NCBI GenBank assembly: GCA_977020255.1
Contig: CDROCS010000253.1
Location: forward strand, 1,240,001 to 1,304,000
Reading direction: 5' to 3'
Length of the DNA stretch: 64,000 bases
DNA from: Obrimoposthia wandeli
Lineage: Eukaryota
A program made the position numbers and the translations under genes. Positions 1-64,000 of the stretch are shown here, in pieces (the first letter of the stretch is position 1; the number at the start of each line of letters is the position of its first letter). The notes under the pieces were generated by a model. It was not told the DNA's origin. It saw only the letters and a program-made list of their open reading frames with translations, and did not search any database.

Positions 1-1293
1 CCACTTGCTCAAGGTATCGTTGTACATGTGACCGGTCCATTTAGGCAGCCAGAAATAAGCACCCGCATAGATAGAGAACAATGAACCAGTCACTAATACA
101 TAGTGAAAATGGGCGACAACAAAGTAGGTATCATGGTATTGAAAATCAACAGGTGTCATCGCTAACATCAAGCCTGAGAAACCACCAATGGTGAATAAAA
201 TAACAAAGGCGATTGAAAACAGCATAGGTGTTTCAAAACTCAATGAACCGCGCCACATGGTAGCTACCCAGTTAAATACTTTTACGCCAGTAGGGACGGC
301 AATTAACATGGTGCAATACATAAAGAATAATTCACCAAATAACGGCATACCCGTGGTGAACATATGATGTGCCCAAACGATAAATGATAGTAAAGCAATG
401 GATGACGTCGCATACACCATTGAGCTATAGCCAAACAGTTTCTTGCGGGAAAAGGCTGGAATAGTGGTAGAGACAATGCCAAACGCTGGCAAGATCATAA
501 TATAAACTTCAGGATGGCCAAAGAACCAAAAAATATGTTGGAACATAACTGGATCACCACCACCGGCAGCATCAAAGAAACTGGTACCAAAATAAGTATC
601 GGTAAGTAACATGGTCACTACGCCGGCGAGCACAGGCATGACGGCAATTAATAAATAGGCAGTGATAAAAAAGGTCCAAACAAACAAAGGCATCTTCATA
701 TAAGTCATGCCAGGAGCACGCATATTCATGATGGTAACAACAATGTTAATTGCACCCATGATTGAAGATATCCCCATGATATGAACAGCAAAAACGAAGA
801 ATGCAGTACTACCATTAGAGTAAGTTGTTGATAACGGTGCGTAGAATGTCCAACCAAAGTTAGGTGCGCCACTTTCCATAAAGAAAGAGCCCAATAAAAT
901 AGCAAAAGCAAAAGGAAGAATCCAAAAACTCCAGTTATTCATGCGAGGTAATGCCATATCTGGTGCACCTAGCATCATAGGCAACATCCAGTTAGCAAAG
1001 CCGGTAAAGGCGGGCATAATGGCGCCAAACACCATCACTAACCCGTGCACGGTTGTTAATTGGTTAAAAAAATCAGGTTCAACAAATTGTAGACCCGGCT
1101 GAAATAATTCAGCACGGATCACCATAGCTAAAGCACCGCCGGTTAAAAACATAATGAAAGCAAACCATAAATATAAGGTACCGATGTCTTTATGGTTAGT
1201 GGTATAAAGCCAACGTTTTATACCGGTCATTTTATAGCTATGCTCATCATGATGTTCGTCGTGCGAATCTTGTTCTATAACGTTTGTAGTCAT
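1..1293 (-). CDS. coxA: Cytochrome c oxidase subunit I (A-type), 3' end runs off the window
   Basis: Manual translation from ATG at 1293: MTTNVIEQ...WLYTTNHKDIGTLY...FWFFGHPEVY...WAHHMF...VVAHFHYVL, containing the heme-copper oxidase His ligands; missing from the ORF track because it is truncated. Confidence 0.97.
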   Translation of the reverse strand, partial: MTTNVIEQDSHDEHHDEHSYKMTGIKRWLYTTNHKDIGTLYLWFAFIMFLTGGALAMVIRAELFQPGLQFVEPDFFNQLTTVHGLVMVFGAIMPAFTGFANWMLPMMLGAPDMALPRMNNWSFWILPFAFAILLGSFFMESGAPNFGWTFYAPLSTTYSNGSTAFFVFAVHIMGISSIMGAINIVVTIMNMRAPGMTYMKMPLFVWTFFITAYLLIAVMPVLAGVVTMLLTDTYFGTSFFDAAGGGDPVMFQHIFWFFGHPEVYIMILPAFGIVSTTIPAFSRKKLFGYSSMVYATSSIALLSFIVWAHHMFTTGMPLFGELFFMYCTMLIAVPTGVKVFNWVATMWRGSLSFETPMLFSIAFVILFTIGGFSGLMLAMTPVDFQYHDTYFVVAHFHYVLVTGSLFSIYAGAYFWLPKWTGHMYNDTLSKW

Positions 1294-1304
1294 TTTATAT
1301 CCCC

Positions 1305-2876
1305 CTACTTCGCACTAGCAGCATCAACAGCTGCAGGTTGTACTAAATCACCGGTATTATTTCCCCAAGCATTACGCTCATAAGTTACAACGGCGGCTAT
1401 TTCGGTTTTGGTCAACTGACTACTAAAAGCAGCCATGGCAGCATTTTTTTTACTACCGTTAAGCACCATATCTAAATGAACAGTGATATCTCCCATTGCA
1501 ATCAAACTGCCTTTAAGCGCAGGGAATGCCGGAGGTAAGCCAGTACCTGTCGGTTGATGACAAGCAACACAAGCTTTCATGTATACTTTTTCGCCCATAG
1601 CCATTAAGTCATCATAGCTATACACTTTAGCTAAATCTTCTACGGCTGCTGCTTCAGTAATCACCTCTACTGTTTCTTCAGCGATAGTTCCAATTGCTAC
1701 GGCTGCTGTTGCATCTTGTGTTGTACCTTCAACAGAAAAGTTTTCAACCGCAGATTTCACATCAGATGCTTGCACAGCATCACCGGTATTGTTACCCCAA
1801 GCATTACGCTCGTAGGTAACAACGGCAGCAATTTGTTTCATGCTTAATTGCTTACCATAACCTTGCATACCCGTACCAGCCTTACCATTAAAGACCGTTT
1901 TAATATGCGTGGCGATATCACCCATAGCGACTGAACTTCCCTTAAGTGCAGGGAATGCTGGCGGTAAACCGGCACCAGAAACTTGGTGACATGCGGCACA
2001 ATAAGCAATATAGGTGCTTTCACCTAATGCCATTAATTCATCCATAGGGACTGCGGCACTAAGCGATGCCTTTTCAGCTTCAGCAGCTTGGGCAATAATT
2101 TGATGTTGTTCATCAAGCCATTTGGCATAATCGGCTTCAGATTTCACTTCAACAACTATTGGCATAAAGCCATGATCTTTCCCGCATAGCTCAGCACATT
2201 GACCACGGTAGATTCCTGGCTCGTCAACTTTAGTCCATGCCTCATTGATAAAACCTGGGTTAGCGTCTTGTTTAACAGCAAAAGCAGGCACCCACCAAGC
2301 ATGGATAACATCATCAGAGGTGATTAAAAATCTAACTTTTTTATTGGTAGGAATAACAAGGGGTTTATCAACTTCAAGTAAATAGTTCTCACCTTTGATG
2401 GCGCTAGTTTCTTGTTGATTTTGGTATTGTTCGCGGGGGGTCGAAAGCACCGAGTAATATTCGATACCTTGATCAAAGTATTTGTAATGCCACTTCCATT
2501 GAGAGCCCGTTATTTGAATGGTAACATCAGAATTTTCATTGTCTTCCATGGCAATTAACGTCTGTGTTGCTGGAATCGCCATGGCTATTAAAATGACAAT
2601 AGGTATTGCTGTCCATAACACTTCAACCTTAGTGCTTTCATGAAAATCGGCAGGTTTTGCCCCTTTAGATTTTCGGTGAAAAACAATAGACCAAAACATA
2701 GCACCAAAAACTATTACACCAATAGCAGTACAAATATAGAGCACCAACATATGCAAATCATATACGTCTCTACTAACGGCAGTAACACCTTTAGTCAGGT
2801 TTAACTGCGTTTCTGCACAGGCTGAATTGGTAAATAGACCTACCAACACTAGCCAAATAAGCTTATGTTTCCCCAC
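1305..2876 (-). CDS. coxB: Cytochrome c oxidase subunit II with two C-terminal cytochrome c domains
   Basis: CuA motif HAWW...CAELCGKDHGFM, then CAACH and CVACH; probable GTG start at 2876 behind AGGAG (ORF extends to 2930). Confidence 0.95.
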   Translation of the reverse strand: MGKHKLIWLVLVGLFTNSACAETQLNLTKGVTAVSRDVYDLHMLVLYICTAIGVIVFGAMFWSIVFHRKSKGAKPADFHESTKVEVLWTAIPIVILIAMAIPATQTLIAMEDNENSDVTIQITGSQWKWHYKYFDQGIEYYSVLSTPREQYQNQQETSAIKGENYLLEVDKPLVIPTNKKVRFLITSDDVIHAWWVPAFAVKQDANPGFINEAWTKVDEPGIYRGQCAELCGKDHGFMPIVVEVKSEADYAKWLDEQHQIIAQAAEAEKASLSAAVPMDELMALGESTYIAYCAACHQVSGAGLPPAFPALKGSSVAMGDIATHIKTVFNGKAGTGMQGYGKQLSMKQIAAVVTYERNAWGNNTGDAVQASDVKSAVENFSVEGTTQDATAAVAIGTIAEETVEVITEAAAVEDLAKVYSYDDLMAMGEKVYMKACVACHQPTGTGLPPAFPALKGSLIAMGDITVHLDMVLNGSKKNAAMAAFSSQLTKTEIAAVVTYERNAWGNNTGDLVQPAAVDAASAK

Positions 2877-3187
2877 ACGGTATCTCCTCTTTTCAATGAT
2901 AGAGAACAGATGTGCAGTAATGTACTTCATAACTCACTTAACTGAATATCTGTTGTTGTTGTTATTATTTTTATCAACTAACAAGAGCTCGGTTTAGCCA
3001 CGGCTTCGCGATGTAGAACGGTTCATGACCAATATTACTTAATCCAGAGATCAGGTTAATTACCGACGTGAATAATAATCAGGCATGGCACTGGTGAGCT
3101 AGTGCGACAGGATTAGCGTATCGACGTCTTTTTATTCTTTTTATGTTCGTTTTGTATGCGTTACTATTAATAGAATTACGCTAAAAA

Positions 3188-3201
3188 TTGATCTAGGTCA
3201 A
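3188..3201. promoter_or_regulatory. FNR/Anr-like box upstream of coxB
   Basis: TTGATCTAGGTCAA versus consensus TTGAT-N4-ATCAA (one mismatch). Confidence 0.55.
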
Positions 3202-3376
3202 ACATTTTATAACAGAGTAATTATAAAAAAGTGATTTAATTCAATGGAGTAATAGCTCTAAAGCTAGTGTGAGCTATACTAGATGTAGCTTTGATTAAAT
3301 TTAGGAATAAGATTTAAAAATAATAGAAAATTGCAATGAATTTTATAAGGGGCAAAATGTAAGGGACAAATAAAAA

Positions 3377-3428
3377 CGCCATATTTCTTATCTAATGATT
3401 AGCTAATCATTAGATAAGAAATATGGCG
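3377..3428 (-). terminator. lexA intrinsic terminator, perfect 52-bp palindrome
   Basis: cgccatatttcttatctaatgattag|ctaatcattagataagaaatatggcg followed by a T-run on the minus strand, just downstream of the lexA stop. Confidence 0.8.
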
Positions 3429-3453
3429 AATGTTGTAACGGTAACGATGATAA

Positions 3454-4089
3454 TTACATCCAACGGCCACTTCGAATAATACCAACGGCAATACCTTCAA
3501 TATTAAATTCTTGATTAGCTAAATCAACTTTAATAGGAGAAAAGTCTTCATTTTCCGGATGTAAATAGACAACATTTCCCTCGCGTTTAAAGCGCTTTAC
3601 CGTGACATCATTTTCAACTCGGGCCACAACCACTTGACCATTTTTTACTTCAGTAGTTTGATGCACAGCCAGTAAATCACCATCTAAAATACCAATATTT
3701 TTCATACTTTCGCCATTAACGCGCAATAGGTAATCGGCAGCTGGATGGAATAAATTACCATCCATTTTATAATGTTCTTCAATATGTTCTTGCGCCAAAA
3801 TAGGTTCGCCAGCAGCAACCCGGCCAATAAGTGGTAAACCTTCTGCTTCAAGCATTTCTTCAACTAAGCGAATGCCACGAGAAGTACCGGCAAGCATTTC
3901 AATATAGCCTTTTTTTGCTAGTGCCTTTAAATGTTCTTCGGCGGCATTAGCTGATTTGAAGCCAAAATATTTCGCGATTTCGGCACGCGTAGGTGGCATA
4001 CCTGTATCTTGAATCTTTACTTTGATTAAATCATAAATCTGTTGCTGTCGATTAGTCAGCGGGCGCAATTCGGTAGTCGAATTTATCAT
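3454..4089 (-). CDS. lexA: SOS repressor LexA
   Basis: PPTRAEIA...[12 protein letters not shown] wHTH, VAAGEP autocleavage site, GESM catalytic Ser, TVKR catalytic Lys. Confidence 0.98.
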
Positions 4090-4098
4090 AGCATTAGC

Positions 4099-4135
4099 CT
4101 GTAAATTTACACAGTGTTACTGGTAGTATATACAG
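4099..4135. promoter_or_regulatory. Two tandem LexA (SOS) boxes
   Basis: CTGTAAATTTACACAG (4099-4114) and CTGGTAGTATATACAG (4120-4135), both CTG-N10-CAG, directly upstream of lexA. Confidence 0.93.
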
Positions 4136-4341
4136 GAACGTTTTAAAGGCAAGTCCCGCTTAGGTTTATCTACTTATTTGTAGGGCTTCGCTAACCAATT
4201 TTCTCATTATAACTCCGATAAACGATGAAATGATGTTGTTCAAGTACGCCTTTGATGCGGTTAAAGTCACTTTTTACACCTTAAATAATCAAAGTATAAA
4301 ATGACACTGCTTAAATAGTTCTCCTTGTTTAAAGCTATTTA

Positions 4342-4381
4342 AATTCCCGCTGAAACCTTGAGTTTTTAATGGTAATGGGGA
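4342..4381. repeat. Degenerate arm of an ERIC-like intergenic element
   Basis: aattcccgctgaaacct (4342-4358) matches aattccagctgaaacct (8801-8817) at 16/17 positions. Confidence 0.4.
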
Positions 4382-4502
4382 CATCACCTAGTGATTTAGC
4401 TGGTGTCTCATTAGAAAATACTATGCATAAGCAGATCTTAGCTTCAATTATTATTGTTCGTTATGGCCCCCATCAAATACTCAAAATTAGCTTGTAGCTA
4501 CT

Positions 4503-4524
4503 AAGTTAACCATTTACTTAACTT
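4503..4524. promoter_or_regulatory. Putative BauR (LysR) operator 1
   Basis: Palindrome AAGTTAA-N8-TTAACTT about 107 bp upstream of the aminotransferase; near copies at 12102 and 13529. Confidence 0.65.
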
Positions 4525-4630
4525 AACTTTAAAAATATTGACTTTAATAACCTATAAAAACATTGATAATGAAGTCAAGCAATCGCCAAAGGCGAGAAGA
4601 AGTAAGTTGAATAACTTGTGAGGCAACAAA

Positions 4631-5986
4631 ATGATTAACAGCAAAAAAAATAACCACGGCATTAGCCAGGCACAACTTGATGCGCATTGGATGGCATATA
4701 CTGGTAATCGTGAATTTAAAAAAGATCCACGTATTATCGTTTCAGCTAAAGGTAATTATTATACTGATAGTGATGGTCGACAAATCTTTGATGGCCTTTC
4801 AGGACTGTGGACTTGTGGCGCAGGCCATGCTCGCCCAGAAATAACAGAAGCGGTAAGCAAGCAAGTTGCTACATTAGATTATTCACCAGCATTTCAATTT
4901 GGCCACCCTAAGTCATTTGAATTGGCACATCGTATTACCGAACTTATGCCAGAAGGTTTAAACCGCGTATTTTTCACCGGTTCTGGCTCTGAGTCAGTAG
5001 AAACGGCGTTAAAAATCGCTCGTGGCTACTGGCGTAAAAAAGGCATGGCAAGTAAAACGCGCTTTATTGGCCGAGCAAAAGGTTATCACGGTGTGAATTT
5101 TGGTGGTATTAGTGTTGGTGGCATTGGCCCTAACCGTGCACTCTTCGGGCAGGGTATCGAAGCTGGCCATTTGCCACATACTATGATCAGCGACAATAAA
5201 TATGCTAAGGGTATGCCGACACATGGTGCAAATTTAGCAGATGAGTTAGAAGAAATGGTTGCCATGTACGACGCGTCTAATATTGCCGCCGTTATTGTTG
5301 AACCACTTGCTGGCTCAGCAGGTGTTATTCCACCGCCGGTAGGTTATTTAAAACGTTTACGAGAGCTTTGTACTAAACATGATATTTTATTAATTTTTGA
5401 TGAAGTTATTACCGCTTTTGGCCGCATGGGTTCAAATACTGGCGCAGAAGAATTTGGTGTTGTTCCTGATTTAATGACAGTAGCAAAACAACTAACCAAT
5501 GGGGTAATTCCTATGGGTGCGGTTATTGCTAAACAAGAGATTTACGATACTTTCATGGAAACTGGTGGCCCAGAATACATGTTAGAGCTACCGCATGGTT
5601 ATACCTACTCAGCTCACCCTGTAGCGTGCGCCGCAGCATTAGCTTCCCTTGATATTTTAGAAAAAGATAAGTTACCAGCGCGTGTGAAGTCAATAGCGCC
5701 ATATTTTGAAGAAGTATTGCATAGTTTAAAAGGTTCATCGCATATCACTGATATTCGTAACTACGGCTTAGCAGGTGCATTGACTATTGAAGCATTTGGT
5801 GCAGAGCAAGGTCGTGCAGAGCCAGGCAAACGTCCTTATGAAATAGCGCTTAAAATGTGGGAAAAAGGTTTCTATGTTCGTTATGGCGGCGACACTATCC
5901 AACTAGGTTTACCATTTACCACTGAATTATCTGAAATGGATAGTTTAGTCAATGCGCTTGGTGAAACCCTAAACGAAGTTAAATAA
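4631..5986 (+). CDS. bauA: Omega-amino acid/beta-alanine:pyruvate aminotransferase (class III PLP)
   Basis: LDAHWM, FDGLSGLWT, LLIFDEVITAFGR, AKQLTNG (PLP Lys), HGYTYSAHP; resembles Pseudomonas BauA. Confidence 0.88.
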   Translation: MINSKKNNHGISQAQLDAHWMAYTGNREFKKDPRIIVSAKGNYYTDSDGRQIFDGLSGLWTCGAGHARPEITEAVSKQVATLDYSPAFQFGHPKSFELAHRITELMPEGLNRVFFTGSGSESVETALKIARGYWRKKGMASKTRFIGRAKGYHGVNFGGISVGGIGPNRALFGQGIEAGHLPHTMISDNKYAKGMPTHGANLADELEEMVAMYDASNIAAVIVEPLAGSAGVIPPPVGYLKRLRELCTKHDILLIFDEVITAFGRMGSNTGAEEFGVVPDLMTVAKQLTNGVIPMGAVIAKQEIYDTFMETGGPEYMLELPHGYTYSAHPVACAAALASLDILEKDKLPARVKSIAPYFEEVLHSLKGSSHITDIRNYGLAGALTIEAFGAEQGRAEPGKRPYEIALKMWEKGFYVRYGGDTIQLGLPFTTELSEMDSLVNALGETLNEVK

Positions 5987-6088
5987 TAACTAGGTAATAG
6001 CACCGACACGACGACTTTAAAGTCGTTGCAATTAATAACAATTATCCTCGATAAAATAACGGGATAAATAAATTTTAGGAATTATAAA

Positions 6089-7576
6089 ATGACAACTATC
6101 GGCCACTTAATTAACGGTAAAATGATCAATAACGATACTCGAACACAAGACGTATTTAATCCAGCGACTGGTGAAGCAACCAAAAAAGTTGCCCTTGCTA
6201 GCAAACAAACTGTTGAGCAAGCGATTGATGCAGCTGAGGCCGCTTTTCCACAATGGCGTGATACTCCACCAATTAAACGTGCTCGTGTAATGTTTCGTTT
6301 TAAAGAATTATTAGAGCAAAATGCTGATAAAATCTGTGAATTAATTGGTCAAGAGCACGGTAAAATTTCTCATGATGCCGCAGGTGAATTACAACGTGGT
6401 ATTGAAAACGTAGAATATGCTTGTGGTGCACCTGAATTATTAAAAGGTGAGCACAGCAAAAATGTTGGCCCAAACATTGATTGTTGGAGTGAGTTTCAAC
6501 CCCTTGGTGTCGTTGCTGGTATCACACCATTTAACTTTCCTGCCATGGTACCAATGTGGATGTTTCCACTTGCTATTGTTTGCGGTAATACCTTTATTCT
6601 TAAGCCGTCTGAACGTGATCCAAGCTCAACGTTATTCATTGCGCAATTGCTTAACGAAGCAGGTTTACCTGATGGCGTAATGAATGTCGTTAATGGTGAT
6701 AAAGAAGCTGTAGATACATTATTGAGCGATCAACGCATTAAAGCAGTAAGTTTTGTTGGCTCTACGCCAATTGCTGAATATATTTATGCAACAGCAACTG
6801 CTAATGGCAAACGTTGCCAAGCGTTAGGTGGTGCTAAAAACCACGCGATTATTATGCCTGATGCTGATATGGACAATGCAGTAAATCAATTATTAGGAGC
6901 CGCATTTGGTTCATCTGGTGAGCGTTGTATGGCACTTTCTGTTGCTGTTGCTGTCGGTGATGAAGCCGCAGATGCACTAGTTAGTAAAATGACAGAGGCA
7001 ATGAAAGGGTTAAGTGTTGGCGAATATAGTACCGCTAGTAATGACTTTGGCCCAGTGATCACGCAAGCACATTGCGATAAAGTAAATGGTTTTATTGAAA
7101 ATGCACAAGAAGAAGGTGCCACCCTGGTAGTTGATGGGCGTAATCCTGAAGTTGCCGGTTTTGAAAACGGTTTCTTTGTTGGTGCAACGTTAATCGATAA
7201 CGTAACCCAGGATATGTTAAGTTATCAAGCTGAAATCTTTGGCCCGGTTTTACAAGTGGTACGTGTTAAAACGATGCAAGAAGCCATGGAATTAATTAAC
7301 GATCATGAATACGGCAACGGTACTTGTATCTTTACCCGAGATGGTGAAGCAGCACGTTACTTCTCTGATAATATTCAAGTAGGAATGGTTGGTATCAATG
7401 TGCCATTACCTGTACCAGTGGCTTATCATAGTTTTGGTGGCTGGAAACGTTCATTATTTGGTGATTTACATGCCTATGGTCCAGATGGTGTTCGTTTTTA
7501 CACTAAACGTAAAACGATTACTCAACGCTGGCCTTCAAGTGGTATAAGAGAAGGTGCAAGTTTCGCTTTTGCCTAG
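6089..7576 (+). CDS. mmsA: CoA-acylating (methyl)malonate-semialdehyde dehydrogenase
   Basis: ITPFNFPAMVPMW, GGAKNH, GSSGERCMA catalytic Cys, EIFGPV, VGINVPLPVP. Confidence 0.93.
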   Translation: MTTIGHLINGKMINNDTRTQDVFNPATGEATKKVALASKQTVEQAIDAAEAAFPQWRDTPPIKRARVMFRFKELLEQNADKICELIGQEHGKISHDAAGELQRGIENVEYACGAPELLKGEHSKNVGPNIDCWSEFQPLGVVAGITPFNFPAMVPMWMFPLAIVCGNTFILKPSERDPSSTLFIAQLLNEAGLPDGVMNVVNGDKEAVDTLLSDQRIKAVSFVGSTPIAEYIYATATANGKRCQALGGAKNHAIIMPDADMDNAVNQLLGAAFGSSGERCMALSVAVAVGDEAADALVSKMTEAMKGLSVGEYSTASNDFGPVITQAHCDKVNGFIENAQEEGATLVVDGRNPEVAGFENGFFVGATLIDNVTQDMLSYQAEIFGPVLQVVRVKTMQEAMELINDHEYGNGTCIFTRDGEAARYFSDNIQVGMVGINVPLPVPVAYHSFGGWKRSLFGDLHAYGPDGVRFYTKRKTITQRWPSSGIREGASFAFA

Positions 7577-7601
7577 TTAAAAATCAATAGTATTTAACGT
7601 T

Positions 7602-7630
7602 ATCCCCGAATTTATTTTCGGGGATCTTAT
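7602..7630 (+). terminator. Intrinsic terminator after mmsA
   Basis: atccccgaa-N6-ttcggggat followed by a T-rich tract. Confidence 0.75.
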
Positions 7631-8087
7631 TTTTATTTATCAACAATACCCATCAAAAAATTAGGCTGTTGCTCACCAGGCACATAGTCGTTTTTACTCA
7701 CTTCAATTATAACAATGTGAACTGCTTTCACCCTAATTAAAGTGCTTGTCGTCTTACTTGCTCAGCTTTCTTGATGCACGCTTCAGCTCAGTTTAATTAC
7801 CTTTAAATACACTTGACAAGAAGGTTTCTCCCGCTTTAAAAGGATGTCGCTAACGAAAAATTATGGTATTTAATCCGTATCATATTTCTTCAATATTATT
7901 AATCCATCGATTTCGATAGCGTAAACGAGCAAAAGGGATTGCTGTTAAAGGGTTAAAGGGTTGAAAGGTGAGTAACAGTTAGGCTCTGAAACCGTGGGGA
8001 TCTTATATTTAGCATAATGTAACAGTATGGCAATTTATACGAGGGATGATGATAGCAATCAAAAAGCTCAAGGTATGACGAGAGACA

Positions 8088-8714
8088 TCAGTGCTTTCTA
8101 TAGCGATTTGGCAGCTTAATATTGAATATAATAGCCAAAGCACGCAGAATGAAAGCGACAAAGAAACCACCAATCAAATCATAACTATTAGGAAGGTTTA
8201 AGGTACTGAGCCAGAAATATATAACTGAGCCAGCTAGCATCGTGGTGATATAAAGTTCTTCGTTCATCAGTGTTAGGTTACCGCCACAGAGTACATCACG
8301 GGCGATTCCACCAAAGCTAGCGGTCATTACTCCCATACAAATAGCGATCAATGGGGAAGCCTCAAACTCGAGGGCGACCTCAGTGCCAACCACGGCAAAC
8401 AATGCGAGACCAATTGCATCCATCCAGATCAGTGCACGTGTTAGAGAGACAAGTTTTGGAGCGATGATATAGGTTATTGTTGAAGAAATTAGGCAGATTA
8501 CGATCCATAACGGCTCGCGTATCCAGAACACAGGAACATTACCCAGCAGCAAGTCGCGAAGCGTGCCGCCACCAAGACCTGTCGCCGTTCCGATCAGCAT
8601 AAAACCGAGAATATCCATTTTCTGACGAGCTGCATCGAGTGCGCCCGAGGTTGCAAAGACTGCCACAGCAGACAACCCCATGATATTCACTACAGCGGTA
8701 ATATCAAATGACAT
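8088..8714 (-). CDS. TRIC/UPF0126 (YadS/YicG-like) membrane protein
   Basis: Two repeats with GLGGGTLRDLLL and FGGIARDVL, DAIGLALF; ATG at 8714 behind AGGAGA. Confidence 0.88.
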   Translation of the reverse strand: MSFDITAVVNIMGLSAVAVFATSGALDAARQKMDILGFMLIGTATGLGGGTLRDLLLGNVPVFWIREPLWIVICLISSTITYIIAPKLVSLTRALIWMDAIGLALFAVVGTEVALEFEASPLIAICMGVMTASFGGIARDVLCGGNLTLMNEELYITTMLAGSVIYFWLSTLNLPNSYDLIGGFFVAFILRALAIIFNIKLPNRYRKH

Positions 8715-8800
8715 GGCAACTCTCCTAAGACTCTCTGTCTGCGACACCAAAATAGTTTTTATCTTTTAAGCCTAGCAGTTTCATTTGATCAGGCGTTTCT

Positions 8801-8841
8801 AATTCCAGCTGAAACCTGCATCTTCAAGTGGCTTGGGTATA
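8801..8841. repeat. ERIC-like terminal arm (single arm)
   Basis: CTGCATCTTCAAGTGGCTTGGGTATA (8816-8841) resembles the ERIC/IRU right end as I recall it; no partner arm seen at the expected distance. Confidence 0.5.
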
Positions 8842-8948
8842 TTGGTCATGGAAAGATAAAAAACAAGAGATTTTAATGACAGGGAAAGAAAAAACTGACC
8901 AAGCAGATCTAAATGAAGATCTGATTGGTCAGAAAATATTAGTATTTT

Positions 8949-10253
8949 TTACTCAATTCCCATCAATAATCGAGGTAAAAACAATGCCAAATCAGGTACA
9001 AAAGTCACTAAAACAACCATAGGTAAATGACCAAAGCACAATAACTTAACCGTTGGAACAATGTATTTATTAAGCGGTAATTTCGCGACACCTCCGGCCA
9101 TATAGAGCATGGGGGCACAGGGGGGGGAAACATTACCCAAGCCGAGGTTTACCCCTACGATAGCGGCAAAATGAATTGGATGAATGCCAAGAGCCTGTAC
9201 TACCGGCAAGAAAATAATCGCCGCTAAAACACCCCCGGAAATATCATCAACAATCATGCCGATAAGCAGTAATAATAAATTAATCACTAAAAGGATGACT
9301 AGCTTGTTATCAGATAGCATTAATAACGCTTCGGCAAGTTGCTTAGGCACCTGTTCTAAAATCATTGCCCTGCTCATAATAAACAAGAAGAACAGCACGG
9401 CCATAATTGACCCGGTCATAATGACAGCACGAACAGTGGCACTACCTAACGTTTTAAAGGTTAAGCCCTTATAGACGAATAAACTTACTGGGATCGCATA
9501 CATAACAGCAATTGCCGCCGCTTCTGTTGGCGTAGCAATACCCGTATAAATAGCACCTAATATAATAACAGGCATCAACAAGGCCCAAAATGCATTATAG
9601 CCAGAAGTAACTACGCCTCGCGCTGCTTGAACAAAAGGAAGCGCAGGTTCGACTTTTATTAAGGTGTTATTACGTAAAAACCAGAAGTTTAAGCCACAGT
9701 ATATTAGCGTTAACATGATGCCAGGGATAATGGTCGATAAAAAAGCAGCGCCGACAGACAAGCCGCCGGTAATCGAAAAGATGATCATTGGAATGCTGGG
9801 CGGAATTAACAGTGCCAGTACCGACGAACAAGCAACTAAAGCCGTCGCGTGTCCCTCTGGATATCCTTCTTCTTTCATCCTCGGGATCATAATCTGACCG
9901 ATTGCCGCAATAGCAGCCGAAGAGCTACCAGAAATAGCACCAAAAAGTGCACAGGTTAAAACAGTTACTGCGCCTAAGCCGCCTTTAAGACGGCCAACAA
10001 TTGAATTAACAAAATCAAGCAAACGATTTGAAATACCACCTTCGGCCATTAAAATCCCGGCTAAAATAAACAATGGCAATGCTAATAGGGCAAAACCGCC
10101 ACTGGTGTTAAATCCATGAATGACCAAAAATGAAATATCATTGCCGGTAGCAAAAGTGAACATTATTGCGCCGATACCAAAGGCAAAGGCAACTGGCAGT
10201 TCAGCTAATAATAAGATAACTATGATCAGCATACATATGAGAAAAATAGCCAT
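8949..10253 (-). CDS. dctM: TRAP transporter large permease
   Basis: ALPLFILAG, FGAISGSSSA, LIPPSIPMI, GIATPTEAA, PPCAPML. Confidence 0.93.
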   Translation of the reverse strand: MAIFLICMLIIVILLLAELPVAFAFGIGAIMFTFATGNDISFLVIHGFNTSGGFALLALPLFILAGILMAEGGISNRLLDFVNSIVGRLKGGLGAVTVLTCALFGAISGSSSAAIAAIGQIMIPRMKEEGYPEGHATALVACSSVLALLIPPSIPMIIFSITGGLSVGAAFLSTIIPGIMLTLIYCGLNFWFLRNNTLIKVEPALPFVQAARGVVTSGYNAFWALLMPVIILGAIYTGIATPTEAAAIAVMYAIPVSLFVYKGLTFKTLGSATVRAVIMTGSIMAVLFFLFIMSRAMILEQVPKQLAEALLMLSDNKLVILLVINLLLLLIGMIVDDISGGVLAAIIFLPVVQALGIHPIHFAAIVGVNLGLGNVSPPCAPMLYMAGGVAKLPLNKYIVPTVKLLCFGHLPMVVLVTFVPDLALFLPRLLMGIE

Positions 10254-10259
10254 AAAATG

Positions 10260-10868
10260 CTAGTCCTTTCCGTTGTTTAATGATTGAGGTTTAGTTGCTT
10301 TCGAGTGGGCTTTGGCGGCTAACATAGCGCGGTAGTCTTTTACGGTTTGCAGTAGGAAGAAAAATACCATCATCGCAAAACCAAAGATCATACTGCCACT
10401 CCATAATCCTTTAGGCCATTGTAGATAGAGACTCATTCGTCCTTTATCAATGACAAATAGTCCGTATTTAGTTGCATAATAGCCAAAAACACAGGCGGCA
10501 ATGGTACAAATAATAGATACAATAAAGCGGATCATCTCAATTTTAAATGGGTCACTGACAACGAGGCTGACGATACCACCGTGAATATGTGCCCGCTGCT
10601 TAGTTGCATAGCCCATACCGAGAAAATAGATCCATACCGCCATTAAAATTGCAGCTTCTTCTATTCCCGCAAAAGGAGAATCGAGCGCATAACGCATGAT
10701 GACTTGGGTGAACATTAATATGGCGAGTCCAAGGCCGCTAAAAATCATCAGTGCTTTGAGGGAGAAGTCGAGCAAATCTCCAATCTGCTGAAGTACATCT
10801 TTTTTTACTTTTTCTGGTAAATCAACATGCTGTGGCTGACTACCGGATTTTAATTTACTGGTATTCAT
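10260..10868 (-). CDS. dctQ: TRAP transporter small permease
   Basis: 4 TM segments, QVIMRY, EEAA..MAVW..FLG...A.....HI; sits between dctP and dctM. Confidence 0.9.
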   Translation of the reverse strand: MNTSKLKSGSQPQHVDLPEKVKKDVLQQIGDLLDFSLKALMIFSGLGLAILMFTQVIMRYALDSPFAGIEEAAILMAVWIYFLGMGYATKQRAHIHGGIVSLVVSDPFKIEMIRFIVSIICTIAACVFGYYATKYGLFVIDKGRMSLYLQWPKGLWSGSMIFGFAMMVFFFLLQTVKDYRAMLAAKAHSKATKPQSLNNGKD

Positions 10869-10897
10869 AAATACGTCTCCTTATAACGGGAAAATTT

Positions 10898-10929
10898 TGG
10901 GCTAGGTCAGATAAAACTGACCTAGCCCA
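10898..10929. other. Intercistronic hairpin between dctP and dctQ
   Basis: tgggctaggtcag-N6-ctgacctagccca; typical position for an mRNA-stabilising or attenuating stem. Confidence 0.6.
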
Positions 10930-10948
10930 GGTTAATCCTGATAAGGAA

Positions 10949-11974
10949 TTACTTAATACCCGCTATCTCACGCATCATTTTCATGATGTCGCTACCAACC
11001 TTTTTCTCCATATAAGGCCACTCTTTGGCGTACAAAATAGCCTTTGCTTTTGCTCGGTCTTCATCTGATAACTCAATGACTTTAATATCAGCATCGCGCA
11101 CCTTATCTAAAAACCCGTTATCAATCGTCTCTGCTTCCTGCCATGCCCATTTAAGTGTTTCATCAGCAGCCGCTTGCATCTTCTTTCTCTCTGTAGCCGG
11201 AAGATCTTCCCACCAATCTTTATTAACTAACCAGAAAGCGTGCTCAAAATAATCACGGGTTAAAATGTAAGCTTCGAGCACATCACGCATTTGATAGATT
11301 TCAACGGCTGGACCAAATGCACGACCGTCAACAGTACCTAATTGCAGTGCGGTATATAACTCGGAATACGGCATAGGAACCGCAGAAAATCCCCAGTTTT
11401 TAAAACGCTCAATAGCTAGTGGTGATGGGATCACCCGCATTTTTATGCCTTTTGCATCTTCAGGAAAGCTGGTCGGAATTTTATCAACACCTTTACGGAT
11501 GGTTATAGAACCAAAACCGGTTGGGATAGTACCTAGCGCAATCAAATCCATATCGGCAAAAATTTTATTGTAAACATTAAGCATTGGACCACCTGGGCCG
11601 TAAACTTTACGTGCGCTTTCCCAGTCATCAACCACATAACCGAGCCAGGTCAGATCGAGTCGACCATCAAATTCAGATGCACCATAAGTAATAGTCATGG
11701 GAATAACACCCATCATTGCTTGCTCAAACTGGGAGGTCCAATCGCCTAAATCACCACCCGGATGATAATCAGCTTTATAAGAAGAGCCTTTATCCTTGAG
11801 TTGTTCCATGAACTTCACAGAAGTATGATGAAAAATATGTTCGGTGTTATAAGACTGGGCAAAAATGAAGTCATCATCAGCCACTGCCGTATTGATTGCT
11901 GATACACTTAATATTGCAGTAAGGCTGAAAGCACTAATTAGTCTTTTTTTGTTAAATTTAATATTGTTTAACAT
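10949..11974 (-). CDS. dctP: TRAP substrate-binding protein
   Basis: Signal peptide, KGIKMRV (conserved Arg), AVPMPYSELYTALQLGTVDG. Confidence 0.92.
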   Translation of the reverse strand: MLNNIKFNKKRLISAFSLTAILSVSAINTAVADDDFIFAQSYNTEHIFHHTSVKFMEQLKDKGSSYKADYHPGGDLGDWTSQFEQAMMGVIPMTITYGASEFDGRLDLTWLGYVVDDWESARKVYGPGGPMLNVYNKIFADMDLIALGTIPTGFGSITIRKGVDKIPTSFPEDAKGIKMRVIPSPLAIERFKNWGFSAVPMPYSELYTALQLGTVDGRAFGPAVEIYQMRDVLEAYILTRDYFEHAFWLVNKDWWEDLPATERKKMQAAADETLKWAWQEAETIDNGFLDKVRDADIKVIELSDEDRAKAKAILYAKEWPYMEKKVGSDIMKMMREIAGIK

Positions 11975-12101
11975 TGTAATAATCCTCTGTTTTAGGTTTT
12001 ATATGCCTTAAGTCAGAATTATTATTATATTCTGACTTAGGCGAGGTCAATTTGAGTCTCCCATGCTTTATAGTTTAAATAAAAATAAAAAATCATAACT
12101 A

Positions 12102-12122
12102 AAGTTAACTATTTGCTTACCT
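12102..12122. promoter_or_regulatory. Putative BauR operator 2 (TRAP operon)
   Basis: AAGTTAACTATTTGCTTACCT, 18/21 identical to the site at 4503; 128 bp upstream of dctP. Confidence 0.65.
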
Positions 12123-12567
12123 AAAATATCCCCATCTTGATAACTAATATCAAGACTATTAAATTTATTCCCACCATAGAGCTATGTAAGAGGCTCAATA
12201 ATAAGTTAACTTTATTTGGGTATAGACATTCTAACTCTACTGATTATTGTGCTGTTTTATAGCTTCTTACAAGCTCGCGAAGAATCAGTTTAAAAGACTT
12301 AATAAGCGCAATTATTGATTTCGATAAGAACGTAAAAGAGAAGTATATTATTAAATAATGTAGGGGCCATTATCATGAGCATACCCTCCACATGCTCTTC
12401 AATTGTTCTTTTAAGGATTTTAAGTTTCGCTGAGTAGGAAATAATTTAAATGACTTGGTAGAACCATTTGCTCGATTGCTAATTGATCTAGAATCAAGGC
12501 AATGATCATCACTGGATACACACATGGAATTTTAGTAATGGGTATATCATTATTATTTAACGAGGGA

Positions 12568-13494
12568 TTATTTTACCGACTTACTATTGAGTAGCTCCAT
12601 AAAGGCATCTAAAATTATGTTTGAACGGGTACTCTTTTGGACAATAGCCGAGTAATAGCTGGCGATGCGAAATTTAGCTGGTTTTATTGCCCTCATCTTG
12701 CCATCAGTCACCCACTGTTTGGTAAAGTGCGTGGGTAAATAACCAATGTAGCGTCCGGTAAAAATCAAAAAAGCGATGCCTTCACGATCGCTGGCGCTGG
12801 CGCTGCTATTGAGCTTTTGCAACGATCGCTTAATTTCAGGTGTCTGTTGATAAGAGAGTACAACCGCATCAGACTTTGAGATCATCGTGTTGGTCAGTTG
12901 CTTATCGTTGAGGTTAAAATGTGGGTGGTCATTACTGCAATAAAGTAGTGATTCTTCCTGATATAGTTCATGGTAATTGAGGCTGGGCAATAGCCGTAGT
13001 TCCGGTACTACACCGACATGTAACCGTCCATCTATAACATCGACTTCGATTTGATCTGGTGGCATCATCCTGATGTTAATTCGTATTTCAGGTCCTAAAT
13101 CCTTCAATGCCATGAGTGCATTAGTGAGCTGCATGTGCTCGATGGAGACCAAATTATCGGTAATGCCAATATTAAGTTCACCTTTAAGTTGATCATTAAT
13201 ACCATTGACCTGAGTCCGAAATGTTTCTAACGCACTAAGCAGTTCGATAATAGACTGATAAACCTCTGCGCCTTCTTCAGTCAGAGAAAAACCGGTACGA
13301 CCACGCTGACAAAGTTTTAAATTAAGTCGCTGTTCAAGATCTGAAATAGCAATACTGATTGCCGGACGACTAATATTTAATTCGACCTCTGCGGCTGAAA
13401 AGCCTGCACAATCCACTACGGTTTTAAATATACGTAATATACGCAGATCAATATTACTGATCTGGCTTGTGAAAGCTCGCTTTTTAAATGTCAT
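12568..13494 (-). CDS. LysR-family regulator, BauR-like
   Basis: IDLRILRIFKTVVDCAGFSAAEVELNISRPAISIAISDLEQRL...CQRGRTGFSLTEEG, similar to Pseudomonas BauR N-terminus as recalled. Confidence 0.88.
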   Translation of the reverse strand: MTFKKRAFTSQISNIDLRILRIFKTVVDCAGFSAAEVELNISRPAISIAISDLEQRLNLKLCQRGRTGFSLTEEGAEVYQSIIELLSALETFRTQVNGINDQLKGELNIGITDNLVSIEHMQLTNALMALKDLGPEIRINIRMMPPDQIEVDVIDGRLHVGVVPELRLLPSLNYHELYQEESLLYCSNDHPHFNLNDKQLTNTMISKSDAVVLSYQQTPEIKRSLQKLNSSASASDREGIAFLIFTGRYIGYLPTHFTKQWVTDGKMRAIKPAKFRIASYYSAIVQKSTRSNIILDAFMELLNSKSVK

Positions 13495-13528
13495 ATTTCA
13501 CCATTTTTACATGTCATATTTCACCAAT

Positions 13529-13549
13529 AGGTAAATAAACATTTAACTT
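13529..13549. promoter_or_regulatory. Putative BauR operator 3 (divergent LysR/porin region)
   Basis: Reverse complement AAGTTAAATGTTTATTTACCT matches the motif at 4503 and 12102. Confidence 0.6.
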
Positions 13550-13796
13550 AAGTTAATAATGTTTGAATTTATTTAAGTTATCAGCCGATCAAGTATTAGT
13601 CAATATCGACACTAGGGCAACCAATAAGTGGGCTGGGATCTGACTTATCACATTGGCGTTATTCAGCCTCGATATTAAAATGCGGTAACAAAATCTATTT
13701 GAACTAAAAATAATTAATAACTACAGAAAAATAGCACGTAGCTTAATAAATTCCGCGCTTAAAAACATAACTATAACAATATGAATAGGGAACACT

Positions 13797-14852
13797 ATGA
13801 ATAATTTTAACTTTAAAACATCACTACTTACTTTAGCGATTCTGTTACCAACATCTGCAGCCTATGCAGAGACTTCTGAAGAAAGCTTAAAAAAACAGCT
13901 GACAGCAATTCAGATTCGTTTGGCGCAATTAGAGGAATCTAAAAAACCGGCAGCAGATGCAAGTGAAACATCTATCAATTTTTACGGTACTTTACGTCCA
14001 ACTTTTGGTGTTACAAGCAGTGATAGTGCCGATAGCTGGGATGTTGGTGATGCATTATCACGCATAGGTATCGCAGCAGAGCATAAATTAAGTAATGGTA
14101 TGACGGGTTTTGCCAAAGGTGAGTTTAAAGTTCAAATTCAAGGTGATGCGCACTTTGGCGATGCACGTAAAGCTTATGTTGGTATAAAAGGCGATTTTGG
14201 TCGTATTGCCATAGGTAAACAAGATACCACTCAATTCGCCATCATTGCCGGTCCAGTTGATATTTTCAACCGTTCAGCATCACCACTTGCTTATGATGAT
14301 GTTGGCCCATTTCGTCAACAAGAAATGGTTAGCTACAGAAAGAGCTTTGGTAACGTAGATTTTCGTATTGAAGCTCAATTCAAAGGTGAAAGCGATATTG
14401 AAGGTAGTGACTTAGTTAATGGTGGTGTTCAATATACAGGTGAAAGCTTTACTTTAGCTGCTGCTTACTTAACAAAAGATCTTGCTGGAACTGACCAGAA
14501 TACCTTGGGTGTCTCAGCGTCAAAATCATTCGGTGACTGGTATGTTGCTGCAGCTTATCAAGACGTTGACCGCGGTGGTAATGGTCAAGATATCAATACC
14601 ATTGATTTAGTTGGCGCCTATCGTATTAATGAGAGCTACAAGCTTAAAGCGGGCTACTCTTTATTTTCTGATGATTTTATGCCTGCTGATAGTAATGAAG
14701 TTACTCGCTTTAATACCACGTTAGAATGGCAAGGCAGTCCGGATTATCGCTTATTTGTTGAATTTCAAAATAATAATTTTGAAGCTGATAACGCGAGAGA
14801 TAATAATCAACTAATCGTTGGTATGCGTTACAACTTTGATTATAACTTTTAA
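13797..14852 (+). CDS. Gram-negative porin with N-terminal coiled coil
   Basis: Signal peptide, INFYGTLR, SRIG, RKAYVGIKGDFGRIAIGKQ, C-terminal GMRYNFDYNF. Confidence 0.88.
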   Translation: MNNFNFKTSLLTLAILLPTSAAYAETSEESLKKQLTAIQIRLAQLEESKKPAADASETSINFYGTLRPTFGVTSSDSADSWDVGDALSRIGIAAEHKLSNGMTGFAKGEFKVQIQGDAHFGDARKAYVGIKGDFGRIAIGKQDTTQFAIIAGPVDIFNRSASPLAYDDVGPFRQQEMVSYRKSFGNVDFRIEAQFKGESDIEGSDLVNGGVQYTGESFTLAAAYLTKDLAGTDQNTLGVSASKSFGDWYVAAAYQDVDRGGNGQDINTIDLVGAYRINESYKLKAGYSLFSDDFMPADSNEVTRFNTTLEWQGSPDYRLFVEFQNNNFEADNARDNNQLIVGMRYNFDYNF

Positions 14853-14890
14853 TTTATTTGGTAACTACTCAGCCTAAATAAAATTATTTT

Positions 14891-14932
14891 AAAGATTCAA
14901 AAGGATCAGTTGTTTGATCCTTTTGAATCTTT
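14891..14932. terminator. Bidirectional terminator porin/hutD
   Basis: aaagattcaaaaggatca-N6-tgatccttttgaatcttt between convergent genes. Confidence 0.8.
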
Positions 14933-14946
14933 TTTAATATTTAGCA

Positions 14947-15546
14947 TCATTCGATAATTTCGAGTTGCACTATGATCATATTTTTACCCGTTAAACACAT
15001 TGTTAGCTGGTCGTTCGCTACTTCGTTACTCGTCGCCGAAAGTTTGGCTAAGCAACCAACAGGTACTCGAGTATTTCCCCCATCTATGGTTGCCACAGCA
15101 ATGTCATCAGTTAGGCTATAAGCGAAACAAAAGTGAGTGCTGTTAAGTTTTATTTTCACTTTTTGACGTTCACCGTAACATTGTACCGTCGGAGTAACCG
15201 TGCCTATTTGGGTCATAATATTGAAGTCTTTAATGCCGCCATTAATTAAAGCACCATAGGTTTTACTAGCGCCATCAAAGCAAGCAATATCAAGTAACTG
15301 GGTTAGTTTATCAACATCACCATTTCGGTGGTCAAGTGTTAAACCATTACCTTCAATTAATATTAAATTACGTTGATAACCAGCAAAGTTTGAAAAGTCA
15401 CCATCATTTACCACACTGGCAATACTTAGGCGCCAATCAAAATCATCCAAATTACCACCATCGCTAATGGCTAATTCAGTAGTGTGGCCTAAACCATTTT
15501 TCCATGGAATAGTTTTAAAATTTTCAGGAGTGAATACAGTAAGCAT
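14947..15546 (-). CDS. HutD/Ves family protein
   Basis: PWKNGLGHTTEL, FDWRLSIASV, FSNFAGYQR, DFNIM. Confidence 0.88.
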   Translation of the reverse strand: MLTVFTPENFKTIPWKNGLGHTTELAISDGGNLDDFDWRLSIASVVNDGDFSNFAGYQRNLILIEGNGLTLDHRNGDVDKLTQLLDIACFDGASKTYGALINGGIKDFNIMTQIGTVTPTVQCYGERQKVKIKLNSTHFCFAYSLTDDIAVATIDGGNTRVPVGCLAKLSATSNEVANDQLTMCLTGKNMIIVQLEIIE

Positions 15547-15759
15547 AGATGACCTTCAGCGTAATTTTTTTGCCATATTACTTAGTTTATCTTCATAGGC
15601 AAGGTTATTTATGTGTCGCTTTATTTTGATAATTACAGTAGACCAAGCGGATTAATTTATTAGTCCGCTTGGTATTAGTACTTGCTATGCGCTCTGCGCT
15701 CACGTTAGAATTAAAAGCGTGAATAGTTAATACTTTCAAATTAAGCATTAACTACCACA

Positions 15760-15845
15760 AGACTTGTCGGAGTGCCAAAGGCTGAGATCGCGAAAGCGGG
15801 ATCCGTAAAACCTGATCAGATTAATATCTGCGTAGGAAACAAGAG
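15760..15845 (+). ncRNA. TPP riboswitch
   Basis: cttgtcGGAGTGCC...GCTGAGA...GATCCGT.AACCTGATCAGATTAATATCTGCGTAGGAAacaag upstream of thiC. Confidence 0.95.
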
Positions 15846-15963
15846 AGAGTGATTAAGCCCTTGTGCTTAGATTTTACCAACCTCTTTTTGCCTATTCTTT
15901 AGCTAAATAATAGTTAAAGAAACTCCGCCTATTTTTATTCTTTTCTGACTTTTATGTAAATAA

Positions 15964-17970
<2,007 letters not shown>

Positions 17971-17986
17971 TTACGGCAGATAAACG

Positions 17987-19168
17987 ATGAATATTGCCAT
18001 TGTTGGCGCAGGATTGATGGGGCGATTACTCGCCCTGTATTTACTGCGAGAAAAACAGTCCCAAAACGTAACCATTACTTTATTTGATAAAGATAAGAAA
18101 CTCGCTCATAACAGTGCTGCCTATGCTGCAGCAGGTTTATTAACGCCATTAGGGGAGTCACTTCATTGTGAGCCTAATATTGTCAGTATGGGTTTTGAGT
18201 CGTTACGTTTATGGCCAGCTTTGCTCGACAGTTTGGATGAATATACTCTTTTTCAACAAACTGGCGCTATCATGGTAAGTCATGAGCAAGACAAAGGTGA
18301 CTATCAGCGCTTTGTTAGACACCTTAATAATAACTATCCCGAACATAAATTACATACGCTAGATCGTGCGAAATTGCTTGAACTAGAACCTGAAATAGGA
18401 CGAAGTTTTAATCAAGGTTTGTACCTGCCACAAGAAGGGCAGATTGGTAATCGTCGCTTGTTAATTGCCTTACGAAAACAGCTTGAAAAAGAAGGAGAGA
18501 GCAGCAATGGCGTTAACTCGCTAAACTGGTTAAGTGAGTGTGAGGTTCTTGCTATTGAAAACACTGAACTTATCAGTAAAGTTAGCTATCAACAGTGCGG
18601 GATCAATTGTAGCCAATCATTTGATTTAGTGATTGATTGTCGAGGTACTGGCGCGAGTAATAAAAATAGTCATCGTGCTTGCGCACCATTAAGTGACTTA
18701 CGTTCTGTTAGGGGGGAACTGTTCCAACTATTTGCCCCTGAAGTGAAAATTTCCAGACCGATACGATTGATGCACCCTAGATATCAGCTTTATATAGCCC
18801 CTAAAGGCAAAGGTTTTTATGTGGTGGGTGCCACTGAAATTGAAAGCGACGATGACTCAGCCATGACAGTTCGCTCAGCGATGGAATTACTCAGTGCGGC
18901 TTATAGCGTGCATCCAGGGTTTGCTGAAGCAAATATTCGTCAACACGTTAGTCAGTGTCGACCAGCCTTTAGTGATAATCAGCCTAAAATCACTCAAAAG
19001 GGTAGTTTAATACAGGTAAATGGCTTATTTCGTCACGGTTTTTTAATTGCCCCTGTAGTGCTTAAGCAAGTGTTAGCCCTGGCCAATAATCGGATAAATA
19101 ATAGCATCGATGATTTGCCCTATAATAATTATTTATGTACAGAGCAACGACAAGAAGAGGTGATTTAA
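17987..19168 (+). CDS. thiO: Glycine oxidase
   Basis: GAGLMG Rossmann motif, AAAGLL, VRGE, RPAF, NGLFRHGFL; lies in the thi operon. Confidence 0.9.
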   Translation: MNIAIVGAGLMGRLLALYLLREKQSQNVTITLFDKDKKLAHNSAAYAAAGLLTPLGESLHCEPNIVSMGFESLRLWPALLDSLDEYTLFQQTGAIMVSHEQDKGDYQRFVRHLNNNYPEHKLHTLDRAKLLELEPEIGRSFNQGLYLPQEGQIGNRRLLIALRKQLEKEGESSNGVNSLNWLSECEVLAIENTELISKVSYQQCGINCSQSFDLVIDCRGTGASNKNSHRACAPLSDLRSVRGELFQLFAPEVKISRPIRLMHPRYQLYIAPKGKGFYVVGATEIESDDDSAMTVRSAMELLSAAYSVHPGFAEANIRQHVSQCRPAFSDNQPKITQKGSLIQVNGLFRHGFLIAPVVLKQVLALANNRINNSIDDLPYNNYLCTEQRQEEVI

Positions 19169-19380
19169 TGAATATTCATATTAACGGAAAAGCCTATTCG
19201 TTAGGCCATGAAGTACACATTAGTGTCAGTTCAGCATTAACGTTACATTTTATTGAACCACAACAAAGTACTTTTGCGGTGGCGCTTAATGGTGATTTTG
19301 TTGGAAAAGCAGATTATGACACCACTCTAGTAAAAAATGGCGATAGTCTTGATGTGCTACTGCCAATACAAGGGGGGTAA
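19168..19380 (+). CDS. thiS: Sulfur carrier protein ThiS
   Basis: C-terminal IQGG; ATG at 19168 overlaps the thiO stop. Confidence 0.93.
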
Positions 19381-20177
19381 TGATGTCACTTAATATCTAC
19401 GGACAGCAGCTTGATAGCCGTTTGCTCATTGGCAGCGCACTTTATCCATCACCACAAGTGATGAAACAAGCCATACTAGCTAGTGGTTCACAGGTAGTAA
19501 CTCTCTCGCTGAAACGTCAGAATCCGGCAGAGCAAGCGGGTCAACAAATATGGCGTTACTTACAAGAAATCGTCACCGAAGTGAACGGTCATTTACTGCC
19601 TAATACCGCGGGTTGTAAAACAGCAAAAGAAGCGGTTACGCTGGCGAAAATGAGTCGAGAAATTTTTCAAACCGATTGGATTAAGCTCGAGGTTATTGGT
19701 GACGATTACAATTTACAGCCTGATCCCATTGAGTTACTCAATGCCGCCGAACAACTAATAAACGATGGCTTTAAAGTGCTGCCATATTGCACCGATGATT
19801 TAGTTTTATGTCAGCGTCTTTACGATTTAGGTTGCCAGGTGATTATGCCTTGGGCATCGCCAATAGGTACAGGTAAAGGCTTGATGAACCCTTATAACTT
19901 AGAAACTATTCGTTTACGTCTACCCGATGCAACTTTGATTTTAGATGCGGGCATTGGCAAACCATCGGATGCTTGTTTGGCGATGGAAATGGGTTATGAC
20001 GGTGTTTTGTTAAATAGCGCCGTCGCATTAGCAGATAATCCGGTATTGATGGCCAAAGCTTTTGGGCAAGCGTTACAAGCAGGCGAGCAAGGGTATGTGG
20101 CGGGCATAATGCCCCAAAGACAGACCGCCCACCCATCAACCCCCACTCTCGACACTCCATTTTGGCACCAACCGTGA
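19380..20177 (+). CDS. thiG: Thiazole synthase
   Basis: [38 protein letters not shown]. Confidence 0.97.
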
Positions 20178-20294
20178 GTTAAACGGCTTATTGCTATAGT
20201 GTCCAATTAAGGCGTCAAAAGTACTCATTGACTAACGTCAACTCCGTGCTATTTCCTTGTAATTGAACACTACAGCTGTAAGCCGTCTAACTCA
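20175..20294. repeat. 120-bp palindromic intergenic element
   Basis: Terminal IR tgagttaaacggctta/taagccgtctaactca and nested IR tagtgtccaatta/taattgaacacta, each with one mismatch. Confidence 0.7.
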
Positions 20295-20321
20295 GTTCTA
20301 AATTATTTAATTTTAAACTCA

Positions 20322-21980
20322 GTGAAAATAGTGATATTGATGGCTAACATGATTGATATGAATAAGAAAAAACCGATAATCTGGACCATCTCCGGTAGTG
20401 ATTGCTCTGGTGGGGCAGGTATTGCGGCGGATATTAAAACGGGTCATGGTTTAGGTGTGGAAGTTTGTCACCTTATTACCGCCAATACCGTGCAAAACTC
20501 ACAGCAACTGCTGTCGGTTAATGCCATTGCTGTTGAGTTATTACAGCAACAAGCCGCGTTATTAATGGATGACAAACCACCATCGGTCATCAAAATTGGT
20601 TTAGTGGCTAACATAGCGCAAGTGCAGTGGTTAGCTCAGTTTATCGAGCAAACAAAAAAACTAATACCTCACTTAATAAGTGTTTATGATCCTGTTGGAC
20701 AAGCCAGTGTCGGTGGCAGTTTTAGCGCACTTACGTTGGCGCAGCTTACTCCTTTATTACAGCAAGTTAATATTATTACGCCAAACTTGATGGAAGCGAA
20801 AAACTTAACCAGATCAGCTGATTTAGTTGATGACAGTGATAAAAATGAAACAACTGTCGAAGTATTGGCTAAAAAGATTTATCAGAATTTTGGCGTCAGC
20901 TCTATTATCATTAAAGGCGGCCACAGTACGGATGAAAAAAGCAGTAGTGATTACTGTTACCATCAATTAAATCAGCTGCATGGCAAGCAAGACAACCAAG
21001 ATAAAAGCCAAATCGCGATTAGTTATCAACTTAACTCACCACGGCTAGCCACACATTATACTCACGGTGGTGGTTGTAGTTTTGCCACGGCCTTATCAGC
21101 TTTTCTTGGCCAAGGTTATTTAGTACGTGATGCTTTTACCTTAGCAAAAGCGTTTATTACTCAAGGTTTAAGCGCTAGTGAGCAGGCTAGCAAGTTATAC
21201 GGTCATCAATATTATGGTGCCTTTGAGCAACAAGGTTGGCCGAGAAAATCTCAGTACTTCGCCCATGTTGTTGATCAGTTAAGTGTTCAATACCAAGCCT
21301 TACCGGCATTTAACTCATTAAATTTAGCAGGAAAACAACTTGGTCTTTATCCGGTTATTGATTCATTATACTGGCTAAAACGATTACTACCGTTGGGCTT
21401 AGAAATTATTCAGCTACGGGTGAAAAACTTAACTGGAAGTGAATTAGAACAGGTCATTATTGCCGCCGTAGCGCTGGCGAAAGAATATCATACGCGTCTG
21501 TTTATTAATGATTATTGGCAGCTGGCTATTAAGCACGGTGCTTACGGTGTTCATATTGGTCAAGAAGATCTACAAAATGCAGATCTAACTGTAATTCAGC
21601 AGTCGGGAATACGTTTAGGTATAAGTACTCACGGCTGTTATGAGTTTTTATTAGCACAGCAGTTACAACCGTCTTATTTAGCTATCGGCGCCATTTTCGC
21701 CACCAAAACGAAAGACATGACCGGGCAAATTCAAGGGCTTGATAACTTAAGGCAAGTATTAGCTTTGCGCCCTGAAAATAAGCAAAACCAAATCCCCGTG
21801 GTTGCTATTGGTGGCATTAATCTAGAGCGTGCAACCGAGGTTGTCGCAACCGGCGTAGAAAGTATTGCCGTGATTACCGCGATAACCGAAGCTGAAAGCT
21901 CTTATGGCATTTCATCTGAGCAGGCAGTGGCAAAATTACAAAACATAGTTTTACCAAGTAATGAGTATAGTCCTGCTTAG
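20322..21980 (+). CDS. thiDE: Fused HMP(-P) kinase / thiamine-phosphate synthase (true start may be ATG 20340-20358)
   Basis: N-terminal GSDCSGGAGIAAD, ITPNL.EA, HGGGCS; C-terminal IQLRVK, FINDYW, GVHIGQED, VAIGGI. Confidence 0.9.
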   Translation: MKIVILMANMIDMNKKKPIIWTISGSDCSGGAGIAADIKTGHGLGVEVCHLITANTVQNSQQLLSVNAIAVELLQQQAALLMDDKPPSVIKIGLVANIAQVQWLAQFIEQTKKLIPHLISVYDPVGQASVGGSFSALTLAQLTPLLQQVNIITPNLMEAKNLTRSADLVDDSDKNETTVEVLAKKIYQNFGVSSIIIKGGHSTDEKSSSDYCYHQLNQLHGKQDNQDKSQIAISYQLNSPRLATHYTHGGGCSFATALSAFLGQGYLVRDAFTLAKAFITQGLSASEQASKLYGHQYYGAFEQQGWPRKSQYFAHVVDQLSVQYQALPAFNSLNLAGKQLGLYPVIDSLYWLKRLLPLGLEIIQLRVKNLTGSELEQVIIAAVALAKEYHTRLFINDYWQLAIKHGAYGVHIGQEDLQNADLTVIQQSGIRLGISTHGCYEFLLAQQLQPSYLAIGAIFATKTKDMTGQIQGLDNLRQVLALRPENKQNQIPVVAIGGINLERATEVVATGVESIAVITAITEAESSYGISSEQAVAKLQNIVLPSNEYSPA

Positions 21981-22016
21981 CTTTATCTAATCTCAGTTAA
22001 GTTAATAAAAACTAAT

Positions 22017-22499
22017 ATGCAAATAACAGGGAAAATAATGAAATATTTAGAAAATAAGATCCCGCCACCTTTAGTCGCGGTATTCATTGCTGCTGGTATG
22101 TGGTGGTTAAGTACCTTAACACCGGTCATTTTATTAACGAGCACGCTAAAGATAACATTGGTTATTGGCTTTATTATTATCGGTATATTTTTTGCTCTTT
22201 CAGGTGCAATATCTTTCCGATTGGCTAAAACTACTGTTAACCCATTAAAGCCTAATACTGCAAGTGCTTTGGTAACTTCAGGTATTTATCAGTTTACCCG
22301 CAATCCTATGTATGTTGGTTTTGTCGCATTTTTATTGGCTTGGGCTAGTTACTTAGGCTCGGCGTGGGCCGTGACTTTAATTATGTTGTATATGGCTTAT
22401 ATTCAACACTTCCAGATAACTCCCGAAGAGAGAGCGTTAACGGTATTATTTAAAGATGAATTTGCGGACTATAAAAATAAAGTTCGAACTTGGTTGTAA
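22017..22499 (+). CDS. Isoprenylcysteine carboxyl methyltransferase family protein
   Basis: TTVNP, LVTSGIYQFTRNPMY, EER.L...F..EF..YK..VR.W. Confidence 0.88.
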   Translation: MQITGKIMKYLENKIPPPLVAVFIAAGMWWLSTLTPVILLTSTLKITLVIGFIIIGIFFALSGAISFRLAKTTVNPLKPNTASALVTSGIYQFTRNPMYVGFVAFLLAWASYLGSAWAVTLIMLYMAYIQHFQITPEERALTVLFKDEFADYKNKVRTWL

Positions 22500-22602
22500 T
22501 AAGTGGCATAACGAATGTAACTAGAAAGCTTCCTTGTTAAATTAGCTTGGTGAATCATGAAGGTTACGCTTAAAATACAGACAACAAATATCAGTATAAG
22601 AA

Positions 22603-23316
22603 GTGAATATGAGTCGCGATAAACTCCTGCATTACAAAAAAATCTCTGTCACTAAGGTGTTTGAAAAAGAAACACAACTTATTGCTCAAATACAAGCGGG
22701 TGAGCTTAAGCAGTGCCTAATGTTATGGCAAGCGAATGAGCCAACGTTGGTATTACCTGCGGGTAAAAAGTGGTTAGAATCTGACGAGCTTAAAGCGGGA
22801 TTATTAGCCGAAAAATGGCTGTTACAGGCACGTAAAACTGGTGGTGCGCCGGTACCACAATGTCCGGGCATTATTAATTTATCTCACCTTTACCTGTGGT
22901 CAAATGACACAGCCTACTCAATTCCACAAGCCTATGAAAATTTATGTACAGTTTTACAGGGTTTTTTTCGCCAATTTAACTTAGTTAGCCAAGCACATGC
23001 TACCGAGTTCTCTTACTGTGATGGTGATTATAATATTAACTTAAATGGTAAAAAAATAGTGGGTACTGCTCAGCGAGTGATACTAAAAAAAGGTGGCGGT
23101 AAGATAGTGTTAGCACAAGCCTTTATTTTGATTGATGTGATACTGGATGAAATAATAAAGCCAGTTAACTTGTGTTATCAATTATCAGATAAAACAGAGC
23201 GGGTAAAAGCGCAAGTGCATACTGCACTTTTTGAAAATATTACCGAGCGACCGACAATAGAACAGCTATATCAGCAAGTTACTCAAGCTTTTGTTGATAG
23301 TGGTCTTTATCAATAA
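22603..23316 (+). CDS. Lipoate-protein ligase A-like catalytic-domain protein
   Basis: RKTGGAPV, YCDGDYNI, GKKIVGTAQ. Confidence 0.78.
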   Translation: MNMSRDKLLHYKKISVTKVFEKETQLIAQIQAGELKQCLMLWQANEPTLVLPAGKKWLESDELKAGLLAEKWLLQARKTGGAPVPQCPGIINLSHLYLWSNDTAYSIPQAYENLCTVLQGFFRQFNLVSQAHATEFSYCDGDYNINLNGKKIVGTAQRVILKKGGGKIVLAQAFILIDVILDEIIKPVNLCYQLSDKTERVKAQVHTALFENITERPTIEQLYQQVTQAFVDSGLYQ

Positions 23317-23386
23317 AACAGCAATTCATAAAAAATTACCATAAACAATAACAACTAAAATTGGCAAAATACAATAGCTCATCTCG

Positions 23387-23965
23387 CTATTTTAGTTGCT
23401 GATAAAGATCTACAAATTTAACACGTTTTCTGTAACCTTTAAAAAAGTGTTTATGGGTGATTTTACCATGATCATCAATAACCACTACACCAGGAGATGG
23501 GATACCGTAATGGTCATCGCTTGATGAATACTCCTTATTAACAATGTTGTAAGCTGACATAGTTTGTACTTTTTGATCTGACAATAATGGATAGCTGATA
23601 TTTTGTTGCTCAGCGAATTTTTTTAAAATATCGGTATTATCATAAGAAATAGCGGCAAGGCCGTAGCCTAACTGAGTAAAGTTCTTAGCACTACGGTTTA
23701 ATTCTATAAGGTGCTTTCTACAAAAGGGACACCAATCAGCAGAACGAAAAAATAAGATAATTAAACCTTTTTCACCACTGAGTTGTTTGATGTTAACAGA
23801 GCGCTGTAGGGTGTTAATTACTGAAATTTCAGGTGCTTTTTTACCTACCGTTGGACCTACACTAATATTTGTGTTGGCCAAGACGTTATTAGTGAATAGC
23901 AAAAGTAGCGAAAACAGTGATATTGATATTTTTTTATTAATAGTTAAGTATGTTCTATTGGTCAT
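23387..23965 (-). CDS. Exported AhpC/TSA peroxiredoxin-like protein
   Basis: Signal peptide, FFRSADWCPFC, AISYD, YPLLSD. Confidence 0.82.
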   Translation of the reverse strand: MTNRTYLTINKKISISLFSLLLLFTNNVLANTNISVGPTVGKKAPEISVINTLQRSVNIKQLSGEKGLIILFFRSADWCPFCRKHLIELNRSAKNFTQLGYGLAAISYDNTDILKKFAEQQNISYPLLSDQKVQTMSAYNIVNKEYSSSDDHYGIPSPGVVVIDDHGKITHKHFFKGYRKRVKFVDLYQQLK

Positions 23966-24157
23966 TTAAGTTACGAATTTTTTTGGGGTATGACCTAAAA
24001 GACCGTGTTATGAAATAAAAATTTCATCATGTATAAAGCTATTTTATTAAGGTAAGCGATTAACTTTTTACTTATTTAGTATTCTTATACCCATGCAGGT
24101 AAAGCTGTTAACATGACCGTACTGTTAGTTTTATCCAATTAAATTTACTAAATACGT

Positions 24158-24382
24158 ATGACTTATAAAAATGATGCCAACATTTGCCCTTTATGCGAAC
24201 AAAGTAATCGCTGTGATGTTCAAGCTAGCGCAGGTTGTTGGTGTATGAATAGCCAAGTTCCCGAAGCGATTTTGGCAAAAGTACCCGCGCATCTTAAAGG
24301 TGTCAGCTGTGTGTGTAATGCCTGTATTGAACGTTATCGCCAGAAAAAATTACCAGGTGGAAGCGATAAAAAAGATAGCTAA
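24158..24382 (+). CDS. Cysteine-rich CWC family protein
   Basis: CPLC...N.C.......CWC...........CVCNAC. Confidence 0.85.
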   Translation: MTYKNDANICPLCEQSNRCDVQASAGCWCMNSQVPEAILAKVPAHLKGVSCVCNACIERYRQKKLPGGSDKKDS

Positions 24383-24496
24383 ACAAGTAAATTAAATACA
24401 CTGTTCTTTGATGGTGTAAAAAGAAAAACACATTAAAATAATATTTTTAACGCTAACCCCTACGCAAGTAGCACGCATCCAAGTAAAATACCCCTC

Positions 24497-25996
24497 ATGA
24501 ATATATTGTCGAAAACAGCTATGAATAAAATGTCATCAACACATCAGCCATTACTAAGTCTAGATACCAAAATTGCTATTATTGGCGGTGGTATTGCCGG
24601 GTCAACTATTGCGCTGCGCTTTGCTGAGTTAGGTTTAGATACAACTTTAATAGAAAAGGGCCCAAGCTTAGTGAATGGTCCACCTATTTGTCATTTACAT
24701 GCTGGGGGGAACTTATACCGTGAAATTTCAGATGAGCAATGCCTGACGTTATTAAAACAGTCTATAGATACGGTAAAAGTATATCCACACAGTATTAATG
24801 TGCGACCAACGTTGATTGCTTTACCTAAAACGGATAAGGGACAACCTGAAGATTTATTACCGCGTTTAGAAAAACTACGTGTTAAATATAGTGAACTGGT
24901 TGCTCAAGATAACAGCAATAAAGTATTAGGTGAGCCAGTGGACTATTTCCGCTTTTATTCACGTGACGAGATTGATGCGTTAATTAACAAACCGATACCG
25001 AATAAAGCAAGCCAAGACAGTGATTGGTTAATTTCATTTTCCCAAAATGTTGATTTAGATAGCCTTAAATTTCCTGTGCTCTTGGTGCAAGAATATGGCT
25101 GGTCTGCTTTTCGTATGGCTGCTATTACCAGTTTAGCGATTGAGCGTTTACCTAGCTGTCACCTGCAAACCAACAGGCAAGTTATTGCTATTACGCAAAA
25201 AGAAAATGATTCAGGCTGGCAAGTCTCGACAAAAAATCAACTAGACACTTCAATTAATCATCAGCATTTCGACTACGTTATTAATGCTTGTGGTTTTAAA
25301 AGTGGTGAAATTGATGACATGGTAAGTGCTAAGCGCCAACGTATGGTGGAATTCAAAGCCGCTTATGTAGCGCACTGGCCAAAGTGCCAAGGCTTATGGC
25401 CTGAGATTGTTTTTTATGGCGAACGAGGCACACCAAAAGGCATGGCACAGTTAACGCCTTATCCAGATGGCTATTTTCAACTACATGGTATGACGCAAGA
25501 CATTACGTTATTTGATCAAGGGTTAGTCGCCAGTTCACTTCAAAGTGCACAACCGCAATTAGCATCAAGATTTATCGAAAAAATTGATAAACAATGGCCT
25601 GAGCAATTAGTTAATAATAGAACATTAGGGTCAATTGAACATATTGCGCAATTTATTCCAGCCTTTACTCAAGCTGAAGTAGCAGCGAAACCTTTATTTG
25701 GTGCGCAGCAAATTCCTGGAGAAGATCCTGAACTTCGTGCTGCGGATGTTTCTTTTCATGGTCAGCACTATGCCCGTGCAGAAATTGTTAAAGGATCGTC
25801 GGCGTTAGCTGCTGCGGATGCTATTTTAGCGAACTTAGTTGATTGTGGCTTAATAGTAGCTGAAGAACTTGGCGAATATTTAACCGAACACTATTTCCCT
25901 GTAAGCCAACAATGTTCTGACAGTGAAGTCACTGAACGAGCAATGATATTAGCCAAGCAACGTGATTATCCTATCGCATTAGCTAAAAATCTTTAA
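24497..25996 (+). CDS. FAD-dependent oxidoreductase, function unknown
   Basis: IIGGGIAGS, CHLHAGGNLYREIS, INACGF, QLTPY, GAQQIPG. Confidence 0.8.
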   Translation: MNILSKTAMNKMSSTHQPLLSLDTKIAIIGGGIAGSTIALRFAELGLDTTLIEKGPSLVNGPPICHLHAGGNLYREISDEQCLTLLKQSIDTVKVYPHSINVRPTLIALPKTDKGQPEDLLPRLEKLRVKYSELVAQDNSNKVLGEPVDYFRFYSRDEIDALINKPIPNKASQDSDWLISFSQNVDLDSLKFPVLLVQEYGWSAFRMAAITSLAIERLPSCHLQTNRQVIAITQKENDSGWQVSTKNQLDTSINHQHFDYVINACGFKSGEIDDMVSAKRQRMVEFKAAYVAHWPKCQGLWPEIVFYGERGTPKGMAQLTPYPDGYFQLHGMTQDITLFDQGLVASSLQSAQPQLASRFIEKIDKQWPEQLVNNRTLGSIEHIAQFIPAFTQAEVAAKPLFGAQQIPGEDPELRAADVSFHGQHYARAEIVKGSSALAAADAILANLVDCGLIVAEELGEYLTEHYFPVSQQCSDSEVTERAMILAKQRDYPIALAKNL

Positions 25997-26043
25997 TCCG
26001 TTTGGTATAATTTACCTTTTTGAACTAATGAACTATTAACGCT

Positions 26044-26727
26044 TCAATCATTTATTAGTAAAGTTAATAGTTCTTTGAACGTGTCAAAGCACCATTGTGG
26101 CTGATATTTATTGATATCTTCACCATAGTTATAACCATAGGTTAAGCCGATACTGTCTATGTTGGCTGCTTTTGCCGCTAAGATATCGTTTTTAGAATCC
26201 CCAATCATCAAACACTGTTCTGCAGAAACGTTAAGCTGCTCCAATGCATAATATAATGGTGCTGGATGTGGTTTTTTCTCCGCTAAAGTATCGCCGCCAA
26301 TTAATAACTCAAACACGCTATCAATACCTAAGCCATTTAAGATAGGTTGAATGAATACGGCTGGTTTGTTAGTAATAATAGCAAGACGAAACCCTGCTGC
26401 TTTTAACGAGAATAAGCCTTCTTTTACATCTTTATATAAGGCTGACTCTACGCATAAACACTCCTGATAATGCGCTAAGAAAATAGCTAAAGCATCTTGA
26501 ACCAGTGAAATATCTAATTGTTTATCAATTTTTGATGAGCCTGATAATGCTCGTTCAATTAACATCTTTGCACCATTACCTACCCAGTGGTGAATAGTTT
26601 CTTGATCGAACGTCGTTTTACCTAAATCTTTAAGTGTTCTATTAACGGCTAACGCAAGATCAGGGCCGCTGTCTACTAAGGTGCCATCGAGATCAAACAA
26701 CAGGACATTTTTTTCTTGAAGGGTCAC
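26044..26727 (-). CDS. gph: Phosphoglycolate phosphatase (HAD)
   Basis: FDLDGTLVDS, ITNKP, KKPHPAP, IGDSKND, TYGYNYG. Confidence 0.9.
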   Translation of the reverse strand: MTLQEKNVLLFDLDGTLVDSGPDLALAVNRTLKDLGKTTFDQETIHHWVGNGAKMLIERALSGSSKIDKQLDISLVQDALAIFLAHYQECLCVESALYKDVKEGLFSLKAAGFRLAIITNKPAVFIQPILNGLGIDSVFELLIGGDTLAEKKPHPAPLYYALEQLNVSAEQCLMIGDSKNDILAAKAANIDSIGLTYGYNYGEDINKYQPQWCFDTFKELLTLLIND

Positions 26728-26919
26728 AGGTATCTCATTAGATTGAAGGGTAAAAACTGAGTGTTATTTTACCCTTCAAGCGTGAGATAGCCAGTAACTT
26801 ATGCCCTTATTGCTTTAACAAAATAGTTGTGCGAATGTTAGTTACTAGTTTACTTGGGCTTATTTTTAACTGTTTTTTTATGTAAATATTAATGTAGATT
26901 TAATCAAAAGGAAAATATT

Positions 26920-27489
26920 ATGAATACACCAGAAAAATTAGTAACAGAGCTTGTGAAAGAACATGTATGTATCCCTGTGGGCTTAACAAGTAAAGAAAAT
27001 GATGACACTGTTGATACCGTAATTACTTATTTTAGCCTTATACCTTCAATAAAAAAAGATGTGGAGTGGGGAACAACTTTAATACGCACAGGGAGTGAAG
27101 CACTTACTACACCCGAAATAGGTCTTTCAAGTCTTCAATATGAATTTATACCCTTTTTAGGATCAGACCCTAAACAAAAGTTTTTAGAGTCTTATCAAAA
27201 GGCTGTACTTATTGTTGATTTACCAGTGGAAACTACTGAAGGTCAGTGGACTTTTGCTGATCCTGGGGTGGTCTTTAATACAAGTCCAACGTCAGCAGAG
27301 TGTGCTGTAGAGCAGGTACTCGCTGATGGGAATACACGTTTGATCTTGACTATAGAAAATGTTGTATCAACAACGTTGTTTCACTTGGATTTTATTTATA
27401 AAGCTTTATTTACTACAGCTGAAGGGGTAACTACGCCTTACACGTCGCAAGATCCTACTCTTGGGATTCGTCGTAGAAAGAAGAATTAA
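26920..27489 (+). CDS. Hypothetical protein, possibly DP-EP (DUF1888)-like
   Basis: 189 aa, acidic, beta-rich looking, C-terminal SQDP plus basic tail; AAGGA upstream. Confidence 0.5.
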   Translation: MNTPEKLVTELVKEHVCIPVGLTSKENDDTVDTVITYFSLIPSIKKDVEWGTTLIRTGSEALTTPEIGLSSLQYEFIPFLGSDPKQKFLESYQKAVLIVDLPVETTEGQWTFADPGVVFNTSPTSAECAVEQVLADGNTRLILTIENVVSTTLFHLDFIYKALFTTAEGVTTPYTSQDPTLGIRRRKKN

Positions 27490-27496
27490 TTTTGAC

Positions 27497-30298
27497 TTAT
27501 AAGTTCAGCTGGCATCGCTTTGAGTTGCCAGCTTTAATCAATAACTGTTGGAAGTCAGTACTGCTACATAGCGAATCAAACCAAGGTAAATTAAACCAAA
27601 CAAAACCGAAATCAGCAGCCAAGGCTTCTTCTACTTGATTAATCGCTGACACTTGCTCACCTAGCTGGCTATAGACTAAGGCTGCGGAAAAAGCTACTTG
27701 TCCATTATTAGGAGCTAATTTTTTTGCTTGGTTGATGGCTTTAATTGCTTGCTTATGTTTGCTTAAGTGAACATAAGCTTGGGCATTTATTAGTAATGCT
27801 TCCAGATCCTGTTGTTGATGGGATAGTTTAATGACCTGCTGATATAGAGAAGTTGCTTGCTCAGTCATTCCTAATATCAGCTTGATATCTGCTAAATTAG
27901 ATATTCTTGTTGGGTGCTTAGGACTATCTTTAACAGCTAATAGCGCCATTCTAAGAGCATCTTGATAACGACCGGCGAGTGTATAGGCCAATCCTAAACT
28001 ATCTAGATCACTGCTTTGCGGATTTACCTCAATGATAGCTTCATACATTGCAATCGCCTGTTTTAGGTCACCTTCAGACAAATATATATCGGCTAATAGC
28101 TTTTTGGCTTCATAGTCTTTTGGTATGGTTTTTAGTAATATTTTAAGGGGGCGTTTAGCGTTGGTAAAATCACTTAACCAGTAATAACTTAATGCTAAGT
28201 TATATAAAATATTTGTACTAGGCCGTAGGGTCAATATGGATTGATAATTTGAGACCGCTTGTAATAATTCATTACTGTCCATATGTAATGCAGCTTGCAA
28301 CTCTAATTGAGTCGATTCATCTATGCCGTGCTGTATAGCAATGTTTAATTGTTTTTTCGCTTGAGCAAAGTCTCTTACAGAGAGTGAAATCCAGAATTCA
28401 TCGATGGCTTGGAAAATACTGTATTTATAGTCTGGCGGTGCCAGTGATAATACTTTTCTTGCTTGGTTTGCGTACTTTATTTCGTTAGTTTTGTAGTATA
28501 ATTCAACAGCAGTTTTTCTATATAAAGCATAAGCGCTATATAAGTAAGGCGAACTGGTGATAATATCTTGTAATTGCTTTAAGGTATCGTCATCACTGCG
28601 ACCTTGCAACAAAACGCTATGATAAAGCTTGGCAAAAACAAGGTAATCTTGCTGTTTAACCGACTGCTCTGTTAAATGTTTTTTATTATACTGTGGGTAA
28701 ATTCCGGCAAAATAAGATTGAGTGATTTGCTTGATATCATAATAATTTTCTACTTGGCTTGGCCATTTTTTCTGTGTTAACACGGTCCATTTTTTTATTA
28801 CTATTTCTACGCCATTTTCACTACTGCCGTTTATATTTTCGTTAGAGGTTAAACGCGACAAAGTAACATCACATTTAACGTTATTACAGTCAAGCTGGGT
28901 GGTGATAATATCGCTAGCACCCGTCGCAGCAGCTATGTTAGCAATGGAGATAGTTTCCCCTGTTGAATTTTTACTGACTTCGGTAACTTCACGACGAGAA
29001 ATTAACCTTAAACCTTTGGTATTAATAATGCTCTGGCGAATGGCATCATCTAGAGTGGCAGTGACTAAGTCTTTCTGCATATCAGCAATAGGCTTATCAG
29101 GATTCTTATGAGTAACTGTTGCTGGTAATACCACGATATATCGAACGGGTAATTCTGCTGGTGAAAATAGTTCATCACGATAAAAACCAGCGATAACCAT
29201 AAGGGTTGTGAACAAAGCTAAGGTGACAAAAACAATGTTTCTTCGCTGATGTTCGTGATTAGCATTGCGGTTAGTATTGGTAGATGTTAGTCCCGCCGCA
29301 AGTTCTGCTGATAACTCTGTAGTTAATGGCTGAGTATCTTCAGCTAAAATTTCTTGTTGGCTAAGGTGTTTAGTGATTTGTTCAAATTGGTCAGTGACCC
29401 ACTGGCTAGATTGCGGACGATGTTCTACTTGGTTAGCTAACAGCTGATTGAGTAAAGCTATTAGCTCACGTGGTAATCGTGGCACGATATCTTGCGCTTG
29501 TTGGCATTGTGCTTTTAGAATTTTTTGAGCAGTTTGACTGGCTGAATCACTGGCAAAAGGATGTTGCCCGCTTATTAGCTGAAAAGCAATGATGCCTAAA
29601 GAAAATAAGTCGCTACGAAAATCAATTGCTTGAATCGTGGCATTGGGCAGAGCATTGTTAAGTTGCTCAGGAGACATGGCCGTTTGGCTGCCAAAACTTT
29701 GTGAGTTATTTTCTGATGCTGAACTAGTCTCAGCCTTAGTGAGTTTTGCTATGCCGAAATCAACAATTTTAACGCCGCCATGCTGATCAATGATGATGTT
29801 GCTCGGTTTTAAATCGCAATGCACAATACCGTGGTTATGTGCGGCGGTTAACCCCTTGCTAATTTGACTAATAATGGCAAGTTTTTGCGTGAGTGTAACA
29901 ATGTGCTCTTGTTGATAATTTTGTAGCGTTTTACCGTCTAGGTATTCCATTATCAAGGAAATTTGCTGATCTTGTTGAGTAATGTCGTAAATTTGTACTA
30001 TGTTGGCATGGTTAAGCTTGGCAAGTAATCTTGCTTCATGCAAAGCGGTTGCTATGGCTTGCGTATCAGCCGAGCTATTTTTTTTGTTATGTTCACTGCC
30101 ACTAGTGCTTTTATTAATACCTTCAGGCGTAGGGGCATTAATCGCTAACTCAGGTTTTAGTGTCTTTATTGCCACAGTGCGGTGCAAGCGTTGATCTTCT
30201 GCCAGATATATTTCACCCATACCACCTTGGTTGAGCAATTTAATTATTTTGTAATGGCTGGGGAGTTTAGCTTGTACGGCTTGAGTTAACGCTGGCAA
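27497..30298 (-). CDS. Membrane-anchored Hanks-type Ser/Thr kinase with TPR-rich C-terminus
   Basis: QGGMGEIY, VAIK, HCDLKPSN, DFG, MSPEQ, DLFSLG; one TM (IVFVTLALFTTLMVIAGFY); TPR-like helical repeats. Confidence 0.92.
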   Translation of the reverse strand: MPALTQAVQAKLPSHYKIIKLLNQGGMGEIYLAEDQRLHRTVAIKTLKPELAINAPTPEGINKSTSGSEHNKKNSSADTQAIATALHEARLLAKLNHANIVQIYDITQQDQQISLIMEYLDGKTLQNYQQEHIVTLTQKLAIISQISKGLTAAHNHGIVHCDLKPSNIIIDQHGGVKIVDFGIAKLTKAETSSASENNSQSFGSQTAMSPEQLNNALPNATIQAIDFRSDLFSLGIIAFQLISGQHPFASDSASQTAQKILKAQCQQAQDIVPRLPRELIALLNQLLANQVEHRPQSSQWVTDQFEQITKHLSQQEILAEDTQPLTTELSAELAAGLTSTNTNRNANHEHQRRNIVFVTLALFTTLMVIAGFYRDELFSPAELPVRYIVVLPATVTHKNPDKPIADMQKDLVTATLDDAIRQSIINTKGLRLISRREVTEVSKNSTGETISIANIAAATGASDIITTQLDCNNVKCDVTLSRLTSNENINGSSENGVEIVIKKWTVLTQKKWPSQVENYYDIKQITQSYFAGIYPQYNKKHLTEQSVKQQDYLVFAKLYHSVLLQGRSDDDTLKQLQDIITSSPYLYSAYALYRKTAVELYYKTNEIKYANQARKVLSLAPPDYKYSIFQAIDEFWISLSVRDFAQAKKQLNIAIQHGIDESTQLELQAALHMDSNELLQAVSNYQSILTLRPSTNILYNLALSYYWLSDFTNAKRPLKILLKTIPKDYEAKKLLADIYLSEGDLKQAIAMYEAIIEVNPQSSDLDSLGLAYTLAGRYQDALRMALLAVKDSPKHPTRISNLADIKLILGMTEQATSLYQQVIKLSHQQQDLEALLINAQAYVHLSKHKQAIKAINQAKKLAPNNGQVAFSAALVYSQLGEQVSAINQVEEALAADFGFVWFNLPWFDSLCSSTDFQQLLIKAGNSKRCQLNL

Positions 30299-30299
30299 A

Positions 30300-31352
30300 T
30301 TATGAGACTACTTTATTAGGTGGAACGTTAGGTGGTAAAACAGCCTGTTGTGGAATTGAAAGTTTTGTTTGCACAAGTGAACTTTCTAATTGATGGCCCT
30401 TATAGATTTCAAACGCGGGGCAGGCGAACCGTACTTGACGTAATTGTCGTTCTATTACATTGTCGGCATTATGCACGTTGGTCAACATGTCTGCAAACTG
30501 TTTACGGCTACGGTGAATTTGAATGTTCAGATGCGCCATATCTACGCCTAAATCTCTGAGTAAACGATCGGTGTTTACCCAACCTTGCTCAGTACTCTGC
30601 AAACCTTTTTCGGCATCTTCCACTCTATATCTGGCTAAACTCAAGGTTAAATAATGATGGCTACGCGTATGTAAATTGGTGATTTCTTGTGGTGATCTTA
30701 CTTTTAGTTTAGTGATTTCTTCGTTTAAGCTGAGTTCAAAAATACAGTATAAATCTTCAATCTCAAGCTGAGGTGAAGCGCTTAGCTCTGTGCTGTCCTC
30801 TAAATGGCTTAATTGTAATTTCCAGCGCTGATTGCTGAATTCAATTACATCATTTTCTTGTAGTAAACGCGCCTCTATGTGAGGTTCATTAACATACTCT
30901 ATATACCATTGGCCGCTCAACAGATTCGAAATTAGGGCTATTTCTGGCGATTCATCATTGGGTAATAAATGGTAGTGCTGTAATGTTATAGCAGTTTGCG
31001 CAGCATCATGTTGTTTAGCGTTGCTGTGAGTAATAGGTAGTAACATATCAGTAGGAGGACTTAAATCCTCAACCTGAAAACTAAGCTGTTCCTTATCAGA
31101 AAACTGTATGACGTCGCCAATTTTTAAGAACATAGGCTCTTCTTTAGTAAGTCTATGCTGATTAAGCCAAGTACCATTGCTGCTTAAATCTCGAATGGTC
31201 CAGTGGTCATTTTTCCATTCGACCACTGCATGCATTTTAGAAATACAGGGGTTGGTTATTAATGTGTCTACCGAATAAGCGAAACGACCGAAGCTATGGT
31301 GGGCATATAAATAGCAGCGATTTTGTGTTTGATGATTGGATAGATAAGCCAT
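30300..31352 (-). CDS. FHA-domain protein with putative C-terminal winged-helix domain
   Basis: FGR...ISKMHA...DLSSNGTWLN (FHA); C-terminal GWV....L.RDLGVD..HLNIQIHRSRKQF; 1 nt from the kinase start. Confidence 0.82.
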   Translation of the reverse strand: MAYLSNHQTQNRCYLYAHHSFGRFAYSVDTLITNPCISKMHAVVEWKNDHWTIRDLSSNGTWLNQHRLTKEEPMFLKIGDVIQFSDKEQLSFQVEDLSPPTDMLLPITHSNAKQHDAAQTAITLQHYHLLPNDESPEIALISNLLSGQWYIEYVNEPHIEARLLQENDVIEFSNQRWKLQLSHLEDSTELSASPQLEIEDLYCIFELSLNEEITKLKVRSPQEITNLHTRSHHYLTLSLARYRVEDAEKGLQSTEQGWVNTDRLLRDLGVDMAHLNIQIHRSRKQFADMLTNVHNADNVIERQLRQVRFACPAFEIYKGHQLESSLVQTKLSIPQQAVLPPNVPPNKVVS

Positions 31353-31599
31353 AATAAAAACCTAATGAGCAAGTGTTCAAGAATCTTGTTTTCTTATTAA
31401 TAGAGTAGCCGTTCTTAATGGTACTGTCTAGCCGTTTAATATTAATGGGCCTGTTTATCCTTGACGCTCGTTAACCTTTCTAAGTTATTAACTTTATTAT
31501 CTTTTTAGTTAGCGGTAATACGATGTAATATTTTTTTATCAGTGAACAAACTAAGCTTGATCATCAAGATAGGCAACAAGGTTAACAGGGAGTGACAAG

Positions 31600-32556
31600 G
31601 TGCTGATTAACAATATAACTGATATTAATGCTGAAATGACCAACAATAGTACCTTAACCTCCAAGCTGATTAACTATGGTAGTGATCACCCCTTATGGTT
31701 AAACATCGTAATAAAAAAACATGCCCTCGAACGAGTATGTTTTGCCTTAATTAATCGCTTGCAAACCAGTATGGAACCTGAAGTATCATTATCAATATTT
31801 CGTCAAGAAATAGACAAGTATTTACCTATAAGTGACGTGACTTTTTGTGATGAAGTTAAACGTTGTGATCATTCTGTTTCAACTCAGCAGGGCTATTGCA
31901 TCAGTCAACGATTAGCGGTGGAGGGTAGTGCCATAGGTTGTTTAAAATGTTACTTTGTCAAAAAACCTACATTAGCACAAGTAAAGTTGCTGAAACATCT
32001 AGCGAAAGTATTTAGCTATCCTTTAAGTAATGCTATTCAATATCAACAAATAAAATCTATGGCGTTAACTGATACTTTAACGGGGTTGGCAAACCGTAAT
32101 CAGTTTGAAAAAAAATACCACATGTTAGTGGATAGCTGCCTTAAAAGGCAGAGTAATTTTTCATTATTAATAATAGATCTGGATGGCTTTAAATATATCA
32201 ATGATCAGTTCGGTCACCAAACCGGTGATTTAGTGCTCAGTGAATTTGCGAAATTATTGTTAGCTTGTTGTCGTTATGAAGACGAGGTATTTCGATTTGG
32301 TGGTGATGAATTTATCATTTTATTGAACGATGCTAGATTAGTTGCTGTTCCTGACATAGCTAAGCGTATCAAAAGCCAGATGACTAATTGTCCATTTCTT
32401 AATCGCTTTAGTTTGTCTTGTAGTATTGGTAGCGCACTCTATCAAAAGTATGATGAGCCAAAACAGCTCTTTGGTCGTGCTGATGAAGCATTATATCGAG
32501 CCAAAGGAAAAGGAAAAAATTGTTTGGAAATGTCACCTTGTAGTGAGAAGAATTAA
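31600..32556 (+). CDS. Diguanylate cyclase
   Basis: TDTLTGLANR, IDLDGFKYIND.FGHQTGD, FRFGGDEF intact, ADEALYRAK. Confidence 0.93.
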   Translation: MLINNITDINAEMTNNSTLTSKLINYGSDHPLWLNIVIKKHALERVCFALINRLQTSMEPEVSLSIFRQEIDKYLPISDVTFCDEVKRCDHSVSTQQGYCISQRLAVEGSAIGCLKCYFVKKPTLAQVKLLKHLAKVFSYPLSNAIQYQQIKSMALTDTLTGLANRNQFEKKYHMLVDSCLKRQSNFSLLIIDLDGFKYINDQFGHQTGDLVLSEFAKLLLACCRYEDEVFRFGGDEFIILLNDARLVAVPDIAKRIKSQMTNCPFLNRFSLSCSIGSALYQKYDEPKQLFGRADEALYRAKGKGKNCLEMSPCSEKN

Positions 32557-32594
32557 AATACTATAGATAATTTTTTATAAAGCTCTCCCAGTTC

Positions 32595-32630
32595 AGGTGC
32601 TATCTTTTGTTGTGATAGCACCTATTTTAT
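32595..32630 (+). terminator. Intrinsic terminator after the GGDEF gene
   Basis: aggtgctatc-N9-gatagcacct then ATTTT. Confidence 0.7.
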
Positions 32631-32760
32631 TCCATACGAAAAGAGAATTTTACAGCTAACTGAACGGCTTACTTTCAGCAAAAAACAACTCAAAATCCCC
32701 TAAACTATTTATTCAGCTAGTTTTTCTCTCACGGTATAAAACATAACTAAATACTAATTA

Positions 32761-32779
32761 AATGATAATGATTTCTATT
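32761..32779. promoter_or_regulatory. Fur box
   Basis: AATGATAATGATTTCTATT; AATGATAATGATT matches the Fur consensus core at 12/13; upstream of an iron-type PepSY operon. Confidence 0.65.
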
Positions 32780-32903
32780 ACTTCTTTTGCTATCATAGGG
32801 TATGACGATATTTTTTAACCATGTTAACTTCATAAAAAGCATCATATCCTCTTATTTATCATCAATATAATCAGTAAGTCTTTAATAGAACTTGGAATGT
32901 AAA

Positions 32904-33224
32904 ATGTCTTTTCTTATTCATCAATTTAATTTTACCAACCCCCGTTGGGCTGTTTTTTCTCGAATATTGGCAGCCATTTTTGGCGGGTATGCTTTAGCAA
33001 CCTCTAGTTCTCTTTTTATTGGCCAATTATTATTAACTAGTGTGGGCAAATATCAAGCTATTCATATTGGCTTATTGCTCTCTTTTCTTGTGTACGCTTG
33101 TGCCGCCATGTGGGTATTTTCAGTATCAAGTGCCAATAAAGCGTGGTTAGGGCTAATCAAACTTAATGTTGGCTTTGTTGTAGGAACCTGGTTATTACTG
33201 CAGCTTAATGGTGCGACTAGCTAA
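32904..33224 (+). CDS. DUF3649-like small membrane protein
   Basis: SRILAAIFGGYALA, LLSFLVYACAAMWVF, AW.GL; first gene of the PepSY operon. Confidence 0.75.
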   Translation: MSFLIHQFNFTNPRWAVFSRILAAIFGGYALATSSSLFIGQLLLTSVGKYQAIHIGLLLSFLVYACAAMWVFSVSSANKAWLGLIKLNVGFVVGTWLLLQLNGATS

Positions 33225-34879
33225 TGAAAGATAACTTTAGACAATCAATGAAGTGGTTTCATACTTGGGTTGGCCTTATTGTTGGCTGGATCTTATTTTT
33301 CATGTTTTTAACGGGTACGCTCGGTTATTTCTATCATGAAATTACCCGTTGGATGGAACCGGAAAGACCATTTATTGAGCATAACATCAGTAATGAACAA
33401 TTAATTAATATTGCTCAAACATACCTGAAAAAAAATGCTCAGGGCGTTGATGAATGGGATATTAAGTTACCTAATGTTCGTAATCAAAACCTACGAGTCG
33501 GTTGGCGCCATGTACCAGAAGAGGGTAAAAAACGTGGTCAATATAAAACAAAAGTATTAAATATAACGACAGGCGAAAAAGTTGAGAGTCGTGCAACAGG
33601 TGGAGGCCGATTACTCTATAGAATGCATTATCGTTTGCATTATTTATCAACCAAAATCAGTTATTGGATTGTTGGTTTCTGTGCCATGTTAATGCTGTTG
33701 GCTGTGATCACCGGTGTTGTGATACATAAGAAAATATTCACCGACTTTTTTACTTTTAGAGCAAAAAAAGGCTTACCTGGCTGGTTAGATATTCACAATG
33801 TACTAAGTGTTATTGCGCTGCCATTTCACTTTATGATCACTTACAGTGGTTTACTTTTTTTCCTTTTTACCTACATGGCGTTAAGTACTAATTTACAAAC
33901 CAATGAAGATGAATATAGTGAAATGCGCACAGAAATATACCCACGGACAGCGTATTTAGATAGTGCTAATCAACCAGCAGACATGCTGGATATTTCATCG
34001 TTATACCAACAAGCAAAAAATAGCTGGAAAGCAGATGAACTAAGCCATATAGAAATGTATGCTGCTGATGATATTAATGCTCAGGTAGTCTTTGTTCGTC
34101 ACGAAACGGATATTACTTATAACCCGGATGATGAAGTTACTGTTAGTGCAGTTACCGGTGATGTTATAACGAAACCAACAAAACAGTACACCGCCGCGGG
34201 TATGATTCATAATGGCTTCTTCTCTTTGCATGAAGGCCAGTTCGCCGGACCTATTGCGCGTTGGATATACTTTTTCACTGGTCTTATTGGTACTGCAATG
34301 ATTGCCTCCGGATTAATTTTGTGGACAACGAAACGTAAACCTCAACAAATGAAGAAACCAAATGGACCTGATTTTGGTTACCGACTAGTTGAGCAACTCA
34401 ATATTGGTACTATTGTCGGTTTACCTATCGCTATTTGCATGTATTTCTATGCTAATCGGTTATTACCAGTAGATATGGTCGAGCGCGTAAACTGGGAAGC
34501 CAATGTGATGTTTATCAGTTGGGCAGTGCTATTAATATATCCGGCATTTCGTCCCGCTTATAAGGCGTGGCCTGAGCAATTACAACTTGCGGCATTAGCT
34601 TATATGACGCTACCGCTAGTGAATATATTAACCACAGATAAACACCTCATTAATAGTGTGTCGAATCAGGATTGGGGTCTTGCTGCTTTTGATATGATCT
34701 TTTTGGTTATTGGTTGTTGTTTTGCTTTTTCAGCCTATAAATATAAGATACTTCAGGTTGATAAAAAATTTAGGAAACCGACAATAAGGCAAGCTGCTAA
34801 ACAAGAAGAAAAACAAAGTGAAGTATTCGGAAATGAAGCCTTATTGAACGTACCAAAAGTAAGTAAGGGCAATAGTTAA
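33224..34879 (+). CDS. PepSY-associated TM protein (iron-uptake reductase-like)
   Basis: WFHTWVGL, YRMHY.LH, WLDIHN, LHEGQFAG His motifs. Confidence 0.9.
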   Translation: MKDNFRQSMKWFHTWVGLIVGWILFFMFLTGTLGYFYHEITRWMEPERPFIEHNISNEQLINIAQTYLKKNAQGVDEWDIKLPNVRNQNLRVGWRHVPEEGKKRGQYKTKVLNITTGEKVESRATGGGRLLYRMHYRLHYLSTKISYWIVGFCAMLMLLAVITGVVIHKKIFTDFFTFRAKKGLPGWLDIHNVLSVIALPFHFMITYSGLLFFLFTYMALSTNLQTNEDEYSEMRTEIYPRTAYLDSANQPADMLDISSLYQQAKNSWKADELSHIEMYAADDINAQVVFVRHETDITYNPDDEVTVSAVTGDVITKPTKQYTAAGMIHNGFFSLHEGQFAGPIARWIYFFTGLIGTAMIASGLILWTTKRKPQQMKKPNGPDFGYRLVEQLNIGTIVGLPIAICMYFYANRLLPVDMVERVNWEANVMFISWAVLLIYPAFRPAYKAWPEQLQLAALAYMTLPLVNILTTDKHLINSVSNQDWGLAAFDMIFLVIGCCFAFSAYKYKILQVDKKFRKPTIRQAAKQEEKQSEVFGNEALLNVPKVSKGNS

Positions 34880-35199
34880 TGTTATTACTCACCAGTTTAT
34901 GCTTTACCGCCATGGTGTTTTTTTGTTTAGCGATGAGTAAACACCGACAGCAAATATTAGTGCAAGAAGTACCTAACGTTGTAGTACGTTTTTTCCGACC
35001 TGCTGCTTGGTTGTTATTAACGTTCACCGCTTATTTGAGTGTTGAACTATTTGGCTGGTCTATTGGACCTGCGCTTTTATTTGGTGCATTAACAATAGCT
35101 ATTTTATTACTGACTTTATTATTAACTTATAGAGCGAAAATAGTGCCACCAGTGGTTGTTTTTTTACCTTTAGTTGCCCTTATAAATTTTTATAATTAG
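34879..35199 (+). CDS. DUF3325-like membrane protein
   Basis: LAMSKH..Q, GWSIGPAL.FG.LT; TAATG-coupled to the PepSY gene. Confidence 0.8.
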   Translation: MLLLTSLCFTAMVFFCLAMSKHRQQILVQEVPNVVVRFFRPAAWLLLTFTAYLSVELFGWSIGPALLFGALTIAILLLTLLLTYRAKIVPPVVVFLPLVALINFYN

Positions 35200-35735
35200 T
35201 TAACCTGAACACTGAATAAGCAGCACCTGTTCAATATTCTCTTTTATTCAATTTAAAGCTTATTAGAATGGTCATGTTGGATATATTCAACACTACTAGT
35301 GCACACTTTTGCCACTTTTCTGACCTAAATAAGTCCTAAAAACTAGGCCGATTTATGTTCACTTAGATACGATAGCTTACATTCGACTAACCTCTATTAG
35401 GGACACTTAGTGCTTTAGATTTTATGGCAACTTGGTGCGCTTTGCGGAAGTTAGCAACTTGTTAATCCTAACGTCCTCAGCAAGCTCTTTACTTCCTGTG
35501 GGCAGTCCACCTCAGCACGCTAACTTTTACTAGATTATAGTCTTTGGAGTGTGTAAATATTTTATATGCTTTTTTATACGGTTTCGAAAAAAGCAGTCAT
35601 TTGGATTGAAACTTAATATTAGATATACTTGTATTACTATATTTCTCTGATACACTTAGATCGTAAAGTAAGTTCCAGATGGAAATAAATACACTGCTGG
35701 AGCATTAATTGGGTTTTTAAGTTTTCAAGGGTTGT

Positions 35736-36068
35736 ATGGTGGAAAGTTTATTTGTTGCAGTGATGCTATCTCCTTCTCAAGGGGCCGCTAAGTTAGATCT
35801 GGCTATCAAAGCACGTGAAAATAAGGATAAAAAAACGATTACTAGGTTTCGGATTTCATTTAATGGTATTGCAGCGTTGTGTAATACAAATGTGATTACT
35901 CCTAATTTCACTCTAGAATTTATTGATGCATGTCTTCAGTATAATTGGTGTTGTTTTCTTGTTAGTAGTTCATCATTTGGTCTTATTCGTTTAGATGCAG
36001 CTGCTAACTTCCGAAAAATGAGTGGTGAAACATTGAATGAAATGTTGGCTGTAGATAGTTATAATTAA
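35736..36068 (+). CDS. Orphan hypothetical protein
   Basis: 110-aa ORF with AAGGG upstream; no family recognised. Confidence 0.5.
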   Translation: MVESLFVAVMLSPSQGAAKLDLAIKARENKDKKTITRFRISFNGIAALCNTNVITPNFTLEFIDACLQYNWCCFLVSSSSFGLIRLDAAANFRKMSGETLNEMLAVDSYN

Positions 36069-36086
36069 TTATAAAAGGTAATTACA

Positions 36087-36452
36087 ATGAGCGCTCAGAA
36101 GAAAAACCCGAAACCCAAATTTAAATCTATTCCTAGTTCTGAGCGTCACCGTGTGCTCATTAAAGGTACTTACCTTCTTTCTAAGGACGATCGAGAATTT
36201 ATTACTGATACATGTAGATCTATTATCTATCGGAAGTCAGGCCACGGTTATTCTGGTTATCGCGGTATGTCTGATGAAGTTATTTGTAATCGTTTTGGTT
36301 TTTCTATCTATGTAGACTCTAAAGAAATTCAAGATCGAATTTGTTTCCTATTAATAAAGCGTTTCACCCCACTCTCTGTTGTAAGAGTAGTAAAAGGTCG
36401 CAGCCCTAAAATTGGTCGAGATCATCGTGATGTATACCGATTGGTTGCGTAG
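36087..36452 (+). CDS. Orphan basic hypothetical protein
   Basis: 121-aa K/R-rich ORF, AAAGG RBS, 18 nt after the previous ORF; no family recognised. Confidence 0.6.
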   Translation: MSAQKKNPKPKFKSIPSSERHRVLIKGTYLLSKDDREFITDTCRSIIYRKSGHGYSGYRGMSDEVICNRFGFSIYVDSKEIQDRICFLLIKRFTPLSVVRVVKGRSPKIGRDHRDVYRLVA

Positions 36453-36692
36453 CTTGGTACTGTCAATTTTTTAAGCTAAATCAATAAAACACGTATCACG
36501 AGTAATTATTATTTCCTTCAATCAAAGAAGTGAAAGTATTGGCTAATATGATTTTTTAACGTCTGCCTTAGCTATTATGATCTTGCATCCTAAAAGCGGA
36601 TCGTTAATGTTAGGAATGCGCAAGCAGTCATGCCATTAAAACATTATGAGCTGGCAAAGCAGACTATATACGTGATTAGTTCTTGTCATTTT

Positions 36693-36769
36693 TAGGACTG
36701 CTTTGTGGTAACTGTTGACCTAAAGAATGACCGATAGCTAACGTCAACAATGTGCACAAAGTGATCCTA
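36693..36769. repeat. Palindromic intergenic element
   Basis: Nested IRs tagga/tccta, ctttgtg/cacaaag, gttgac/gtcaac. Confidence 0.5.
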
Positions 36770-37048
36770 TTTTTTAGTAGAAAACCTAATGTTATTCACT
36801 GGTCATAGTGAATGTCATAAGGTGACTCAATTGGTCACTCAAAATGAAGCATTGATAAAGCCTATAATCACGTTAATCTTGTTAATAATTTAATGTATTG
36901 ATTTTACTTAAGCACCTAGCACTCATTATCTAGAGTTCAGCTTAGGTAAGTAATGAAAGCTCTCCCTGCATGTTTTTGAACCCCAGCAAATAAATTCACT
37001 AACCATAAAAAAATCTGATTTGGAAAATTTCAACATAGTGTAAATATT

Positions 37049-37070
37049 CTGCAATATTTATGTCACAAAT
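37049..37070 (+). promoter_or_regulatory. Possible Pho box
   Basis: 11-bp-periodic CTGCAATATTT ATGTCACAAAT resembles CTGTCAT-type repeats. Confidence 0.35.
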
Positions 37071-37094
37071 CTCATTTATTATATTTGCAAACAT

Positions 37095-37108
37095 CTGGTC
37101 TAGACCAG
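37095..37108. promoter_or_regulatory. PhnR (GntR/HutC-type) operator upstream of the TonB receptor
   Basis: Perfect palindrome CTGGTCTAGACCAG; same 12-bp core at 45835; fits the HutC-subfamily GT-N-TA-N-AC pattern. Confidence 0.85.
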
Positions 37109-37141
37109 TATTTGTAATAATAGAATATATGGGGATATAAC

Positions 37142-39979
37142 ATGATGAAGTTAAAACCGATAGCGGCAACGTTATTAGCGCTGAGCAGCTTTAACGCGCT
37201 TGCGGACGGCACTATTTATGGTCTAGTCAGTGATGTCACTGGCGTGTTGTCAGGGGCTAAAATCTCTTTGCTAGGCAGTAATGTTCAAACCGCTACCGAT
37301 GCTAAGGGCCAGTTTACCCTCAACTACCTTCCTGTTGGAAAACAAACACTGCGTATTAAATATATTGGTTATTCCTCTTCTGATTATGACATTGTTGTTA
37401 TTGACGATAAATCTACCGATTTAGGTAATTTAAAAGTCAATGTGAGCGATGACACCATGGAAGAAGTGGTTGCGGTTGGTTATATGCGTCGTGGCGCTAT
37501 GCTGTCTGTGAACATGCAAAAAGAATCCAACAACATTAAAAATGTTATGTCGGCTGATGGTATCGGTAAATTACCCGATCGTAATGCTGCTGAAGCTTTA
37601 CAGCGTATGCCAGGTGTATCAATAGAACGAGATCAAGGAGAAGGACGTTTTGTTGCCATACGTGGTTTACCTGCGCAGTGGAACTCAACCTCTATTAACG
37701 GTGACCGCCTACCTACCGCAGAAGAAGAAACAACGAGTCGCGCCGTTGCTTTAGATTTTTTTCCAACTGACATGATTGAGATGGTCGAAGTGACCAAAGC
37801 GCTTACTCCTGATATGGAAGGTGATGCTGTTGGTGGAAATGTTAATTTTATTACCCGTCGTGCCCCGGATGAACGGACATTATCGATAAATGTCGGCGCG
37901 GGCGCTTCAGAAAAAGCGGAAGGTGGTAGTCAATCGCTTAATTTACTTTATGGTGATAGATCTGATGATGGAAAATTTGGTTTTTTAATTAACGGTACCG
38001 CTTGGATTCGTGATTGGGCAACCGATAACTATGAACCTCGTCGTGCTATTGATGATGATGGTATTGCAGGTGTTCATCGCTTAGAGCTAAGAGATTATAC
38101 CGGTACACGCAGTACTTACGGTCTGAATATGTCGGGTGAATACTTACTTGATAACGGTTTGGTTTATGCCAAAGCAATGTACGGTACGTTATCAGATGAA
38201 GAGACACATTATAAAACCCGTGTTCGCTATAATAAAAATCGCGTTGAGCTTCAGCATATTTATAATGAATTAAATACAGAAATGCACGGTTTTGAAGTGG
38301 GTGGTGAATATGATTTTGATATTAATACTCGTATGGAATGGAAACTAAGTACCTATCAAAATCAGTTTGAATATGGCGACATACCTAATAAAGAAGACAA
38401 TGCTTATTACGTTGTTAAATTCAAACAAAGTGTAGAATTTGATGGTGATGTTGGTATGCGAAATGGCGTTGATACGGGTAGTGGCTTAATTTACAACACA
38501 GTAGACGGCGGTACCGATCCGGCATTAGCAATAGGTACACATTTACCTAGTGACTGGTCAATGGATCCTAGCAAGGCTGTATTAGCAGACGTTGAACTTT
38601 ATGGTATTGATATTAAAGAGCGTGACAAAATTGTTGCTCAATTTGATGTAATTCATGCTTACAATGACAAGTTAGAACTGAAATCTGGCTTTAAATATCG
38701 TAGCAAAGAAAGAAATGCCCGCTTTTACGATAAGTTTTATGGTTGGAATGAAGAAAAATATGGTCCAACGCCAACCATGGCTAAAGTTGCTGAGGATCTA
38801 GGAGTAGCGTTAGTGGATCAACCAGGCCGTGAAGATTACTTAAGTGAATTCTCAATTGATTACCAAGCAATGTTTTCTCAAGTTATACCGGTTAATGACT
38901 TAAAACGTTGGTGGGGTGAGAATCAAGACAAACTCACTTTCCTCGATGATGACTCACAGGTTGTTGAAAATGGTGGCGGACTTAGCCGTAACTTTGACCT
39001 TGAAGAAACGCACATGTCATTTTACGGTATGGCAACGTATAAACCTTCTAGTCAATGGACAATTCTTGGCGGTATCCGAGCCACACAAACTAAAACTGAT
39101 GTGTATGGTTTTGTCGCAGTTGAAAGTGAGGACGGCACTTCGGTAGAGCAAGAGAACGGTAGTAAGGATTATTGGTCAATACTGCCTTCAATTCATGCAA
39201 CTTATCATGTAAATGACATGAGTAATGTTCGTCTGGCCTTAACGCGCACGTTTTCGAGACCTGATTTTGGTCAGCTTTCTCCAGGGTCAACCTATTCAGA
39301 AATGGAAAACCAGTTAAACTCCGGCAATCCAGAGCTAGACCCGACCTACGCCAATAACTTTGATCTTATGTACGAACACTACTTCGATGAAACGGGCATT
39401 ATTTCTCTAGGTTATTTCTATAAACAGATTATTGATCCTGTCTTTACTCAATCTTATCAAGGTATCTATAGAGATCAAACCGTCTTAATAAAAAGCCCGC
39501 TTAATGGCGACGATGCTTGGTTACATGGTGTTGAATTTGCGCTTAATACCAGTTTAGGTTTTATCAGTGACGAGCTTAATAACTTTGGATTTGGTTTTAA
39601 CTTTACCTTAATGGACTCGGAAATGAATATTCCCGAACGCGCCGATACCGTTAAAGTACCTAGACAAGCTGATGAGTTATTTAACGTCGGTATGTACTAC
39701 GATAATGGTACTTTTGCGACGCGTATCGCGGTGAATCATAAAGGTGAATACATAGAAGACTTTGGTAGTGAAGCTGCGCACGATACCTACTATGGTGACT
39801 ACACTAGCGTTGACTTTAGTGCCTCGTACAACATCACATCAAAAGCAATGCTTTATGTTGAAGTAAATAACTTAACGGATGAGCCATTACAGTACTTTAC
39901 TGGCTCTGAGCAGCGTCCAAATCAAATTGAATACTACGGTATTCGTGGGCAAGTAGGCTTTAAATACGACTTTTATTAA
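37142..39979 (+). CDS. TonB-dependent receptor with N-terminal beta-sandwich domain
   Basis: Signal peptide, EEVVAVG TonB-box region, plug AEALQRMPGVSIERDQGEGRFVAIRG, C-terminal VNNLTDEP...GFKYDFY. Confidence 0.95.
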   Translation: MMKLKPIAATLLALSSFNALADGTIYGLVSDVTGVLSGAKISLLGSNVQTATDAKGQFTLNYLPVGKQTLRIKYIGYSSSDYDIVVIDDKSTDLGNLKVNVSDDTMEEVVAVGYMRRGAMLSVNMQKESNNIKNVMSADGIGKLPDRNAAEALQRMPGVSIERDQGEGRFVAIRGLPAQWNSTSINGDRLPTAEEETTSRAVALDFFPTDMIEMVEVTKALTPDMEGDAVGGNVNFITRRAPDERTLSINVGAGASEKAEGGSQSLNLLYGDRSDDGKFGFLINGTAWIRDWATDNYEPRRAIDDDGIAGVHRLELRDYTGTRSTYGLNMSGEYLLDNGLVYAKAMYGTLSDEETHYKTRVRYNKNRVELQHIYNELNTEMHGFEVGGEYDFDINTRMEWKLSTYQNQFEYGDIPNKEDNAYYVVKFKQSVEFDGDVGMRNGVDTGSGLIYNTVDGGTDPALAIGTHLPSDWSMDPSKAVLADVELYGIDIKERDKIVAQFDVIHAYNDKLELKSGFKYRSKERNARFYDKFYGWNEEKYGPTPTMAKVAEDLGVALVDQPGREDYLSEFSIDYQAMFSQVIPVNDLKRWWGENQDKLTFLDDDSQVVENGGGLSRNFDLEETHMSFYGMATYKPSSQWTILGGIRATQTKTDVYGFVAVESEDGTSVEQENGSKDYWSILPSIHATYHVNDMSNVRLALTRTFSRPDFGQLSPGSTYSEMENQLNSGNPELDPTYANNFDLMYEHYFDETGIISLGYFYKQIIDPVFTQSYQGIYRDQTVLIKSPLNGDDAWLHGVEFALNTSLGFISDELNNFGFGFNFTLMDSEMNIPERADTVKVPRQADELFNVGMYYDNGTFATRIAVNHKGEYIEDFGSEAAHDTYYGDYTSVDFSASYNITSKAMLYVEVNNLTDEPLQYFTGSEQRPNQIEYYGIRGQVGFKYDFY

Positions 39980-39989
39980 TCGTATGTTT

Positions 39990-40018
39990 AGAGAGGTAGG
40001 GTTTGAACCTACCTCTCT
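39990..40018 (+). terminator. Hairpin between the TonB receptor and the MFS gene
   Basis: agagaggtagg-N7-cctacctctct. Confidence 0.65.
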
Positions 40019-40056
40019 TATTTCAAGTTTATTTTTCTCGGTAAGGTAAATGTTCC

Positions 40057-41379
40057 ATGTCTAAAATTCAACGTTACTTACAGCAAAGTCATACGATTAT
40101 TTTTGTTATCTATGCGTCATCAGCCGCTTTCATGACTTACTTTTGCATGTACGCCTTTCGTAAACCATTTACCGCAGCAAGTTACGAGCAAGTGGGAAGT
40201 TTATGGGATTTACTCGACTTTAAAGTGGCGATTGTTCTCGCCCAAGTACTGGGGTACTTATTATCAAAATTCATTGGTATAAAAATTATTTCCGAGTTAA
40301 CTGCCAATAAACGTACTGTTTTTTTACTTTGTTTGATTTTTGTTGCTCAACTGGCTTTGATTTTATTTGCTGTCGTGCCTGAAACATGGAAACCCTTAAT
40401 GATGTTTATTAATGGCATTCCACTGGGCATGGTCTGGGGTATTGTTTTTAGCTTTCTTGAAGGTCGTAAAACCACAGAGATACTCGGCGCTTTTTTAAGT
40501 ATTACCTTTATTATTGCTTCGGGTTTAGTACGCACCGTTGGGCAGTGGTTACTCGTTGAAATACAGATACCAGAGTTTTGGATGCCCGCAACAACAGGCG
40601 CACTATTTTTATTACCTTTGTGTATTTCGGTATTTTTATTGGCACAAATACCCCCGCCATCGGCAAGTGATCGTTGCGCTCGTCAAGAGCGTAAACCAAT
40701 GAATAGGCAGCAACGTTGGGCATTTTTCTGCCGCTTGGCACCGGGAATTTCATTATTGATCGCTAGCTTTTTATTATTTACTGGCTTACGAGATTTTCGC
40801 GACAATTTTTCTGCCGAAATCTGGCAAGCACTGGGTTACGGTGAAGAGCCTGCAATTTTTGCCTATGCCGGTATCCGCATGGCGATGATTGTTTTAGTGG
40901 CTTTAGCGGCGATGGTAATGATTAAAAATAACTGTATCGCTTTTTTAAGTAACCATGGCTTTATCTTATTGGGTTGTTTGTTATTAGGCGGCACTACCTA
41001 TGCTTTTGAGCAACAGCTTATCGATGGCAAAACATGGATGGTTTGGTTGGGCGCAGGGCTTTACATTGCCTATATCCCCTACAACTGTTTTTTATTTGAC
41101 CGCATGATTTCTGCGGTTGGCTCTACCGCAAATGTAGGATTTTTACTTTATCTTGCCGACTCTGCTGGTTACTTAGGTAGCGTCAGCATATTGCTCTATC
41201 GCACTTTTGCTTCACCTGATATTAGCTGGTTAGCTTTTTTTATTCAGCTTTGTTATTTAGTTTCTATTGTCGGTGGCGTACTTGTTTTTAGTTCTGTTAT
41301 TTACTTCAGCCATAAACTATTAGGTTTTGGCAAAAAATCAAATTTTACTCTAACGAAACCTCAGGTCGTATTAGATTAA
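40057..41379 (+). CDS. MFS-like transporter (DUF5690-type)
   Basis: About 12 TM; YFCMYAFRKPFTAA, FLEGRKTTE, LRDFRDNF, YIPYNCFLFDR. Confidence 0.78.
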   Translation: MSKIQRYLQQSHTIIFVIYASSAAFMTYFCMYAFRKPFTAASYEQVGSLWDLLDFKVAIVLAQVLGYLLSKFIGIKIISELTANKRTVFLLCLIFVAQLALILFAVVPETWKPLMMFINGIPLGMVWGIVFSFLEGRKTTEILGAFLSITFIIASGLVRTVGQWLLVEIQIPEFWMPATTGALFLLPLCISVFLLAQIPPPSASDRCARQERKPMNRQQRWAFFCRLAPGISLLIASFLLFTGLRDFRDNFSAEIWQALGYGEEPAIFAYAGIRMAMIVLVALAAMVMIKNNCIAFLSNHGFILLGCLLLGGTTYAFEQQLIDGKTWMVWLGAGLYIAYIPYNCFLFDRMISAVGSTANVGFLLYLADSAGYLGSVSILLYRTFASPDISWLAFFIQLCYLVSIVGGVLVFSSVIYFSHKLLGFGKKSNFTLTKPQVVLD

Positions 41380-41400
41380 TACAATAAAAAAATACATGTC

Positions 41401-41514
41401 TATGTAGTTAACTCAGGAGCTTGCTGTAAACGTCATCTTCGAAGTCTCTGATCGAAGATCCATGGATCCCCGATTAATACACCACGGGGATGACGTCCCT
41501 GAGTCATGAGCATA
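41401..41514. repeat. Double-hairpin REP/RPE-like element
   Basis: cgtcatcttcga...tcgaagatcc atg gatccccg...cggggatgacg (41431-41495) inside outer IR actcagg/cctgagt. Confidence 0.7.
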
Positions 41515-41555
41515 GGCACGAATCAATAAAACAATAATTTTTTAATTTATAGGAG

Positions 41556-42371
41556 ATGATTATGCAAAAAGTTGAAGCAGTTATTTTAGATTGGGCAGGC
41601 ACTGTCGTTGACTATGGCTCTGTAGCACCAACCACTATTTTTGTTGAAGCGTTTAAACGCGCTTACGATTTTGATATTAGCCTAGATGAAGCCAGAGGAC
41701 CTATGGGCATGGGAAAATGGGATCATATCAGAACGTTAGGTTCAACGCCTGCCGTTGCTGAACGCTGGTTGAAGCAGTTTGGCAGCACTATGAGTGATGA
41801 GGTTGTTGATGAAATTTACCATACTTTTATGCCGTTACAAAAAGCGAAAGTAACAGAGCATGCTCAGCCTATTGAAGGGGTATTAGCTACGCTAGCTTGG
41901 TTGAAAACACAAAATATAAAAATAGGTTCTTGTTCTGGTTATCCAAGAGAAGTGATGGAAATATTAGTACCCGCAGCAGCTAAGTATGGTTATGAGCCAG
42001 ATTGTTGGGTTGCTAGCGATGACATTGCCGCGGGTTCTCGTCCTGGTCCATGGATGGCATTACAAAACGTACAAGAGTTAGGTCTGAATAATGTTGCTAA
42101 CTGCATTAAATTTGACGATTCGGCTCCAGGCATTACTGAAGGACTTAATGCTGGTATGTGGACTGTAGGTATCGCCTTAACAGGTAACGCTGTTGGTTTG
42201 ACTGAAAATGAGTGGGCAGCATTAACGCCAGAGCAACAAACTGTATTACGAGACAAAGCTTACGATACCCTGTATCAAGCCGGAGCACATTATGTTGTTG
42301 ATTCACTTGCTGAGGCAAGACCTGTTGTTCAACAAATTATGGCGGCACGTGTTAGAAATCAACGTCCATGA
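41556..42371 (+). CDS. phnX: Phosphonoacetaldehyde hydrolase
   Basis: LDWAGTVVDYGSVAPT, ARGPMGMGKWDHI (Schiff-base Lys), GRPGPWM-like SRPGPWM. Confidence 0.96.
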   Translation: MIMQKVEAVILDWAGTVVDYGSVAPTTIFVEAFKRAYDFDISLDEARGPMGMGKWDHIRTLGSTPAVAERWLKQFGSTMSDEVVDEIYHTFMPLQKAKVTEHAQPIEGVLATLAWLKTQNIKIGSCSGYPREVMEILVPAAAKYGYEPDCWVASDDIAAGSRPGPWMALQNVQELGLNNVANCIKFDDSAPGITEGLNAGMWTVGIALTGNAVGLTENEWAALTPEQQTVLRDKAYDTLYQAGAHYVVDSLAEARPVVQQIMAARVRNQRP

Positions 42372-43762
42372 GTGAACAACAACCCTTTTGGTTTGATCAG
42401 GCATTAGCGACAACCGCTATGCCTGAAATGCCCAAGTTGACTGAAAAAATCACCGCTGACGTGTGTATTATCGGGGGTGGTTTTACCGGTTTATGGACCG
42501 CGATAAAAACTAAAAAACAAGCGCCCGAAAAGCGTATTGTTATTATTGAAAAAGGACTTTGTGGACAAGGCGCTTCAGGCCGTAACGGTGGCTGTATGCT
42601 TACTTTTTCAACCAAGTTTCAATCGTTAATACGTTTTTTTGGCTTAGAAGAAGCAATTCGTTTGGTGAAAGCGTCGGAGCAAGCAGTATTTGATATTGAT
42701 GAATTTTGTAAAACACATCATATCGATGCAGAAATTCGTACGGATGGTGCCATATATACAGCAACTAATAGCCATCAAGTTAATACGCTCAATCAGCCGC
42801 TTGATTTATTATCGCAGCATGATATTAATCAGTGGCAGCAGTTATCGCGAGAACAGGTAAATCGATCAACGGGATCTCATCGTCATTTAGCAGGTATTGA
42901 AAATAAAGCTGGCGGCTCTTTACACCCAGGAAAGCTCGTTTTAGGTTTGGTTAAATACGCTTTATCTATTGGCATTGAGATTTATCAGCAGAGCGAATAT
43001 AAAGATATTCACTGTGGAGAATTTCCCATAATAAAAACCTGTGAAGGAGAAGTTAAGGCTATAAAAGTTGTTTTTGCCGTTAATGCTTGGATGGGTAAAC
43101 TGTTTAAACGTTTTAATCGTCATATCACCTTAGTTTCATCAGACATGATTATTACCAAACCTATACCTGAGCAATTAGCTGAAATAGGTTTGCACCACGG
43201 TAAAGCTATTGCTGATTCACGTATTTTTGTCCATTATTATCGGACAACGCCAGATGGACGGTTAATGCTGGGTAAAGGCGGAAATATGTTCGCCTATAAT
43301 AACCATATGATTCCGGCTTTTGATCAGCCTAGCCGTTATAAAAATATGTTGGTTAATGCCTTTGAACAATTTTTCCCGACACTTGATAAGTCATTTGAAA
43401 CAACGTGGACTGGCGCCTCTGATCGTTCAACAACGGGTTTACCTTTTTTTGGCAGTTTATCAAAAGAAAATAACGTTTTTTATGGCTTAGGTTATTCAGG
43501 TAATGGTGTAGTGCAAAGTTATTTAGGTGGAGATATATTATCCTCTATGGTGTTGTCGGTAGACAATGCGTGGACACGTTCTCGTATGGCAAAAGGCCCC
43601 TTAGGAAGTTTCCCTCCTGAGCCTATTCGATACCTTGGTGCTAACTTAGTTAAACGTTCGGTATTAAGAAAAGAGTTTGCAGAAGATAATGAAAAACCAG
43701 CACAATGGTTTGATTGCCAAATGGCTAAATTTGCCGCTGCAGCAGGTAAATCTGATAAATAA
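42368..43762 (+). CDS. FAD-dependent aminophosphonate oxidoreductase (TIGR03329/PbfC-like)
   Basis: IIGGGFTGLW, GASGRNGGC, DSRIFVHYYRTTPDGRLM, GYSGNGV; ATGA-coupled to phnX. Confidence 0.8.
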   Translation: MSEQQPFWFDQALATTAMPEMPKLTEKITADVCIIGGGFTGLWTAIKTKKQAPEKRIVIIEKGLCGQGASGRNGGCMLTFSTKFQSLIRFFGLEEAIRLVKASEQAVFDIDEFCKTHHIDAEIRTDGAIYTATNSHQVNTLNQPLDLLSQHDINQWQQLSREQVNRSTGSHRHLAGIENKAGGSLHPGKLVLGLVKYALSIGIEIYQQSEYKDIHCGEFPIIKTCEGEVKAIKVVFAVNAWMGKLFKRFNRHITLVSSDMIITKPIPEQLAEIGLHHGKAIADSRIFVHYYRTTPDGRLMLGKGGNMFAYNNHMIPAFDQPSRYKNMLVNAFEQFFPTLDKSFETTWTGASDRSTTGLPFFGSLSKENNVFYGLGYSGNGVVQSYLGGDILSSMVLSVDNAWTRSRMAKGPLGSFPPEPIRYLGANLVKRSVLRKEFAEDNEKPAQWFDCQMAKFAAAAGKSDK

Positions 43763-43957
43763 AAAGCAGTATTATCACGGTATAATACAACAGACTGATA
43801 TCGTTATCGCATGTTCAGTTGTGTTATATCTTGTCTATTAAATCAATGCTTAGAAATCACAAAAAACTACACTTCACTCGCTATTATCATGTTTTTGTAA
43901 AATATTAACTTTATAATAAAGACCTATCGAGCTGTTATTCGTTGAGAAAATATATAA

Positions 43958-44659
43958 ATGTTACTTTATCAAAAAATTAGACAATACATTTTTGCGTTAA
44001 TTGCACAACAACCGACCATGAAAAAATTGCCTTCTGAGCGAGATCTACAAGAGCAATTCAAATCAACCCGTATTACCGTGCGTGAAGCGTTAATGCATTT
44101 AGAGATCGAAGGCATTGTTTATCGTCTAAATAGGAAAGGATGGTTTTTATGCCCACCGAGATTGCAGTGGAATCCAGTACAAAAAGTTAATTTTTATCAG
44201 TTAGCTAAAGAACAGTCGTTCTTAGCTGAAACGAAGCTTGTACATGTCAAAACATTAGCGAAGGGTAATCGTTTTTATTCCAACTTTAGTGATAAAACTG
44301 AAGAAGATGATTCGTCATTATTTGAAATTTGTCGGGTAAGATCGCTGGATGCGCGTCCGGTTATGGTGGAAGAAATATACTGTCAAACGAGAAAATTCAA
44401 GTCTTTAACGGATAAGAACCTTGAAGGGTCAATTACCAATATCTTTACCCAAGATTATGGCGTGATAATAAGTAGAGAAAGTAGTCGTATTTTTGTCACG
44501 GGACTGCCTGCGGATAAAGCACAATATCTACAGTTAAATAGCGGCGCGTCATGCTTGAAAATAGTACGAAAGCGTTTCAGTCCTGACAATGTTTTAGTCG
44601 ATTATAATGTTGAATATTGGGTGCATGGTGCGATAGAAATTAATGTAGCGAGTGAATAA
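43958..44659 (+). CDS. phnR: GntR/HutC-family regulator with UTRA domain
   Basis: LPSERDL..QF..TR.TVREAL..L..EG..YR.NRKGWF; C-terminal UTRA; located in the phn cluster. Confidence 0.85.
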   Translation: MLLYQKIRQYIFALIAQQPTMKKLPSERDLQEQFKSTRITVREALMHLEIEGIVYRLNRKGWFLCPPRLQWNPVQKVNFYQLAKEQSFLAETKLVHVKTLAKGNRFYSNFSDKTEEDDSSLFEICRVRSLDARPVMVEEIYCQTRKFKSLTDKNLEGSITNIFTQDYGVIISRESSRIFVTGLPADKAQYLQLNSGASCLKIVRKRFSPDNVLVDYNVEYWVHGAIEINVASE

Positions 44660-44721
44660 ATAAGGTACTTAGGTCATATGGCCAAGCGTAGACCTTATGT
44701 ATCCACTGTCACGAAAACCTG

Positions 44722-45822
44722 TTATTTCCAATAAATAGTTTGTTTAACTGCTTCAACTAATTGAATCATATCTTCAGGGTATATTTCGCCAATATTTCCA
44801 ATTCTAAAACAATCGGCGTTTGATACTTTCCCTGGGTAAATAACAAAACCAAGCGCTTTCAATTTTTGATAAAACTGTTTGAAGTTATAGCTAGGCTCTG
44901 CTGGTGATAAAAAAGAAGTAATAATAGGCGATTGTAATTCGTCAGGTAATAACGTTTGAAAGCCGAGTTCACGCATGCCTCGTACTAGTATTGATTGATT
45001 TTCTGCATAACGTTTAGCACGTGCCTTGATGCCTTGTTCATCATCTAATTCTATTAATGCTTGGAAAAAAGCTCTAACGACATGGGTAGGTGAAGTAAAC
45101 CGCCATTTACCGTTAGCGGTTTCCATAGTATTCCATTGGTCATATAGGTCTAAACTTAATGACTTTGCTTGGCCTTTACAGCCATTAATAAGCTCACGTT
45201 TCGCAATAACAAAGCCAAAACCGGGTACGCCTTGAATACATTTATTGGCAGAACTGATCATAAAGCCAATATCGAGTTCGCCAATATCAAACTCAATACC
45301 GCCAAAACTAGACATTGCATCGAGAATAAAGGTTATATCGTGTTGTTGGCATAACCTAGCTACGTCTTCAATAGGATTAAGCATACCGGTAGTGGTTTCA
45401 CAATGAACCATGGCCAAATGACTAATGCACTTATCTTCGAGCAGAATGGACTTTATTTCATTGATATCAGGCTGCTGCTCTTCATTATAATTTATCACGG
45501 TATGATTAAGTTTAAGTATTTGGCATATCTCAACCATTCTCTTACCATAAGCACCATTATTAATGATCAATACTTTATCGGTATCGGTAATTGCACTACC
45601 GAGTACAGATTCTACCGATGCCGTACCACTGCCTTGCATTAATACACTTGAATAGCGCTCGTCAGCGGTAGCGTATTTCGTAATTTTACGTCGAATACTT
45701 TCAACAATCTCGATGTTATAATCATCATCCCAAGTACACCAATCTTTTAACATGGCATGCTTAACAGTATCCGATGTTGTTAATGGGCCGGGTGTGAGTA
45801 GTTTGTAGTGTTGCATTATCAT
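44722..45822 (-). CDS. phnW: 2-aminoethylphosphonate:pyruvate transaminase
   Basis: [54 protein letters not shown]. Confidence 0.97.
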
Positions 45823-45834
45823 TACCTTAATTTT

Positions 45835-45846
45835 TGGTCTAGACCA
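45835..45846. promoter_or_regulatory. PhnR operator in the phnW/TSUP divergent region
   Basis: Perfect TGGTCTAGACCA 13 nt upstream of the phnW start. Confidence 0.85.
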
Positions 45847-46065
45847 GATTTTAAGGGGACACTATCTAATGTACAATAGGGATAATATAGGTTTCACAAA
45901 AGTGTCATTTACCGGATAAGAATAGATTATAATACTTGTCAATATAAGTTTTTATTTTCAATAGGTTATACCTTTTTATTGGTGTGTTTCTATTTTATAG
46001 TCGCTTTACTGTGTTTTATTTTAGCAAAAGCTAAACTTTTTATTATTTATGAGCAGGAGACTAAC

Positions 46066-46821
46066 TTGGAGTTAGCATTATTTTCCTATGAACTACTGAC
46101 ATTTTTATTCTTTGTGGCTATCGTTGCTGGCTTTTTAGATACCTTGGCAGGCGGTGGTGGTCTATTAACGCTACCGGCTTTGATGATGGCAGGCTTACCT
46201 CCTTTGTCTGCATTAGCCACTAATAAACTGCAATCAAGTATGGGAGTAGCCACCGCAACCATGATGATGATACGAGGTCGTCGAGTACGCTGGCATCAAG
46301 TGAAGTACTTAATGTTATCAGGCTTTATCGGCTCGGCGATAGGTACAGTGATTGTTCAGTTTGTTGATGCACAAATGCTAACGCTTATTATCCCTGTGGT
46401 GATCACTTTTATCGGACTTTATTTCCTCGTTACACCTACTGTAGATGAAGAAAATAAGCCTGCTAAAGTCTCGTCGGCAAATTATAAGAACTGGGTTATA
46501 CCAATCATTGGTTGTTATGACGGGATTTTTGGCCCAGGTACAGGGTCATTTTTTACCTTGGCTGGTCGAGCGTTACGTGGACAGAAATTTCTTGAAGCGA
46601 CAGCAATAGCCAAAACGCTAAACTTTGCCACTAATATTGCCTCGCTTATTGTTTTCATCTTTGCTGGGCAAGTGATCTGGATGGTTGGGTTAACTATGAT
46701 GGCAGGTCAATTTATTGGAGCGTGGTTAGGTTCACATTACTTGTTCAAAGTACCGGTTAATTACTTACGCTATTTGGTGGTGTTCATGTGTTTTGCTATG
46801 TTAATTAAATATGTACTCTAG
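46066..46821 (+). CDS. TSUP (TauE/SafE, YfcA-like) membrane protein
   Basis: AGFLDTLAGGGGL, LATNKLQS, GCYDGIFGPGTGSF, AKTLNFATN; TTG at 46066 behind AGGAGA (ORF from 45979). Confidence 0.9.
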   Translation: MELALFSYELLTFLFFVAIVAGFLDTLAGGGGLLTLPALMMAGLPPLSALATNKLQSSMGVATATMMMIRGRRVRWHQVKYLMLSGFIGSAIGTVIVQFVDAQMLTLIIPVVITFIGLYFLVTPTVDEENKPAKVSSANYKNWVIPIIGCYDGIFGPGTGSFFTLAGRALRGQKFLEATAIAKTLNFATNIASLIVFIFAGQVIWMVGLTMMAGQFIGAWLGSHYLFKVPVNYLRYLVVFMCFAMLIKYVL

Positions 46822-46944
46822 CGAACTAAATATAAAGCCATTTTGGACATCAAAAATGACTATTCTATTGTGATTAACAGCTGTCTTCCCGTTTCTTTAA
46901 TCTGTTTTCAGTTCATCGCATCACCCAGGTTATCGGACTCTCCG

Positions 46945-47241
46945 CTAAATCGTCGTTAAAATGACAAGTTCCTCAGAAAATAAATCACTAAGAAAAATGA
47001 GTGCAGGAAGCACATGGAAGTAGCTACGCATAAAAAATTGAATAGTTTTATTGGCATGATTAAGCTCCATAAAATAATCCATAATGCGCCTGCCTTTATA
47101 GGCTATAGAGCAACAAATAATGGCAGTAATGGCTAAGCTCGGTTCGGCTGTTTCTGCAACAAAGGCATTAGCAGAAGTAATGATCATCAACAAGACCCAA
47201 GAAATATCCAATGTATTGAGTGTGAAATTCTTTTTTAGCAT
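46945..47241 (-). CDS. Cytochrome oxidase subunit IV / NorF-like small membrane protein
   Basis: SW..LM..T, K...IMDYFMELNHA; follows the subunit III-like gene. Confidence 0.75.
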   Translation of the reverse strand: MLKKNFTLNTLDISWVLLMIITSANAFVAETAEPSLAITAIICCSIAYKGRRIMDYFMELNHANKTIQFFMRSYFHVLPALIFLSDLFSEELVILTTI

Positions 47242-47250
47242 GAGTATTCC

Positions 47251-47871
47251 TTATCTCAGCACATATAAAAGTGGGAAAATAATGACCCAAGCTAAATCGA
47301 CCATATGCCAATAACAAGCAATAGCAGTAAAGCCGAGATGATTATTTTGAGTATAATTACCTGCTTTTAGTTGGCGAATAGCCCATAACAAACTTCCGCT
47401 AGCCCAGGTAACATGAAGTAAGTGATTAAAGGTGAGGTAGTAATATACGGTATAAAAATTATTGGTATTAGTGGTTATGCCTTGATCAACATTCCAATGA
47501 TATTCCCAAATTTTTATTACCAAATACACTCCACCACAAAACACTGCTCGCCATAACCAAGTAATACTCTTTTTAGGATCATTTAATCGAACCGCTGCCA
47601 ATGCCTTGGCAACAAAATAACTGCTGCTGATCAGGGCAAAGGTATTGAATGTGCCAGCTAATGTATTTAGTTTTAACGGCCCTTGATTGAACTGTTCGGG
47701 GTAGTGCGCTTTTGCAATAAAATAGACTAGAAAAAACAAAGCAAACTCTGTCATTTCGGCGAAGATACCTACCCAAACAGCTCTGTTACCTGGTATTTTA
47801 TTAAGCGTTTCTGGTTCTTTAGTGACAGTGCCACTACCATTTAAATAAAAACTCTCCACAATGGTTGTCAT
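47251..47871 (-). CDS. Cytochrome oxidase subunit III / NorE-like protein
   Basis: WVGIFAEMTEFALFF, YYYLTFNHLLHV, YWHMVDLAWVIIFPLLYV. Confidence 0.85.
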   Translation of the reverse strand: MTTIVESFYLNGSGTVTKEPETLNKIPGNRAVWVGIFAEMTEFALFFLVYFIAKAHYPEQFNQGPLKLNTLAGTFNTFALISSSYFVAKALAAVRLNDPKKSITWLWRAVFCGGVYLVIKIWEYHWNVDQGITTNTNNFYTVYYYLTFNHLLHVTWASGSLLWAIRQLKAGNYTQNNHLGFTAIACYWHMVDLAWVIIFPLLYVLR

Positions 47872-47952
47872 TGGGCTACCTTATATATTTTTTTCATAAG
47901 AGTAAGCGCTTAGTAAACGCTTACTCGCTAATTAACTTCAGGTTTTATCCGG

Positions 47953-49371
47953 TTAATTGCTAAAAAACACACTACTTTTTTCTAATAGAATAGTCGGTTG
48001 CTCTATAGCTTGAATAGCAAAAATAATATTTGTCATTTTTTTCTCAAGTTCGTAACCGTCAAGCGCGATAGTGACAGGAAACTCTTGCATTGCACCTGGT
48101 CCTATCAGTACGTTACTGGGTAACTGACTATTGAGGTTCTTGGGCAGTGTTTCACTGATGACAGCTAAATCAGCAACCTTAATAGCAAAGTGCAGCGGTT
48201 GTTGGGTTTTGTTGAGAATTTTAAAGGTATAGGTATTTTCTACTAACCCTTCAAAGTTAACTCGGTAAAGTGCATTTCTATCACGTAAAATTGATGCTTC
48301 TAGCGGGATCCTTGCGTTAATCCATAATGCCATGGCAGAGATAAATACGATGCAAAGGCTAGCATAGCCAATAAGCTTGAAGCTGAAACCTTTCGGTTTT
48401 TTTCCTGCTAAGGCATTTTCACTGGTATAGCTGATTAAGCCTTTTTCGTAGTTAAATCGGGTCATGGTTTCATCACAGGCATCTATGCATAAGGCACAAT
48501 TTATACACTCATATTGCATACCGTTGCGAATATCAATGCCAGTAGGGCATACTTCAACACATAAATTACAGTCAACACAATCGCCTAAGCCTTTCTCATC
48601 TTTTAAGGCTTTAGGATCATCTTTACGTTTACGAGCACCTCGGTTTTCACCTCGAGTTGCATCATATGCGACCAATAACGTATTTTGATCAAACATGGCT
48701 GATTGGAATCGCGCATAGGGACACATATCGGTACATACTTTTTCTCGTAACCAGCCAGCATTACCGTAAGTACATAAGGCAAAAAACAATACCCAAAAGG
48801 TAACTAATCCAGACGATTGTAAGGACATAAGATCGCTATACAAACTAAATGCCGGGATAAAATAGGAAATAAAGGTAGTGCCGGTAAGTAAAGACATGAG
48901 TAACCAAATACTGTGTTTTAGTGTTTTTTTCTTGAGCTTATTGATACTCCATGGTGCTTTATCAAGGGCTTTACGTTGGTTACGTTTTCCTTCTACCCTA
49001 TGTTCAACCCAAATATAAGCTAACGTCCAAATTGTCTGTGGGCAGGTATAACCGCACCAAACTCGTCCTAGCCAAGAAGTGATAAAAAATAATGCAAAAG
49101 CGGCAACCATAAAAATTCCAGCAAGCAAAATAAAATCTTGTGGCCAAAAAGTGACGGCAAATATGCGAAATTGTTGCTGCTCAATATCAAATAAAACGGC
49201 TTGTTGACCATGATATTGTAAAAAGGGGATACTGATAAAAGTCAGCATTAATAACCAGCTAAGTAAGCGACGGTAATTTTGGTATATGCCTTTTTGTTCT
49301 CTTACATAAATCGAGTCTTGTGATTTATGTGGCTTAATGATTAGTTGCTCTTCTTTAATATTAAACTTCAT
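47953..49371 (-). CDS. CcoG/FixG-family 4Fe-4S membrane protein
   Basis: GRVWCGYTCPQT, CTDMCPYARFQS, CVDCNLCVEVCP, CINCALCIDAC, C-terminal FixG Ig-like domain. Confidence 0.92.
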   Translation of the reverse strand: MKFNIKEEQLIIKPHKSQDSIYVREQKGIYQNYRRLLSWLLMLTFISIPFLQYHGQQAVLFDIEQQQFRIFAVTFWPQDFILLAGIFMVAAFALFFITSWLGRVWCGYTCPQTIWTLAYIWVEHRVEGKRNQRKALDKAPWSINKLKKKTLKHSIWLLMSLLTGTTFISYFIPAFSLYSDLMSLQSSGLVTFWVLFFALCTYGNAGWLREKVCTDMCPYARFQSAMFDQNTLLVAYDATRGENRGARKRKDDPKALKDEKGLGDCVDCNLCVEVCPTGIDIRNGMQYECINCALCIDACDETMTRFNYEKGLISYTSENALAGKKPKGFSFKLIGYASLCIVFISAMALWINARIPLEASILRDRNALYRVNFEGLVENTYTFKILNKTQQPLHFAIKVADLAVISETLPKNLNSQLPSNVLIGPGAMQEFPVTIALDGYELEKKMTNIIFAIQAIEQPTILLEKSSVFFSN

Positions 49372-49408
49372 GGATTATTTACAGGGTAATAATTGAGTAA
49401 TTACCCTA

Positions 49409-49426
49409 TTTCAATAAATGAGCCAA
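49409..49426 (-). promoter_or_regulatory. Sigma-54 -24/-12 promoter candidate for the ccoG-like operon
   Basis: TTGGCTCATTTATTGAAA versus TGGCAC-N5-TTGC (GA instead of GC at -12). Confidence 0.55.
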
Positions 49427-49488
49427 CATTTTCATTATTTAAGTTATTGTATTTTATGTAATTAATTTAAGGTGGCAAAGGTGTCGTC

Positions 49489-49520
49489 CACGATATATCG
49501 CGCAGTAGTGATATATCGTG
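49489..49520. promoter_or_regulatory. Tandem enhancer palindromes for the sigma-54 activator
   Basis: CACGATATATCGCG (49489-49502) and AGTGATATATCGTG (49507-49520), about 65-95 bp upstream of the -24 element. Confidence 0.7.
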
Positions 49521-49542
49521 GCTTTGGGGTGGGTAAGGTGAA

Positions 49543-50967
49543 TTATTCCCGGCTGATATTAAGTTTTTTCATGCGAGATCTCAGTGTACTATCGGGCATA
49601 GCCAGTATTTTAGCTGCGCCATTATCACCGCCAATACGCCACTGACAGTTGCTTAATACCTCCATAATGTAAGCTTTTTCAATGTCTGCAAGTGGCTTAT
49701 TAGCCGTATTTTTAACTTGATGGCTTTTAGAGAAGTCTTGCTGGATATTAAGCAGTTCTGAACTGGATAGAATGACTTCACGCTCTAAAATATTTTGCAG
49801 TTCGCGTATATTACCGGGCCAATGATAACCGGCAAGTTTGGTTAAACTACGTTTGTTTATGCCTTTAATATTTTTATTAAGCTTATTATTTAATTGCTTT
49901 AGTATGCCGTGGCACAATAAAGGAATGTCTTCTATACGCTGCCTTAGGGTAGGTATAGTGATGGGGAATACATTTAAGCGATAATATAAATCCATTCTAA
50001 ACAAACCTTGCTCTACCATGGTAAATAAGTCCCTGTTGGTGGCAACAATAATTCTAATATCAACTTTAATTGTTTTATTGCCACCGACACGCTCAAGTTC
50101 TCGCTCTTGTAATACGCGTAATAATTTACTCTGTGCTTCAAGTGATAACTCACCTATTTCATCTAAAAACAAAGTACCTTTATCGGCGAGTTCAAAACGA
50201 CCACGCCGTTTTTCAATTGCACCAGTAAAAGCGCCTTTTTCGTGTCCAAAAAGTTCTGATTCTAATAAATTTGCAGAAAATGCTGCACAGTTTACTTTCA
50301 CTAAAGGGCTACTTTTACGTTGACTCAATTGGTGTAAATTACGAGCAACAAGCTCTTTACCGGTACCATTTTCACCAAGAATAAGTACTGTACTATCCGT
50401 TTGTGCGACCAGTTTTATTTGCTGTAACATAGCTAGAAAGTTTGGACTATTACCCTCTAAGCCTGAGCCATGCCAACTTTCATTAATCTCATCTTGTAAG
50501 TAACTATTTTCTGCTTGCAGTTTTTCAGTGAGGTCTTGTACTTTTTTCAACGCAGCGCGCAGGTTACTATCGGCTAGTCTTTGTTGACTGACATCACGAA
50601 AAACAGCAACCGCACCGATGAGTTCGCGGTCTTTAAAGACGGGAGTTGATGTGTACTCTACGGGGAAGCTAGTACCATCTTTGCGCCAAAATATTTCATC
50701 AGTAATTTTACGTTCCAAACCATCACGCATGGTATTATAAATATTACACGCTTCGCTAGGGTATGGTTCACCATTGGTATGAGTATGATGATGATATTTA
50801 TGAATATTTTTACCCAGTAATTCTGCTGACTTCCAACCAGTCATTTGTTCAGAGGCAGGATTCACAAAGACAGCATTACCTTCTCTATCAAAGCCATAAA
50901 CACCCTCACCGACGGCATTGAGCAGTAGTTGAGAGTCAGCTAAAAATTCTTTTATATTTACAGACAT
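49543..50967 (-). CDS. PAS-domain sigma-54 enhancer-binding protein
   Basis: PAS (GVYGFD, NP, FWRKDG), GENGTGKE, ESELFGHEKGAFTGA, LFLDEIGE, FRMDLYYRL, WPGNIRELQN, Fis-type HTH; ATG 50967 preferred over 51000. Confidence 0.95.
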   Translation of the reverse strand: MSVNIKEFLADSQLLLNAVGEGVYGFDREGNAVFVNPASEQMTGWKSAELLGKNIHKYHHHTHTNGEPYPSEACNIYNTMRDGLERKITDEIFWRKDGTSFPVEYTSTPVFKDRELIGAVAVFRDVSQQRLADSNLRAALKKVQDLTEKLQAENSYLQDEINESWHGSGLEGNSPNFLAMLQQIKLVAQTDSTVLILGENGTGKELVARNLHQLSQRKSSPLVKVNCAAFSANLLESELFGHEKGAFTGAIEKRRGRFELADKGTLFLDEIGELSLEAQSKLLRVLQERELERVGGNKTIKVDIRIIVATNRDLFTMVEQGLFRMDLYYRLNVFPITIPTLRQRIEDIPLLCHGILKQLNNKLNKNIKGINKRSLTKLAGYHWPGNIRELQNILEREVILSSSELLNIQQDFSKSHQVKNTANKPLADIEKAYIMEVLSNCQWRIGGDNGAAKILAMPDSTLRSRMKKLNISRE

Positions 50968-50997
50968 ACTCTGTTTTCTCTTGGTAAAAATCAGATG

Positions 50998-51011
50998 CAC
51001 GATATATCGTG
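50998..51011. promoter_or_regulatory. Perfect palindrome upstream of the activator gene (autoregulation candidate)
   Basis: CACGATATATCGTG, same motif as 49489. Confidence 0.7.
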
Positions 51012-51195
51012 GCGTAGTGATAGCTTATCAGATATAGGGGGAAAAATCAGGCGGGAGATCTATAAAGTGCTGGTATTAAAAGCGCGTGTTTAAGAATAAT
51101 TAGTGCGCTTTTATTTTTTCAAATGAAGCAGGGAGAAGATAGAGAAAAAAATGGTACAAAGAACTCAATATTTTGTTGAGTTCTTTTAGTCACTA

Positions 51196-52173
51196 TTACT
51201 GTTTATTTAAAGCAGATAATTCTTTTTGCGCTAAAAAATTATCCATTTTTGAACGTAATAGTTTGTATAGCAGAATAGAGCCGTCTATTTCTTCTTTACG
51301 ATTAGTTAAACTCTCAATATTTAAACCGAGAGGTAAATCATATGGGAGCACAGCATCTAAGATTTGTTGCAAGCTATTGACACAAAAACGAATTGATTCA
51401 TATAAAGGACTCTCCGCATTAAGAATACGTAAACTAGTCGCTTCGGGAACGTTGACGCCTAACCATTCAATAAACTCTAAGGTTTTTTCACTGCCACATG
51501 GCGAGAATGTTAAGATCAAGCGTTGTGGTTTTATCCCTTGTTTTTGACATTCAATAGCATAACGTGTCAGTAAGTCTATGGTCGCTTGTGGATTGTATAT
51601 CGCTTGAGAAATAAAGAAACTACAGCCTTGTTGGTGTTTTGCCATTAAGCGCTCATGTTCATTTTTATTACTAGCATGGCGCTCAGCAATCGTTACACCA
51701 CCAATAAAGAAATCATGCGGGTTATCTACTAAGGTTTTATAAGCATTAGCCAATGATAAAGAAATTTTATTATTTTTTGATGGACTACCAACCAGTACCA
51801 CATCTTTTACACCATATTTTTGCCACGCTTCGTTTGCCCACTCATTAAAGTCATCACTATTAGATTGAATAACACTTTTATAGGTAATGACAGGACGATG
51901 AGATTTTTTATTCAATAAAGAAGAATAAAGCCTAGTATCATGAGTTGATTTAAACGGGAAAGGTCGAGGTTTGCTAACACGCGAATTTTCATCTTGAATG
52001 TCATAAACAATCAGACCATCAAAGTCGATATCACTGACGCGCTCAAGCAATTTTTCGGCAATTTCGCTCACTTTATCAAGTGGTGTATCACTTTTAGGTG
52101 GTGTGGTGCCAATAAAGTAGACGCCTCGATTAATATCATTGTATCTGGCTTGAAGCTCTGATTGTATGGTCAA
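51196..52173 (-). CDS. Methylenetetrahydrofolate reductase-like protein
   Basis: GTTPPK, YDIQDE, FIGGVTIAERH, GCSFFISQAIY; divergent member, activity uncertain. Confidence 0.65.
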   Translation of the reverse strand: MTIQSELQARYNDINRGVYFIGTTPPKSDTPLDKVSEIAEKLLERVSDIDFDGLIVYDIQDENSRVSKPRPFPFKSTHDTRLYSSLLNKKSHRPVITYKSVIQSNSDDFNEWANEAWQKYGVKDVVLVGSPSKNNKISLSLANAYKTLVDNPHDFFIGGVTIAERHASNKNEHERLMAKHQQGCSFFISQAIYNPQATIDLLTRYAIECQKQGIKPQRLILTFSPCGSEKTLEFIEWLGVNVPEATSLRILNAESPLYESIRFCVNSLQQILDAVLPYDLPLGLNIESLTNRKEEIDGSILLYKLLRSKMDNFLAQKELSALNKQ

Positions 52174-52500
52174 AATATTTCTTCTTACTTTCTTTGGACG
52201 TTTAGATGGCTATATGTTCATCCAAATAAGTGCTTTTGTCAACCATTGAGTGCCGTATAAGTTGAAATTTTATTCACTTAGTTGATAAATTGGATATTTA
52301 TGATTGTTTTGCTATGTCGTTTTTTGCAAGTACTAGGGGTACGCTGATATAGCCAATGCTGATTGGTGATGATTAATTAATACTTAAGCCGATAAAAGGC
52401 CACGAGCACTGTGCTCTATTTGAGTGGAGCGGGTATATGTCCTCAGGCCAAGTTGGTTTGTAATCAGCGAAATATTTTGAGGTAATACCGCGCCGAATTT

Positions 52501-55500
52501 TTATTCAGCTTTTGTATTTTGATTATTAAGGACTATTTTTGGCTGCCACTCTAACCAGTCTTCATCGACATCTTGATGCAAAGTAAAGCTTGTCGGTAAG
52601 GATTTCGCTTTATCCTTATTTTCATCAATTGAAGGTGTTGCAAAGGCAATACCACCGGCTATTAGGGTTTCTATTGATTCAGAATCAATATTAATGCCAG
52701 AGAAAATACCTGCTTCAATAGTAATACCACTGGTATTCCAAAACTTACTTTTCCCGTTAACAAGTGGTGCGTAACGTTTGGCTATGTTGATGAAAATATT
52801 AACTTGATCAGCCGTAGCAGATAAATCGAGACCAATCACTTTACCGACCTTAATTTGGCGATACAACACCGGATTACCCACGCGCACAGAGCCAAGACGC
52901 GCTGCGGTTAATTTGATATTTAAGCCATAACTAAGTTGTTCAACAGTAGGGGCTAACTCAAGGGCTTGAAATTCACTCTTCTGCTTAGCTTTTACATTAT
53001 GTGACGGTAGCAAACCAATAAAGGCACCATCAAGTAAGTCGACAATATTTTTAGAACCCACTAAGCCAATCTGAGGTTCTATTTTCCAAAACTTGGTGCC
53101 TTGGCGAGCGTATTGGCTGCCTAAATCATTTAATAATACTAAAGCAGTTACGCCTACTTTATCTTCATTAAAAATTAAGCGTTCAACTGTACCGAGGGTT
53201 TGCTCTTGATAAATGACCTTAGTATTGACTTTTAATCCGCTAACATCATTAAATTGGATGCTAATGGTTTGCCCCGCATCTTTAGCATGTTCGACATGTT
53301 TAAATAAAGTGAAGTTAGACAGTTCTTCAACTGGGGTGCTAGTTATTCGTGACGTTGATAGCGACATTTCTGGATTATAAAAGCTGATACCACCGCGTAA
53401 AATTGCATCAAGGGATTCAGTTTTTATTACAAAGTCACTTAAACCACCGGAGAGTGTCAACCCGCCAGCATTATAAAAACGGCTGGTACTTTGTAATAAA
53501 TCTCGGTGTTCTTCATCAATGGTAATGCTGACTTTAATATCGTCATCTATTTTATTCAGGCTGACATTGTCTACTTGACCAATAGTTATGCCACGATAAC
53601 TAATGGCACTACCAGGCGTTGCCACATTGGCGTGTTCAGTGGATAAGGAAAGCTGTAAACCTGGAGCGCTGGCAAGTTTCACTGGTGGTTGGTTAAACAA
53701 GGTGAACCGATTTTTGGCATCACCTTTGCCAAGATTAAAGGTGATGTAGGCACCACCGAATAAAGCATCGGTATCACTAGCACCAGAAAGGCTTAAGTTT
53801 GGTTTAACTAAATAGAATTGTGTATCTGCTTTTAGTATATGTTGATATTCAGGTAGTAATCCTAACTGTAGTTGCTGGTAATCACCTTGGATTTTAGCTT
53901 GATGAATAGCGCCTATTTCAACGCCGCGGTATAAAAGCCGAGTACCCATACTTACTTGTTCGCTAGCGGTAAAATTTAGAGTAAAACTAATATTTTGCTC
54001 AGCGAGTTTGTTATTCGCATAGAGTGAAAAACTATCACCATTTTGAACCAATTTTTTTTGTGAATCCTGTGTACTATCTTGGCTAGTAAAAGCAATGCCA
54101 CCCGTTAAGATACTCTGTAATGACTGAGCTTGAATATCGACACTCAGTAAATTTACTGATATTTTAACGCCAGAATTATTGTAAAAACGACTGCTGTGAT
54201 TCACATAATGACTAAATTTTGGTTGCACATGAATATGAATTAAATGACGCTCTGGCGCAGTCGTTTCGATGGCTTGTATGTTACCAACGACTTGCTGTTT
54301 GTAATAAACATTACTGCCAACTTGCAATGAACTACGATCACTACTTGTTAACATTAAGTGCAAGCCCGGCTCGGTGTATTTATAAGGGGGCTTGCTACTA
54401 AATACATTAAATTTGTTACTGGCGTTACCTGCTACAGATGGCCTTATGCTTATGTAATTTCCCGTTAATAACGTCTTAGCGTTTGATAAACCCGCAAGAC
54501 CAACTTGAGGCGAAACAATATAAAATTGAGATTGATCTGTTAGGTACGGTACCACGCGTGGATTAACTTTAGCGATGGCGGTAATTTTTCGACTGACGGG
54601 ATCTATTTTACTGAAGGACTCAATAATACCTATGGTTAAACCTTGGTATAAAATTGCCGCGTTGTGATCTATGCCTGAGTTCCACTCTAACGTTAATTCA
54701 ACTTCATGGCCCATTTCAGCCGATTGAAAGTCAGCATGTAAGGGAAAAGTTTGACCGTTTTTAGCGGGCGCTAATTCTGTTTGATAACTTAAGGTATCTA
54801 CGGATATTCCGCCAGCCATAATAGAGGCCAATGACTCCGTATTAACCTTCACCCCACCAGAGAGTGAGGCAGTTACTTGAACGCCACTGGTATTATAAAA
54901 TAATGAATTTTCTTTTACTAAGTGGGCGAACTCGGGTTTGATGTATATATTAATGCCAATCTTTTTACTGCTTTCTTTGTAGTGATAACCCGTCACATGT
55001 CCAATGGGGATCTGTTTGAAACTAATGGGCGAATTTTCACTGATAGAGCCTAATACATCGGTATGCAAGGTGAGGTGTAAACCAGGGGTCGACATATCTA
55101 AGGTAGGCGCTTCAGTTAATGCAATAAAATTGTTTCGACTGTCGGCATCCTTATCGGTATCAGGCATAATTGTGATATAACTACCCGAAATAAGTGTGTC
55201 CAGCCCAGAGACCCCTTGCAGTGAGATATCAGCACTAACTAACCAAAAACGCGTGTTCTCAGTGAGGTAATCGGTAAAGTTTTTAGAAATCTCAACTTCA
55301 GCAATAACGCGCTGTAAGTCTGCAGAAGGCACTACTTTTTTCACTAAGCCGGTTACTAAGCCTTTATATCGTACTTCTGTTTTATTGGGCACTATGCCTG
55401 AGCCGTTATCAAATTCTATCGTGATAACTGTGCCTTGTTCAGATACTGTTTTTACGGTGAGCCATAAACCAAAAATTAAGGCGATAAACGGCACAAACCA

Positions 55501-55593
55501 AATAATAGAGATACCTTGTCGAGGTACAACTTCTGCACCAATATTTTTATTGTCATCATGCTCAGAAACAGCAATATCTTTCTGATTGGTCAT
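52501..55593 (-). CDS. LetB/YebT-like MCE tunnel protein with 8 MCE domains
   Basis: One TM (IWFVPFIAL), eight MCE repeats counted in the translation, C-terminal WLEWQPKI. Confidence 0.9.
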   Translation of the reverse strand: MTNQKDIAVSEHDDNKNIGAEVVPRQGISIIWFVPFIALIFGLWLTVKTVSEQGTVITIEFDNGSGIVPNKTEVRYKGLVTGLVKKVVPSADLQRVIAEVEISKNFTDYLTENTRFWLVSADISLQGVSGLDTLISGSYITIMPDTDKDADSRNNFIALTEAPTLDMSTPGLHLTLHTDVLGSISENSPISFKQIPIGHVTGYHYKESSKKIGINIYIKPEFAHLVKENSLFYNTSGVQVTASLSGGVKVNTESLASIMAGGISVDTLSYQTELAPAKNGQTFPLHADFQSAEMGHEVELTLEWNSGIDHNAAILYQGLTIGIIESFSKIDPVSRKITAIAKVNPRVVPYLTDQSQFYIVSPQVGLAGLSNAKTLLTGNYISIRPSVAGNASNKFNVFSSKPPYKYTEPGLHLMLTSSDRSSLQVGSNVYYKQQVVGNIQAIETTAPERHLIHIHVQPKFSHYVNHSSRFYNNSGVKISVNLLSVDIQAQSLQSILTGGIAFTSQDSTQDSQKKLVQNGDSFSLYANNKLAEQNISFTLNFTASEQVSMGTRLLYRGVEIGAIHQAKIQGDYQQLQLGLLPEYQHILKADTQFYLVKPNLSLSGASDTDALFGGAYITFNLGKGDAKNRFTLFNQPPVKLASAPGLQLSLSTEHANVATPGSAISYRGITIGQVDNVSLNKIDDDIKVSITIDEEHRDLLQSTSRFYNAGGLTLSGGLSDFVIKTESLDAILRGGISFYNPEMSLSTSRITSTPVEELSNFTLFKHVEHAKDAGQTISIQFNDVSGLKVNTKVIYQEQTLGTVERLIFNEDKVGVTALVLLNDLGSQYARQGTKFWKIEPQIGLVGSKNIVDLLDGAFIGLLPSHNVKAKQKSEFQALELAPTVEQLSYGLNIKLTAARLGSVRVGNPVLYRQIKVGKVIGLDLSATADQVNIFINIAKRYAPLVNGKSKFWNTSGITIEAGIFSGINIDSESIETLIAGGIAFATPSIDENKDKAKSLPTSFTLHQDVDEDWLEWQPKIVLNNQNTKAE

Positions 55594-55595
55594 TT

Positions 55596-56285
55596 CTATC
55601 CCTTTTCTTCTGGTAAAGTGCTTGGTAGATGGTCTGGCAAATTGTCTGACAATAATAATGGCGTTTGTGTTGCTGCTTTTTTATCCCATAATAAACGTGG
55701 GTCAAAACTATTAGCAGCAAACATGGTAAAAATGACCGTAATGGTAAAATAATTAATAGCAGGACCTGCGGCTACCGAGGTAACAAAGCCAAGTTCAACC
55801 ACAGTAACCATTAAAGCGACCACGAATACATCAAGCATTGACCATGGCCCTAATACCTCAAGCAGATGGTAAAACTTGCTATGTTTGTCTGGTTTTAAAC
55901 GAATGCCGGTATGCACTTTATAAACTAGCACAAATAAGCCGATAATTTTTAATAAAGGTACTATGATACTGGCAGTAAAGATAATCGCAGCTATAGGGTA
56001 TAAACCATGATCAATAAACTCGCCGATACCAGATAAGATGGTTGCCTCATCACCAATACCCAATTGATAGACAATCATTATTGGATAAAGATTCGCTGGA
56101 ATAAAGGCTAACAAGGCCGCAAAATTCCACGCTAAGGTGTACTGTAAACTATTGCGCTTACGTTGATAAAATATGCCATTACAGCGGCTACATTGTTGGG
56201 GCTCTGCTTTTAAGCTATTCAGCTTATGACATTTAGGACATAAAGTTAAGTCAAGTTGCTTAGCTGTTCTCATCTTGTGCCTCAT
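55596..56285 (-). CDS. PqiA/LetA C-terminal half
   Basis: CPKC, CSRC, PANLYP, IFTASIIVP, GPWSMLDVFVVA, SFDPRLLWD. Confidence 0.9.
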   Translation of the reverse strand: MRHKMRTAKQLDLTLCPKCHKLNSLKAEPQQCSRCNGIFYQRKRNSLQYTLAWNFAALLAFIPANLYPIMIVYQLGIGDEATILSGIGEFIDHGLYPIAAIIFTASIIVPLLKIIGLFVLVYKVHTGIRLKPDKHSKFYHLLEVLGPWSMLDVFVVALMVTVVELGFVTSVAAGPAINYFTITVIFTMFAANSFDPRLLWDKKAATQTPLLLSDNLPDHLPSTLPEEKG

Positions 56286-56910
56286 CTTTGGTAAACGCTT
56301 TTTCTAGCTTGTCCCAAATATAGTCTTGATCGAGCGCTACAGCCGACATAGTGGAGCAAATTAACCACAGAATAAAAGCCAATAAGCCAAGGTTAACCGA
56401 TAGTTCAGTATCATCAATTAACTTATACATAGACACGACAATGCCCAGCATAAAGACATTGAGCATTGCCCAGTTATCAAGGTGATGATAAGCACGAAAG
56501 AAGTTTAATAAGGATGGTTTTAACTTATTGAATTTAAAACTATAAGAAATATATAGCGCACCGGCTAGACGTACAATAGGCACAGCGATAGCGAAGAGAA
56601 ATACCAAACAGGCAATCATAAAAAAGCCGCGATCAATCAACACTAAAATACAATCAAATAAAGACGCTTGATGAAATTGTCCTGCCAAAGTTACCCCCAT
56701 AATAGGTAATAAAATGGCGGGTAACATAAGCATTAAGCCCGCAAGGGACCAGTTAAAGCTGCGCTCAATAGAATCGACTTTTCGCTCTATTAACGTGCTG
56801 CCACAACGAGTGCACTTGGCAAGTTGCCCTTGTTTTAATTGTGGTTTGTCATATAGCGCATCACATTGCTGACAAGCGACAAATAATGAAGTGTTAATTT
56901 TATTGTTCAT
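56260..56910 (-). CDS. PqiA/LetA N-terminal half
   Basis: CQQCD, AKCTRCG, WAMLNVFMLG, QDYIWDKL. Confidence 0.88.
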   Translation of the reverse strand: MNNKINTSLFVACQQCDALYDKPQLKQGQLAKCTRCGSTLIERKVDSIERSFNWSLAGLMLMLPAILLPIMGVTLAGQFHQASLFDCILVLIDRGFFMIACLVFLFAIAVPIVRLAGALYISYSFKFNKLKPSLLNFFRAYHHLDNWAMLNVFMLGIVVSMYKLIDDTELSVNLGLLAFILWLICSTMSAVALDQDYIWDKLEKAFTKDEAQDENS

Positions 56911-56957
56911 TTAGCTGAGTCGTCCATTAACCGGCTAATTATGCAAAAGTGTAATGA

Positions 56958-56987
56958 AAAAAAAGCAGCGATAAACGCTGCTTTTTT
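56958..56987. terminator. Terminator of the cytochrome c4 gene
   Basis: aaaaaaagcagcg-ataaa-cgctgctttttt. Confidence 0.8.
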
Positions 56988-57019
56988 AAAAACTTGTTAA
57001 TGAAGCAACCAAGCCATTA

Positions 57020-57970
57020 TTATTTTAATGAAGTGATGTATTGAGAAACGGCTTCAATATCAGCATCTGATAATTTAATCGCGATATTACGCATAATACC
57101 GTTGTTGTCATTACCACGACTGCCATCACGGAAGCTAGTAAGTTGCTTTTTCAAGTAACTTTGACTTTGACCAGTAAGGCTTGGGAAGCCAGCTTGTTTC
57201 ATACCTTTACCTGTAACACCATGACAAGCAATACAAGCGGTAACACCTTTAGCAGCATCGCCGCCTAAGTATAATTTATGGCCCGCTTCATTTGACTCGC
57301 CAGTACCAGTTTTAGTACTTTGCACTGCAAAGTATGCGGCTAAGTCATTCATATCTTCTGGCGTTAACGCTGCAACCATACCAGCCATGATTGGGTCTTT
57401 ACGCTCACCTGATTTGAAGTTAGCTAATTGCTTAGCAATGTAATTAGCACTTTGACCAGCAAGACTTGGGTACGTAGGTACTAAGCTGTTACCGTCGGCG
57501 CCGTGACAAGCTGCACATGCTACTGCTTTGCTTTGACCTGCGGCTACATTACCTTTGTAAATTGCTGCGGCTGGCGTAGCAGAAACGATTTCAACATTAC
57601 CTGCTGCAGGAGCCGTACTGGCTGAATCTGTACTTGTACCTGCACTTGCTGCTGCAGCTTGTTCAGTTGCACTCGGTAAACCTGAGAAGTGAGCTGCTAA
57701 ATCAGCTATATCTGCATCAGATAGGTTAGCCGCCATCGGTGCCATCATGGCATCGGTACGAGCACCTGATTTAAAATCTTTTAATTGCTTAATGATATAA
57801 GCGTCATTTTGACCGGCAAGGTTAGGAAACATAGGACTTGCACTAACACCTGTAGGACCGTGACATGCGCTACAAGCACCTGATTTTTCTTTGCCTGCGT
57901 TAGCATCTGCGGCTTGTACGGCACTTACTGAACTTAAAGCTACAAATAGCGAAAAGATAATTTTTTTCAT
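57020..57970 (-). CDS. Cytochrome c4 family, three heme motifs
   Basis: Signal peptide, CSACH, CAACH, CIACH; divergent from engB as usual for c4. Confidence 0.92.
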   Translation of the reverse strand: MKKIIFSLFVALSSVSAVQAADANAGKEKSGACSACHGPTGVSASPMFPNLAGQNDAYIIKQLKDFKSGARTDAMMAPMAANLSDADIADLAAHFSGLPSATEQAAAASAGTSTDSASTAPAAGNVEIVSATPAAAIYKGNVAAGQSKAVACAACHGADGNSLVPTYPSLAGQSANYIAKQLANFKSGERKDPIMAGMVAALTPEDMNDLAAYFAVQSTKTGTGESNEAGHKLYLGGDAAKGVTACIACHGVTGKGMKQAGFPSLTGQSQSYLKKQLTSFRDGSRGNDNNGIMRNIAIKLSDADIEAVSQYITSLK

Positions 57971-58215
57971 TGAGTTGCTCTCTGCTTGTCATTAATTACG
58001 TAGCTGTTTGACTAATATAGTTGCTATCTAATTAAGAAATGATAAAAAAGTATGATGGATGTGTCGGCATTTTACACGAATATTAGCGCCGTGTAATAGT
58101 GGATAAGCAAAAATCGAGCAAAAAAAACCGTAATTTCACTGTTTTATGCATTTTTTTAATAATAAAAGTGAAAGAAAAACGCTATAATGGCGAAAATTTT
58201 AAACGAGTGAAGCCC

Positions 58216-58890
58216 TTGTCTTCTACAAAGATACATTTAAGTAAAGCCGCCTTTACCCTTAGCGCTCCAGATATCCGTCGTTTACCGGCTGATGCTGGTA
58301 TTGAAGTTGCCTTTGCGGGGCGCTCTAATGCAGGTAAATCAAGCGCTTTAAATACGCTAACCAATCAACGTGGTTTAGCGCGCATTAGTAAAACTCCAGG
58401 TCGAACTCAGCTTATCAATGTATTTGAAGTAGCAGAGAATCGACGCCTTATCGATTTACCGGGTTATGGCTTTGCCCAAGTGCCATTAGCCATGAAGAAA
58501 AAATGGCAAAAAGCATTGGGTGAATATTTAGAAAAGCGCCAGTGTCTGAAAGGTTTAGTTGTTTTAATGGATATTCGTCATCCGTTAAAAGACTTAGACA
58601 TGGATTTAATACAGTGGGCCGCAGATAGTGACTTACCTGTTTTAGCTTTATTGACTAAGTGTGACAAATTATCACAAGGTAAACGCAGCTCTGAAGTGCT
58701 TGCGGTGAAAAAAGCGTTAGAATCATTAAATGCCGATATTAAAGTACAGGCTTTTTCTTCGCTCAAATATACTGGCAAAGAACAAGCTGATGCTATTATT
58801 TGTGACTGGCTTGAACAAGAAGCAGAAGATTACGTACTACCTGATGAAGACGATTTTGATGAGTCAGATGAGTTTGTTGAAGAAGAGTAA
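58216..58890 (+). CDS. engB: Ribosome biogenesis GTPase EngB/YihA
   Basis: [32 protein letters not shown]; probable TTG start at 58216 (ORF from 58099). Confidence 0.96.
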
Positions 58891-58942
58891 TATCATCATA
58901 AAGTGAGATGAACGTTAAGTTTGAACATCACACTATTACAAG

Positions 58943-58976
58943 AAGGAGAAAGCATTACGCTATTCTCCTTTTTTTT
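58943..58976. terminator. Terminator between engB and the ABC exporter
   Basis: aaggagaa...ttctcctt followed by a T-run. Confidence 0.7.
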
Positions 58977-59009
58977 GTCTGCCCCTTAGTCCCTAGGCAA
59001 CGATTAAAA

Positions 59010-60815
59010 CTAGCTTAGCTTTTTAAACTGTAATTCCACTAACCGTTGATACAACTCACATTGTTGCAATAATGATTGGTGATCGCCCATGTCAATTATT
59101 CGACCTTGCTCTAACACTGCAATCTTATCCGCGTGTTGAATTGTCGATAATCGGTGGGCAATGATAATCGTTGTACGACCACGCATTAACTCTTCTAATG
59201 CTTGTTGCACATGCTGTTCGCTTTCACTATCAAGGGCACTAGTCGCCTCATCTAACAATAAAATATGTGGGTCTTTTAATATTGCACGTGCAATCGCAAT
59301 ACGTTGGCGTTGACCGCCCGATAAGCGCACACCGCGTTCGCCTAAAAAGCTGTTATAACCTTCAGGTAAGTTGACAATAAATTCATGAGCATGGGCTTTT
59401 TTAGCTGCTGAAATAACTTCTTCATCACTAGCCTCAGGCTTGCCGTAACGAATATTATGAAAAACGTCACTACTAAATAATGCCGGCTGTTGCGGCACTA
59501 AAGCCATTTGTTGGCGAAGATCTTTCGGATCAAGCTGTCTGATATCAGTACCACCTAAGGTAATACGACCAACTTGTGGGTCATAAAAACGCTGTAATAA
59601 TTCAAATAATGTCGTTTTCCCTGCGCCAGATGGGCCCACTAGGGCTAATACTTTACCCTGTTGAGCGGTTAAGTTCAGTGCTTGCGTTGCGGCTTGATCG
59701 GGTCGAGAAGGGTAATTAAAACTGACGGCTTCAAAAACAATTTGAGCGTTGAGTTCTTTCGCTGAAATTGCATTTTCAACAGGAGGAAGAATATGGCTTT
59801 CAACCTGTAATATCTCTATTAATCTTTCGGTAGCACCCGCAGCACGTTGTAACTCCCCTAATACTTCTGAAATAGTGGCTAACGAAGAAGCGACCAAAAT
59901 GGCATAAAAGACAAAAGCACCTAAATCACCACCGCTCATCTTACCTTGAATGACATCACTACCACCGACCCATAACATGCCAGTAATTGCACCAAAAACA
60001 ATAATAATAACGCCAGCAATTAAGGTCGCGCGTTGTTTTATACGGTCTCGACCAATAGTAAATGACTTTTCAACTTCCTTGCCAAAGGAGCGCCTTTCAT
60101 GCTGTTCGTGGGTATAACTTTGTACTGTTTTAATATGCTCAATTGCCTCACCAGCATAGCTACCAACATCTGCCATTGAATCTTGGCTTTTACGCGATAA
60201 TTTTCTGACCTTACGACCATAAAATAATATCGGAACTAAAATAAAAGGTACCGACAGCAAAACAATAAAAGTTAATTTTATATTGGTAGCAAATAGCATA
60301 ACTAAAGCACCTAATAGCATTAGCACACTACGGATGGCCATAGAAAACGAAGAACCAATAATGCTTTGTAGTAAGGTAGTGTCAGTCGTAATGCGCGACA
60401 TAATATCGCCGCTGCCGTTAGTCTCAAAATAACTGGGATGCAAGGTGATGACATGATTAAAAACAGCCAAACGGATATCCGCACTGACTCGTTCACCTAA
60501 CCAAGAAACCAAATAGAAACGGAAAAATGTCCCCCCAGCAATTAACACCGTAATAGCCAATATAAAGAGTACAGCCTGCTGTAATTGCTCTATAGATTGT
60601 TGAGCAAACCCCTCATCAATGAGCATTCTCACCCCTTGACCCACGGATAGCATTACACCTGCGGTAAAAATAAGGGCAATAAAGGCGGCTAATACCTGAC
60701 TTTTATAAGGGCGAATAAACTGAATGAGCTCAAGGAGAATAGAGATCTTTTTATTTTTAGCAGTATCTATTGAAGTATTGTCTGCTAGGCGACTAGCAGC
60801 AGGTTGGTCAGACAT
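59010..60815 (-). CDS. ABC exporter, fused TMD-NBD (MsbA-like superfamily)
   Basis: 6 TM, GPSGAGKT, LSGGQRQR, LLLDEATSALD. Confidence 0.93.
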   Translation of the reverse strand: MSDQPAASRLADNTSIDTAKNKKISILLELIQFIRPYKSQVLAAFIALIFTAGVMLSVGQGVRMLIDEGFAQQSIEQLQQAVLFILAITVLIAGGTFFRFYLVSWLGERVSADIRLAVFNHVITLHPSYFETNGSGDIMSRITTDTTLLQSIIGSSFSMAIRSVLMLLGALVMLFATNIKLTFIVLLSVPFILVPILFYGRKVRKLSRKSQDSMADVGSYAGEAIEHIKTVQSYTHEQHERRSFGKEVEKSFTIGRDRIKQRATLIAGVIIIVFGAITGMLWVGGSDVIQGKMSGGDLGAFVFYAILVASSLATISEVLGELQRAAGATERLIEILQVESHILPPVENAISAKELNAQIVFEAVSFNYPSRPDQAATQALNLTAQQGKVLALVGPSGAGKTTLFELLQRFYDPQVGRITLGGTDIRQLDPKDLRQQMALVPQQPALFSSDVFHNIRYGKPEASDEEVISAAKKAHAHEFIVNLPEGYNSFLGERGVRLSGGQRQRIAIARAILKDPHILLLDEATSALDSESEQHVQQALEELMRGRTTIIIAHRLSTIQHADKIAVLEQGRIIDMGDHQSLLQQCELYQRLVELQFKKLS

Positions 60816-60989
60816 AAGATCCCAGAGTCTATTGCTAGTAATTATCGATTGTAAGTGGCTAGCGAATGAATTAATGATCAGTAGTTTACGCTTTCCATAG
60901 GCGTTGAACTAGCAAGTTTTACTGGAATATGAAGTAAGTTTGTAAGAGGAAGTAATAACGACTGTGTGGAAATTGATGTTTTTACAGGT

Positions 60990-61135
60990 AAAAAAAAGCC
61001 GATGGTATTTTCAGAACTAATAAGTAGTTGTGAATTGCATCGGCAAAGCTTATGGGGAAGCTACAAAAAAATTATTACAATAAGTGTTCGCTTAAGAACA
61101 AGGTAATTATAGAGCAACAACTCTACATAAGTAAA
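60990..61135 (-). ncRNA. Candidate small RNA
   Basis: Minus-strand stem gccgatg/catcggc plus U-run (61044-60990) with no upstream CDS; FNR-like box at 61165-61178. Confidence 0.35.
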
Positions 61136-61321
61136 GTCATTTATAGAGTAATTACTCTTTTTCTTTGATTTAGATCATTGTTGAGTGATTTGTTTATAAA
61201 ACAATCGTATTTAGCTTGTGTGACGGGACATGAAAAATGAGATTCTGTGAATACTCATGACTTAATATTCATTTTTACCACAAAGCTGACCTAATTTTGG
61301 GTTGAATTTATCACAGCCAAT

Positions 61322-61543
61322 AGTCCGCTCCGCCAAAATATAGACGCCTCAGACAATTCAGGCTTAACTAACTCGATCCAAAATGTGACTGGTTGCTTGT
61401 TAGCTAAAGGCGGTTTATACACTTATATCGACTGGATTTCCGGAAAAAAAATGTGGTTTTCGGGTGGCCCAGGCATTGGAGTTAAAGAAGATCCGCCACA
61501 ATGGCATTCGCGCTTAAACATAAATATTGGTTGGTACTTCTAG
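61322..61543 (+). pseudogene. C-terminal remnant of an outer-membrane beta-barrel gene
   Basis: Open frame without start: ...SIQNVTGCLLAKGGLYTYIDWISGK...WHSRLNINIGWYF*, ending in a BAM-type aromatic signature. Confidence 0.6.
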
Positions 61544-61750
61544 GTGGTAATGGTGAGCGAACAAACTCAAGATGTTGATAGCAAACTTATTGCAGTTGAA
61601 GATCATTTTTATGAAAGCGAGCACGAAATTGGTGAACACAATGTAGAAATCTGTTTGTCTTATTTTGCTTTGCTCGTTTATCCTTTCGGTATAATTCGCC
61701 TAGGCGGTATCGATGCTAAAACAGACTTTGCTGATATTGTAATGGCGTAA
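61544..61750 (+). pseudogene. Internally deleted BCCT fragment
   Basis: LLVYPFGIIRLGGIDAKTDF aligns with LIVSPFGKIRLGGDDAKADH of the downstream BCCT; HEIGEHNVE resembles YTVGQDNIQ. Confidence 0.65.
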
Positions 61751-61874
61751 TGAAACTGTAGAGGTTTAAAATCAATAAGGGTTTTCACCTACAACAGCTT
61801 AACCATGCTAAGATCTTTTGTGACTGCTAGATAAACACATTAGAACAGAGTGTCATTACTCTAAATGAGGATAT

Positions 61875-63455
61875 ATGAGTTTAAATACGGATAAATACAG
61901 TATAGATAATACAGATTATACTGTTGGACAGGATAACATTCAAAAATGGGGATTCGATATACATAATACTGTATTTGGGATCAGTGCTGGTTTAATTGGT
62001 CTTTTTTTAATTGCAATTTTAATTATTGATCCGGCAACATCAAAAGCTTTTTTAGACGGTATAAAATGGCAGATTATAGGAGCATTTGACGGCCTCTTTA
62101 TGTGGTCTGCTAATTTTTTCGTACTCTTCTGTTTGACATTAATTGTCTCTCCTTTCGGTAAAATCCGTTTAGGTGGCGACGATGCAAAAGCGGATCATTC
62201 AAGACTTTCCTGGATAGCGATGCTATTTGCAGCAGGCATGGGGATTGGTTTGATGTTTTGGGGGGTTGCTGAGCCCGTAGCTTATTACACCGGCTGGTAT
62301 GAAACGCCACTTAATGTCATCGCTAATACACCGGCAGCAGCAGAGCTTGCACTGGGTGCAACTATGTTCCACTGGGGATTACACCCTTGGGCAATTTATG
62401 GCGTGGTCGCTTTATCGTTATCCTTCTTTGCTTACAATAAAGGTTTACCGCTTTCCATACGATCTGCTTTTTATCCGATATTAGGAGACCGCACCTGGAG
62501 TTGGCCTGGACATATCATTGATATTTTAGCCGTCATAGCCACATTATTTGGTCTTGCAACATCGTTAGGTTTAGGTGCCCAACAAGCTGCGGGTGGTTTC
62601 CAGCATGTGTTTGGTATTGAAGGCGACCTATCCCTGCAAATCACTATTATTGTCGTGGTTACCATGCTTGCCATTATCTCTGTGGTACGCGGGCTTGAAG
62701 GTGGTGTCAAAGTAATTAGTAATATCAATATGTTAATTGCTGCTGTTTTAGTTGTTTTTGTTGCGCTTGTGACCGCTGCTGTTTCCATGGGTACTATTCC
62801 TACAACCATAATGGGTTATGTTAAGAATATTATCCCGTTGAGTAATCCAGTGGGTCGAGAAGATGAAGCTTGGATGCACGGCTGGACTGTCTTCTATTGG
62901 GCATGGTGGATTTCATGGTCTCCATTTGTCGGTATGTTTATTGCTCGTATTTCGCGCGGCCGTACGGTACGTGAATTTCTTACCGCAGTATTAATTATAC
63001 CAACATCGGTTACTATTCTATGGATGTCTGTCTTTGGCGGCGTAGCTATTGACCAGGTTGTCAATAAGATTGGTACATTGGGCAGCCAGGGCTTAACTGA
63101 AGTTCCTCTTGCGATGTTCCAGATGTTTGATGCACTGCCATTAGGTAATATTTTATCAATGCTTGCTGTGCTGCTGGTACTGGTTTTCTTTATCACCTCT
63201 TCCGACTCCGGCTCACTGGTAATAGATAGTATTACCGCCGGCGGTAAAGTTGATGCGCCGATTCCGCAACGTATTTTTTGGGCATCAATAGAAGGTGCCA
63301 TTGCAGCTGTATTACTTTGGGTTGGTGGTACTGAGGCGATTGAGGCGTTACAAGCGGGTGCAATTTCGACAGCGCTACCCTTTACCATTATTTTATTAAT
63401 AATGTGTGTCAGTTTGTTGATGGGTATGCGCACTGAAAAGCATAATAGCAGGTAG
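61875..63455 (+). CDS. BCCT transporter, probably Na+-coupled betaine type
   Basis: FAAGMGIGLMFWGVAEP (Gly, not the BetT Asp), FHWGLHPWA, WTVFYWAWWISWSPFVGMFIARIS, FFITSSDSGS. Confidence 0.93.
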   Translation: MSLNTDKYSIDNTDYTVGQDNIQKWGFDIHNTVFGISAGLIGLFLIAILIIDPATSKAFLDGIKWQIIGAFDGLFMWSANFFVLFCLTLIVSPFGKIRLGGDDAKADHSRLSWIAMLFAAGMGIGLMFWGVAEPVAYYTGWYETPLNVIANTPAAAELALGATMFHWGLHPWAIYGVVALSLSFFAYNKGLPLSIRSAFYPILGDRTWSWPGHIIDILAVIATLFGLATSLGLGAQQAAGGFQHVFGIEGDLSLQITIIVVVTMLAIISVVRGLEGGVKVISNINMLIAAVLVVFVALVTAAVSMGTIPTTIMGYVKNIIPLSNPVGREDEAWMHGWTVFYWAWWISWSPFVGMFIARISRGRTVREFLTAVLIIPTSVTILWMSVFGGVAIDQVVNKIGTLGSQGLTEVPLAMFQMFDALPLGNILSMLAVLLVLVFFITSSDSGSLVIDSITAGGKVDAPIPQRIFWASIEGAIAAVLLWVGGTEAIEALQAGAISTALPFTIILLIMCVSLLMGMRTEKHNSR

Positions 63456-63470
63456 TATTTACTAACTATG

Positions 63471-63502
63471 AAAAAAGCCGATGAATAATCTATCGGCTTT
63501 TT
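63471..63502. terminator. Bidirectional terminator BCCT/exonuclease
   Basis: aaaaaagccgat-N9-atcggcttttt. Confidence 0.8.
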
Positions 63503-63511
63503 ATTTCTCCC

Positions 63512-64000
63512 TTATAACCACAATTTTTTGATCGCGGTATCCGGAGTAAAATGATGTTTAATCTGCGCCTGTAATAACTCAGCAGTTGCAATCGCATCAG
63601 TTAACGCGTCGTGAGGTTGATAAGTGGGTAAGTTGTAACGTAAGCGACTGTTTGCAAGACGGATAGATTCAGGACGTTTTCCCTTAAACCAGTTAATGAT
63701 CCGCTGCGACTGTGTTCGCTGTAGATCGGCCTCAATCTGCATTGTATCAATAACCGGAAAGATAATACCTTCATTAATCAGCGCACGTAAATTTCGATCG
63801 AAAAAATCCCGCTCAATTCGGCGATAATGAACCACCACCACTTTTCCTGCCAGCTCATCTAAAAGCTGCTCCAAAATCCGCAGCAAATCAGGCGCACCTT
63901 GTAAATCAGAGTGAGTGATTCCATGGATAATAACCGAGTTTTCTTGTAAATTATCCTGCGGATTGATATACCATTTTTTTGCTTTGCGACAAAAAATGCG
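63512..64000 (-). CDS. DEDDh 3'-5' exonuclease (DnaQ-like), 5' end off the window
   Basis: Frame stays open to 64000: SVIIHGITHSDL..APD, VVVHYRRIERDFFD, VIDTM, HDALTDAIATAEL. Confidence 0.88.
   Translation of the reverse strand, partial: RIFCRKAKKWYINPQDNLQENSVIIHGITHSDLQGAPDLLRILEQLLDELAGKVVVVHYRRIERDFFDRNLRALINEGIIFPVIDTMQIEADLQRTQSQRIINWFKGKRPESIRLANSRLRYNLPTYQPHDALTDAIATAELLQAQIKHHFTPDTAIKKLWL

Follow-up and report, generated by a model that had tools for sequence, protein, structure and literature searches.

We describe a gene cluster in a 64-kb stretch of DNA (here called the window) whose host is a cold-marine Colwellia-type bacterium. The cluster probably represents a BauR-like beta-alanine regulon, in which a three-part TRAP transporter would act as the high-affinity inner-membrane importer of beta-alanine, and possibly also of 3-aminoisobutyrate, in place of the permease BauD. 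This reading follows from conserved operators and from the linkage of the TRAP genes to catabolic enzymes. What the genes encode, the presence and conservation of the three operators, and the linkage of the genes are observed directly.

We infer LysR binding, the inducer, the transcription starts, and the TRAP ligand, which together give the following scheme. The LysR-type regulator (12568-13494) would bind AGTTAA-N8-TTAACT approximately 63 bp upstream of the transcription starts, with a second conserved element near -35 as the putative activation site, and would switch on the bauA-mmsA and dctPQM operons. The products of bauA-mmsA would form malonate semialdehyde from beta-alanine with the help of pyruvate and would turn it into acetyl-CoA in the next step. 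Through a third site the regulator would repress its own gene, and in Colwellia this site probably drives the divergent porin gene as well.

Catabolic genes and substrate range

The first operon begins with a bauA-type beta-alanine (omega-amino acid):pyruvate aminotransferase gene (4631-5986, plus strand; 451 aa), identified by profile and PDB matches. Its product scores 708 bits against the NCBIfam AptA equivalog (cut-off, 500) and 600, 597, and 590 bits against PDB entries 3a8u, 4b98, and 4uhm, with the next class (other class-III transaminases) at 291 bits; 4b98 is the beta-alanine-pyruvate transaminase of Pseudomonas aeruginosa. The adjacent mmsA (6089-7576, plus strand; 495 aa) encodes a CoA-acylating (methyl)malonate-semialdehyde dehydrogenase (MMSDH), which reaches 675 bits against TIGR01722 (cut-off, 448.5) and 941 and 808 bits against the PDB MMSDH entries 4zz7 and 5tjr, and lies far under the cut-off of the succinate-semialdehyde dehydrogenase model. 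A terminator-like hairpin follows mmsA (7602-7625, plus strand). A first-pass annotation of this DNA had reported that bauC is missing; this must be corrected, since the mmsA-type dehydrogenase, judged by these scores, is the functional equivalent of BauC.

The same pairing of a transaminase with an "MMSDH" is seen in the KES23458/KES23460 operon of Pseudomonas sp. AAC (the window aminotransferase scores 590 bits to 4uhm), a homologous two-gene operon for which the route from beta-alanine to acetyl-CoA has been experimentally demonstrated (PMC4907197). That work (PMC4907197) describes neither a transporter nor a regulator. Of the broad omega-amino-acid class proposed in the first-pass annotation, we retain beta-alanine and 3-aminoisobutyrate: the presence of a (methyl)malonate-semialdehyde dehydrogenase beside the transaminase restricts the choice to these two and argues against GABA, taurine, and ureidopropionate.

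Between the two, we think it unlikely that the main substrate is 3-aminoisobutyrate (or a wider set of beta/omega-amino acids), degraded via methylmalonate semialdehyde to propionyl-CoA; in the P. aeruginosa bau system, which Yao, He, and Lu are said to have described in 2011, beta-alanine is reportedly both inducer and substrate. The dehydrogenase family does accept methylmalonate semialdehyde as well as malonate semialdehyde, promiscuity is a trait of BauA-type transaminases (PMC4907197), and Amphritea, Marinobacterium, and Pontibacterium have two related DctP clades side by side, which suggests that the two differ in specificity. The characterized homologous dehydrogenase, however, is selective for malonate semialdehyde (PMC4907197), in line with beta-alanine as the preferred substrate.

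Three operators and their proposed regulator

The 21-bp pattern AAGTTAA-N3-TTT-N2-TTAMCT is found as an exact match at 4503-4523 (plus strand), 12102-12122 (plus strand), and 13529-13549 (minus strand) of the window, just where the first-pass annotation had placed it, and the core shared by the three sites is a 20-bp palindrome, AGTTAA-N8-TTAACT. Predicted operator 1 (AGTTAACC-ATTT-ACTTAACT; 4504-4523) lies upstream of the aminotransferase operon, its center 118 bp from the ATG at 4631. Predicted operator 2 (12103-12122) lies upstream of dctPQM, centered 138 bp from the dctP ATG (11974, minus strand), and predicted operator 3 (13529-13548) occupies the LysR/porin intergenic region, centered 45 bp from the LysR ATG (13494, minus strand) and 258 bp from the porin ATG (13797). 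A palindromic position weight matrix (PWM) trained on orthologous promoters finds, at a threshold of 15 bits, no sites in the 64-kb window beyond these three, which score 26.1, 25.1, and 19.0 bits, respectively; the runner-up, at position 46018, scores 12.5 bits.

Because the genome is AT rich and the pattern was derived from those very three sites, they could in principle be chance likenesses or sites of another regulator, a reading to which we give very little credence. With up to two mismatches the pattern has six matches in the window (one is the reverse reading of palindromic site 1, and two are 2-mismatch matches in coding sequence), compared with 0.47 expected from dinucleotide shuffles, and six were reached in 0 of 100 shuffles, which argues against chance.

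Independent conservation at fixed distances argues in the same direction. Marine Gammaproteobacteria of more than 10 genera carry the palindrome upstream of orthologous dctP genes (105 to 160 bp before the gene, itself across more than 10 genera) and aminotransferase genes (95 to 165 bp before the start; 23 loci) and directly ahead of LysR genes. Even the naive window-derived consensus, at up to two mismatches, matches 66 of 83 dctP/aminotransferase upstream regions from other genera, with a match rate per position of 4.4e-3 versus 1.7e-4 elsewhere, and in the 80 loci scanned with the PWM, 76 of the 88 strong matches lie upstream of dctP, the aminotransferase gene, or the LysR gene. A recognizable operator upstream of dctP was not found in Colwellia sp. 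MB3u-8 and MB02u-6.

The regulator gene (12568-13494, minus strand) encodes a 308-aa LysR-type, BauR-like protein with HTH_1 and LysR_substrate domains. No NCBIfam equivalog matched it; a homolog at 60% identity carries the automatic JGI name "transcriptional activator for bauABCD operon," and the proposed orthology to BauR (PA0133) rests on that name. In many genera, orthologs of this LysR and the aminotransferase gene are transcribed in opposite directions, and the motif tracks the LysR type: it is present with LysR proteins at 49 to 86% identity and absent from Vibrionaceae, whose enzyme and TRAP genes are the same but whose LysR is only 33 to 39% identical. This concordance is a further argument against chance or another regulator, and a chance origin of the motif is effectively refuted. 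The LysR-proximal site is kept in nearly all loci with this LysR type, whether or not a porin gene is present. In the window, a 23-bp tandem duplication (13481-13526) covers the LysR start codon region; it is absent in other Colwellia, where the operator center is 21 bp from the LysR start.

Promoter architecture

Alignments anchored on the palindrome (23 orthologous aminotransferase and 42 orthologous dctP promoters) display the palindrome, then an ATTTA element, then a -10 box at constant spacing. The conserved columns read "ttTgaATTTAataA" and "ttgatAAt" in the aminotransferase promoters, and "aaATTTAac.AA" and "gCAGA.T" in the dctP promoters. In the window, the aminotransferase promoter (4537-4570, plus strand) combines the second element TTGACTTTAATAACC, which lies near -35 and is a candidate activation site, with the -10 hexamer GATAAT (4565-4570), which would place the transcription start near 4577. 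The dctP promoter (12055-12086, minus strand) combines ATTTTTATTTAA (12086-12075) with the -10-like GAGACT (12060-12055), for a predicted start of dctPQM near 12048. The palindrome center is thus approximately 63 bp upstream of the predicted starts.

Classic LysR-type promoters have a recognition site near -65, an activation site near -35, and autorepression. The arrangement here is similar in the position of the palindrome, in the second conserved element near -35, and in one site that overlaps the 5' region of the regulator gene itself. It departs from the textbook LysR core T-N11-A, as the palindrome TTAA-N8-TTAA corresponds to T-N12-A, with an even spacer and center. Half-sites are repeated at a 12-bp phase in some Colwellia.

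Like bauRABCD of P. aeruginosa PAO1, the cluster groups a LysR-type protein, a beta-alanine:pyruvate transaminase, and a malonate-semialdehyde dehydrogenase. It differs in that a TRAP system of three parts, joined by a porin in Colwellia, is the proposed uptake component where Pseudomonas has the APC permease BauD, in that no bauB-like gene was noted, and in its three transcription units with one operator each. To our knowledge, no sequence of the bau operator has been reported from Pseudomonas. The report that bauD is missing is borne out, as no APC permease occurs in the cluster or among the window's open reading frames of at least 380 aa.

The TRAP transporter and its predicted ligand

All three TRAP genes lie on the minus strand: dctP, for a solute-binding protein of an uncharacterized subfamily (10949-11974; PF03480, NF037995), dctQ, for the small permease (10260-10868; PF04290, 75.6 bits), and dctM, for the large permease (8949-10253; PF06808; TIGR00786, 341 bits with a cut-off of 268). 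The PF03480 protein has a signal peptide and retains the conserved Arg that binds carboxylates, and it is encoded in one operon with DctQ and DctM. Downstream of dctM, a PF03458 ("Gly_transporter") membrane protein gene (8088-8750, minus strand; Pfam, 144.8 bits) may be part of the dctPQM transcript; it is found in Colwellia-type loci only, with the same position in four of them.

Of 33 main-clade loci with complete flanks, 25 have both enzyme genes within 10 kb of the TRAP genes, and linkage or operator is present in 30. In Vibrionaceae (eight loci) and in three Paraglaciecola/Pseudoalteromonas-type loci, the order aminotransferase-MMSDH-DctPQM runs on one strand, with the TRAP genes immediately after the enzyme genes in an apparent operon. 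A gene of the MMSDH family also follows in the paralogous DctP clade. The central proposal of the first-pass annotation, that a single LysR operator connects a BauA-type pathway with a TRAP system in place of the APC permease, is strongly backed by these comparisons: the operators in more than 10 genera, the linkage, and the one-strand runs.

The default annotation would be a classical C4-dicarboxylate DctPQM, with which the system shares its three components and Pfam families. We rejected this assignment: DctP reaches just 71.8 bits with TIGR00787, the classical dctP model, whose cut-off is 175, scores 56.7 bits against the solved C4-dicarboxylate DctP 9dsy, and is encoded in a beta-alanine catabolism context that differs from the classical one, with no dctBD-type control genes there. 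Among solved structures, 4p47 is its nearest relative, with 24% identity. Arg180, in a "KMRV" motif, is invariant among 72 homologs, and an invariant "DGRAFGP" stands in place of the canonical carboxylate-binding motif "DGQEN," a substitution which indicates that the DctP pocket is not standard. The predicted DctP model (pLDDT, 76.9) has TM-scores of 0.76 to 0.79 to solved TRAP binding proteins, which confirms the fold, and carries no ligand-level information. The binding proteins of the ectoine TRAPs TeaABC and UehABC share the fold and are among the top TM-scores (TeaA, 0.79/0.86; UehA, 0.78/0.85), though the small differences among structural matches point to no specific relationship. Their substrates bear a carboxylate and a cationic nitrogen, as would the predicted DctP ligand; DctP differs from them in its approximately 19% sequence identity, its predicted ligand, and its regulation.

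We predict from sequence and gene context that DctP binds beta-alanine or 3-aminoisobutyrate. The regulon could instead be real with the TRAP system carrying another acid, such as malonate, 3-hydroxypropionate, malonate semialdehyde, or pyruvate or another 2-oxo acid as the amino acceptor, while beta-alanine enters via another carrier. Known TRAP binding proteins take mostly organic acids, the invariant Arg180 demands just a carboxylate, and the literature mentions a TRAP for malonate (MatPQM); in addition, a paralogous DctP clade is followed by an MMSDH-family gene with no adjoining transaminase, and a malonate-decarboxylase-like gene lies close to the locus in Marinobacterium jannaschii. We nevertheless hold this to be improbable. 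The transaminase and the semialdehyde dehydrogenase are the sole constant enzyme companions of the main-clade TRAP, on the same strand in two groups, and the transaminase would be pointless for a non-amino substrate; the cluster has no further conserved transporter, and the "DGRAFGP" replacement likewise argues against this reading. No paper that connects beta-alanine with TRAP transport came up in our literature search, and we know of no TRAP binding protein described for a plain zwitterionic beta-amino acid. If the prediction is right, TRAP transporters would gain a new class of substrate.

The porin gene and the third operator

Divergent from the LysR gene lies a gene for a Porin_4 family outer-membrane porin (13797-14852, plus strand; 351 aa; PF13609, 99 bits), followed by a strong terminator hairpin (14891-14932, plus strand). 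Its inclusion in the regulon, as proposed in the first-pass annotation, can be upheld in part. The same LysR-proximal site occurs in Moritella, where there is no porin, and site 3 is therefore in the first place the LysR autoregulatory site. In Colwellia it is likely also the recognition site of the porin promoter: a second element, TTTGAATTTATTTAAG, with the -10-like TATTAG (13594-13599), is found on the porin side (13562-13599, plus strand) and matches the "ttTgaATTTA" of the aminotransferase promoters at equal spacing, and the block from the operator to approximately 13612 is nearly invariant in five Colwellia while the remaining spacer diverges.

LysR control of the porin is plausible but less secure than that of the two operons. 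There is an appreciable, though lesser, chance that site 3 serves LysR autoregulation alone and that the porin gene is a separately controlled neighbor, as the Moritella site, the 258 bp between the site center and the porin start codon, and the restriction of the porin link to Colwellia would allow; homologs elsewhere adjoin unrelated operons, for glycine cleavage or aspartate-fumarate. Against this, besides the promoter-like block, the porin gene is located between LysR and bauA in Colwellia demingiae-type genomes (three loci), and those other operons are themselves small-amino-acid operons, so that regulon-specific porins seem usual in this group.

Gene cluster and catabolic enzymes

In the window, lexA (3454-4089, minus strand) precedes a class-III aminotransferase gene (bauA, 4631-5986, plus strand) and an aldehyde dehydrogenase gene (mmsA, 6089-7576, plus strand), the latter followed by a terminator-like hairpin. 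On the minus strand lie genes for a PF03458 membrane protein (8088-8750), for the three TRAP components (dctM, 8949-10253; dctQ, 10260-10868; dctP, 10949-11974), and for a LysR-type regulator (12568-13494), and the set is completed by a Porin_4 porin gene on the plus strand (13797-14852) with a strong terminator after it. Beyond the porin, the genes are unrelated, comprising hutD and thiamine genes behind a TPP riboswitch. A search against Rfam gave the TPP riboswitch that is expected upstream of thiC, and neither a riboswitch nor another known RNA within the cluster itself. A protein of a Colwellia MAG shares 92% identity with DctP, and the organism is accordingly a Colwellia-type, cold-marine gammaproteobacterium.

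The aminotransferase scores 597 to 600 bits against the beta-alanine:pyruvate transaminase of Pseudomonas aeruginosa (PDB 4b98) and the omega-amino acid:pyruvate enzyme of Pseudomonas putida (3a8u), and 590 bits against KES23458 of Pseudomonas sp. AAC (4uhm), with all other class-III enzymes at 291 bits or less. The second enzyme belongs to the CoA-acylating (methyl)malonate-semialdehyde dehydrogenases (MMSDH; TIGR01722, 675 bits; PDB entries, 808 to 941 bits). A homologous two-gene operon converts beta-alanine via malonate semialdehyde to acetyl-CoA, its dehydrogenase being selective for malonate semialdehyde (Wilding et al., PMC4907197). The absence of bauC reported in the first-pass annotation is thus mistaken, because the mmsA-type gene fills the BauC role.

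That annotation had also considered a range of substrates, which can now be narrowed. Beta-alanine and 3-aminoisobutyrate remain in agreement with the enzymes, and GABA is argued against because the succinate-semialdehyde dehydrogenase model scores far below its cut-off. Taurine would need another downstream enzyme, and ureidopropionate a hydrolase that the conserved gene set does not include.

A conserved operator with a LysR-type promoter layout

The 21-bp pattern described in the first-pass annotation matches exactly before bauA-mmsA (4503, site 1), before dctPQM (12102, site 2), and between the LysR and porin genes (13529, site 3). Allowing up to two mismatches, the window contains 6 matches against 0.47 expected, a number attained in no shuffle. 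The core of the operator is a 20-bp palindrome, AGTTAA-N8-TTAACT, which is near perfect at site 1 and has TTACCT as one half at sites 2 and 3. Scored with a palindromic position weight matrix (PWM) trained on promoters of orthologs, sites 1, 2, and 3 reach 26.1, 25.1, and 19.0 bits, respectively, and no other position in the 64 kb scores above 12.5 bits; therefore, the motif is not a frequent AT-rich word.

Starting from the contexts of DctP homologs, we assembled 80 loci, one genome per species, and placed the window proteins on them by tblastn. The consensus derived from the window only, again with up to two mismatches, is found in 66 of 83 regions upstream of dctP or the aminotransferase gene, the closest Colwellia being left out of this count. 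The match rate per position is 4.4e-3 in these regions versus 1.7e-4 in the rest of the 1.29 Mb. With the PWM, 76 of the 88 hits at or above 15 bits precede dctP, the aminotransferase gene, or LysR, and several of the other 12 lie before a bauA gene truncated by a contig end. The motif observation is thereby confirmed, and is much stronger than could have been known from the window. Genera with the operator include Colwellia, Moritella, Psychromonas, Neptunomonas, Motiliproteus, Marinobacterium, Amphritea, Pontibacterium, Oceanospirillum, Neptuniibacter, Endozoicomonas, and Halopseudomonas.

Spacing is also conserved. Across orthologous loci, the site center lies 105 to 160 bp upstream of the dctP start, 95 to 165 bp upstream of the aminotransferase start, and 14 to 36 bp upstream of the LysR start (58 to 90 bp where LysR and the aminotransferase gene are transcribed divergently). 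In 42 dctP and 23 aminotransferase promoters aligned on the palindrome, we observe a second conserved element with the core ATTTA approximately 33 bp downstream of the palindrome center and a -10 box of the GATAAT or CAGAAT type at approximately 54 bp. Judged from the -10 box, the palindrome would be centered at approximately -63 and the ATTTA element at approximately -35, which is the textbook layout of LysR-type promoters, with a recognition site and an activation site. For the window, this gives a bauA promoter with its second element at 4537-4556 and -10 box at 4565-4570, and a dctP promoter with the corresponding elements at 12086-12075 and 12060-12055; transcription is predicted to start near 4577 and near 12048, respectively. 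A generic promoter scan of the window was uninformative (36 sites versus 33 expected). Its best dctP promoter (12050-12021) is conserved in Colwellia and Moritella only, and for this reason the -10 element found across genera is preferred.

The motif tracks the type of LysR regulator. It is present where the LysR protein is 49 to 86% identical to that of the window; in Vibrionaceae, whose enzyme and TRAP genes are the same, the LysR protein is only 33 to 39% identical and the motif is absent. A site precedes every LysR gene of the window type, as autoregulation would require. The window LysR has no equivalog in NCBIfam, and a homolog with 60% identity carries the JGI name "transcriptional activator for bauABCD operon." The regulator is likely orthologous to P. 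aeruginosa BauR.

Several local variations on the operator were seen. In genomes of the Colwellia demingiae and C. psychrerythraea type, the bauA operator is a run of AGTTAAGTAAA half-sites with a 12-bp phase, forming two or three overlapping palindromes (L010:252, L011:325-368, and L012:578-609, positions in the respective loci). In these genomes, bauA is succeeded by the operator cluster and the porin, and then divergently by LysR-dctPQM; relative to this order, the bauA-mmsA pair in the window is relocated to the far side of dctPQM. An extra AAGTTAAC half-site lies approximately 100 bp upstream of operator 2 in the window and pairs with it as a 14-nt inverted repeat (12097-12110 and 12204-12217). 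In the long LysR-dctP spacer, a 27-nt imperfect inverted repeat (12148-12174 and 12434-12460) flanks approximately 260 bp and may be the leftover of a small mobile element. Finally, a 23-bp tandem duplication (13481-13526, copies 96% identical) spans the LysR start-codon region. It introduces a decoy ATG, which opens a short open reading frame (ORF) in the wrong frame, and it increases the distance from the operator to the real LysR start downstream from 21 bp to 45 bp; other Colwellia do not have it.

A TRAP transporter as the proposed replacement of the permease

TRAP transporters usually carry a "C4-dicarboxylate" label by default, and true substrates are known for few subfamilies. The predicted DctP structure (AlphaFold, pLDDT 76.9) has the TRAP fold, and Foldseek searches with it returned only generic TRAP binding-protein matches at 24% identity or less, which do not point to a ligand; identity to any solved binding protein is likewise 24% at most. 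DctP scores under the classical dctP model and has an invariant DGRAFGP where a DGQEN motif is usual. Arg180, the arginine that binds a carboxylate in TRAP binding proteins, is invariant.

Gene context is the main argument for the ligand prediction. Among the relatives grouped with the window's DctP (the main clade), both enzyme genes lie within 10 kb in 25 of the 33 loci with full flanks, and enzyme linkage or the operator is found in 30 of these 33. Vibrionaceae have LysR and then, divergently, aminotransferase-MMSDH-DctP-DctQ-DctM on one strand, an order also seen from the aminotransferase to DctPQM in three loci of the Paraglaciecola/Pseudoalteromonas type (L018 to L020). Because no further enzyme is constantly present at main-clade loci, the transaminase should act directly on the compound that is imported.

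The proposal that a TRAP transporter replaces the APC permease BauD within a BauR-like regulon is right in its core, with the conserved operator and the linkage behind it; its statement on bauC did not hold, its substrates should be narrowed to beta-alanine or 3-aminoisobutyrate, and its porin is less secure. Binding, induction, and transport are what we infer from sequence. The pathway and the type of regulator were already known; what is new is the transporter class for this pathway, a defined operator, and a predicted TRAP substrate class. A literature search in a limited collection found no paper linking a TRAP transporter to beta-alanine.

The porin

Site 3 would be first of all a LysR autoregulatory site, because Moritella has the site without any porin. 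On its porin side, TTTGAATTTA stands at exactly the spacing that the second element has in true target promoters; next comes a -10-like element, TATTAG in the window and TATAAG in other Colwellia. This block is near-invariant in five Colwellia, with the remaining spacer diverging, and it would give the porin a start near 13605 and a 5' leader of approximately 190 nt. In addition, genomes of the C. demingiae type have the porin between LysR and bauA, with the operator cluster before bauA. On the whole, the porin probably belongs to the regulon, as first proposed.

Members of the porin family occur only in Colwellia, Psychrobium, Shewanella, Pseudoalteromonas, and Ferrimonas. Two homologs from two lineages (72% and 62% identity) directly follow gcvH-gcvP, with a sodium:alanine symporter gene (Na_Ala_symp) nearby, and a third, in Shewanella livingstonensis, follows genes for asparaginase, aspartase, DcuA, and fumarate reductase (the three loci are L092 8001-9110, L094 8001-9050, and L093 8001-9053). 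This family seems to attach habitually to operons for small amino acids, which suggests regulon-specific porin paralogs and fits, but does not prove, the idea of a beta-alanine porin.

A sister clade and wider implications

In a well-supported sister clade of paralogous DctP proteins, a separate MMSDH-family gene (453.7 bits versus a cut-off of 448.5) comes after the transporter. This ties the DctP family as a whole to compounds degraded via (methyl)malonate semialdehyde. Sister- and main-clade copies occur together in Amphritea, Marinobacterium, and Pontibacterium, and the sister-clade TRAP system may carry a second beta-substituted acid. At two loci (L090/L091, equal to L075/L060; 10001-15000), the sister-clade operon reads DctPQM-MMSDH-like (509 amino acids), with a MocR/PdxR-like regulator and panC (the pantoate-beta-alanine ligase gene) nearby. 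Strong operator-like palindromes remote from any bau gene were also seen at two sister-clade loci (L060:19454, 21.0 bits, in the spacer upstream of panC; L067:18341, 18.5 bits).

It is conceivable, though we hold it tentatively, that both clades together form the first TRAP solute-binding family for beta-amino acids, widespread in marine Gammaproteobacteria, with the main clade under BauR-like control and the sister clade having its own MMSDH-type gene and a MocR-type regulator nearby. The same tentative reading has paralogous porins of Colwellia and relatives wired singly into small-amino-acid regulons (beta-alanine, glycine cleavage, and aspartate/fumarate). If true, uptake would be regulated substrate-specifically at both membranes; the repeated attachment of the porin family to small-amino-acid operons hints at such regulated entry through the outer membrane. 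The DctP subfamily is well bounded and widely distributed, and carries a specific ligand prediction, beta-alanine or 3-aminoisobutyrate. Beta-alanine arises from the breakdown of polyamines, pyrimidines, and dipeptides, and a high-affinity, binding-protein-dependent route would bear on the scavenging of dissolved organic nitrogen by cold-marine and sea-ice heterotrophs. The LysR operator and promoter layout could also serve as a beta-alanine-responsive switch.

Additional features of the loci

The PF03458 ("Gly_transporter") gene occurs downstream of dctM in Colwellia-type loci only. As beta-alanine is the next homologue of glycine, its product could be an accessory channel or exporter; the Rfam search found no glycine riboswitch upstream of the gene. 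In a related Colwellia MAG (L001, 14066-16337), two extra genes, for an IclR regulator and for a membrane protein of the PF03601 family, lie between the PF03458 gene and mmsA, and the enzyme encoded by an alanine dehydrogenase gene past the porin would turn the transaminase product back into pyruvate; the window has none of these three. Its long ORFs include just one other large carrier for amino compounds, a transporter of the BCCT (betaine/carnitine/choline) family (61875-63455, plus strand), which has no operator. Among three loci with odd taxonomic labels (L018, L017, and L089), Colwellia-like copies occur in MAGs labeled "Flavobacteriales" (80% identity) and "Shewanella" (96%), and a copy at 55% identity in a MAG labeled "Dehalococcoides"; these look like binning errors or transfers.

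What the first reader, a model, noticed from the sequence alone, without database searches (positions are those of the whole stretch)
26920..31352. Stand-alone FHA-wHTH / Ser-Thr kinase-TPR / DP-motif protein module
Seen: an FHA protein with a C-terminal helix-turn-helix-like segment is coupled (1 nt) to an intact Hanks kinase with one TM and a long TPR region. They converge, with a 7-nt gap, on a 189-aa protein ending SQDP plus a basic tail. No T6SS genes are nearby. Established: FHA domains bind pThr; mycobacterial PknH-EmbR pairs a kinase with an FHA/wHTH regulator; DP-EP (DUF1888) proteins self-cleave at Asp-Pro. Inference: a eukaryote-like one-kinase transcriptional relay in a marine gammaproteobacterium, where periplasmic TPRs sense a peptide or protein and the DP protein is the target, ligand precursor or output.
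Basis: partly seen in the sequence, partly recalled or inferred. Interest (0 to 1): 0.72.

Follow-up and report, generated by a model that had tools for sequence, protein, structure and literature searches.

The report
Kinase, FHA regulator, DP-EP gene module
A Colwellia-type marine bacterium carries a widely conserved but unstudied three-gene signalling unit: a membrane Ser/Thr kinase with a periplasmic TPR sensor, a phosphothreonine-reading DNA-binding regulator, and a small protein related to a self-cleaving family. I also predict the regulator's operator and its docking threonine on the kinase, which makes the pathway directly testable.

Summary
The 350-aa protein has an FHA domain with intact pThr-binding residues. 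Folded alone (pLDDT 93), its C-terminus matches OmpR/PhoB-type winged-helix DNA-binding domains and little else at the top of the list (BaeR Z 9.1, CadC 8.4, ToxR 7.4). The 933-aa protein is an intact non-RD Hanks kinase with one TM helix and a periplasmic TolB_N-like plus TPR region.

The 189-aa protein misses Pfam DP-EP itself. It belongs to a divergent, longer DP-EP-related subfamily with an invariant Asp-Pro placed as in the canonical Shewanella proteins.

The module is conserved. In 74 of 80 related loci the kinase is adjacent, and nearly all complete loci have a small convergent gene at the kinase's 3' end. In a reverse search, 27 of 28 DP-EP-like genes abut such a kinase. There is no T6SS sheath gene on the 4.7-Mb contig.

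New here:
- A 10-bp-phased direct repeat (TATTACA-N3-TATTAC) lies upstream of the FHA operon and, in relatives, of the small gene. It is 20- to 46-fold enriched there.
- An invariant juxtamembrane Thr322 (T-x-P-hydrophobic) is a likely FHA docking site.

Function is inferred, not shown. The scan had already found a paralogous module on this contig (s1-198682).

The parts
26920..27489 (+). 189-aa DP-EP-related protein. No signal peptide or TM segment. Invariant Asp178-Pro179 lies 11 residues from the C-terminus, followed by a basic tail.
   Evidence: ORF; translation. No direct Pfam/NCBIfam hit. Relatives at the same position carry PF08985. Family alignment A3 has W110, G116, D178 and P179 invariant. 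11 of 25 members hit PF08985.17. hhalign against canonical DP-EP pairs SQDP with SPDP.
27490..27496 (.). 7-nt gap between the two convergent stop codons. There is no room for a terminator between the genes.
   Evidence: The same tight convergent junction (gap -13 to +74 nt, mostly under 30) is seen in the related loci.
27500..28588 (-). Kinase residues ~570-933: periplasmic TPR array with a conserved C-terminal Cys pair.
   Evidence: TPR_1/2/8/14/16/19 models; conservation across 63 kinases.
28589..29173 (-). Kinase residues 376-570: membrane-proximal periplasmic domain with a conserved C-x4-C. Possibly TolB_N/FlgO/LpoB-like.
   Evidence: No Pfam hit. Protein-language-model lead only. Conserved Cys pair.
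29177..29242 (-). Single transmembrane helix (residues 353-374), with Arg-Arg on its N-terminal, cytoplasmic side.
   Evidence: Hydropathy scan, one segment only; sequence.
29333..29335 (-). Codon of Thr322 in the juxtamembrane linker. The Thr is invariant within a T-x-P-[L/I/V/F] motif and is the candidate phospho-docking site for the FHA domain.
   Evidence: Thr in 63 of 63 kinases; a hydrophobic residue at +3 in 58 of 63.
29387..30253 (-). Hanks-type Ser/Thr kinase domain (residues 16-304), catalytically intact, non-RD (His-Cys-Asp).
   Evidence: PF00069 E 1e-47. Conserved G-loop, VAIK Lys45, HCDLKxxN, DFG and SPE across 63 relatives.
30348..30767 (-). Regulator residues 196-335: divergent OmpR/PhoB-type winged-helix domain. 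It has a three-stranded sheet, three helices, a wing hairpin and an extra hairpin.
   Evidence: AF2 model pLDDT 93.4, pTM 0.87. VIA-align: BaeR Z 9.1, GlnR 8.8, CadC 8.4, DrrD 8.0, ToxR 7.4, OmpR 6.4, EmbR 5.9. Foldseek found nothing and Pfam found nothing.
30768..31034 (-). Regulator residues 107-195: conserved all-beta middle domain of unknown role.
   Evidence: Full-length AF2 model pLDDT 89.7; conserved in alignment A1.
31035..31352 (-). Regulator residues 1-106: FHA domain with canonical pThr-binding residues (Gly22-Arg23, Ser38, His41, Asn59-Gly60).
   Evidence: PF00498 E 1e-17. These residues are invariant in 44 sequences, except Ser38, which is kept in at least 90%. Best structural match is the EmbR FHA domain, Z 16.6.
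31515..31530 (-). Predicted operator: direct repeat TATTACATCGTATTAC with half-sites 10 bp apart. It lies 163-178 nt upstream of the FHA start and 70-85 nt from the GGDEF start.
   Evidence: It is the only exact copy in 64 kb and is invariant in six orthologous intergenic regions that are otherwise 33% identical. Family-wide, it is enriched 46-fold upstream of the small gene and 21-fold upstream of the FHA gene.
31600..32556 (+). Divergent GGDEF diguanylate cyclase gene that shares the operator-bearing intergenic region. It is a possible second target. It is syntenic only in the close Colwellia-type orthologues.
   Evidence: PF00990 E 7e-42; synteny in L009-L014, L172 and L197.

Best explanation
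This is one copy of a conserved signalling module of marine Alteromonadales and Vibrionales: a one-kinase transcriptional relay.

Shown by computation:
- The 933-aa protein is an intact receptor-type Hanks kinase. Its order is cytoplasmic kinase domain, one TM helix, then a periplasmic TolB_N-like domain plus a TPR array.
- The 350-aa protein joins a canonical FHA domain to a divergent OmpR/PhoB-type winged helix.
- The two genes are almost always adjacent.
- A small gene abuts the kinase's 3' end convergently.
- A 10-bp-phased TATTACA direct repeat marks the module's promoters.

Inferred mechanism:
1. An unknown periplasmic cue acts on the TPR sensor and activates the kinase.
2. The kinase autophosphorylates, including the invariant juxtamembrane Thr322 (T-x-P-hydrophobic).
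3. The regulator's FHA domain docks on pThr322, and the regulator is phosphorylated or released.
4. Its winged helix binds the direct repeats as a tandem dimer, as OmpR/PhoB proteins do.
5. It then controls its own operon (and probably the divergent GGDEF gene here) and, in relatives, the convergent small gene.

On this reading the DP-EP-related protein is the module's dedicated output. By analogy with Shewanella SO1698 it would cleave itself at Asp178-Pro179. Its downstream role is unknown.
For: Domains:
- Pfam hits for FHA, Pkinase and TPR.
- Kinase catalytic motifs and a single TM helix.
- FHA pThr-binding residues invariant or nearly so across 44 homologues.
- EmbR FHA is the best structural match, Z 16.6.

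Winged helix:
- The isolated C-terminal model has pLDDT 93.4.
- The top 18 rows of an exhaustive structural search are all OmpR/PhoB-type DNA-binding domains covering residues 6-117 of the 140-residue model.
- hhalign aligns the recognition helix to the OmpR 'vdvhIrRLRkkL' segment.

Linkage:
- The kinase is adjacent in 74 of 80 loci.
- The small gene stays at the kinase's 3' end even where the kinase is divergent from the FHA gene (L079, L080, L084-L087).
- In the reverse search, 27 of 28 DP-EP-like genes abut a kinase.
- There is one DP-EP-like gene per genome in four genomes, always the kinase-adjacent one.

Operator:
- It is invariant in the orthologue alignment.
- It is the only exact copy in the window.
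- Exact-site density is 1.22/kb upstream of small genes, 0.55/kb upstream of FHA genes and 0.026/kb elsewhere.
- The nearest DP-EP relative's locus has exact sites at both promoters.
- The paralogous module on the same contig has one too.

Docking site: Thr322 is present in 63 of 63 kinases, with a hydrophobic residue at +3 in 58 of 63.

T6SS: no TssC on the contig.
Against: - There is no experiment on any member. Phosphorylation, FHA docking, DNA binding and Asp-Pro cleavage are all inferred.
- The winged-helix match is moderate (Z 6-9). Foldseek found nothing, Pfam Trans_reg_C does not hit, and the profile-profile comparison is weak (E 0.03).
- Attribution of the repeat to this regulator rests on co-occurrence only.
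- The window's own DP-EP promoter (26728-26919) lacks a good copy, with a best match of 3 mismatches. In this genome the 'output' link is therefore weaker than in relatives.
- Only 38 of 68 loci have an exact site upstream of the small gene.
- The small gene is convergent, not co-transcribed.
- The complex prediction gave no verdict.
Confidence: 0.66

Rival explanations
1. The DP-EP-related protein is a cytoplasmic physical partner of the kinase (a substrate, inhibitor or scaffold), not merely a regulated output. Its self-cleavage or self-assembly would tune kinase activity.
For: The gene is tied to the kinase gene rather than to the FHA gene. It stays at the kinase's 3' end when the gene order changes and in loci where no FHA gene is seen nearby (L160, L161). 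It has no signal peptide, so it shares a compartment with the kinase domain. Canonical DP-EP genes in Shewanella also sit beside a TPR-bearing signalling protein.
Against: No conserved Thr exists in the family. The invariant residues are W110, G116, D178 and P179, so it is not an obvious FHA ligand. In about a quarter of loci a completely unrelated secreted small protein takes the same position; that fits 'interchangeable output' better than 'conserved partner'. The complex prediction gave no verdict and counts neither way.
Confidence: 0.17
2. The module is an autocrine peptide-signalling loop. The small protein is exported and processed (here by Asp-Pro self-cleavage releasing the basic 11-residue tail), and the product is the ligand of the kinase's periplasmic TPR array.
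For: TPR arrays commonly bind peptide termini (general knowledge). In the paralogous module class the convergent gene encodes a signal-peptide-bearing protein with a conserved, sometimes tandemly repeated, C-terminal peptide. That is the reading of earlier finding s1-198682. All DP-type small proteins end in D-P-x-[IV]-x-[IV] plus a short tail.
Against: The window's protein and its whole subfamily lack a signal peptide or TM segment. No exporter is encoded in the module. The canonical DP-EP partner in Shewanella has a cytoplasmic TPR regulator.
Confidence: 0.1
3. The FHA protein is not a transcription factor. Its C-terminal domain is a protein-interaction module, and the pair controls something post-translationally, for example the neighbouring GGDEF cyclase and c-di-GMP. 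On this reading the 189-aa gene is a bystander.
For: No sequence model of a DNA-binding domain hits. Structural Z scores are moderate. A GGDEF gene is the divergent neighbour in the orthologues.
Against: The structural matches are consistently OmpR/PhoB DNA-binding domains. A conserved direct repeat of the kind that family binds marks the module's promoters. GGDEF synteny is limited to close orthologues, while the DP-EP or small-gene linkage spans genera.
Confidence: 0.05
4. The pair is a detached PpkA/TagH-like regulator of a type VI secretion system encoded elsewhere.
For: The TagH model TIGR03354 gives a weak hit, E 3e-10.
Against: That hit scores 40.5 bits against a cut-off of 120.25 and covers only the FHA core. 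No TssC/VipB is on the 4.68-Mb contig. The regulator carries a winged helix instead of TagH's C-terminal region. A paralogous pair lies on the same contig, and a further related pair lies on another contig of the assembly.
Confidence: 0.02

Closest known systems
Mycobacterium tuberculosis PknH-EmbR (Hanks kinase plus FHA/winged-helix regulator)
   Same: A transmembrane Hanks kinase signals to a regulator that combines an OmpR-type winged helix with an FHA domain. EmbR's FHA domain is the best structural match to this FHA domain (Z 16.6). EmbR's N-terminal DNA-binding domain also matches the C-terminal domain (Z 5.9).
   Different: The domain order is reversed (FHA N-terminal, winged helix C-terminal). 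There is no bacterial transcriptional activation (BTAD) domain, and a beta middle domain takes its place. The kinase sensor is TolB_N-like plus TPR rather than PknH's sensor. The host is a gammaproteobacterium, and a dedicated convergent small gene is present. There is no detectable sequence homology outside the FHA domain.
Xanthomonas citri PknS-EcfK (PMC13147305)
   Same: A gammaproteobacterial transmembrane Hanks kinase with periplasmic TPRs acts directly on a dedicated transcription regulator.
   Different: The target there is an ECF sigma factor with no FHA domain, and the output is a T6SS. Here the target is an FHA/winged-helix protein, and no T6SS is on the contig.
OmpR/PhoB-family DNA-binding domains (BaeR, CadC, ToxR, TcpP)
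   Same: The fold is the same: an N-terminal sheet, three helices and a wing hairpin (Z 7-9, 83-95 residues aligned). The predicted operator is a 10-bp-phased direct repeat, as is typical for this family.
   Different: There is no receiver domain and no Pfam Trans_reg_C match. Input comes through an FHA domain rather than Asp phosphorylation or a membrane anchor.
DP-EP / DUF1888 family (PF08985), Shewanella oneidensis SO1698, a self-cleaving endopeptidase (Osipiuk et al. 2012, cited in PMC11655445)
   Same: Both have a C-terminal S-x-D-P-x-[IV] motif about 10 residues from the end. Canonical Shewanella proteins have Asp116-Pro117; here it is Asp178-Pro179. 11 of 25 subfamily members hit PF08985.17. 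Close relatives carry PF08985.19 annotation. hhalign aligns the two DP motifs.
   Different: This protein is about 60 residues longer at the N-terminus and has no EP motif. It does not reach the Pfam model itself. The genomic partner also differs: canonical DP-EP follows a cytoplasmic Trans_reg_C-STAND-TPR regulator, while this subfamily abuts a receptor kinase.
Paralogous module on the same contig (earlier finding s1-198682; my locus L007)
   Same: It has the same FHA/winged-helix regulator (40% identity) and kinase-TPR pair. It has a convergent small gene at the kinase's 3' end and ATTACA direct repeats upstream of it.
   Different: The small gene there encodes a ~120-130-aa secreted protein with a conserved Gly-rich C-terminal peptide, not a DP-EP-like cytoplasmic protein.

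Membership tests
FHA domain (PF00498) | Profile match above the curated cut-off | tested here: met
   64.6 bits against a cut-off of 20.7, residues 20-84.
FHA domain (PF00498) | Conserved pThr-binding residues (Gly-Arg, Ser-x-x-His, Asn-Gly) | tested here: met
   G22, R23, H41, N59 and G60 are invariant, and S38 is kept in at least 90% of 44 homologues.
OmpR/PhoB winged helix (PF00486 Trans_reg_C) | Sequence-profile match | tested here: not met
   No Pfam hit at E up to 10. hhalign against 25 OmpR-type domains gives E 0.03 and probability 1.7%, aligning only the recognition helix.
OmpR/PhoB winged helix (PF00486 Trans_reg_C) | Fold: N-terminal sheet, three helices, C-terminal wing hairpin | tested here: met
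   Model pLDDT 93.4. The top 18 VIA-align rows are all OmpR/PhoB-type DNA-binding domains, Z 9.1 to 6.7, covering residues 6-117. Foldseek is negative.
OmpR/PhoB winged helix (PF00486 Trans_reg_C) | Binds tandem direct repeats about 10-11 bp apart | tested here: inconclusive
   A conserved TATTACA-N3-TATTAC repeat is enriched 20- to 46-fold at the module's promoters. Binding itself is not testable here.
Hanks-type Ser/Thr kinase (PF00069) | Profile match and catalytic residues (G-loop, VAIK Lys, HxD Asp, Asn, DFG, SPE) | tested here: met
   163 bits. All motifs are conserved in 63 relatives; the catalytic loop is HCD, so the kinase is non-RD.
DP-EP / DUF1888 (PF08985) | Profile match above the cut-off for this protein | tested here: not met
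   No hit with PF08985.17 at E up to 10. 11 of 25 subfamily members hit, best E 3.5e-5. Relatives at 51-54% identity carry precomputed PF08985.19.
DP-EP / DUF1888 (PF08985) | Asp-Pro (the self-cleavage site of SO1698) near the C-terminus | tested here: met
   D178-P179 is invariant in 25 sequences. It aligns with SPD116-P117 of canonical Shewanella members.
DP-EP / DUF1888 (PF08985) | N-terminal Glu-Pro motif | tested here: not met
   No conserved EP in alignment A3. Canonical members have ..NGEPVF...
DP-EP / DUF1888 (PF08985) | Autocatalytic cleavage and self-assembly | not testable with these tools
   This needs mass spectrometry or SDS-PAGE of purified protein.
EmbR / SARP regulators | N-terminal winged helix followed by a BTAD domain, with a C-terminal FHA domain | tested here: not met
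   The order is reversed, and no BTAD or other helical domain appears in Pfam or in the model.
T6SS TagH/PpkA threonine-phosphorylation pathway | TagH model above the cut-off, and T6SS core genes in the genome | tested here: not met
   TIGR03354 scores 40.5 bits against 120.25. No TssC/VipB is on contig C253.
RRNPP-like peptide signalling | A secreted pro-peptide gene next to a TPR receptor | tested here: not met
   The 189-aa protein has no signal peptide or TM segment. The paralogous module class does have a secreted small protein.

The most novel reading that the evidence does not exclude
The module is a Gram-negative peptide or protein autoinduction circuit. The regulator switches on the convergent small gene, and that gene's product feeds back on the kinase's TPR sensor. 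In this class the product would be the DP-EP protein, self-cleaved at Asp178-Pro179 and exported by an unknown route. If so, DUF1888 self-cleavage would be a signal-maturation step, and receptor Ser/Thr kinases would be a peptide-sensing system parallel to RRNPP in Firmicutes.
Probability: 0.1. Interest if true: 0.9.

Novelty: new variant of a known kind. Interest (0 to 1): 0.7.

Why it matters
Hanks kinase to FHA transcription-factor relays are known mainly from Actinobacteria (PknH-EmbR). In Gammaproteobacteria, FHA/kinase pairs are mostly tied to type VI secretion.

This work defines a stand-alone relay family spread over Colwellia, Pseudoalteromonas, Thalassomonas, Shewanella, Vibrio and Photobacterium. 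Its regulator architecture (FHA, beta domain, OmpR-like winged helix) is annotated only as 'FHA domain-containing protein'.

It also supplies three concrete, cheap tests:
- a 16-bp predicted operator;
- an invariant docking threonine on the kinase;
- a dedicated output gene.

Finally, it gives the first genomic context for the DUF1888/DP-EP self-cleaving proteins. Both the canonical and the divergent forms sit beside OmpR-type winged-helix plus TPR signalling proteins. That points to a regulated function rather than housekeeping.

Tried and rejected
- Sequence-profile search of the whole regulator against PDB chains found only FHA domains.
- Foldseek and VIA-align on the full-length model were filled by FHA matches, so the C-terminus was refolded alone.
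- Foldseek on the isolated domain found nothing below E 0.08.
- hhalign of the C-terminus against 25 OmpR-type domains from the same assembly was weak.
- PDB sequence searches with the 189-aa protein, with a Pseudoalteromonas family member and with profile A3 found no solved relative.
- The word-based homologue search for the 189-aa protein gave only two hits. The large representative search was not used, because the loci supplied enough relatives.
- Complex prediction (kinase 1-352, kinase 560-933, and the 189-aa protein as partner) returned 'no answer', score 0.00. This is no evidence either way.
- The genome search 'relatives' is unavailable for this assembly.
- Small ORFs downstream of the two other FHA/kinase pairs showed no BLAST similarity to the 189-aa protein. 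One of them (L006, ends ..AWDPQVKVKI) aligns with the family only at profile level.
- The sigma-70 promoter and terminator scan of the region was not above shuffled expectation and was not used.
- The GGDEF neighbours of the window module and of canonical Shewanella DP-EP genes share only the GGDEF domain, so that recurrence may be chance.
- The Osipiuk 2012 paper could not be read. Its content is cited second-hand and from my own knowledge.

Full report
OBSERVATION

- 26920-27489 (+), 189 aa;
- 27497-30298 (-), 933 aa, TTG start;
- 30300-31352 (-), 350 aa.

The FHA gene's stop and the kinase's start are 1 nt apart. The stop codons of the 189-aa gene and the kinase are separated by 7 nt.

Pfam finds FHA (E 1e-17) in the 350-aa protein. 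In the 933-aa protein it finds Pkinase (E 1e-47) followed by a long TPR array. A hydropathy scan gives exactly one TM segment in the kinase (353-374) and none in the other two proteins.

The neighbours are a GGDEF cyclase (divergent from the FHA gene), a HAD hydrolase, a PepSY_TM protein and redox enzymes.

The assembly that holds the window is metagenome-like: 1.35 Gb in 6912 contigs, with more than 150 OmpR-type genes on many contigs. Only the 4.68-Mb contig C253 can therefore be treated as 'this genome'. Its closest relatives are Colwellia.

THE REGULATOR

Homologues of the whole 350-aa protein are common in Colwellia, Pseudoalteromonas, Thalassomonas, Shewanella, Vibrio and Photobacterium. 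All are annotated only as FHA proteins. The C-terminal half is as conserved as the FHA domain. The canonical pThr-binding residues (G22-R23, H41, N59-G60) are invariant, and S38 is kept in at least 90% of the sequences.

The full-length AlphaFold2 model is confident (pLDDT 89.7, pTM 0.80). It has three parts: FHA (1-106), a beta middle domain (about 107-195), and a sheet, three-helix and hairpin domain (196-335). Structure searches with the whole model return only FHA domains, with EmbR's FHA first (Z 16.6).

Refolded alone, the C-terminal domain scores pLDDT 93.4. Foldseek finds nothing. An exhaustive VIA-align comparison with 48,161 chains puts OmpR/PhoB-type DNA-binding domains in the first 18 rows:
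- BaeR, Z 9.1 (93 residues, 2.7 A);
- GlnR 8.8, CadC 8.4, DrrD 8.0;
- CpxR, VanR, AdeR, PrrA;
- ToxR 7.4, PmrA, TcpP, PhoP, KdpE.

OmpR itself scores 6.4, EmbR's N-terminal domain 5.9 and AfsR 5.7.

The Z values are moderate, but the matches are uniform and cover the whole domain. No sequence model detects it. I therefore call it a divergent OmpR/PhoB-type winged helix by fold, not a Pfam Trans_reg_C member.

THE KINASE

Across 63 relatives the G-loop, VAIK lysine, HCDLKxxN, DFG and SPE motifs are conserved. The kinase is a non-RD type.

The periplasmic part keeps two Cys pairs. A language-model look-up suggests a TolB_N/FlgO/LpoB-like membrane-proximal domain; this is a lead only.

In the otherwise variable juxtamembrane linker, Thr322 is invariant (63 of 63). 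It sits in T-x-P-[L/I/V/F], with a hydrophobic residue at +3 in 58 of 63 kinases. FHA domains read pThr with a +3 preference (established knowledge). This makes Thr322 the most likely docking site.

THE 189-AA PROTEIN

It has no direct Pfam, NCBIfam or PDB hit. The genes at the same position in relatives are only 32-56% identical to it, while the regulator is 65-90% identical. Those genes carry precomputed PF08985 (DP-EP) annotation.

In a 25-sequence alignment W110, G116, D178 and P179 are invariant, and the C-terminus reads S-Q-D-P-x-I-x-V-R-R. Eleven of the 25 hit PF08985.17.

Canonical DP-EP proteins from Shewanella are about 125 aa and end ..SPD116-P117-QIIN... hhalign pairs that motif with SQDP here (P about 0.003). 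A DUF1888 member from S. oneidensis is described as a self-cleaving endopeptidase (Osipiuk et al. 2012, cited in PMC11655445). That the cleavage is at Asp116-Pro117 is my recollection; the paper is not held.

So this is a divergent, N-terminally extended DP-EP relative that keeps the DP but not the EP motif.

IS IT A MODULE?

Forward test. Of 80 loci encoding a relative of the regulator, 74 have the kinase-TPR gene adjacent.

In nearly every complete locus a small gene abuts the kinase's 3' end convergently, with a gap of -13 to +74 nt. It falls into three groups:
- a DP-EP-like gene by HMM in 37 loci;
- weaker variants, all ending D-P-x-[IV]-x-[IV], in about ten more;
- an unrelated ~120-130-aa secreted protein with a conserved Gly-rich C-terminal peptide in a Colwellia paralogue clade.

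Where the kinase is divergent from the FHA gene (L079, L080, L084-L087), the DP-EP gene still sits at the kinase's 3' end.

Reverse test. The DP-EP-like profile finds 28 genes in 25 of 301 sampled genomes of the family, and 27 of the 28 abut such a kinase. In four genomes checked whole, the only copy is the kinase-adjacent one.

The same contig carries a paralogous pair, 40% identical, with the secreted-protein type of small gene. That is the module reported earlier by this scan as s1-198682.

No TssC gene is on the contig.

A PREDICTED OPERATOR

I aligned the FHA-GGDEF intergenic region of six orthologous loci. The alignment is 33% identical overall, but it contains an invariant block, AAAAATATTACA-N3-(T)ATTACAG. 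This is a direct repeat with half-sites 10 bp apart.

The window has one exact copy in 64 kb, at 31515-31530 (-). It lies 163-178 nt upstream of the FHA start.

Across 75 loci, exact ATTAC-N5-ATTAC sites have these densities:
- 1.22/kb in the 460 nt around the start of the small gene (38 of 68 loci);
- 0.55/kb upstream of the FHA gene (17 loci);
- 0.026/kb elsewhere.

Other observations on the motif:
- The secreted-protein class carries the same half-site (14 of 17 loci).
- The paralogue on this contig carries it as well.
- The locus with the closest DP-EP relative has exact sites at both promoters.
- The Shewanella canonical DP-EP loci have none.

Caveat: the window's own DP-EP promoter, a short 192-nt intergenic region next to the HAD gene, has no copy better than 3 mismatches.

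MECHANISM

Shown by computation: domain identities, the kinase's intactness and topology, gene linkage, and motif enrichment.

Inferred:
1. A periplasmic cue acts on the TPR sensor and activates the kinase.
2. The kinase autophosphorylates, including Thr322.
3. The FHA domain docks on pThr322, and the regulator is phosphorylated or released.
4. The winged helix binds the TATTACA repeats in tandem.
5. The regulator controls its own operon (here probably also the GGDEF gene) and, in relatives, the small gene.

PP2C phosphatases that could reset the system lie elsewhere on the contig.

The rival readings are that the DP-EP protein is a kinase partner, that it is an exported ligand precursor, or that the regulator is not a transcription factor. 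They are listed with their tests in the Rival explanations section. A complex prediction for the partner idea gave no verdict.

COMPARISON AND NOVELTY

The module works like PknH-EmbR, and like PknS-EcfK of Xanthomonas (PMC13147305). It is not a member of either family. It has no BTAD domain, the domain order is reversed, the sensor differs, and a dedicated small gene is attached.

I found no paper describing it.

A further observation concerns canonical DP-EP genes in Shewanella. They directly follow a ~1090-aa Trans_reg_C-STAND-TPR regulator and precede a PAS-GGDEF gene. DP-EP proteins are therefore recurrently wired to OmpR-type winged-helix plus TPR signalling proteins.

Verdict: this is a real, conserved and uncharacterised signalling module, a new variant of the kinase/FHA-regulator kind.

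Noticed in passing
L193:5433-9109, L194:4874-8798, L195:5497-9221 (Shewanella genomes): Canonical ~125-aa DP-EP (PF08985) genes lie directly downstream of a ~1090-aa protein with Trans_reg_C, nSTAND1 NTPase and TPR domains. They lie upstream of a PAS-like-sensor GGDEF gene. DP-EP was found in 37 of 61 sampled genomes of that genus. This is a second, different regulator context for the DUF1888 family.
   Followed up: partly
L007:2968-7071 (= contig C253:1844967-1849070, 541 kb beyond the window): A paralogous FHA/winged-helix and kinase-TPR pair sits on the same contig. Its convergent gene encodes a 123-aa secreted protein ending ..STFGAIHDGDIMQ. An exact ATTACA-N4-ATTACA site lies at L007:7422-7437. 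This is the same module as earlier finding s1-198682.
   Followed up: partly
L048:9830-10042 and the small convergent ORF just beyond the kinase's 3' end (10769) in L055: In two Colwellia loci the small secreted protein ends in a tandemly repeated 11-residue unit: FGGISKGGLMR twice in one, FGGFRTGGLMK twice in the other. This looks like a multi-copy pro-peptide.
   Followed up: no
L164:5891-7132: Two DP-EP-like genes in tandem lie at the 3' end of one kinase gene in an Alteromonadaceae MAG.
   Followed up: no
whole assembly G000: The 'genome' of this window has 1.35 Gb in 6912 contigs, with more than 150 OmpR-type genes and 14 TssC genes spread over many contigs. It behaves as a metagenome or a host-plus-microbiome assembly. 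'Own genome' searches therefore mix organisms, and only contig C253 (4.68 Mb) was treated as the organism.
   Followed up: partly
window 32892-34879 and beyond: A 110-aa ORF without any family hit, a PepSY_TM protein and (in relatives) a DUF3325 gene follow the GGDEF gene in conserved order in the Colwellia-type orthologues (L009, L011, L012, L197).
   Followed up: no
window 27490-27496 and equivalent junctions in L012-L091: The kinase and the small gene converge with almost no spacer, and their stop codons often overlap. Each transcript must therefore end inside, or read into, the other gene. Mutual antisense or transcriptional interference is possible.
   Followed up: no
L006:7046-7531 (contig C2432, possibly another organism): A third FHA/kinase pair in the assembly has a convergent 161-aa gene ending ..AWDPQVKVKI. 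This DP-type variant is seen in several Colwellia/Thalassotalea loci and is recognised only weakly by the DP-EP-like profile.
   Followed up: partly

Follow-up and report, generated by a model that had tools for sequence, protein, structure and literature searches.

A Conserved TonB-Dependent Receptor and DUF5690 Carrier as the Probable Uptake Route of an Aminophosphonate Utilization Regulon

Introduction

By which route do aminophosphonates reach the cytoplasmic enzymes that degrade them, when the genes of these enzymes are accompanied by a TonB-dependent receptor (TBDR) and a single carrier in place of the usual ABC importer? This question is raised by a gene cluster in a 64,000-nucleotide stretch of DNA (hereafter the window; positions 1,240,001 to 1,304,000 of contig CDROCS010000253.1, assembly GCA_977020255.1 of Obrimoposthia wandeli). 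The whole assembly is 1.35 Gb, and the contig of the window (C253) belongs to a marine bacterium and is at least 4.66 Mb long. The region is probably an aminophosphonate utilization regulon whose uptake arm is a two-membrane route replacing the ABC importer.

Gene Content of the Cluster

The initial annotation described a TBDR heading a same-strand run with an MFS-like carrier, phnX, and an aminophosphonate oxidoreductase, and the open reading frames are positioned as described. The forward-strand run is composed of the TBDR (37142-39979, 945 aa), the inner-membrane MFS carrier of the DUF5690 family (40057-41379, 440 aa), the phosphonoacetaldehyde hydrolase gene phnX (41556-42371), a PbfB-type FAD-dependent aminophosphonate oxidoreductase (42368-43762), whose start overlaps phnX by 4 bp, and a PhnR-like regulator of the GntR/HutC family (43958-44659). 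The gene for 2-aminoethylphosphonate (AEP):pyruvate transaminase, phnW (44722-45822, reverse strand), is divergent from this run. These gene identities are secure. The scores are 329.9 bits for PhnX against TIGR01422 (cut-off 220), 580 bits for PhnW against TIGR02326 (cut-off 401), 671 bits for the oxidoreductase against TIGR03329 (cut-off 633), 529 bits for the carrier against PF18943, and 467 bits for the TBDR against TIGR01782 (NCBIfam, cut-off 310), with Plug, barrel, and CarboxypepD_reg domains. The regulator contains a GntR HTH (PF00392) and a UTRA domain (PF07702); among NCBIfam models it scores highest with PhnR (TIGR03337), where its 192 bits fall short of the equivalog cut-off (297).

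The catabolic enzymes have no signal peptides. The TIGR03329 oxidoreductase is, we infer, PbfB. E. coli extracts with expressed V. vulnificus PbfB degrade N-methyl-AEP, a compound linked by the authors of that work to invertebrate sphingophosphonolipids (PMC10590968).

Neither the cluster nor its flanks contain ABC transporter genes. About 2.8 Mb away on the chromosome, at C253:4057613, a PhnD-type ABC binding protein (TIGR01098, 177 bits, over the cut-off) is encoded, and the earlier statement that an ABC system is missing therefore holds for the cluster, not for the genome. This protein could also import phosphonates, which counts against the proposed route.

Receptor and Carrier

The TBDR is composed of a signal peptide (residues ~1-21), a CarboxypepD_reg-like N-terminal domain (24-110), a plug (129-232), and a beta-barrel, and a TonB-box-like EEVVAVG is observed at residues 107-113. 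Its AF2 model (mean pLDDT 70.9) includes the barrel and, at the N terminus, a beta-sandwich; the plug is modelled poorly. The best PDB matches of the model are generic TBDR folds. No solved TBDR structure is more than 14% identical to this protein. A characterized phosphonate TBDR was not known to the initial annotation, and none is described in the papers searched, which likewise contain no description of DUF5690 function.

DUF5690 is the sole inner-membrane transporter inside the conserved cluster. Its AF2 model has 12 transmembrane helices (pLDDT 89.7, pTM 0.87), and the nearest solved structures in the PDB structure search are those of SLC37A4/G6PT (E 1.7e-8, TM 0.62-0.74). SLC37A4 is also the sole PDB profile match; the match is non-significant (E 1.3), and its alignment pairs the invariant DUF5690 motifs YxxxYxxRKxF and GYxxSKF. 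No GlpT-family chain was found by sequence search. The MFS-like nature assigned earlier to this carrier is thus borne out by the model, in which DUF5690 is predicted to fold as a 12-helix MFS carrier, nearest to the organophosphate:phosphate antiporters at the level of structure. Basic motifs in TM1 (R-K) and TM2 (S-K-F) are shared with the SLC37A4/G6PT and GlpT/UhpT family in the marginal profile alignment. The sequence identity is, however, ~18% and not significant, and membership of DUF5690 in this antiporter family is therefore unproven. DUF5690 is proposed to be an aminophosphonate importer, and its substrate is probably a phosphonate, unlike the sugar phosphate of the SLC37A4/GlpT/UhpT family.

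Conservation of the Gene Neighborhood

Homologues of the TBDR were collected from GTDB species genomes with no phosphonate criterion, and the 80 best loci (43-83% identity) were surveyed by clustering the neighboring proteins. They span Gammaproteobacteria, Alphaproteobacteria, and Bacteroidota. The TBDR was found in 79 of the 80 loci, DUF5690, next to the TBDR, in 74, and PhnX or a PhnX-like hydrolase in 72, followed by a PhnR-type GntR (51), PhnW (41), and PbfB (38). A PbfD-type oxidase (TIGR03364, 337-405 bits) is encoded in 29 loci and substitutes in those without PhnW and PbfB. A PhnZ-like HD oxygenase is present in 28; its best match, TIGR03276, scores 193 bits and does not reach the cut-off of 215. 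The divergent TauE gene of the window (45979-46821) is present in none of the 80. The synteny survey proposed in the initial annotation thus revealed DUF5690 and phosphonate-catabolic genes beside TBDR homologues in ~90% of loci.

The core common to all three groups is the TBDR, DUF5690, an oxidase or transaminase, and PhnX. A TBDR-DUF5690-PbfD-PhnX cassette was found again in Chryseobacterium, Tenacibaculum, Aquimarina, and a Cytophagales MAG, in Novosphingobium, Woodsholea, Stenotrophomonas, Cellvibrio, Microbulbifer, and Ferrimonas, and on a second, Bacteroidota-like contig (C5534) of the O. wandeli assembly. The identities of TBDR and DUF5690 to the window proteins co-vary over loci (Spearman 0.85, n=73), and DUF5690 is single-copy, each time at the TBDR cluster, in 5/5 genomes tested. 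Of 34 DUF5690 loci in Bacteroidota, sampled without bias, 25 encode PbfD, PhnX, PhnW, the HD oxygenase, or the phosphodiesterase described below within 10 kb. Two observations count against the proposed route. Two close loci (L018 and L022) have TBDR-PhnX-PbfB without DUF5690. Further, an even sample yielded five Pseudomonadota genomes; in three of these, DUF5690 occurs solely next to other TBDRs and PhoD/GDPD/Metallophos enzymes, in contexts without phosphonate genes, and another genome has one additional copy of this kind. Not every member of the family is therefore linked to phosphonates.

In thirteen related loci there is also a phosphodiesterase of the alkaline-phosphatase superfamily, which has a hemopexin repeat. 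A Sec or lipoprotein signal peptide indicates that this enzyme is exported, and in most gammaproteobacterial loci having it, it sits behind the same PhnR operator. These loci, the DUF5690 genes beside other TBDRs and phosphoesterases, and the Pho-box-like element at the TBDR promoter are new in this analysis. The phosphodiesterase loci raise the possibility that the TBDR imports not free AEP but a larger phosphonate-bearing molecule, either an ester of AEP derived from phosphonolipids of the ceramide or glycerol type or a fragment of a phosphonoglycan. Periplasmic hydrolysis would then free AEP or N-methyl-AEP for uptake by DUF5690, and the cluster would be a small "phosphonate utilization locus". 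The TBDR belongs to TIGR01782, a subfamily whose typical members are oligosaccharide receptors from Xanthomonas, Caulobacter, and Alteromonadales, as would fit a larger ligand. AEP, at ~125 Da, could cross porins, so an energized receptor is not obviously required for it, and PbfB points to N-methyl-AEP with its tie to invertebrate sphingophosphonolipids (PMC10590968). However, the window's cluster lacks a phosphodiesterase and a search of its chromosome gave none, the conserved core is limited to the four components named above, and an exported phosphodiesterase equally fits extracellular release of AEP followed by TBDR uptake of the free compound. Import of a larger molecule is accordingly regarded as a serious but rather unlikely reading. 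The substrate of the two-membrane route may be AEP in free form, its N-methyl derivative, or a larger conjugate.

Operators and Promoters

An identical perfect palindrome had been reported in the TBDR and phnW promoters (37096 and 45835), and both copies were located. The first operator is a 14-bp perfect palindrome, CTGGTCTAGACCAG (37095-37108), with the core TGGTCTAGACCA at 37096-37107; it lies downstream of the -10 hexamer and 35 bp before the TBDR ATG. The second, TGGTCTAGACCA at 45835-45846, directly follows the predicted -10 of phnW and lies 12 bp before the phnW ATG. The core has no other exact copy in the window, and in the assembly-wide listing these two are the only ones on contig C253. 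With up to two mismatches, six matches are found in the window against a shuffle mean of 1.47 (0/100 shuffles reach six). Allowing one mismatch at most, 1.68 Mb of loci contain 107 matches, and for 100 of them a cluster gene starts no more than 200 bp downstream. Orthologous loci retain the operator before phnW, and its position relative to the TBDR start codon is likewise conserved.

Among 49 loci with a PhnR-type regulator, 43 have the operator core (0-1 mismatches) no more than 200 bp before the TBDR, versus 4 of 28 loci without such a regulator (Fisher p 1.4e-10, calculated over loci that are not phylogenetically independent). No operator match precedes any cluster gene in the HTH-cupin (Bacteroidota) and long-GntR (Stenotrophomonas) loci, and five LysR loci (Alphaproteobacteria) have one 2-mismatch match in total, inside phnX of one locus.

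Might the palindromes be chance hairpins, or be bound by another HutC-family regulator (NagR- or HutC-like), with the cluster GntR not controlling the TBDR? The palindrome is of the generic HutC-subfamily type and the cluster regulator is below the PhnR cut-off, so it is by co-occurrence that regulator and site are paired; 37095-37108 was also flagged as a weak hairpin by the terminator scan. Against this, the only exact copies on the chromosome are in the two promoters of this cluster, the site is missing where other regulator types replace the cluster regulator, and its position is conserved. This explanation is very improbable. Of the PhnR control proposed earlier, the association of the operator with a PhnR-type regulator stands, while the regulator itself does not reach the equivalog cut-off, and PhnR probably shares control with a Pho-box-like element.

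The E. coli Pho-box consensus is CTGTCATAWAWCTGTCAY. A Pho-box-like element, CTGCAATATTTATGTCAC (37049-37066, forward strand), agrees with it at 14/18 positions. It contains the repeat TG(N)CA(Y) twice, at an 11-bp interval, and ends 10 bp before the probable -10 hexamer of the TBDR operon (TATTAT, 37077-37082, forward strand), which is the classic spacing. The -10 was recognized from the conserved upstream alignment: in 17 aligned TBDR upstream regions its T, A, and final T are invariant, and the Pho-box-like block is conserved with an invariant TGT.A.A. The promoter was missed by a simple promoter scan because a -35 hexamer is absent, as expected of a PhoB-type promoter. Before phnW, the scan found a promoter-like match (-35 TGTACA 45875-45870, -10 TAAAAT 45853-45848, reverse strand). 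The phnW/TauE intergenic region includes a second Pho-box-like element, GTTTCACAAAAGTGTCAT (45891-45908, forward strand, 14/18 positions), which is conserved in the closest relatives and, as a point against the proposed reading, is reversed relative to phnW in the window's clade; the Pho box before phnW is forward-oriented in Pseudoalteromonas, Thalassolituus, and Bermanella. Scored with the E. coli consensus, at least 13/18 positions are matched in 88% of phnW and 50% of TBDR upstream regions versus 9% of 241 control intergenic regions. The promoter sequences suggest that the TBDR operon is jointly controlled by PhoB and PhnR.

Pho-box-like elements at both promoters would also fit a general Pho-regulon function, in which the TBDR and DUF5690 scavenge organophosphate or phosphate and the phn genes are merely co-located, all serving phosphorus acquisition. 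The Pseudomonadota DUF5690 genes beside different TBDRs and phosphoesterases agree with this, as do the sugar-phosphate:Pi antiporters as closest folds to DUF5690. Yet phosphonate enzymes accompany this TBDR clade in ~90% of loci, the TBDR and phnW share a substrate-type GntR operator, and the cytoplasmic enzymes need an inner-membrane phosphonate importer, for which the conserved cluster includes no other candidate. General scavenging is thus an improbable explanation.

Proposed Route and Known Systems

For the two-membrane route, the substrates, the direction in which they move, the energy source, and the two modes of regulation are inferred as follows. The TBDR, energized by TonB, would take AEP, its N-methyl form, or a small ester of AEP through the outer membrane, and DUF5690, a divergent MFS protein, would carry the phosphonate over the inner membrane, maybe by proton symport or phosphate exchange. 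In the cytoplasm, PbfB would oxidize N-methyl-AEP and PhnW would transaminate AEP, both yielding phosphonoacetaldehyde, which PhnX would cleave to acetaldehyde and phosphate. The PhnR-like repressor would bind TGGTCTAGACCA just downstream of both -10 hexamers and presumably be released by phosphonate, and PhoB would activate the TBDR promoter under phosphate limitation through the Pho-box-like element. Energized outer-membrane import with a secondary inner-membrane carrier, as first suggested by the initial annotation, is supported by the comparative evidence of synteny, operator, and fold.

The Salmonella PhnWX/PhnR/PhnSTUV system and the PbfB/C/D accessory oxidases (PMC10590968) have PhnW, PhnX, and a PbfB-type oxidase in common with the window. 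In both, a PhnR-type GntR/UTRA regulator adjoins the catabolic genes; the window differs in its sub-cut-off regulator and in lacking PhnSTUV, uptake being assigned to the TBDR and DUF5690. The Salmonella phosphonatase genes belong to the Pho regulon, and the same is likely for the window cluster.

Pseudomonas putida BIRD-1 has three AEP transporters, AepXVW, AepSTU, and AepP (Murphy et al. 2021, PMC8316502), which resemble the proposed route in feeding PhnW-dependent catabolism. That paper names no outer-membrane component, and neither TonB nor "outer membrane" occurs in it. Like DUF5690, AepP (28% identical to GlpT, E 9e-37; PMC8316502) is an MFS carrier of one component with ties to the organophosphate:Pi antiporters. 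An identification of DUF5690 as AepP was rejected: AepP is related to GlpT by sequence, whereas DUF5690 has no GlpT-family sequence match (profile E 1.3 only) and is therefore a separate Pfam family.

Non-iron TBDRs of the TIGR01782 type include SuxA (sucrose), MalA (maltodextrin), and NagA (chitin oligomers), each with an inner-membrane MFS carrier. The window TBDR is in the same NCBIfam subfamily, and the architecture is alike, with a substrate-specific TBDR, an MFS carrier, cytoplasmic catabolism, and a local repressor. The substrates of those systems are carbohydrates, whereas the gene context of the window points to an aminophosphonate. In Flavobacterium, TBDT/SusCD (Pus) clusters expressed on phosphate depletion are reported by Lidbury et al. 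(preprint 10.1101/719427) to include phnX and the oxidoreductase "dao" together with TBDTs and permeases. As described in the preprint, they resemble the Bacteroidota TBDR-DUF5690-PbfD-PhnX cassette; no phosphonate substrate is assigned there to the receptors, and DUF5690 is not named. The conserved pairing of TBDR and DUF5690 points to a previously undescribed two-membrane import route for natural phosphonates.

Genes of the aminophosphonate cluster

The ORF map and the family scans confirmed the gene run proposed in the initial annotation, in which a TonB-dependent receptor (TBDR), an MFS-like carrier, phnX and an aminophosphonate oxidoreductase follow each other on one strand. The absence of ABC transporter genes from the cluster was likewise borne out, and the flanking genes also include no ABC transporter. 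The TBDR (37142-39979, + strand) contains CarboxypepD_reg-like, Plug (PF07715, 57 bits) and barrel (PF00593, 120 bits) domains. It belongs to TIGR01782 (TonB-Xanth-Caul), membership of which is defined by a plug, a 22-strand beta-barrel and a subfamily HMM score above the cut-off (466.8 bits against 310). The barrel is seen in the AF2 model, which is of moderate quality (pLDDT 70.9, plug below 50), and the top PDB folds are TBDRs throughout. They are generic siderophore/metal receptors with 10-14% identity, and in the PDB sequence search the Cir plug was the sole match. The N-terminus reads MMKLKPIAATLLALSSFNALA followed by DG, and it resembles a signal peptide when judged by eye with the usual motif as a guide. 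Residues 107-113 (EEVVAVG) are TonB-box-like, also by eye, and EEVVxVG is kept in 17 homologues.

The TBDR gene is followed by the DUF5690 gene (40057-41379, +; PF18943, 529 bits, cut-off 25), for which there is no NCBIfam model, and by phnX (41556-42371, +; TIGR01422, 330 bits against 220). The gene for the oxidoreductase (42368-43762, +) overlaps phnX by 4 bp. Its product scores 671 bits against TIGR03329 (cut-off 632.8) and, by this score and its location in a 2-aminoethylphosphonate (AEP) cluster, is assigned to the PbfB type. phnW lies on the opposite strand (44722-45822, -; TIGR02326, 580 bits against 401). Thus, both enzymes of the phosphonatase pathway, PhnW and PhnX, are above their equivalog cut-offs.

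The regulator gene (43958-44659, +) encodes a GntR HTH (PF00392) and a UTRA domain (PF07702). The PhnR equivalog TIGR03337 is by far its best match (191.8 bits; the next-best model reaches 77 bits), but the score is under the cut-off of 296.75 and the protein is not classified as the PhnR equivalog proper. With its domain composition, its position beside phnWX and palindromes in the cluster promoters, it is designated a PhnR-like repressor of the HutC subfamily with predicted binding to these palindromes.

Host contig and flanking genes

The assembly (1.35 Gb, 6,912 contigs) includes many bacterial contigs, and contig C253, which carries the cluster, is bacterial and at least 4.66 Mb long. The closest TBDR homologues, with 73-83% identity, are from Thalassotalea, Colwellia, Paraglaciecola and Pseudoalteromonas, and therefore the organism is assigned to Alteromonadales of the Colwelliaceae/Alteromonadaceae type. 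Near-identical locus DNA was found in sequencing runs of two organisms, and more distant copies in marine biofilm, seawater and sediment metagenomes. The searches for RNA runs that contain the locus returned DNA contigs exclusively.

Upstream of the cluster lie DUF3325 and the gene of a 551-aa PepSY_TM protein (32892-35199). This pair is often found with receptors of the siderophore type and has no connection with the phosphonate cluster. An AT-rich non-coding stretch of about 690 bp (36453-37141), unusually long, precedes the TBDR gene. Downstream are TauE, cytochrome-oxidase-like and FixG-like genes. The first encodes a TauE/SafE-family (TSUP) membrane protein (45979-46821) and is divergent from phnW. 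It was rejected as a regulon member and is probably outside the regulon, because it is absent from all of the 80 related loci. About 2.8 Mb from the cluster, C253 also encodes a PhnD-type phosphonate/phosphite ABC binding protein (C253:4057613-4058365; TIGR01098, 177 bits, above the cut-off), which could belong to an independent phosphonate importer.

Structure and kinship of the DUF5690 carrier

The AF2 model of the DUF5690 protein, built on 25 homologues, is a 12-helix MFS protein (pLDDT 89.7, pTM 0.87). The fold and the HMM score place it in DUF5690 of the Pfam clan MFS. Foldseek returned 373 PDB matches at E <= 0.001, and the 50 best of these were all MFS transporters. The top match was the glucose-6-phosphate:Pi exchanger SLC37A4/G6PT (E 1.7e-8, TM 0.62-0.74, 18% identity). 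With phmmer, the protein matched no transporter in PDB and no GlpT/UhpT/SLC37 member, and the family profile matched SLC37A4 alone, with a non-significant E of 1.3. In this non-significant alignment, the invariant Y-x3-Y-x2-R-K-x-F of helix 1 and the G-Y-x2-S-K-F of helix 2 face corresponding G6PT residues. It was concluded that DUF5690 would work like an organophosphate-type MFS carrier. Membership in the organophosphate:Pi antiporter family (GlpT/UhpT/SLC37) demands significant sequence similarity including the substrate-binding basic residues; it is unproven for DUF5690, the match being structural only and the sequence similarity non-significant.

An MFS-type AEP permease, AepP, is known from Pseudomonas putida BIRD-1 and shares 28% identity with GlpT (E 9e-37) (PMC8316502). 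DUF5690 could have been AepP under another name, but the DUF5690 protein has no match at E <= 10 to GlpT or its relatives in PDB. The comparison was made via GlpT kin rather than the AepP sequence; since AepP is a GlpT-like MFS_1 protein and the carrier of the window has no such match, DUF5690 is regarded as a different family and this identification was rejected.

Synteny of the TBDR homologues

The 80 best TBDR homologue loci were collected with one genome per GTDB species and without phosphonate genes as a selection criterion, and all ORFs neighbouring the TBDR were grouped by clustering. This synteny survey of the TBDR with phnWX and DUF5690, which the initial annotation had proposed as a check, was strongly positive. 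The TBDR cluster was found in 79 loci, DUF5690 in 74, and PhnX or a PhnX-like HAD hydrolase in 72; PhnR-type GntR regulators (51), PhnW (41) and the PbfB type (38) were followed by a 392-aa FAD oxidase (29), an HD-domain protein (28) and a phosphodiesterase (13). The divergence of the TBDR and that of DUF5690 are correlated across the loci (Spearman 0.85), and in 5 of 5 genomes tested the single DUF5690 gene is at the TBDR cluster. Two close relatives (loci L018 and L022) have the cluster without DUF5690.

The 392-aa FAD oxidase belongs to TIGR03364 of NCBIfam (337-405 bits, cut-off 285), and we infer that it is the counterpart of PbfD. PbfD oxidises N-methyl-AEP and is also active on AEP (PMC10590968), and is therefore able to replace PhnW. 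The hydrolase of the Novosphingobium and Cellvibrio loci is a TIGR01422 phosphonatase (310-331 bits), and that of Chryseobacterium is closest to the "PhnX-like" TIGR03351 (206 bits, under the cut-off of 219). Also under their cut-offs are the best matches of the HD-domain protein, the phosphonate HD oxygenase TIGR03276, and of the alphaproteobacterial regulator, the AEP-associated LysR type TIGR03339.

With the oxidase and the hydrolase thus identified, a TBDR-DUF5690-PbfD-PhnX cassette is recognized in several lineages: Bacteroidota (Chryseobacterium, Tenacibaculum, Aquimarina and a Cytophagales MAG), Alphaproteobacteria (Novosphingobium, Woodsholea, and Brevundimonas with merely a weak PhnX-like match) and Gammaproteobacteria (Stenotrophomonas, Cellvibrio, Microbulbifer and Ferrimonas). 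Alteromonadales and Pseudoalteromonas have PbfB, PhnR and PhnW in place of PbfD. A second contig of the same assembly, from a Bacteroidota-like organism, carries TBDR-DUF5690-PbfD-PhnX-like genes (C5534:12781-19904; loci L002 and L089). Its TBDR, DUF5690 and PbfD are 57-66% identical to those of Chryseobacterium, and the PhnX-like fragment 52%. The GntR-type operator was not found at this cassette.

In Pseudoalteromonas species, the entire module comes in two alternative versions, with TBDRs about 75-78% (L013, L016, L017 and L049) versus about 51-56% (L044, L046 and others) identical to that of the window. All module genes shift together, which suggests that the module was transferred as a unit.

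Distribution of DUF5690

A reverse survey covered 400 Pseudomonadota and 400 Bacteroidota species genomes, sampled evenly, each set being centred on a known carrier. DUF5690 was above the cut-off in 5 further Pseudomonadota genomes (~1%) and 34 further Bacteroidota genomes (~9%). In 25 of the 34 Bacteroidota loci, PbfD, PhnX, PhnW, the HD oxygenase or the phosphodiesterase is encoded within 10 kb. Two DUF5690 loci of the Pseudomonadota sample are full phosphonate clusters with the TBDR type of the window. The remaining four (L101, L103, L104 and L105, from genomes G124, G193, G241 and G298) have no phosphonate enzymes nearby. There, DUF5690 adjoins a different TBDR in each, and the partners are PhoD, GDPD plus Metallophos, or a GntR regulator. 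These four loci hint that TBDR and DUF5690 are a general pairing for organophosphorus import. Because the surveyed loci place DUF5690 beside TBDRs and phosphorus genes, it looks like a carrier habitually behind TBDRs in phosphorus acquisition, the phosphonate-linked form being the commonest.

Operator and promoters

An identical palindrome had been claimed for the TBDR and phnW promoters. The window indeed contains two exact copies of TGGTCTAGACCA, at 37096 and 45835, and no others; on contig C253, too, the exact matches listed are two copies, both in the cluster. The first copy sits inside a 14-bp perfect palindrome, CTGGTCTAGACCAG. Elsewhere in the assembly, a tandem array with 32-bp spacing (C1421:130060-131191) has TGGTCTAGACCA in every one of at least 34 units, and many of the assembly's 82 exact matches come from this array.

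The 80 loci were scanned for the operator with up to 2 mismatches. With no more than 1 mismatch and at most 200 bp before the TBDR, it is present in 43 of the 49 loci with a PhnR-type regulator versus 4 of the 28 without (Fisher p 1.4e-10, which is not a true probability because the loci are related). In nearly all loci with this regulator, the distance from the operator to the TBDR start downstream of it is about 100 bp or less and mostly 41-46 bp; before phnW, the operator is mostly 19-59 bp upstream. It is also found before the phosphodiesterase, a second FAD oxidase, and DUF5690 where this gene is divergently transcribed. With up to 1 mismatch, 100 of 107 matches in 1.68 Mb of loci lie upstream of a cluster gene at a distance of no more than 200 bp. 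At the same threshold of 2 mismatches, no operator was found before the cluster genes in the HTH-cupin loci of Bacteroidota or the longer-GntR loci of Stenotrophomonas. Of the five LysR loci of Alphaproteobacteria, one has a lone 2-mismatch match, which is inside phnX.

The promoter analysis of the TBDR covered the last ~100 bp of the upstream stretch, with a Pho-like box, a -10 element and the operator. An alignment of 17 upstream regions revealed, besides the operator, an invariant TAnnnT hexamer (37077-37082) and, 10 bp upstream of it, a conserved block TG(A/C)CAT-N4-ATGTCAC (37049-37066). At phnW, the operator directly follows a promoter-like -10 hexamer. This geometry at both promoters fits repression.

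The Pho box of E. coli consists of two direct repeats of 7 bp (TGTCA type) that are 11 bp apart, ends 10 bp upstream of the -10 hexamer and is used without a -35. The TBDR block agrees with this E. coli consensus at 14 of 18 positions and in the 10-bp spacing. In form and location it appears to be Pho-box-like, standing where a -35 hexamer would be. With the same consensus, a match of at least 13 of 18 positions was found upstream of phnW in 88% of cases and upstream of the TBDR in 50%. Among 241 intergenic control regions, taken from the same gammaproteobacterial loci, the figure was 9%. The phnW element (45891-45908) is reversed in the clade of the window and forward in Pseudoalteromonas, Thalassolituus and Bermanella. 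On the TauE side, a perfect TATAAT (45928-45933) lies downstream of the reversed element.

The predicted sites for both regulators are conserved. They point to dual control, in which PhoB would activate the promoters and PhnR would repress them, the repression being lifted by the substrate.

Substrate and the exported phosphodiesterase

E. coli extracts containing PbfB degraded N-methyl-AEP and left AEP intact (PMC10590968). The cluster, with PbfB for N-methyl-AEP and PhnW for AEP, is therefore equipped for both.

The phosphodiesterase found in 13 related loci (L035:7983-9734, L048:2834-4594, L065:19663-21417, L082:16167-17984 and nine others) is a protein of about 590 aa from the alkaline phosphatase superfamily, with Phosphodiest/Metalloenzyme domains and a hemopexin repeat. 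It carries a Sec or lipoprotein signal peptide, and in most gammaproteobacterial loci having the enzyme its gene is behind the PhnR-type operator. It is a candidate hydrolase of phosphonate esters such as phosphonolipid head groups. An exported enzyme behind this operator suggests that the phosphonate arrives esterified in nature, as lipid head groups or glycans. The ester may be cut outside the cell or after passage through the TBDR; the sequences are compatible with both. The phosphodiesterase-hemopexin gene was looked for on contig C253 and was not found; this makes free AEP or N-methyl-AEP the likelier TBDR ligand in this organism. AEP is small enough to pass porins.

A proposed two-membrane route for phosphonates

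Judged from its genes, the locus is predicted to join a nutrient route made of a TBDR and an MFS carrier to the PhnWX pathway, both parts being of known kinds. Aminophosphonate uptake through the TBDR and the carrier, as read by the initial annotation, is the best-supported interpretation, and the comparative support from synteny and from the operator is strong.

No phosphonate TBDR and no function of DUF5690 were found in the full-text literature, in agreement with the earlier statement that no such receptor is characterised; curated regulon databases such as RegPrecise lie outside this scope and may hold a similar prediction. The sole mention of DUF5690 found is its MFS clan membership in a Pandoravirus preprint. 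The phosphonate-enzyme papers of the Parma group do not mention TonB receptors, and in the paper on AEP transporters there is no mention of TonB or of the outer membrane (PMC8316502). The nearest precedent is a Flavobacterium preprint describing low-phosphate-responsive clusters in which TBDTs stand alongside permeases, an oxidoreductase and phnX, with no substrate assigned (10.1101/719427).

We lean slightly towards a broader, joint reading. TBDR and DUF5690 would constitute a widespread and previously unrecognised two-membrane module for organophosphorus import, and this clade would include the first phosphonate-specific TBDR, for AEP-type head groups that are possibly still esterified. In some genomes, the exported phosphodiesterase would release these head groups from phosphonolipids and phosphonoglycans of invertebrates or algae, and the module would be controlled by PhoB and a substrate-sensing PhnR. 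If true, this would account for phosphonate acquisition by many marine Alteromonadales and Flavobacteriia that have no AepXVW or PhnSTUV next to these genes.

Aminophosphonates are a large, fast-turnover pool of marine and soil organic phosphorus, and surveys of phosphonate consumers at present count the ABC binding proteins PhnD, PhnS and AepX, together with AepP. If TBDR and DUF5690 import phosphonates, there are consumers overlooked by these markers. Confirmation would give DUF5690 its first function and would place phosphonates among the few non-iron substrates of TBDRs. It would also provide a clean model of regulation, testable in cultured strains, in which one promoter combines an activator site for PhoB with an operator for PhnR.
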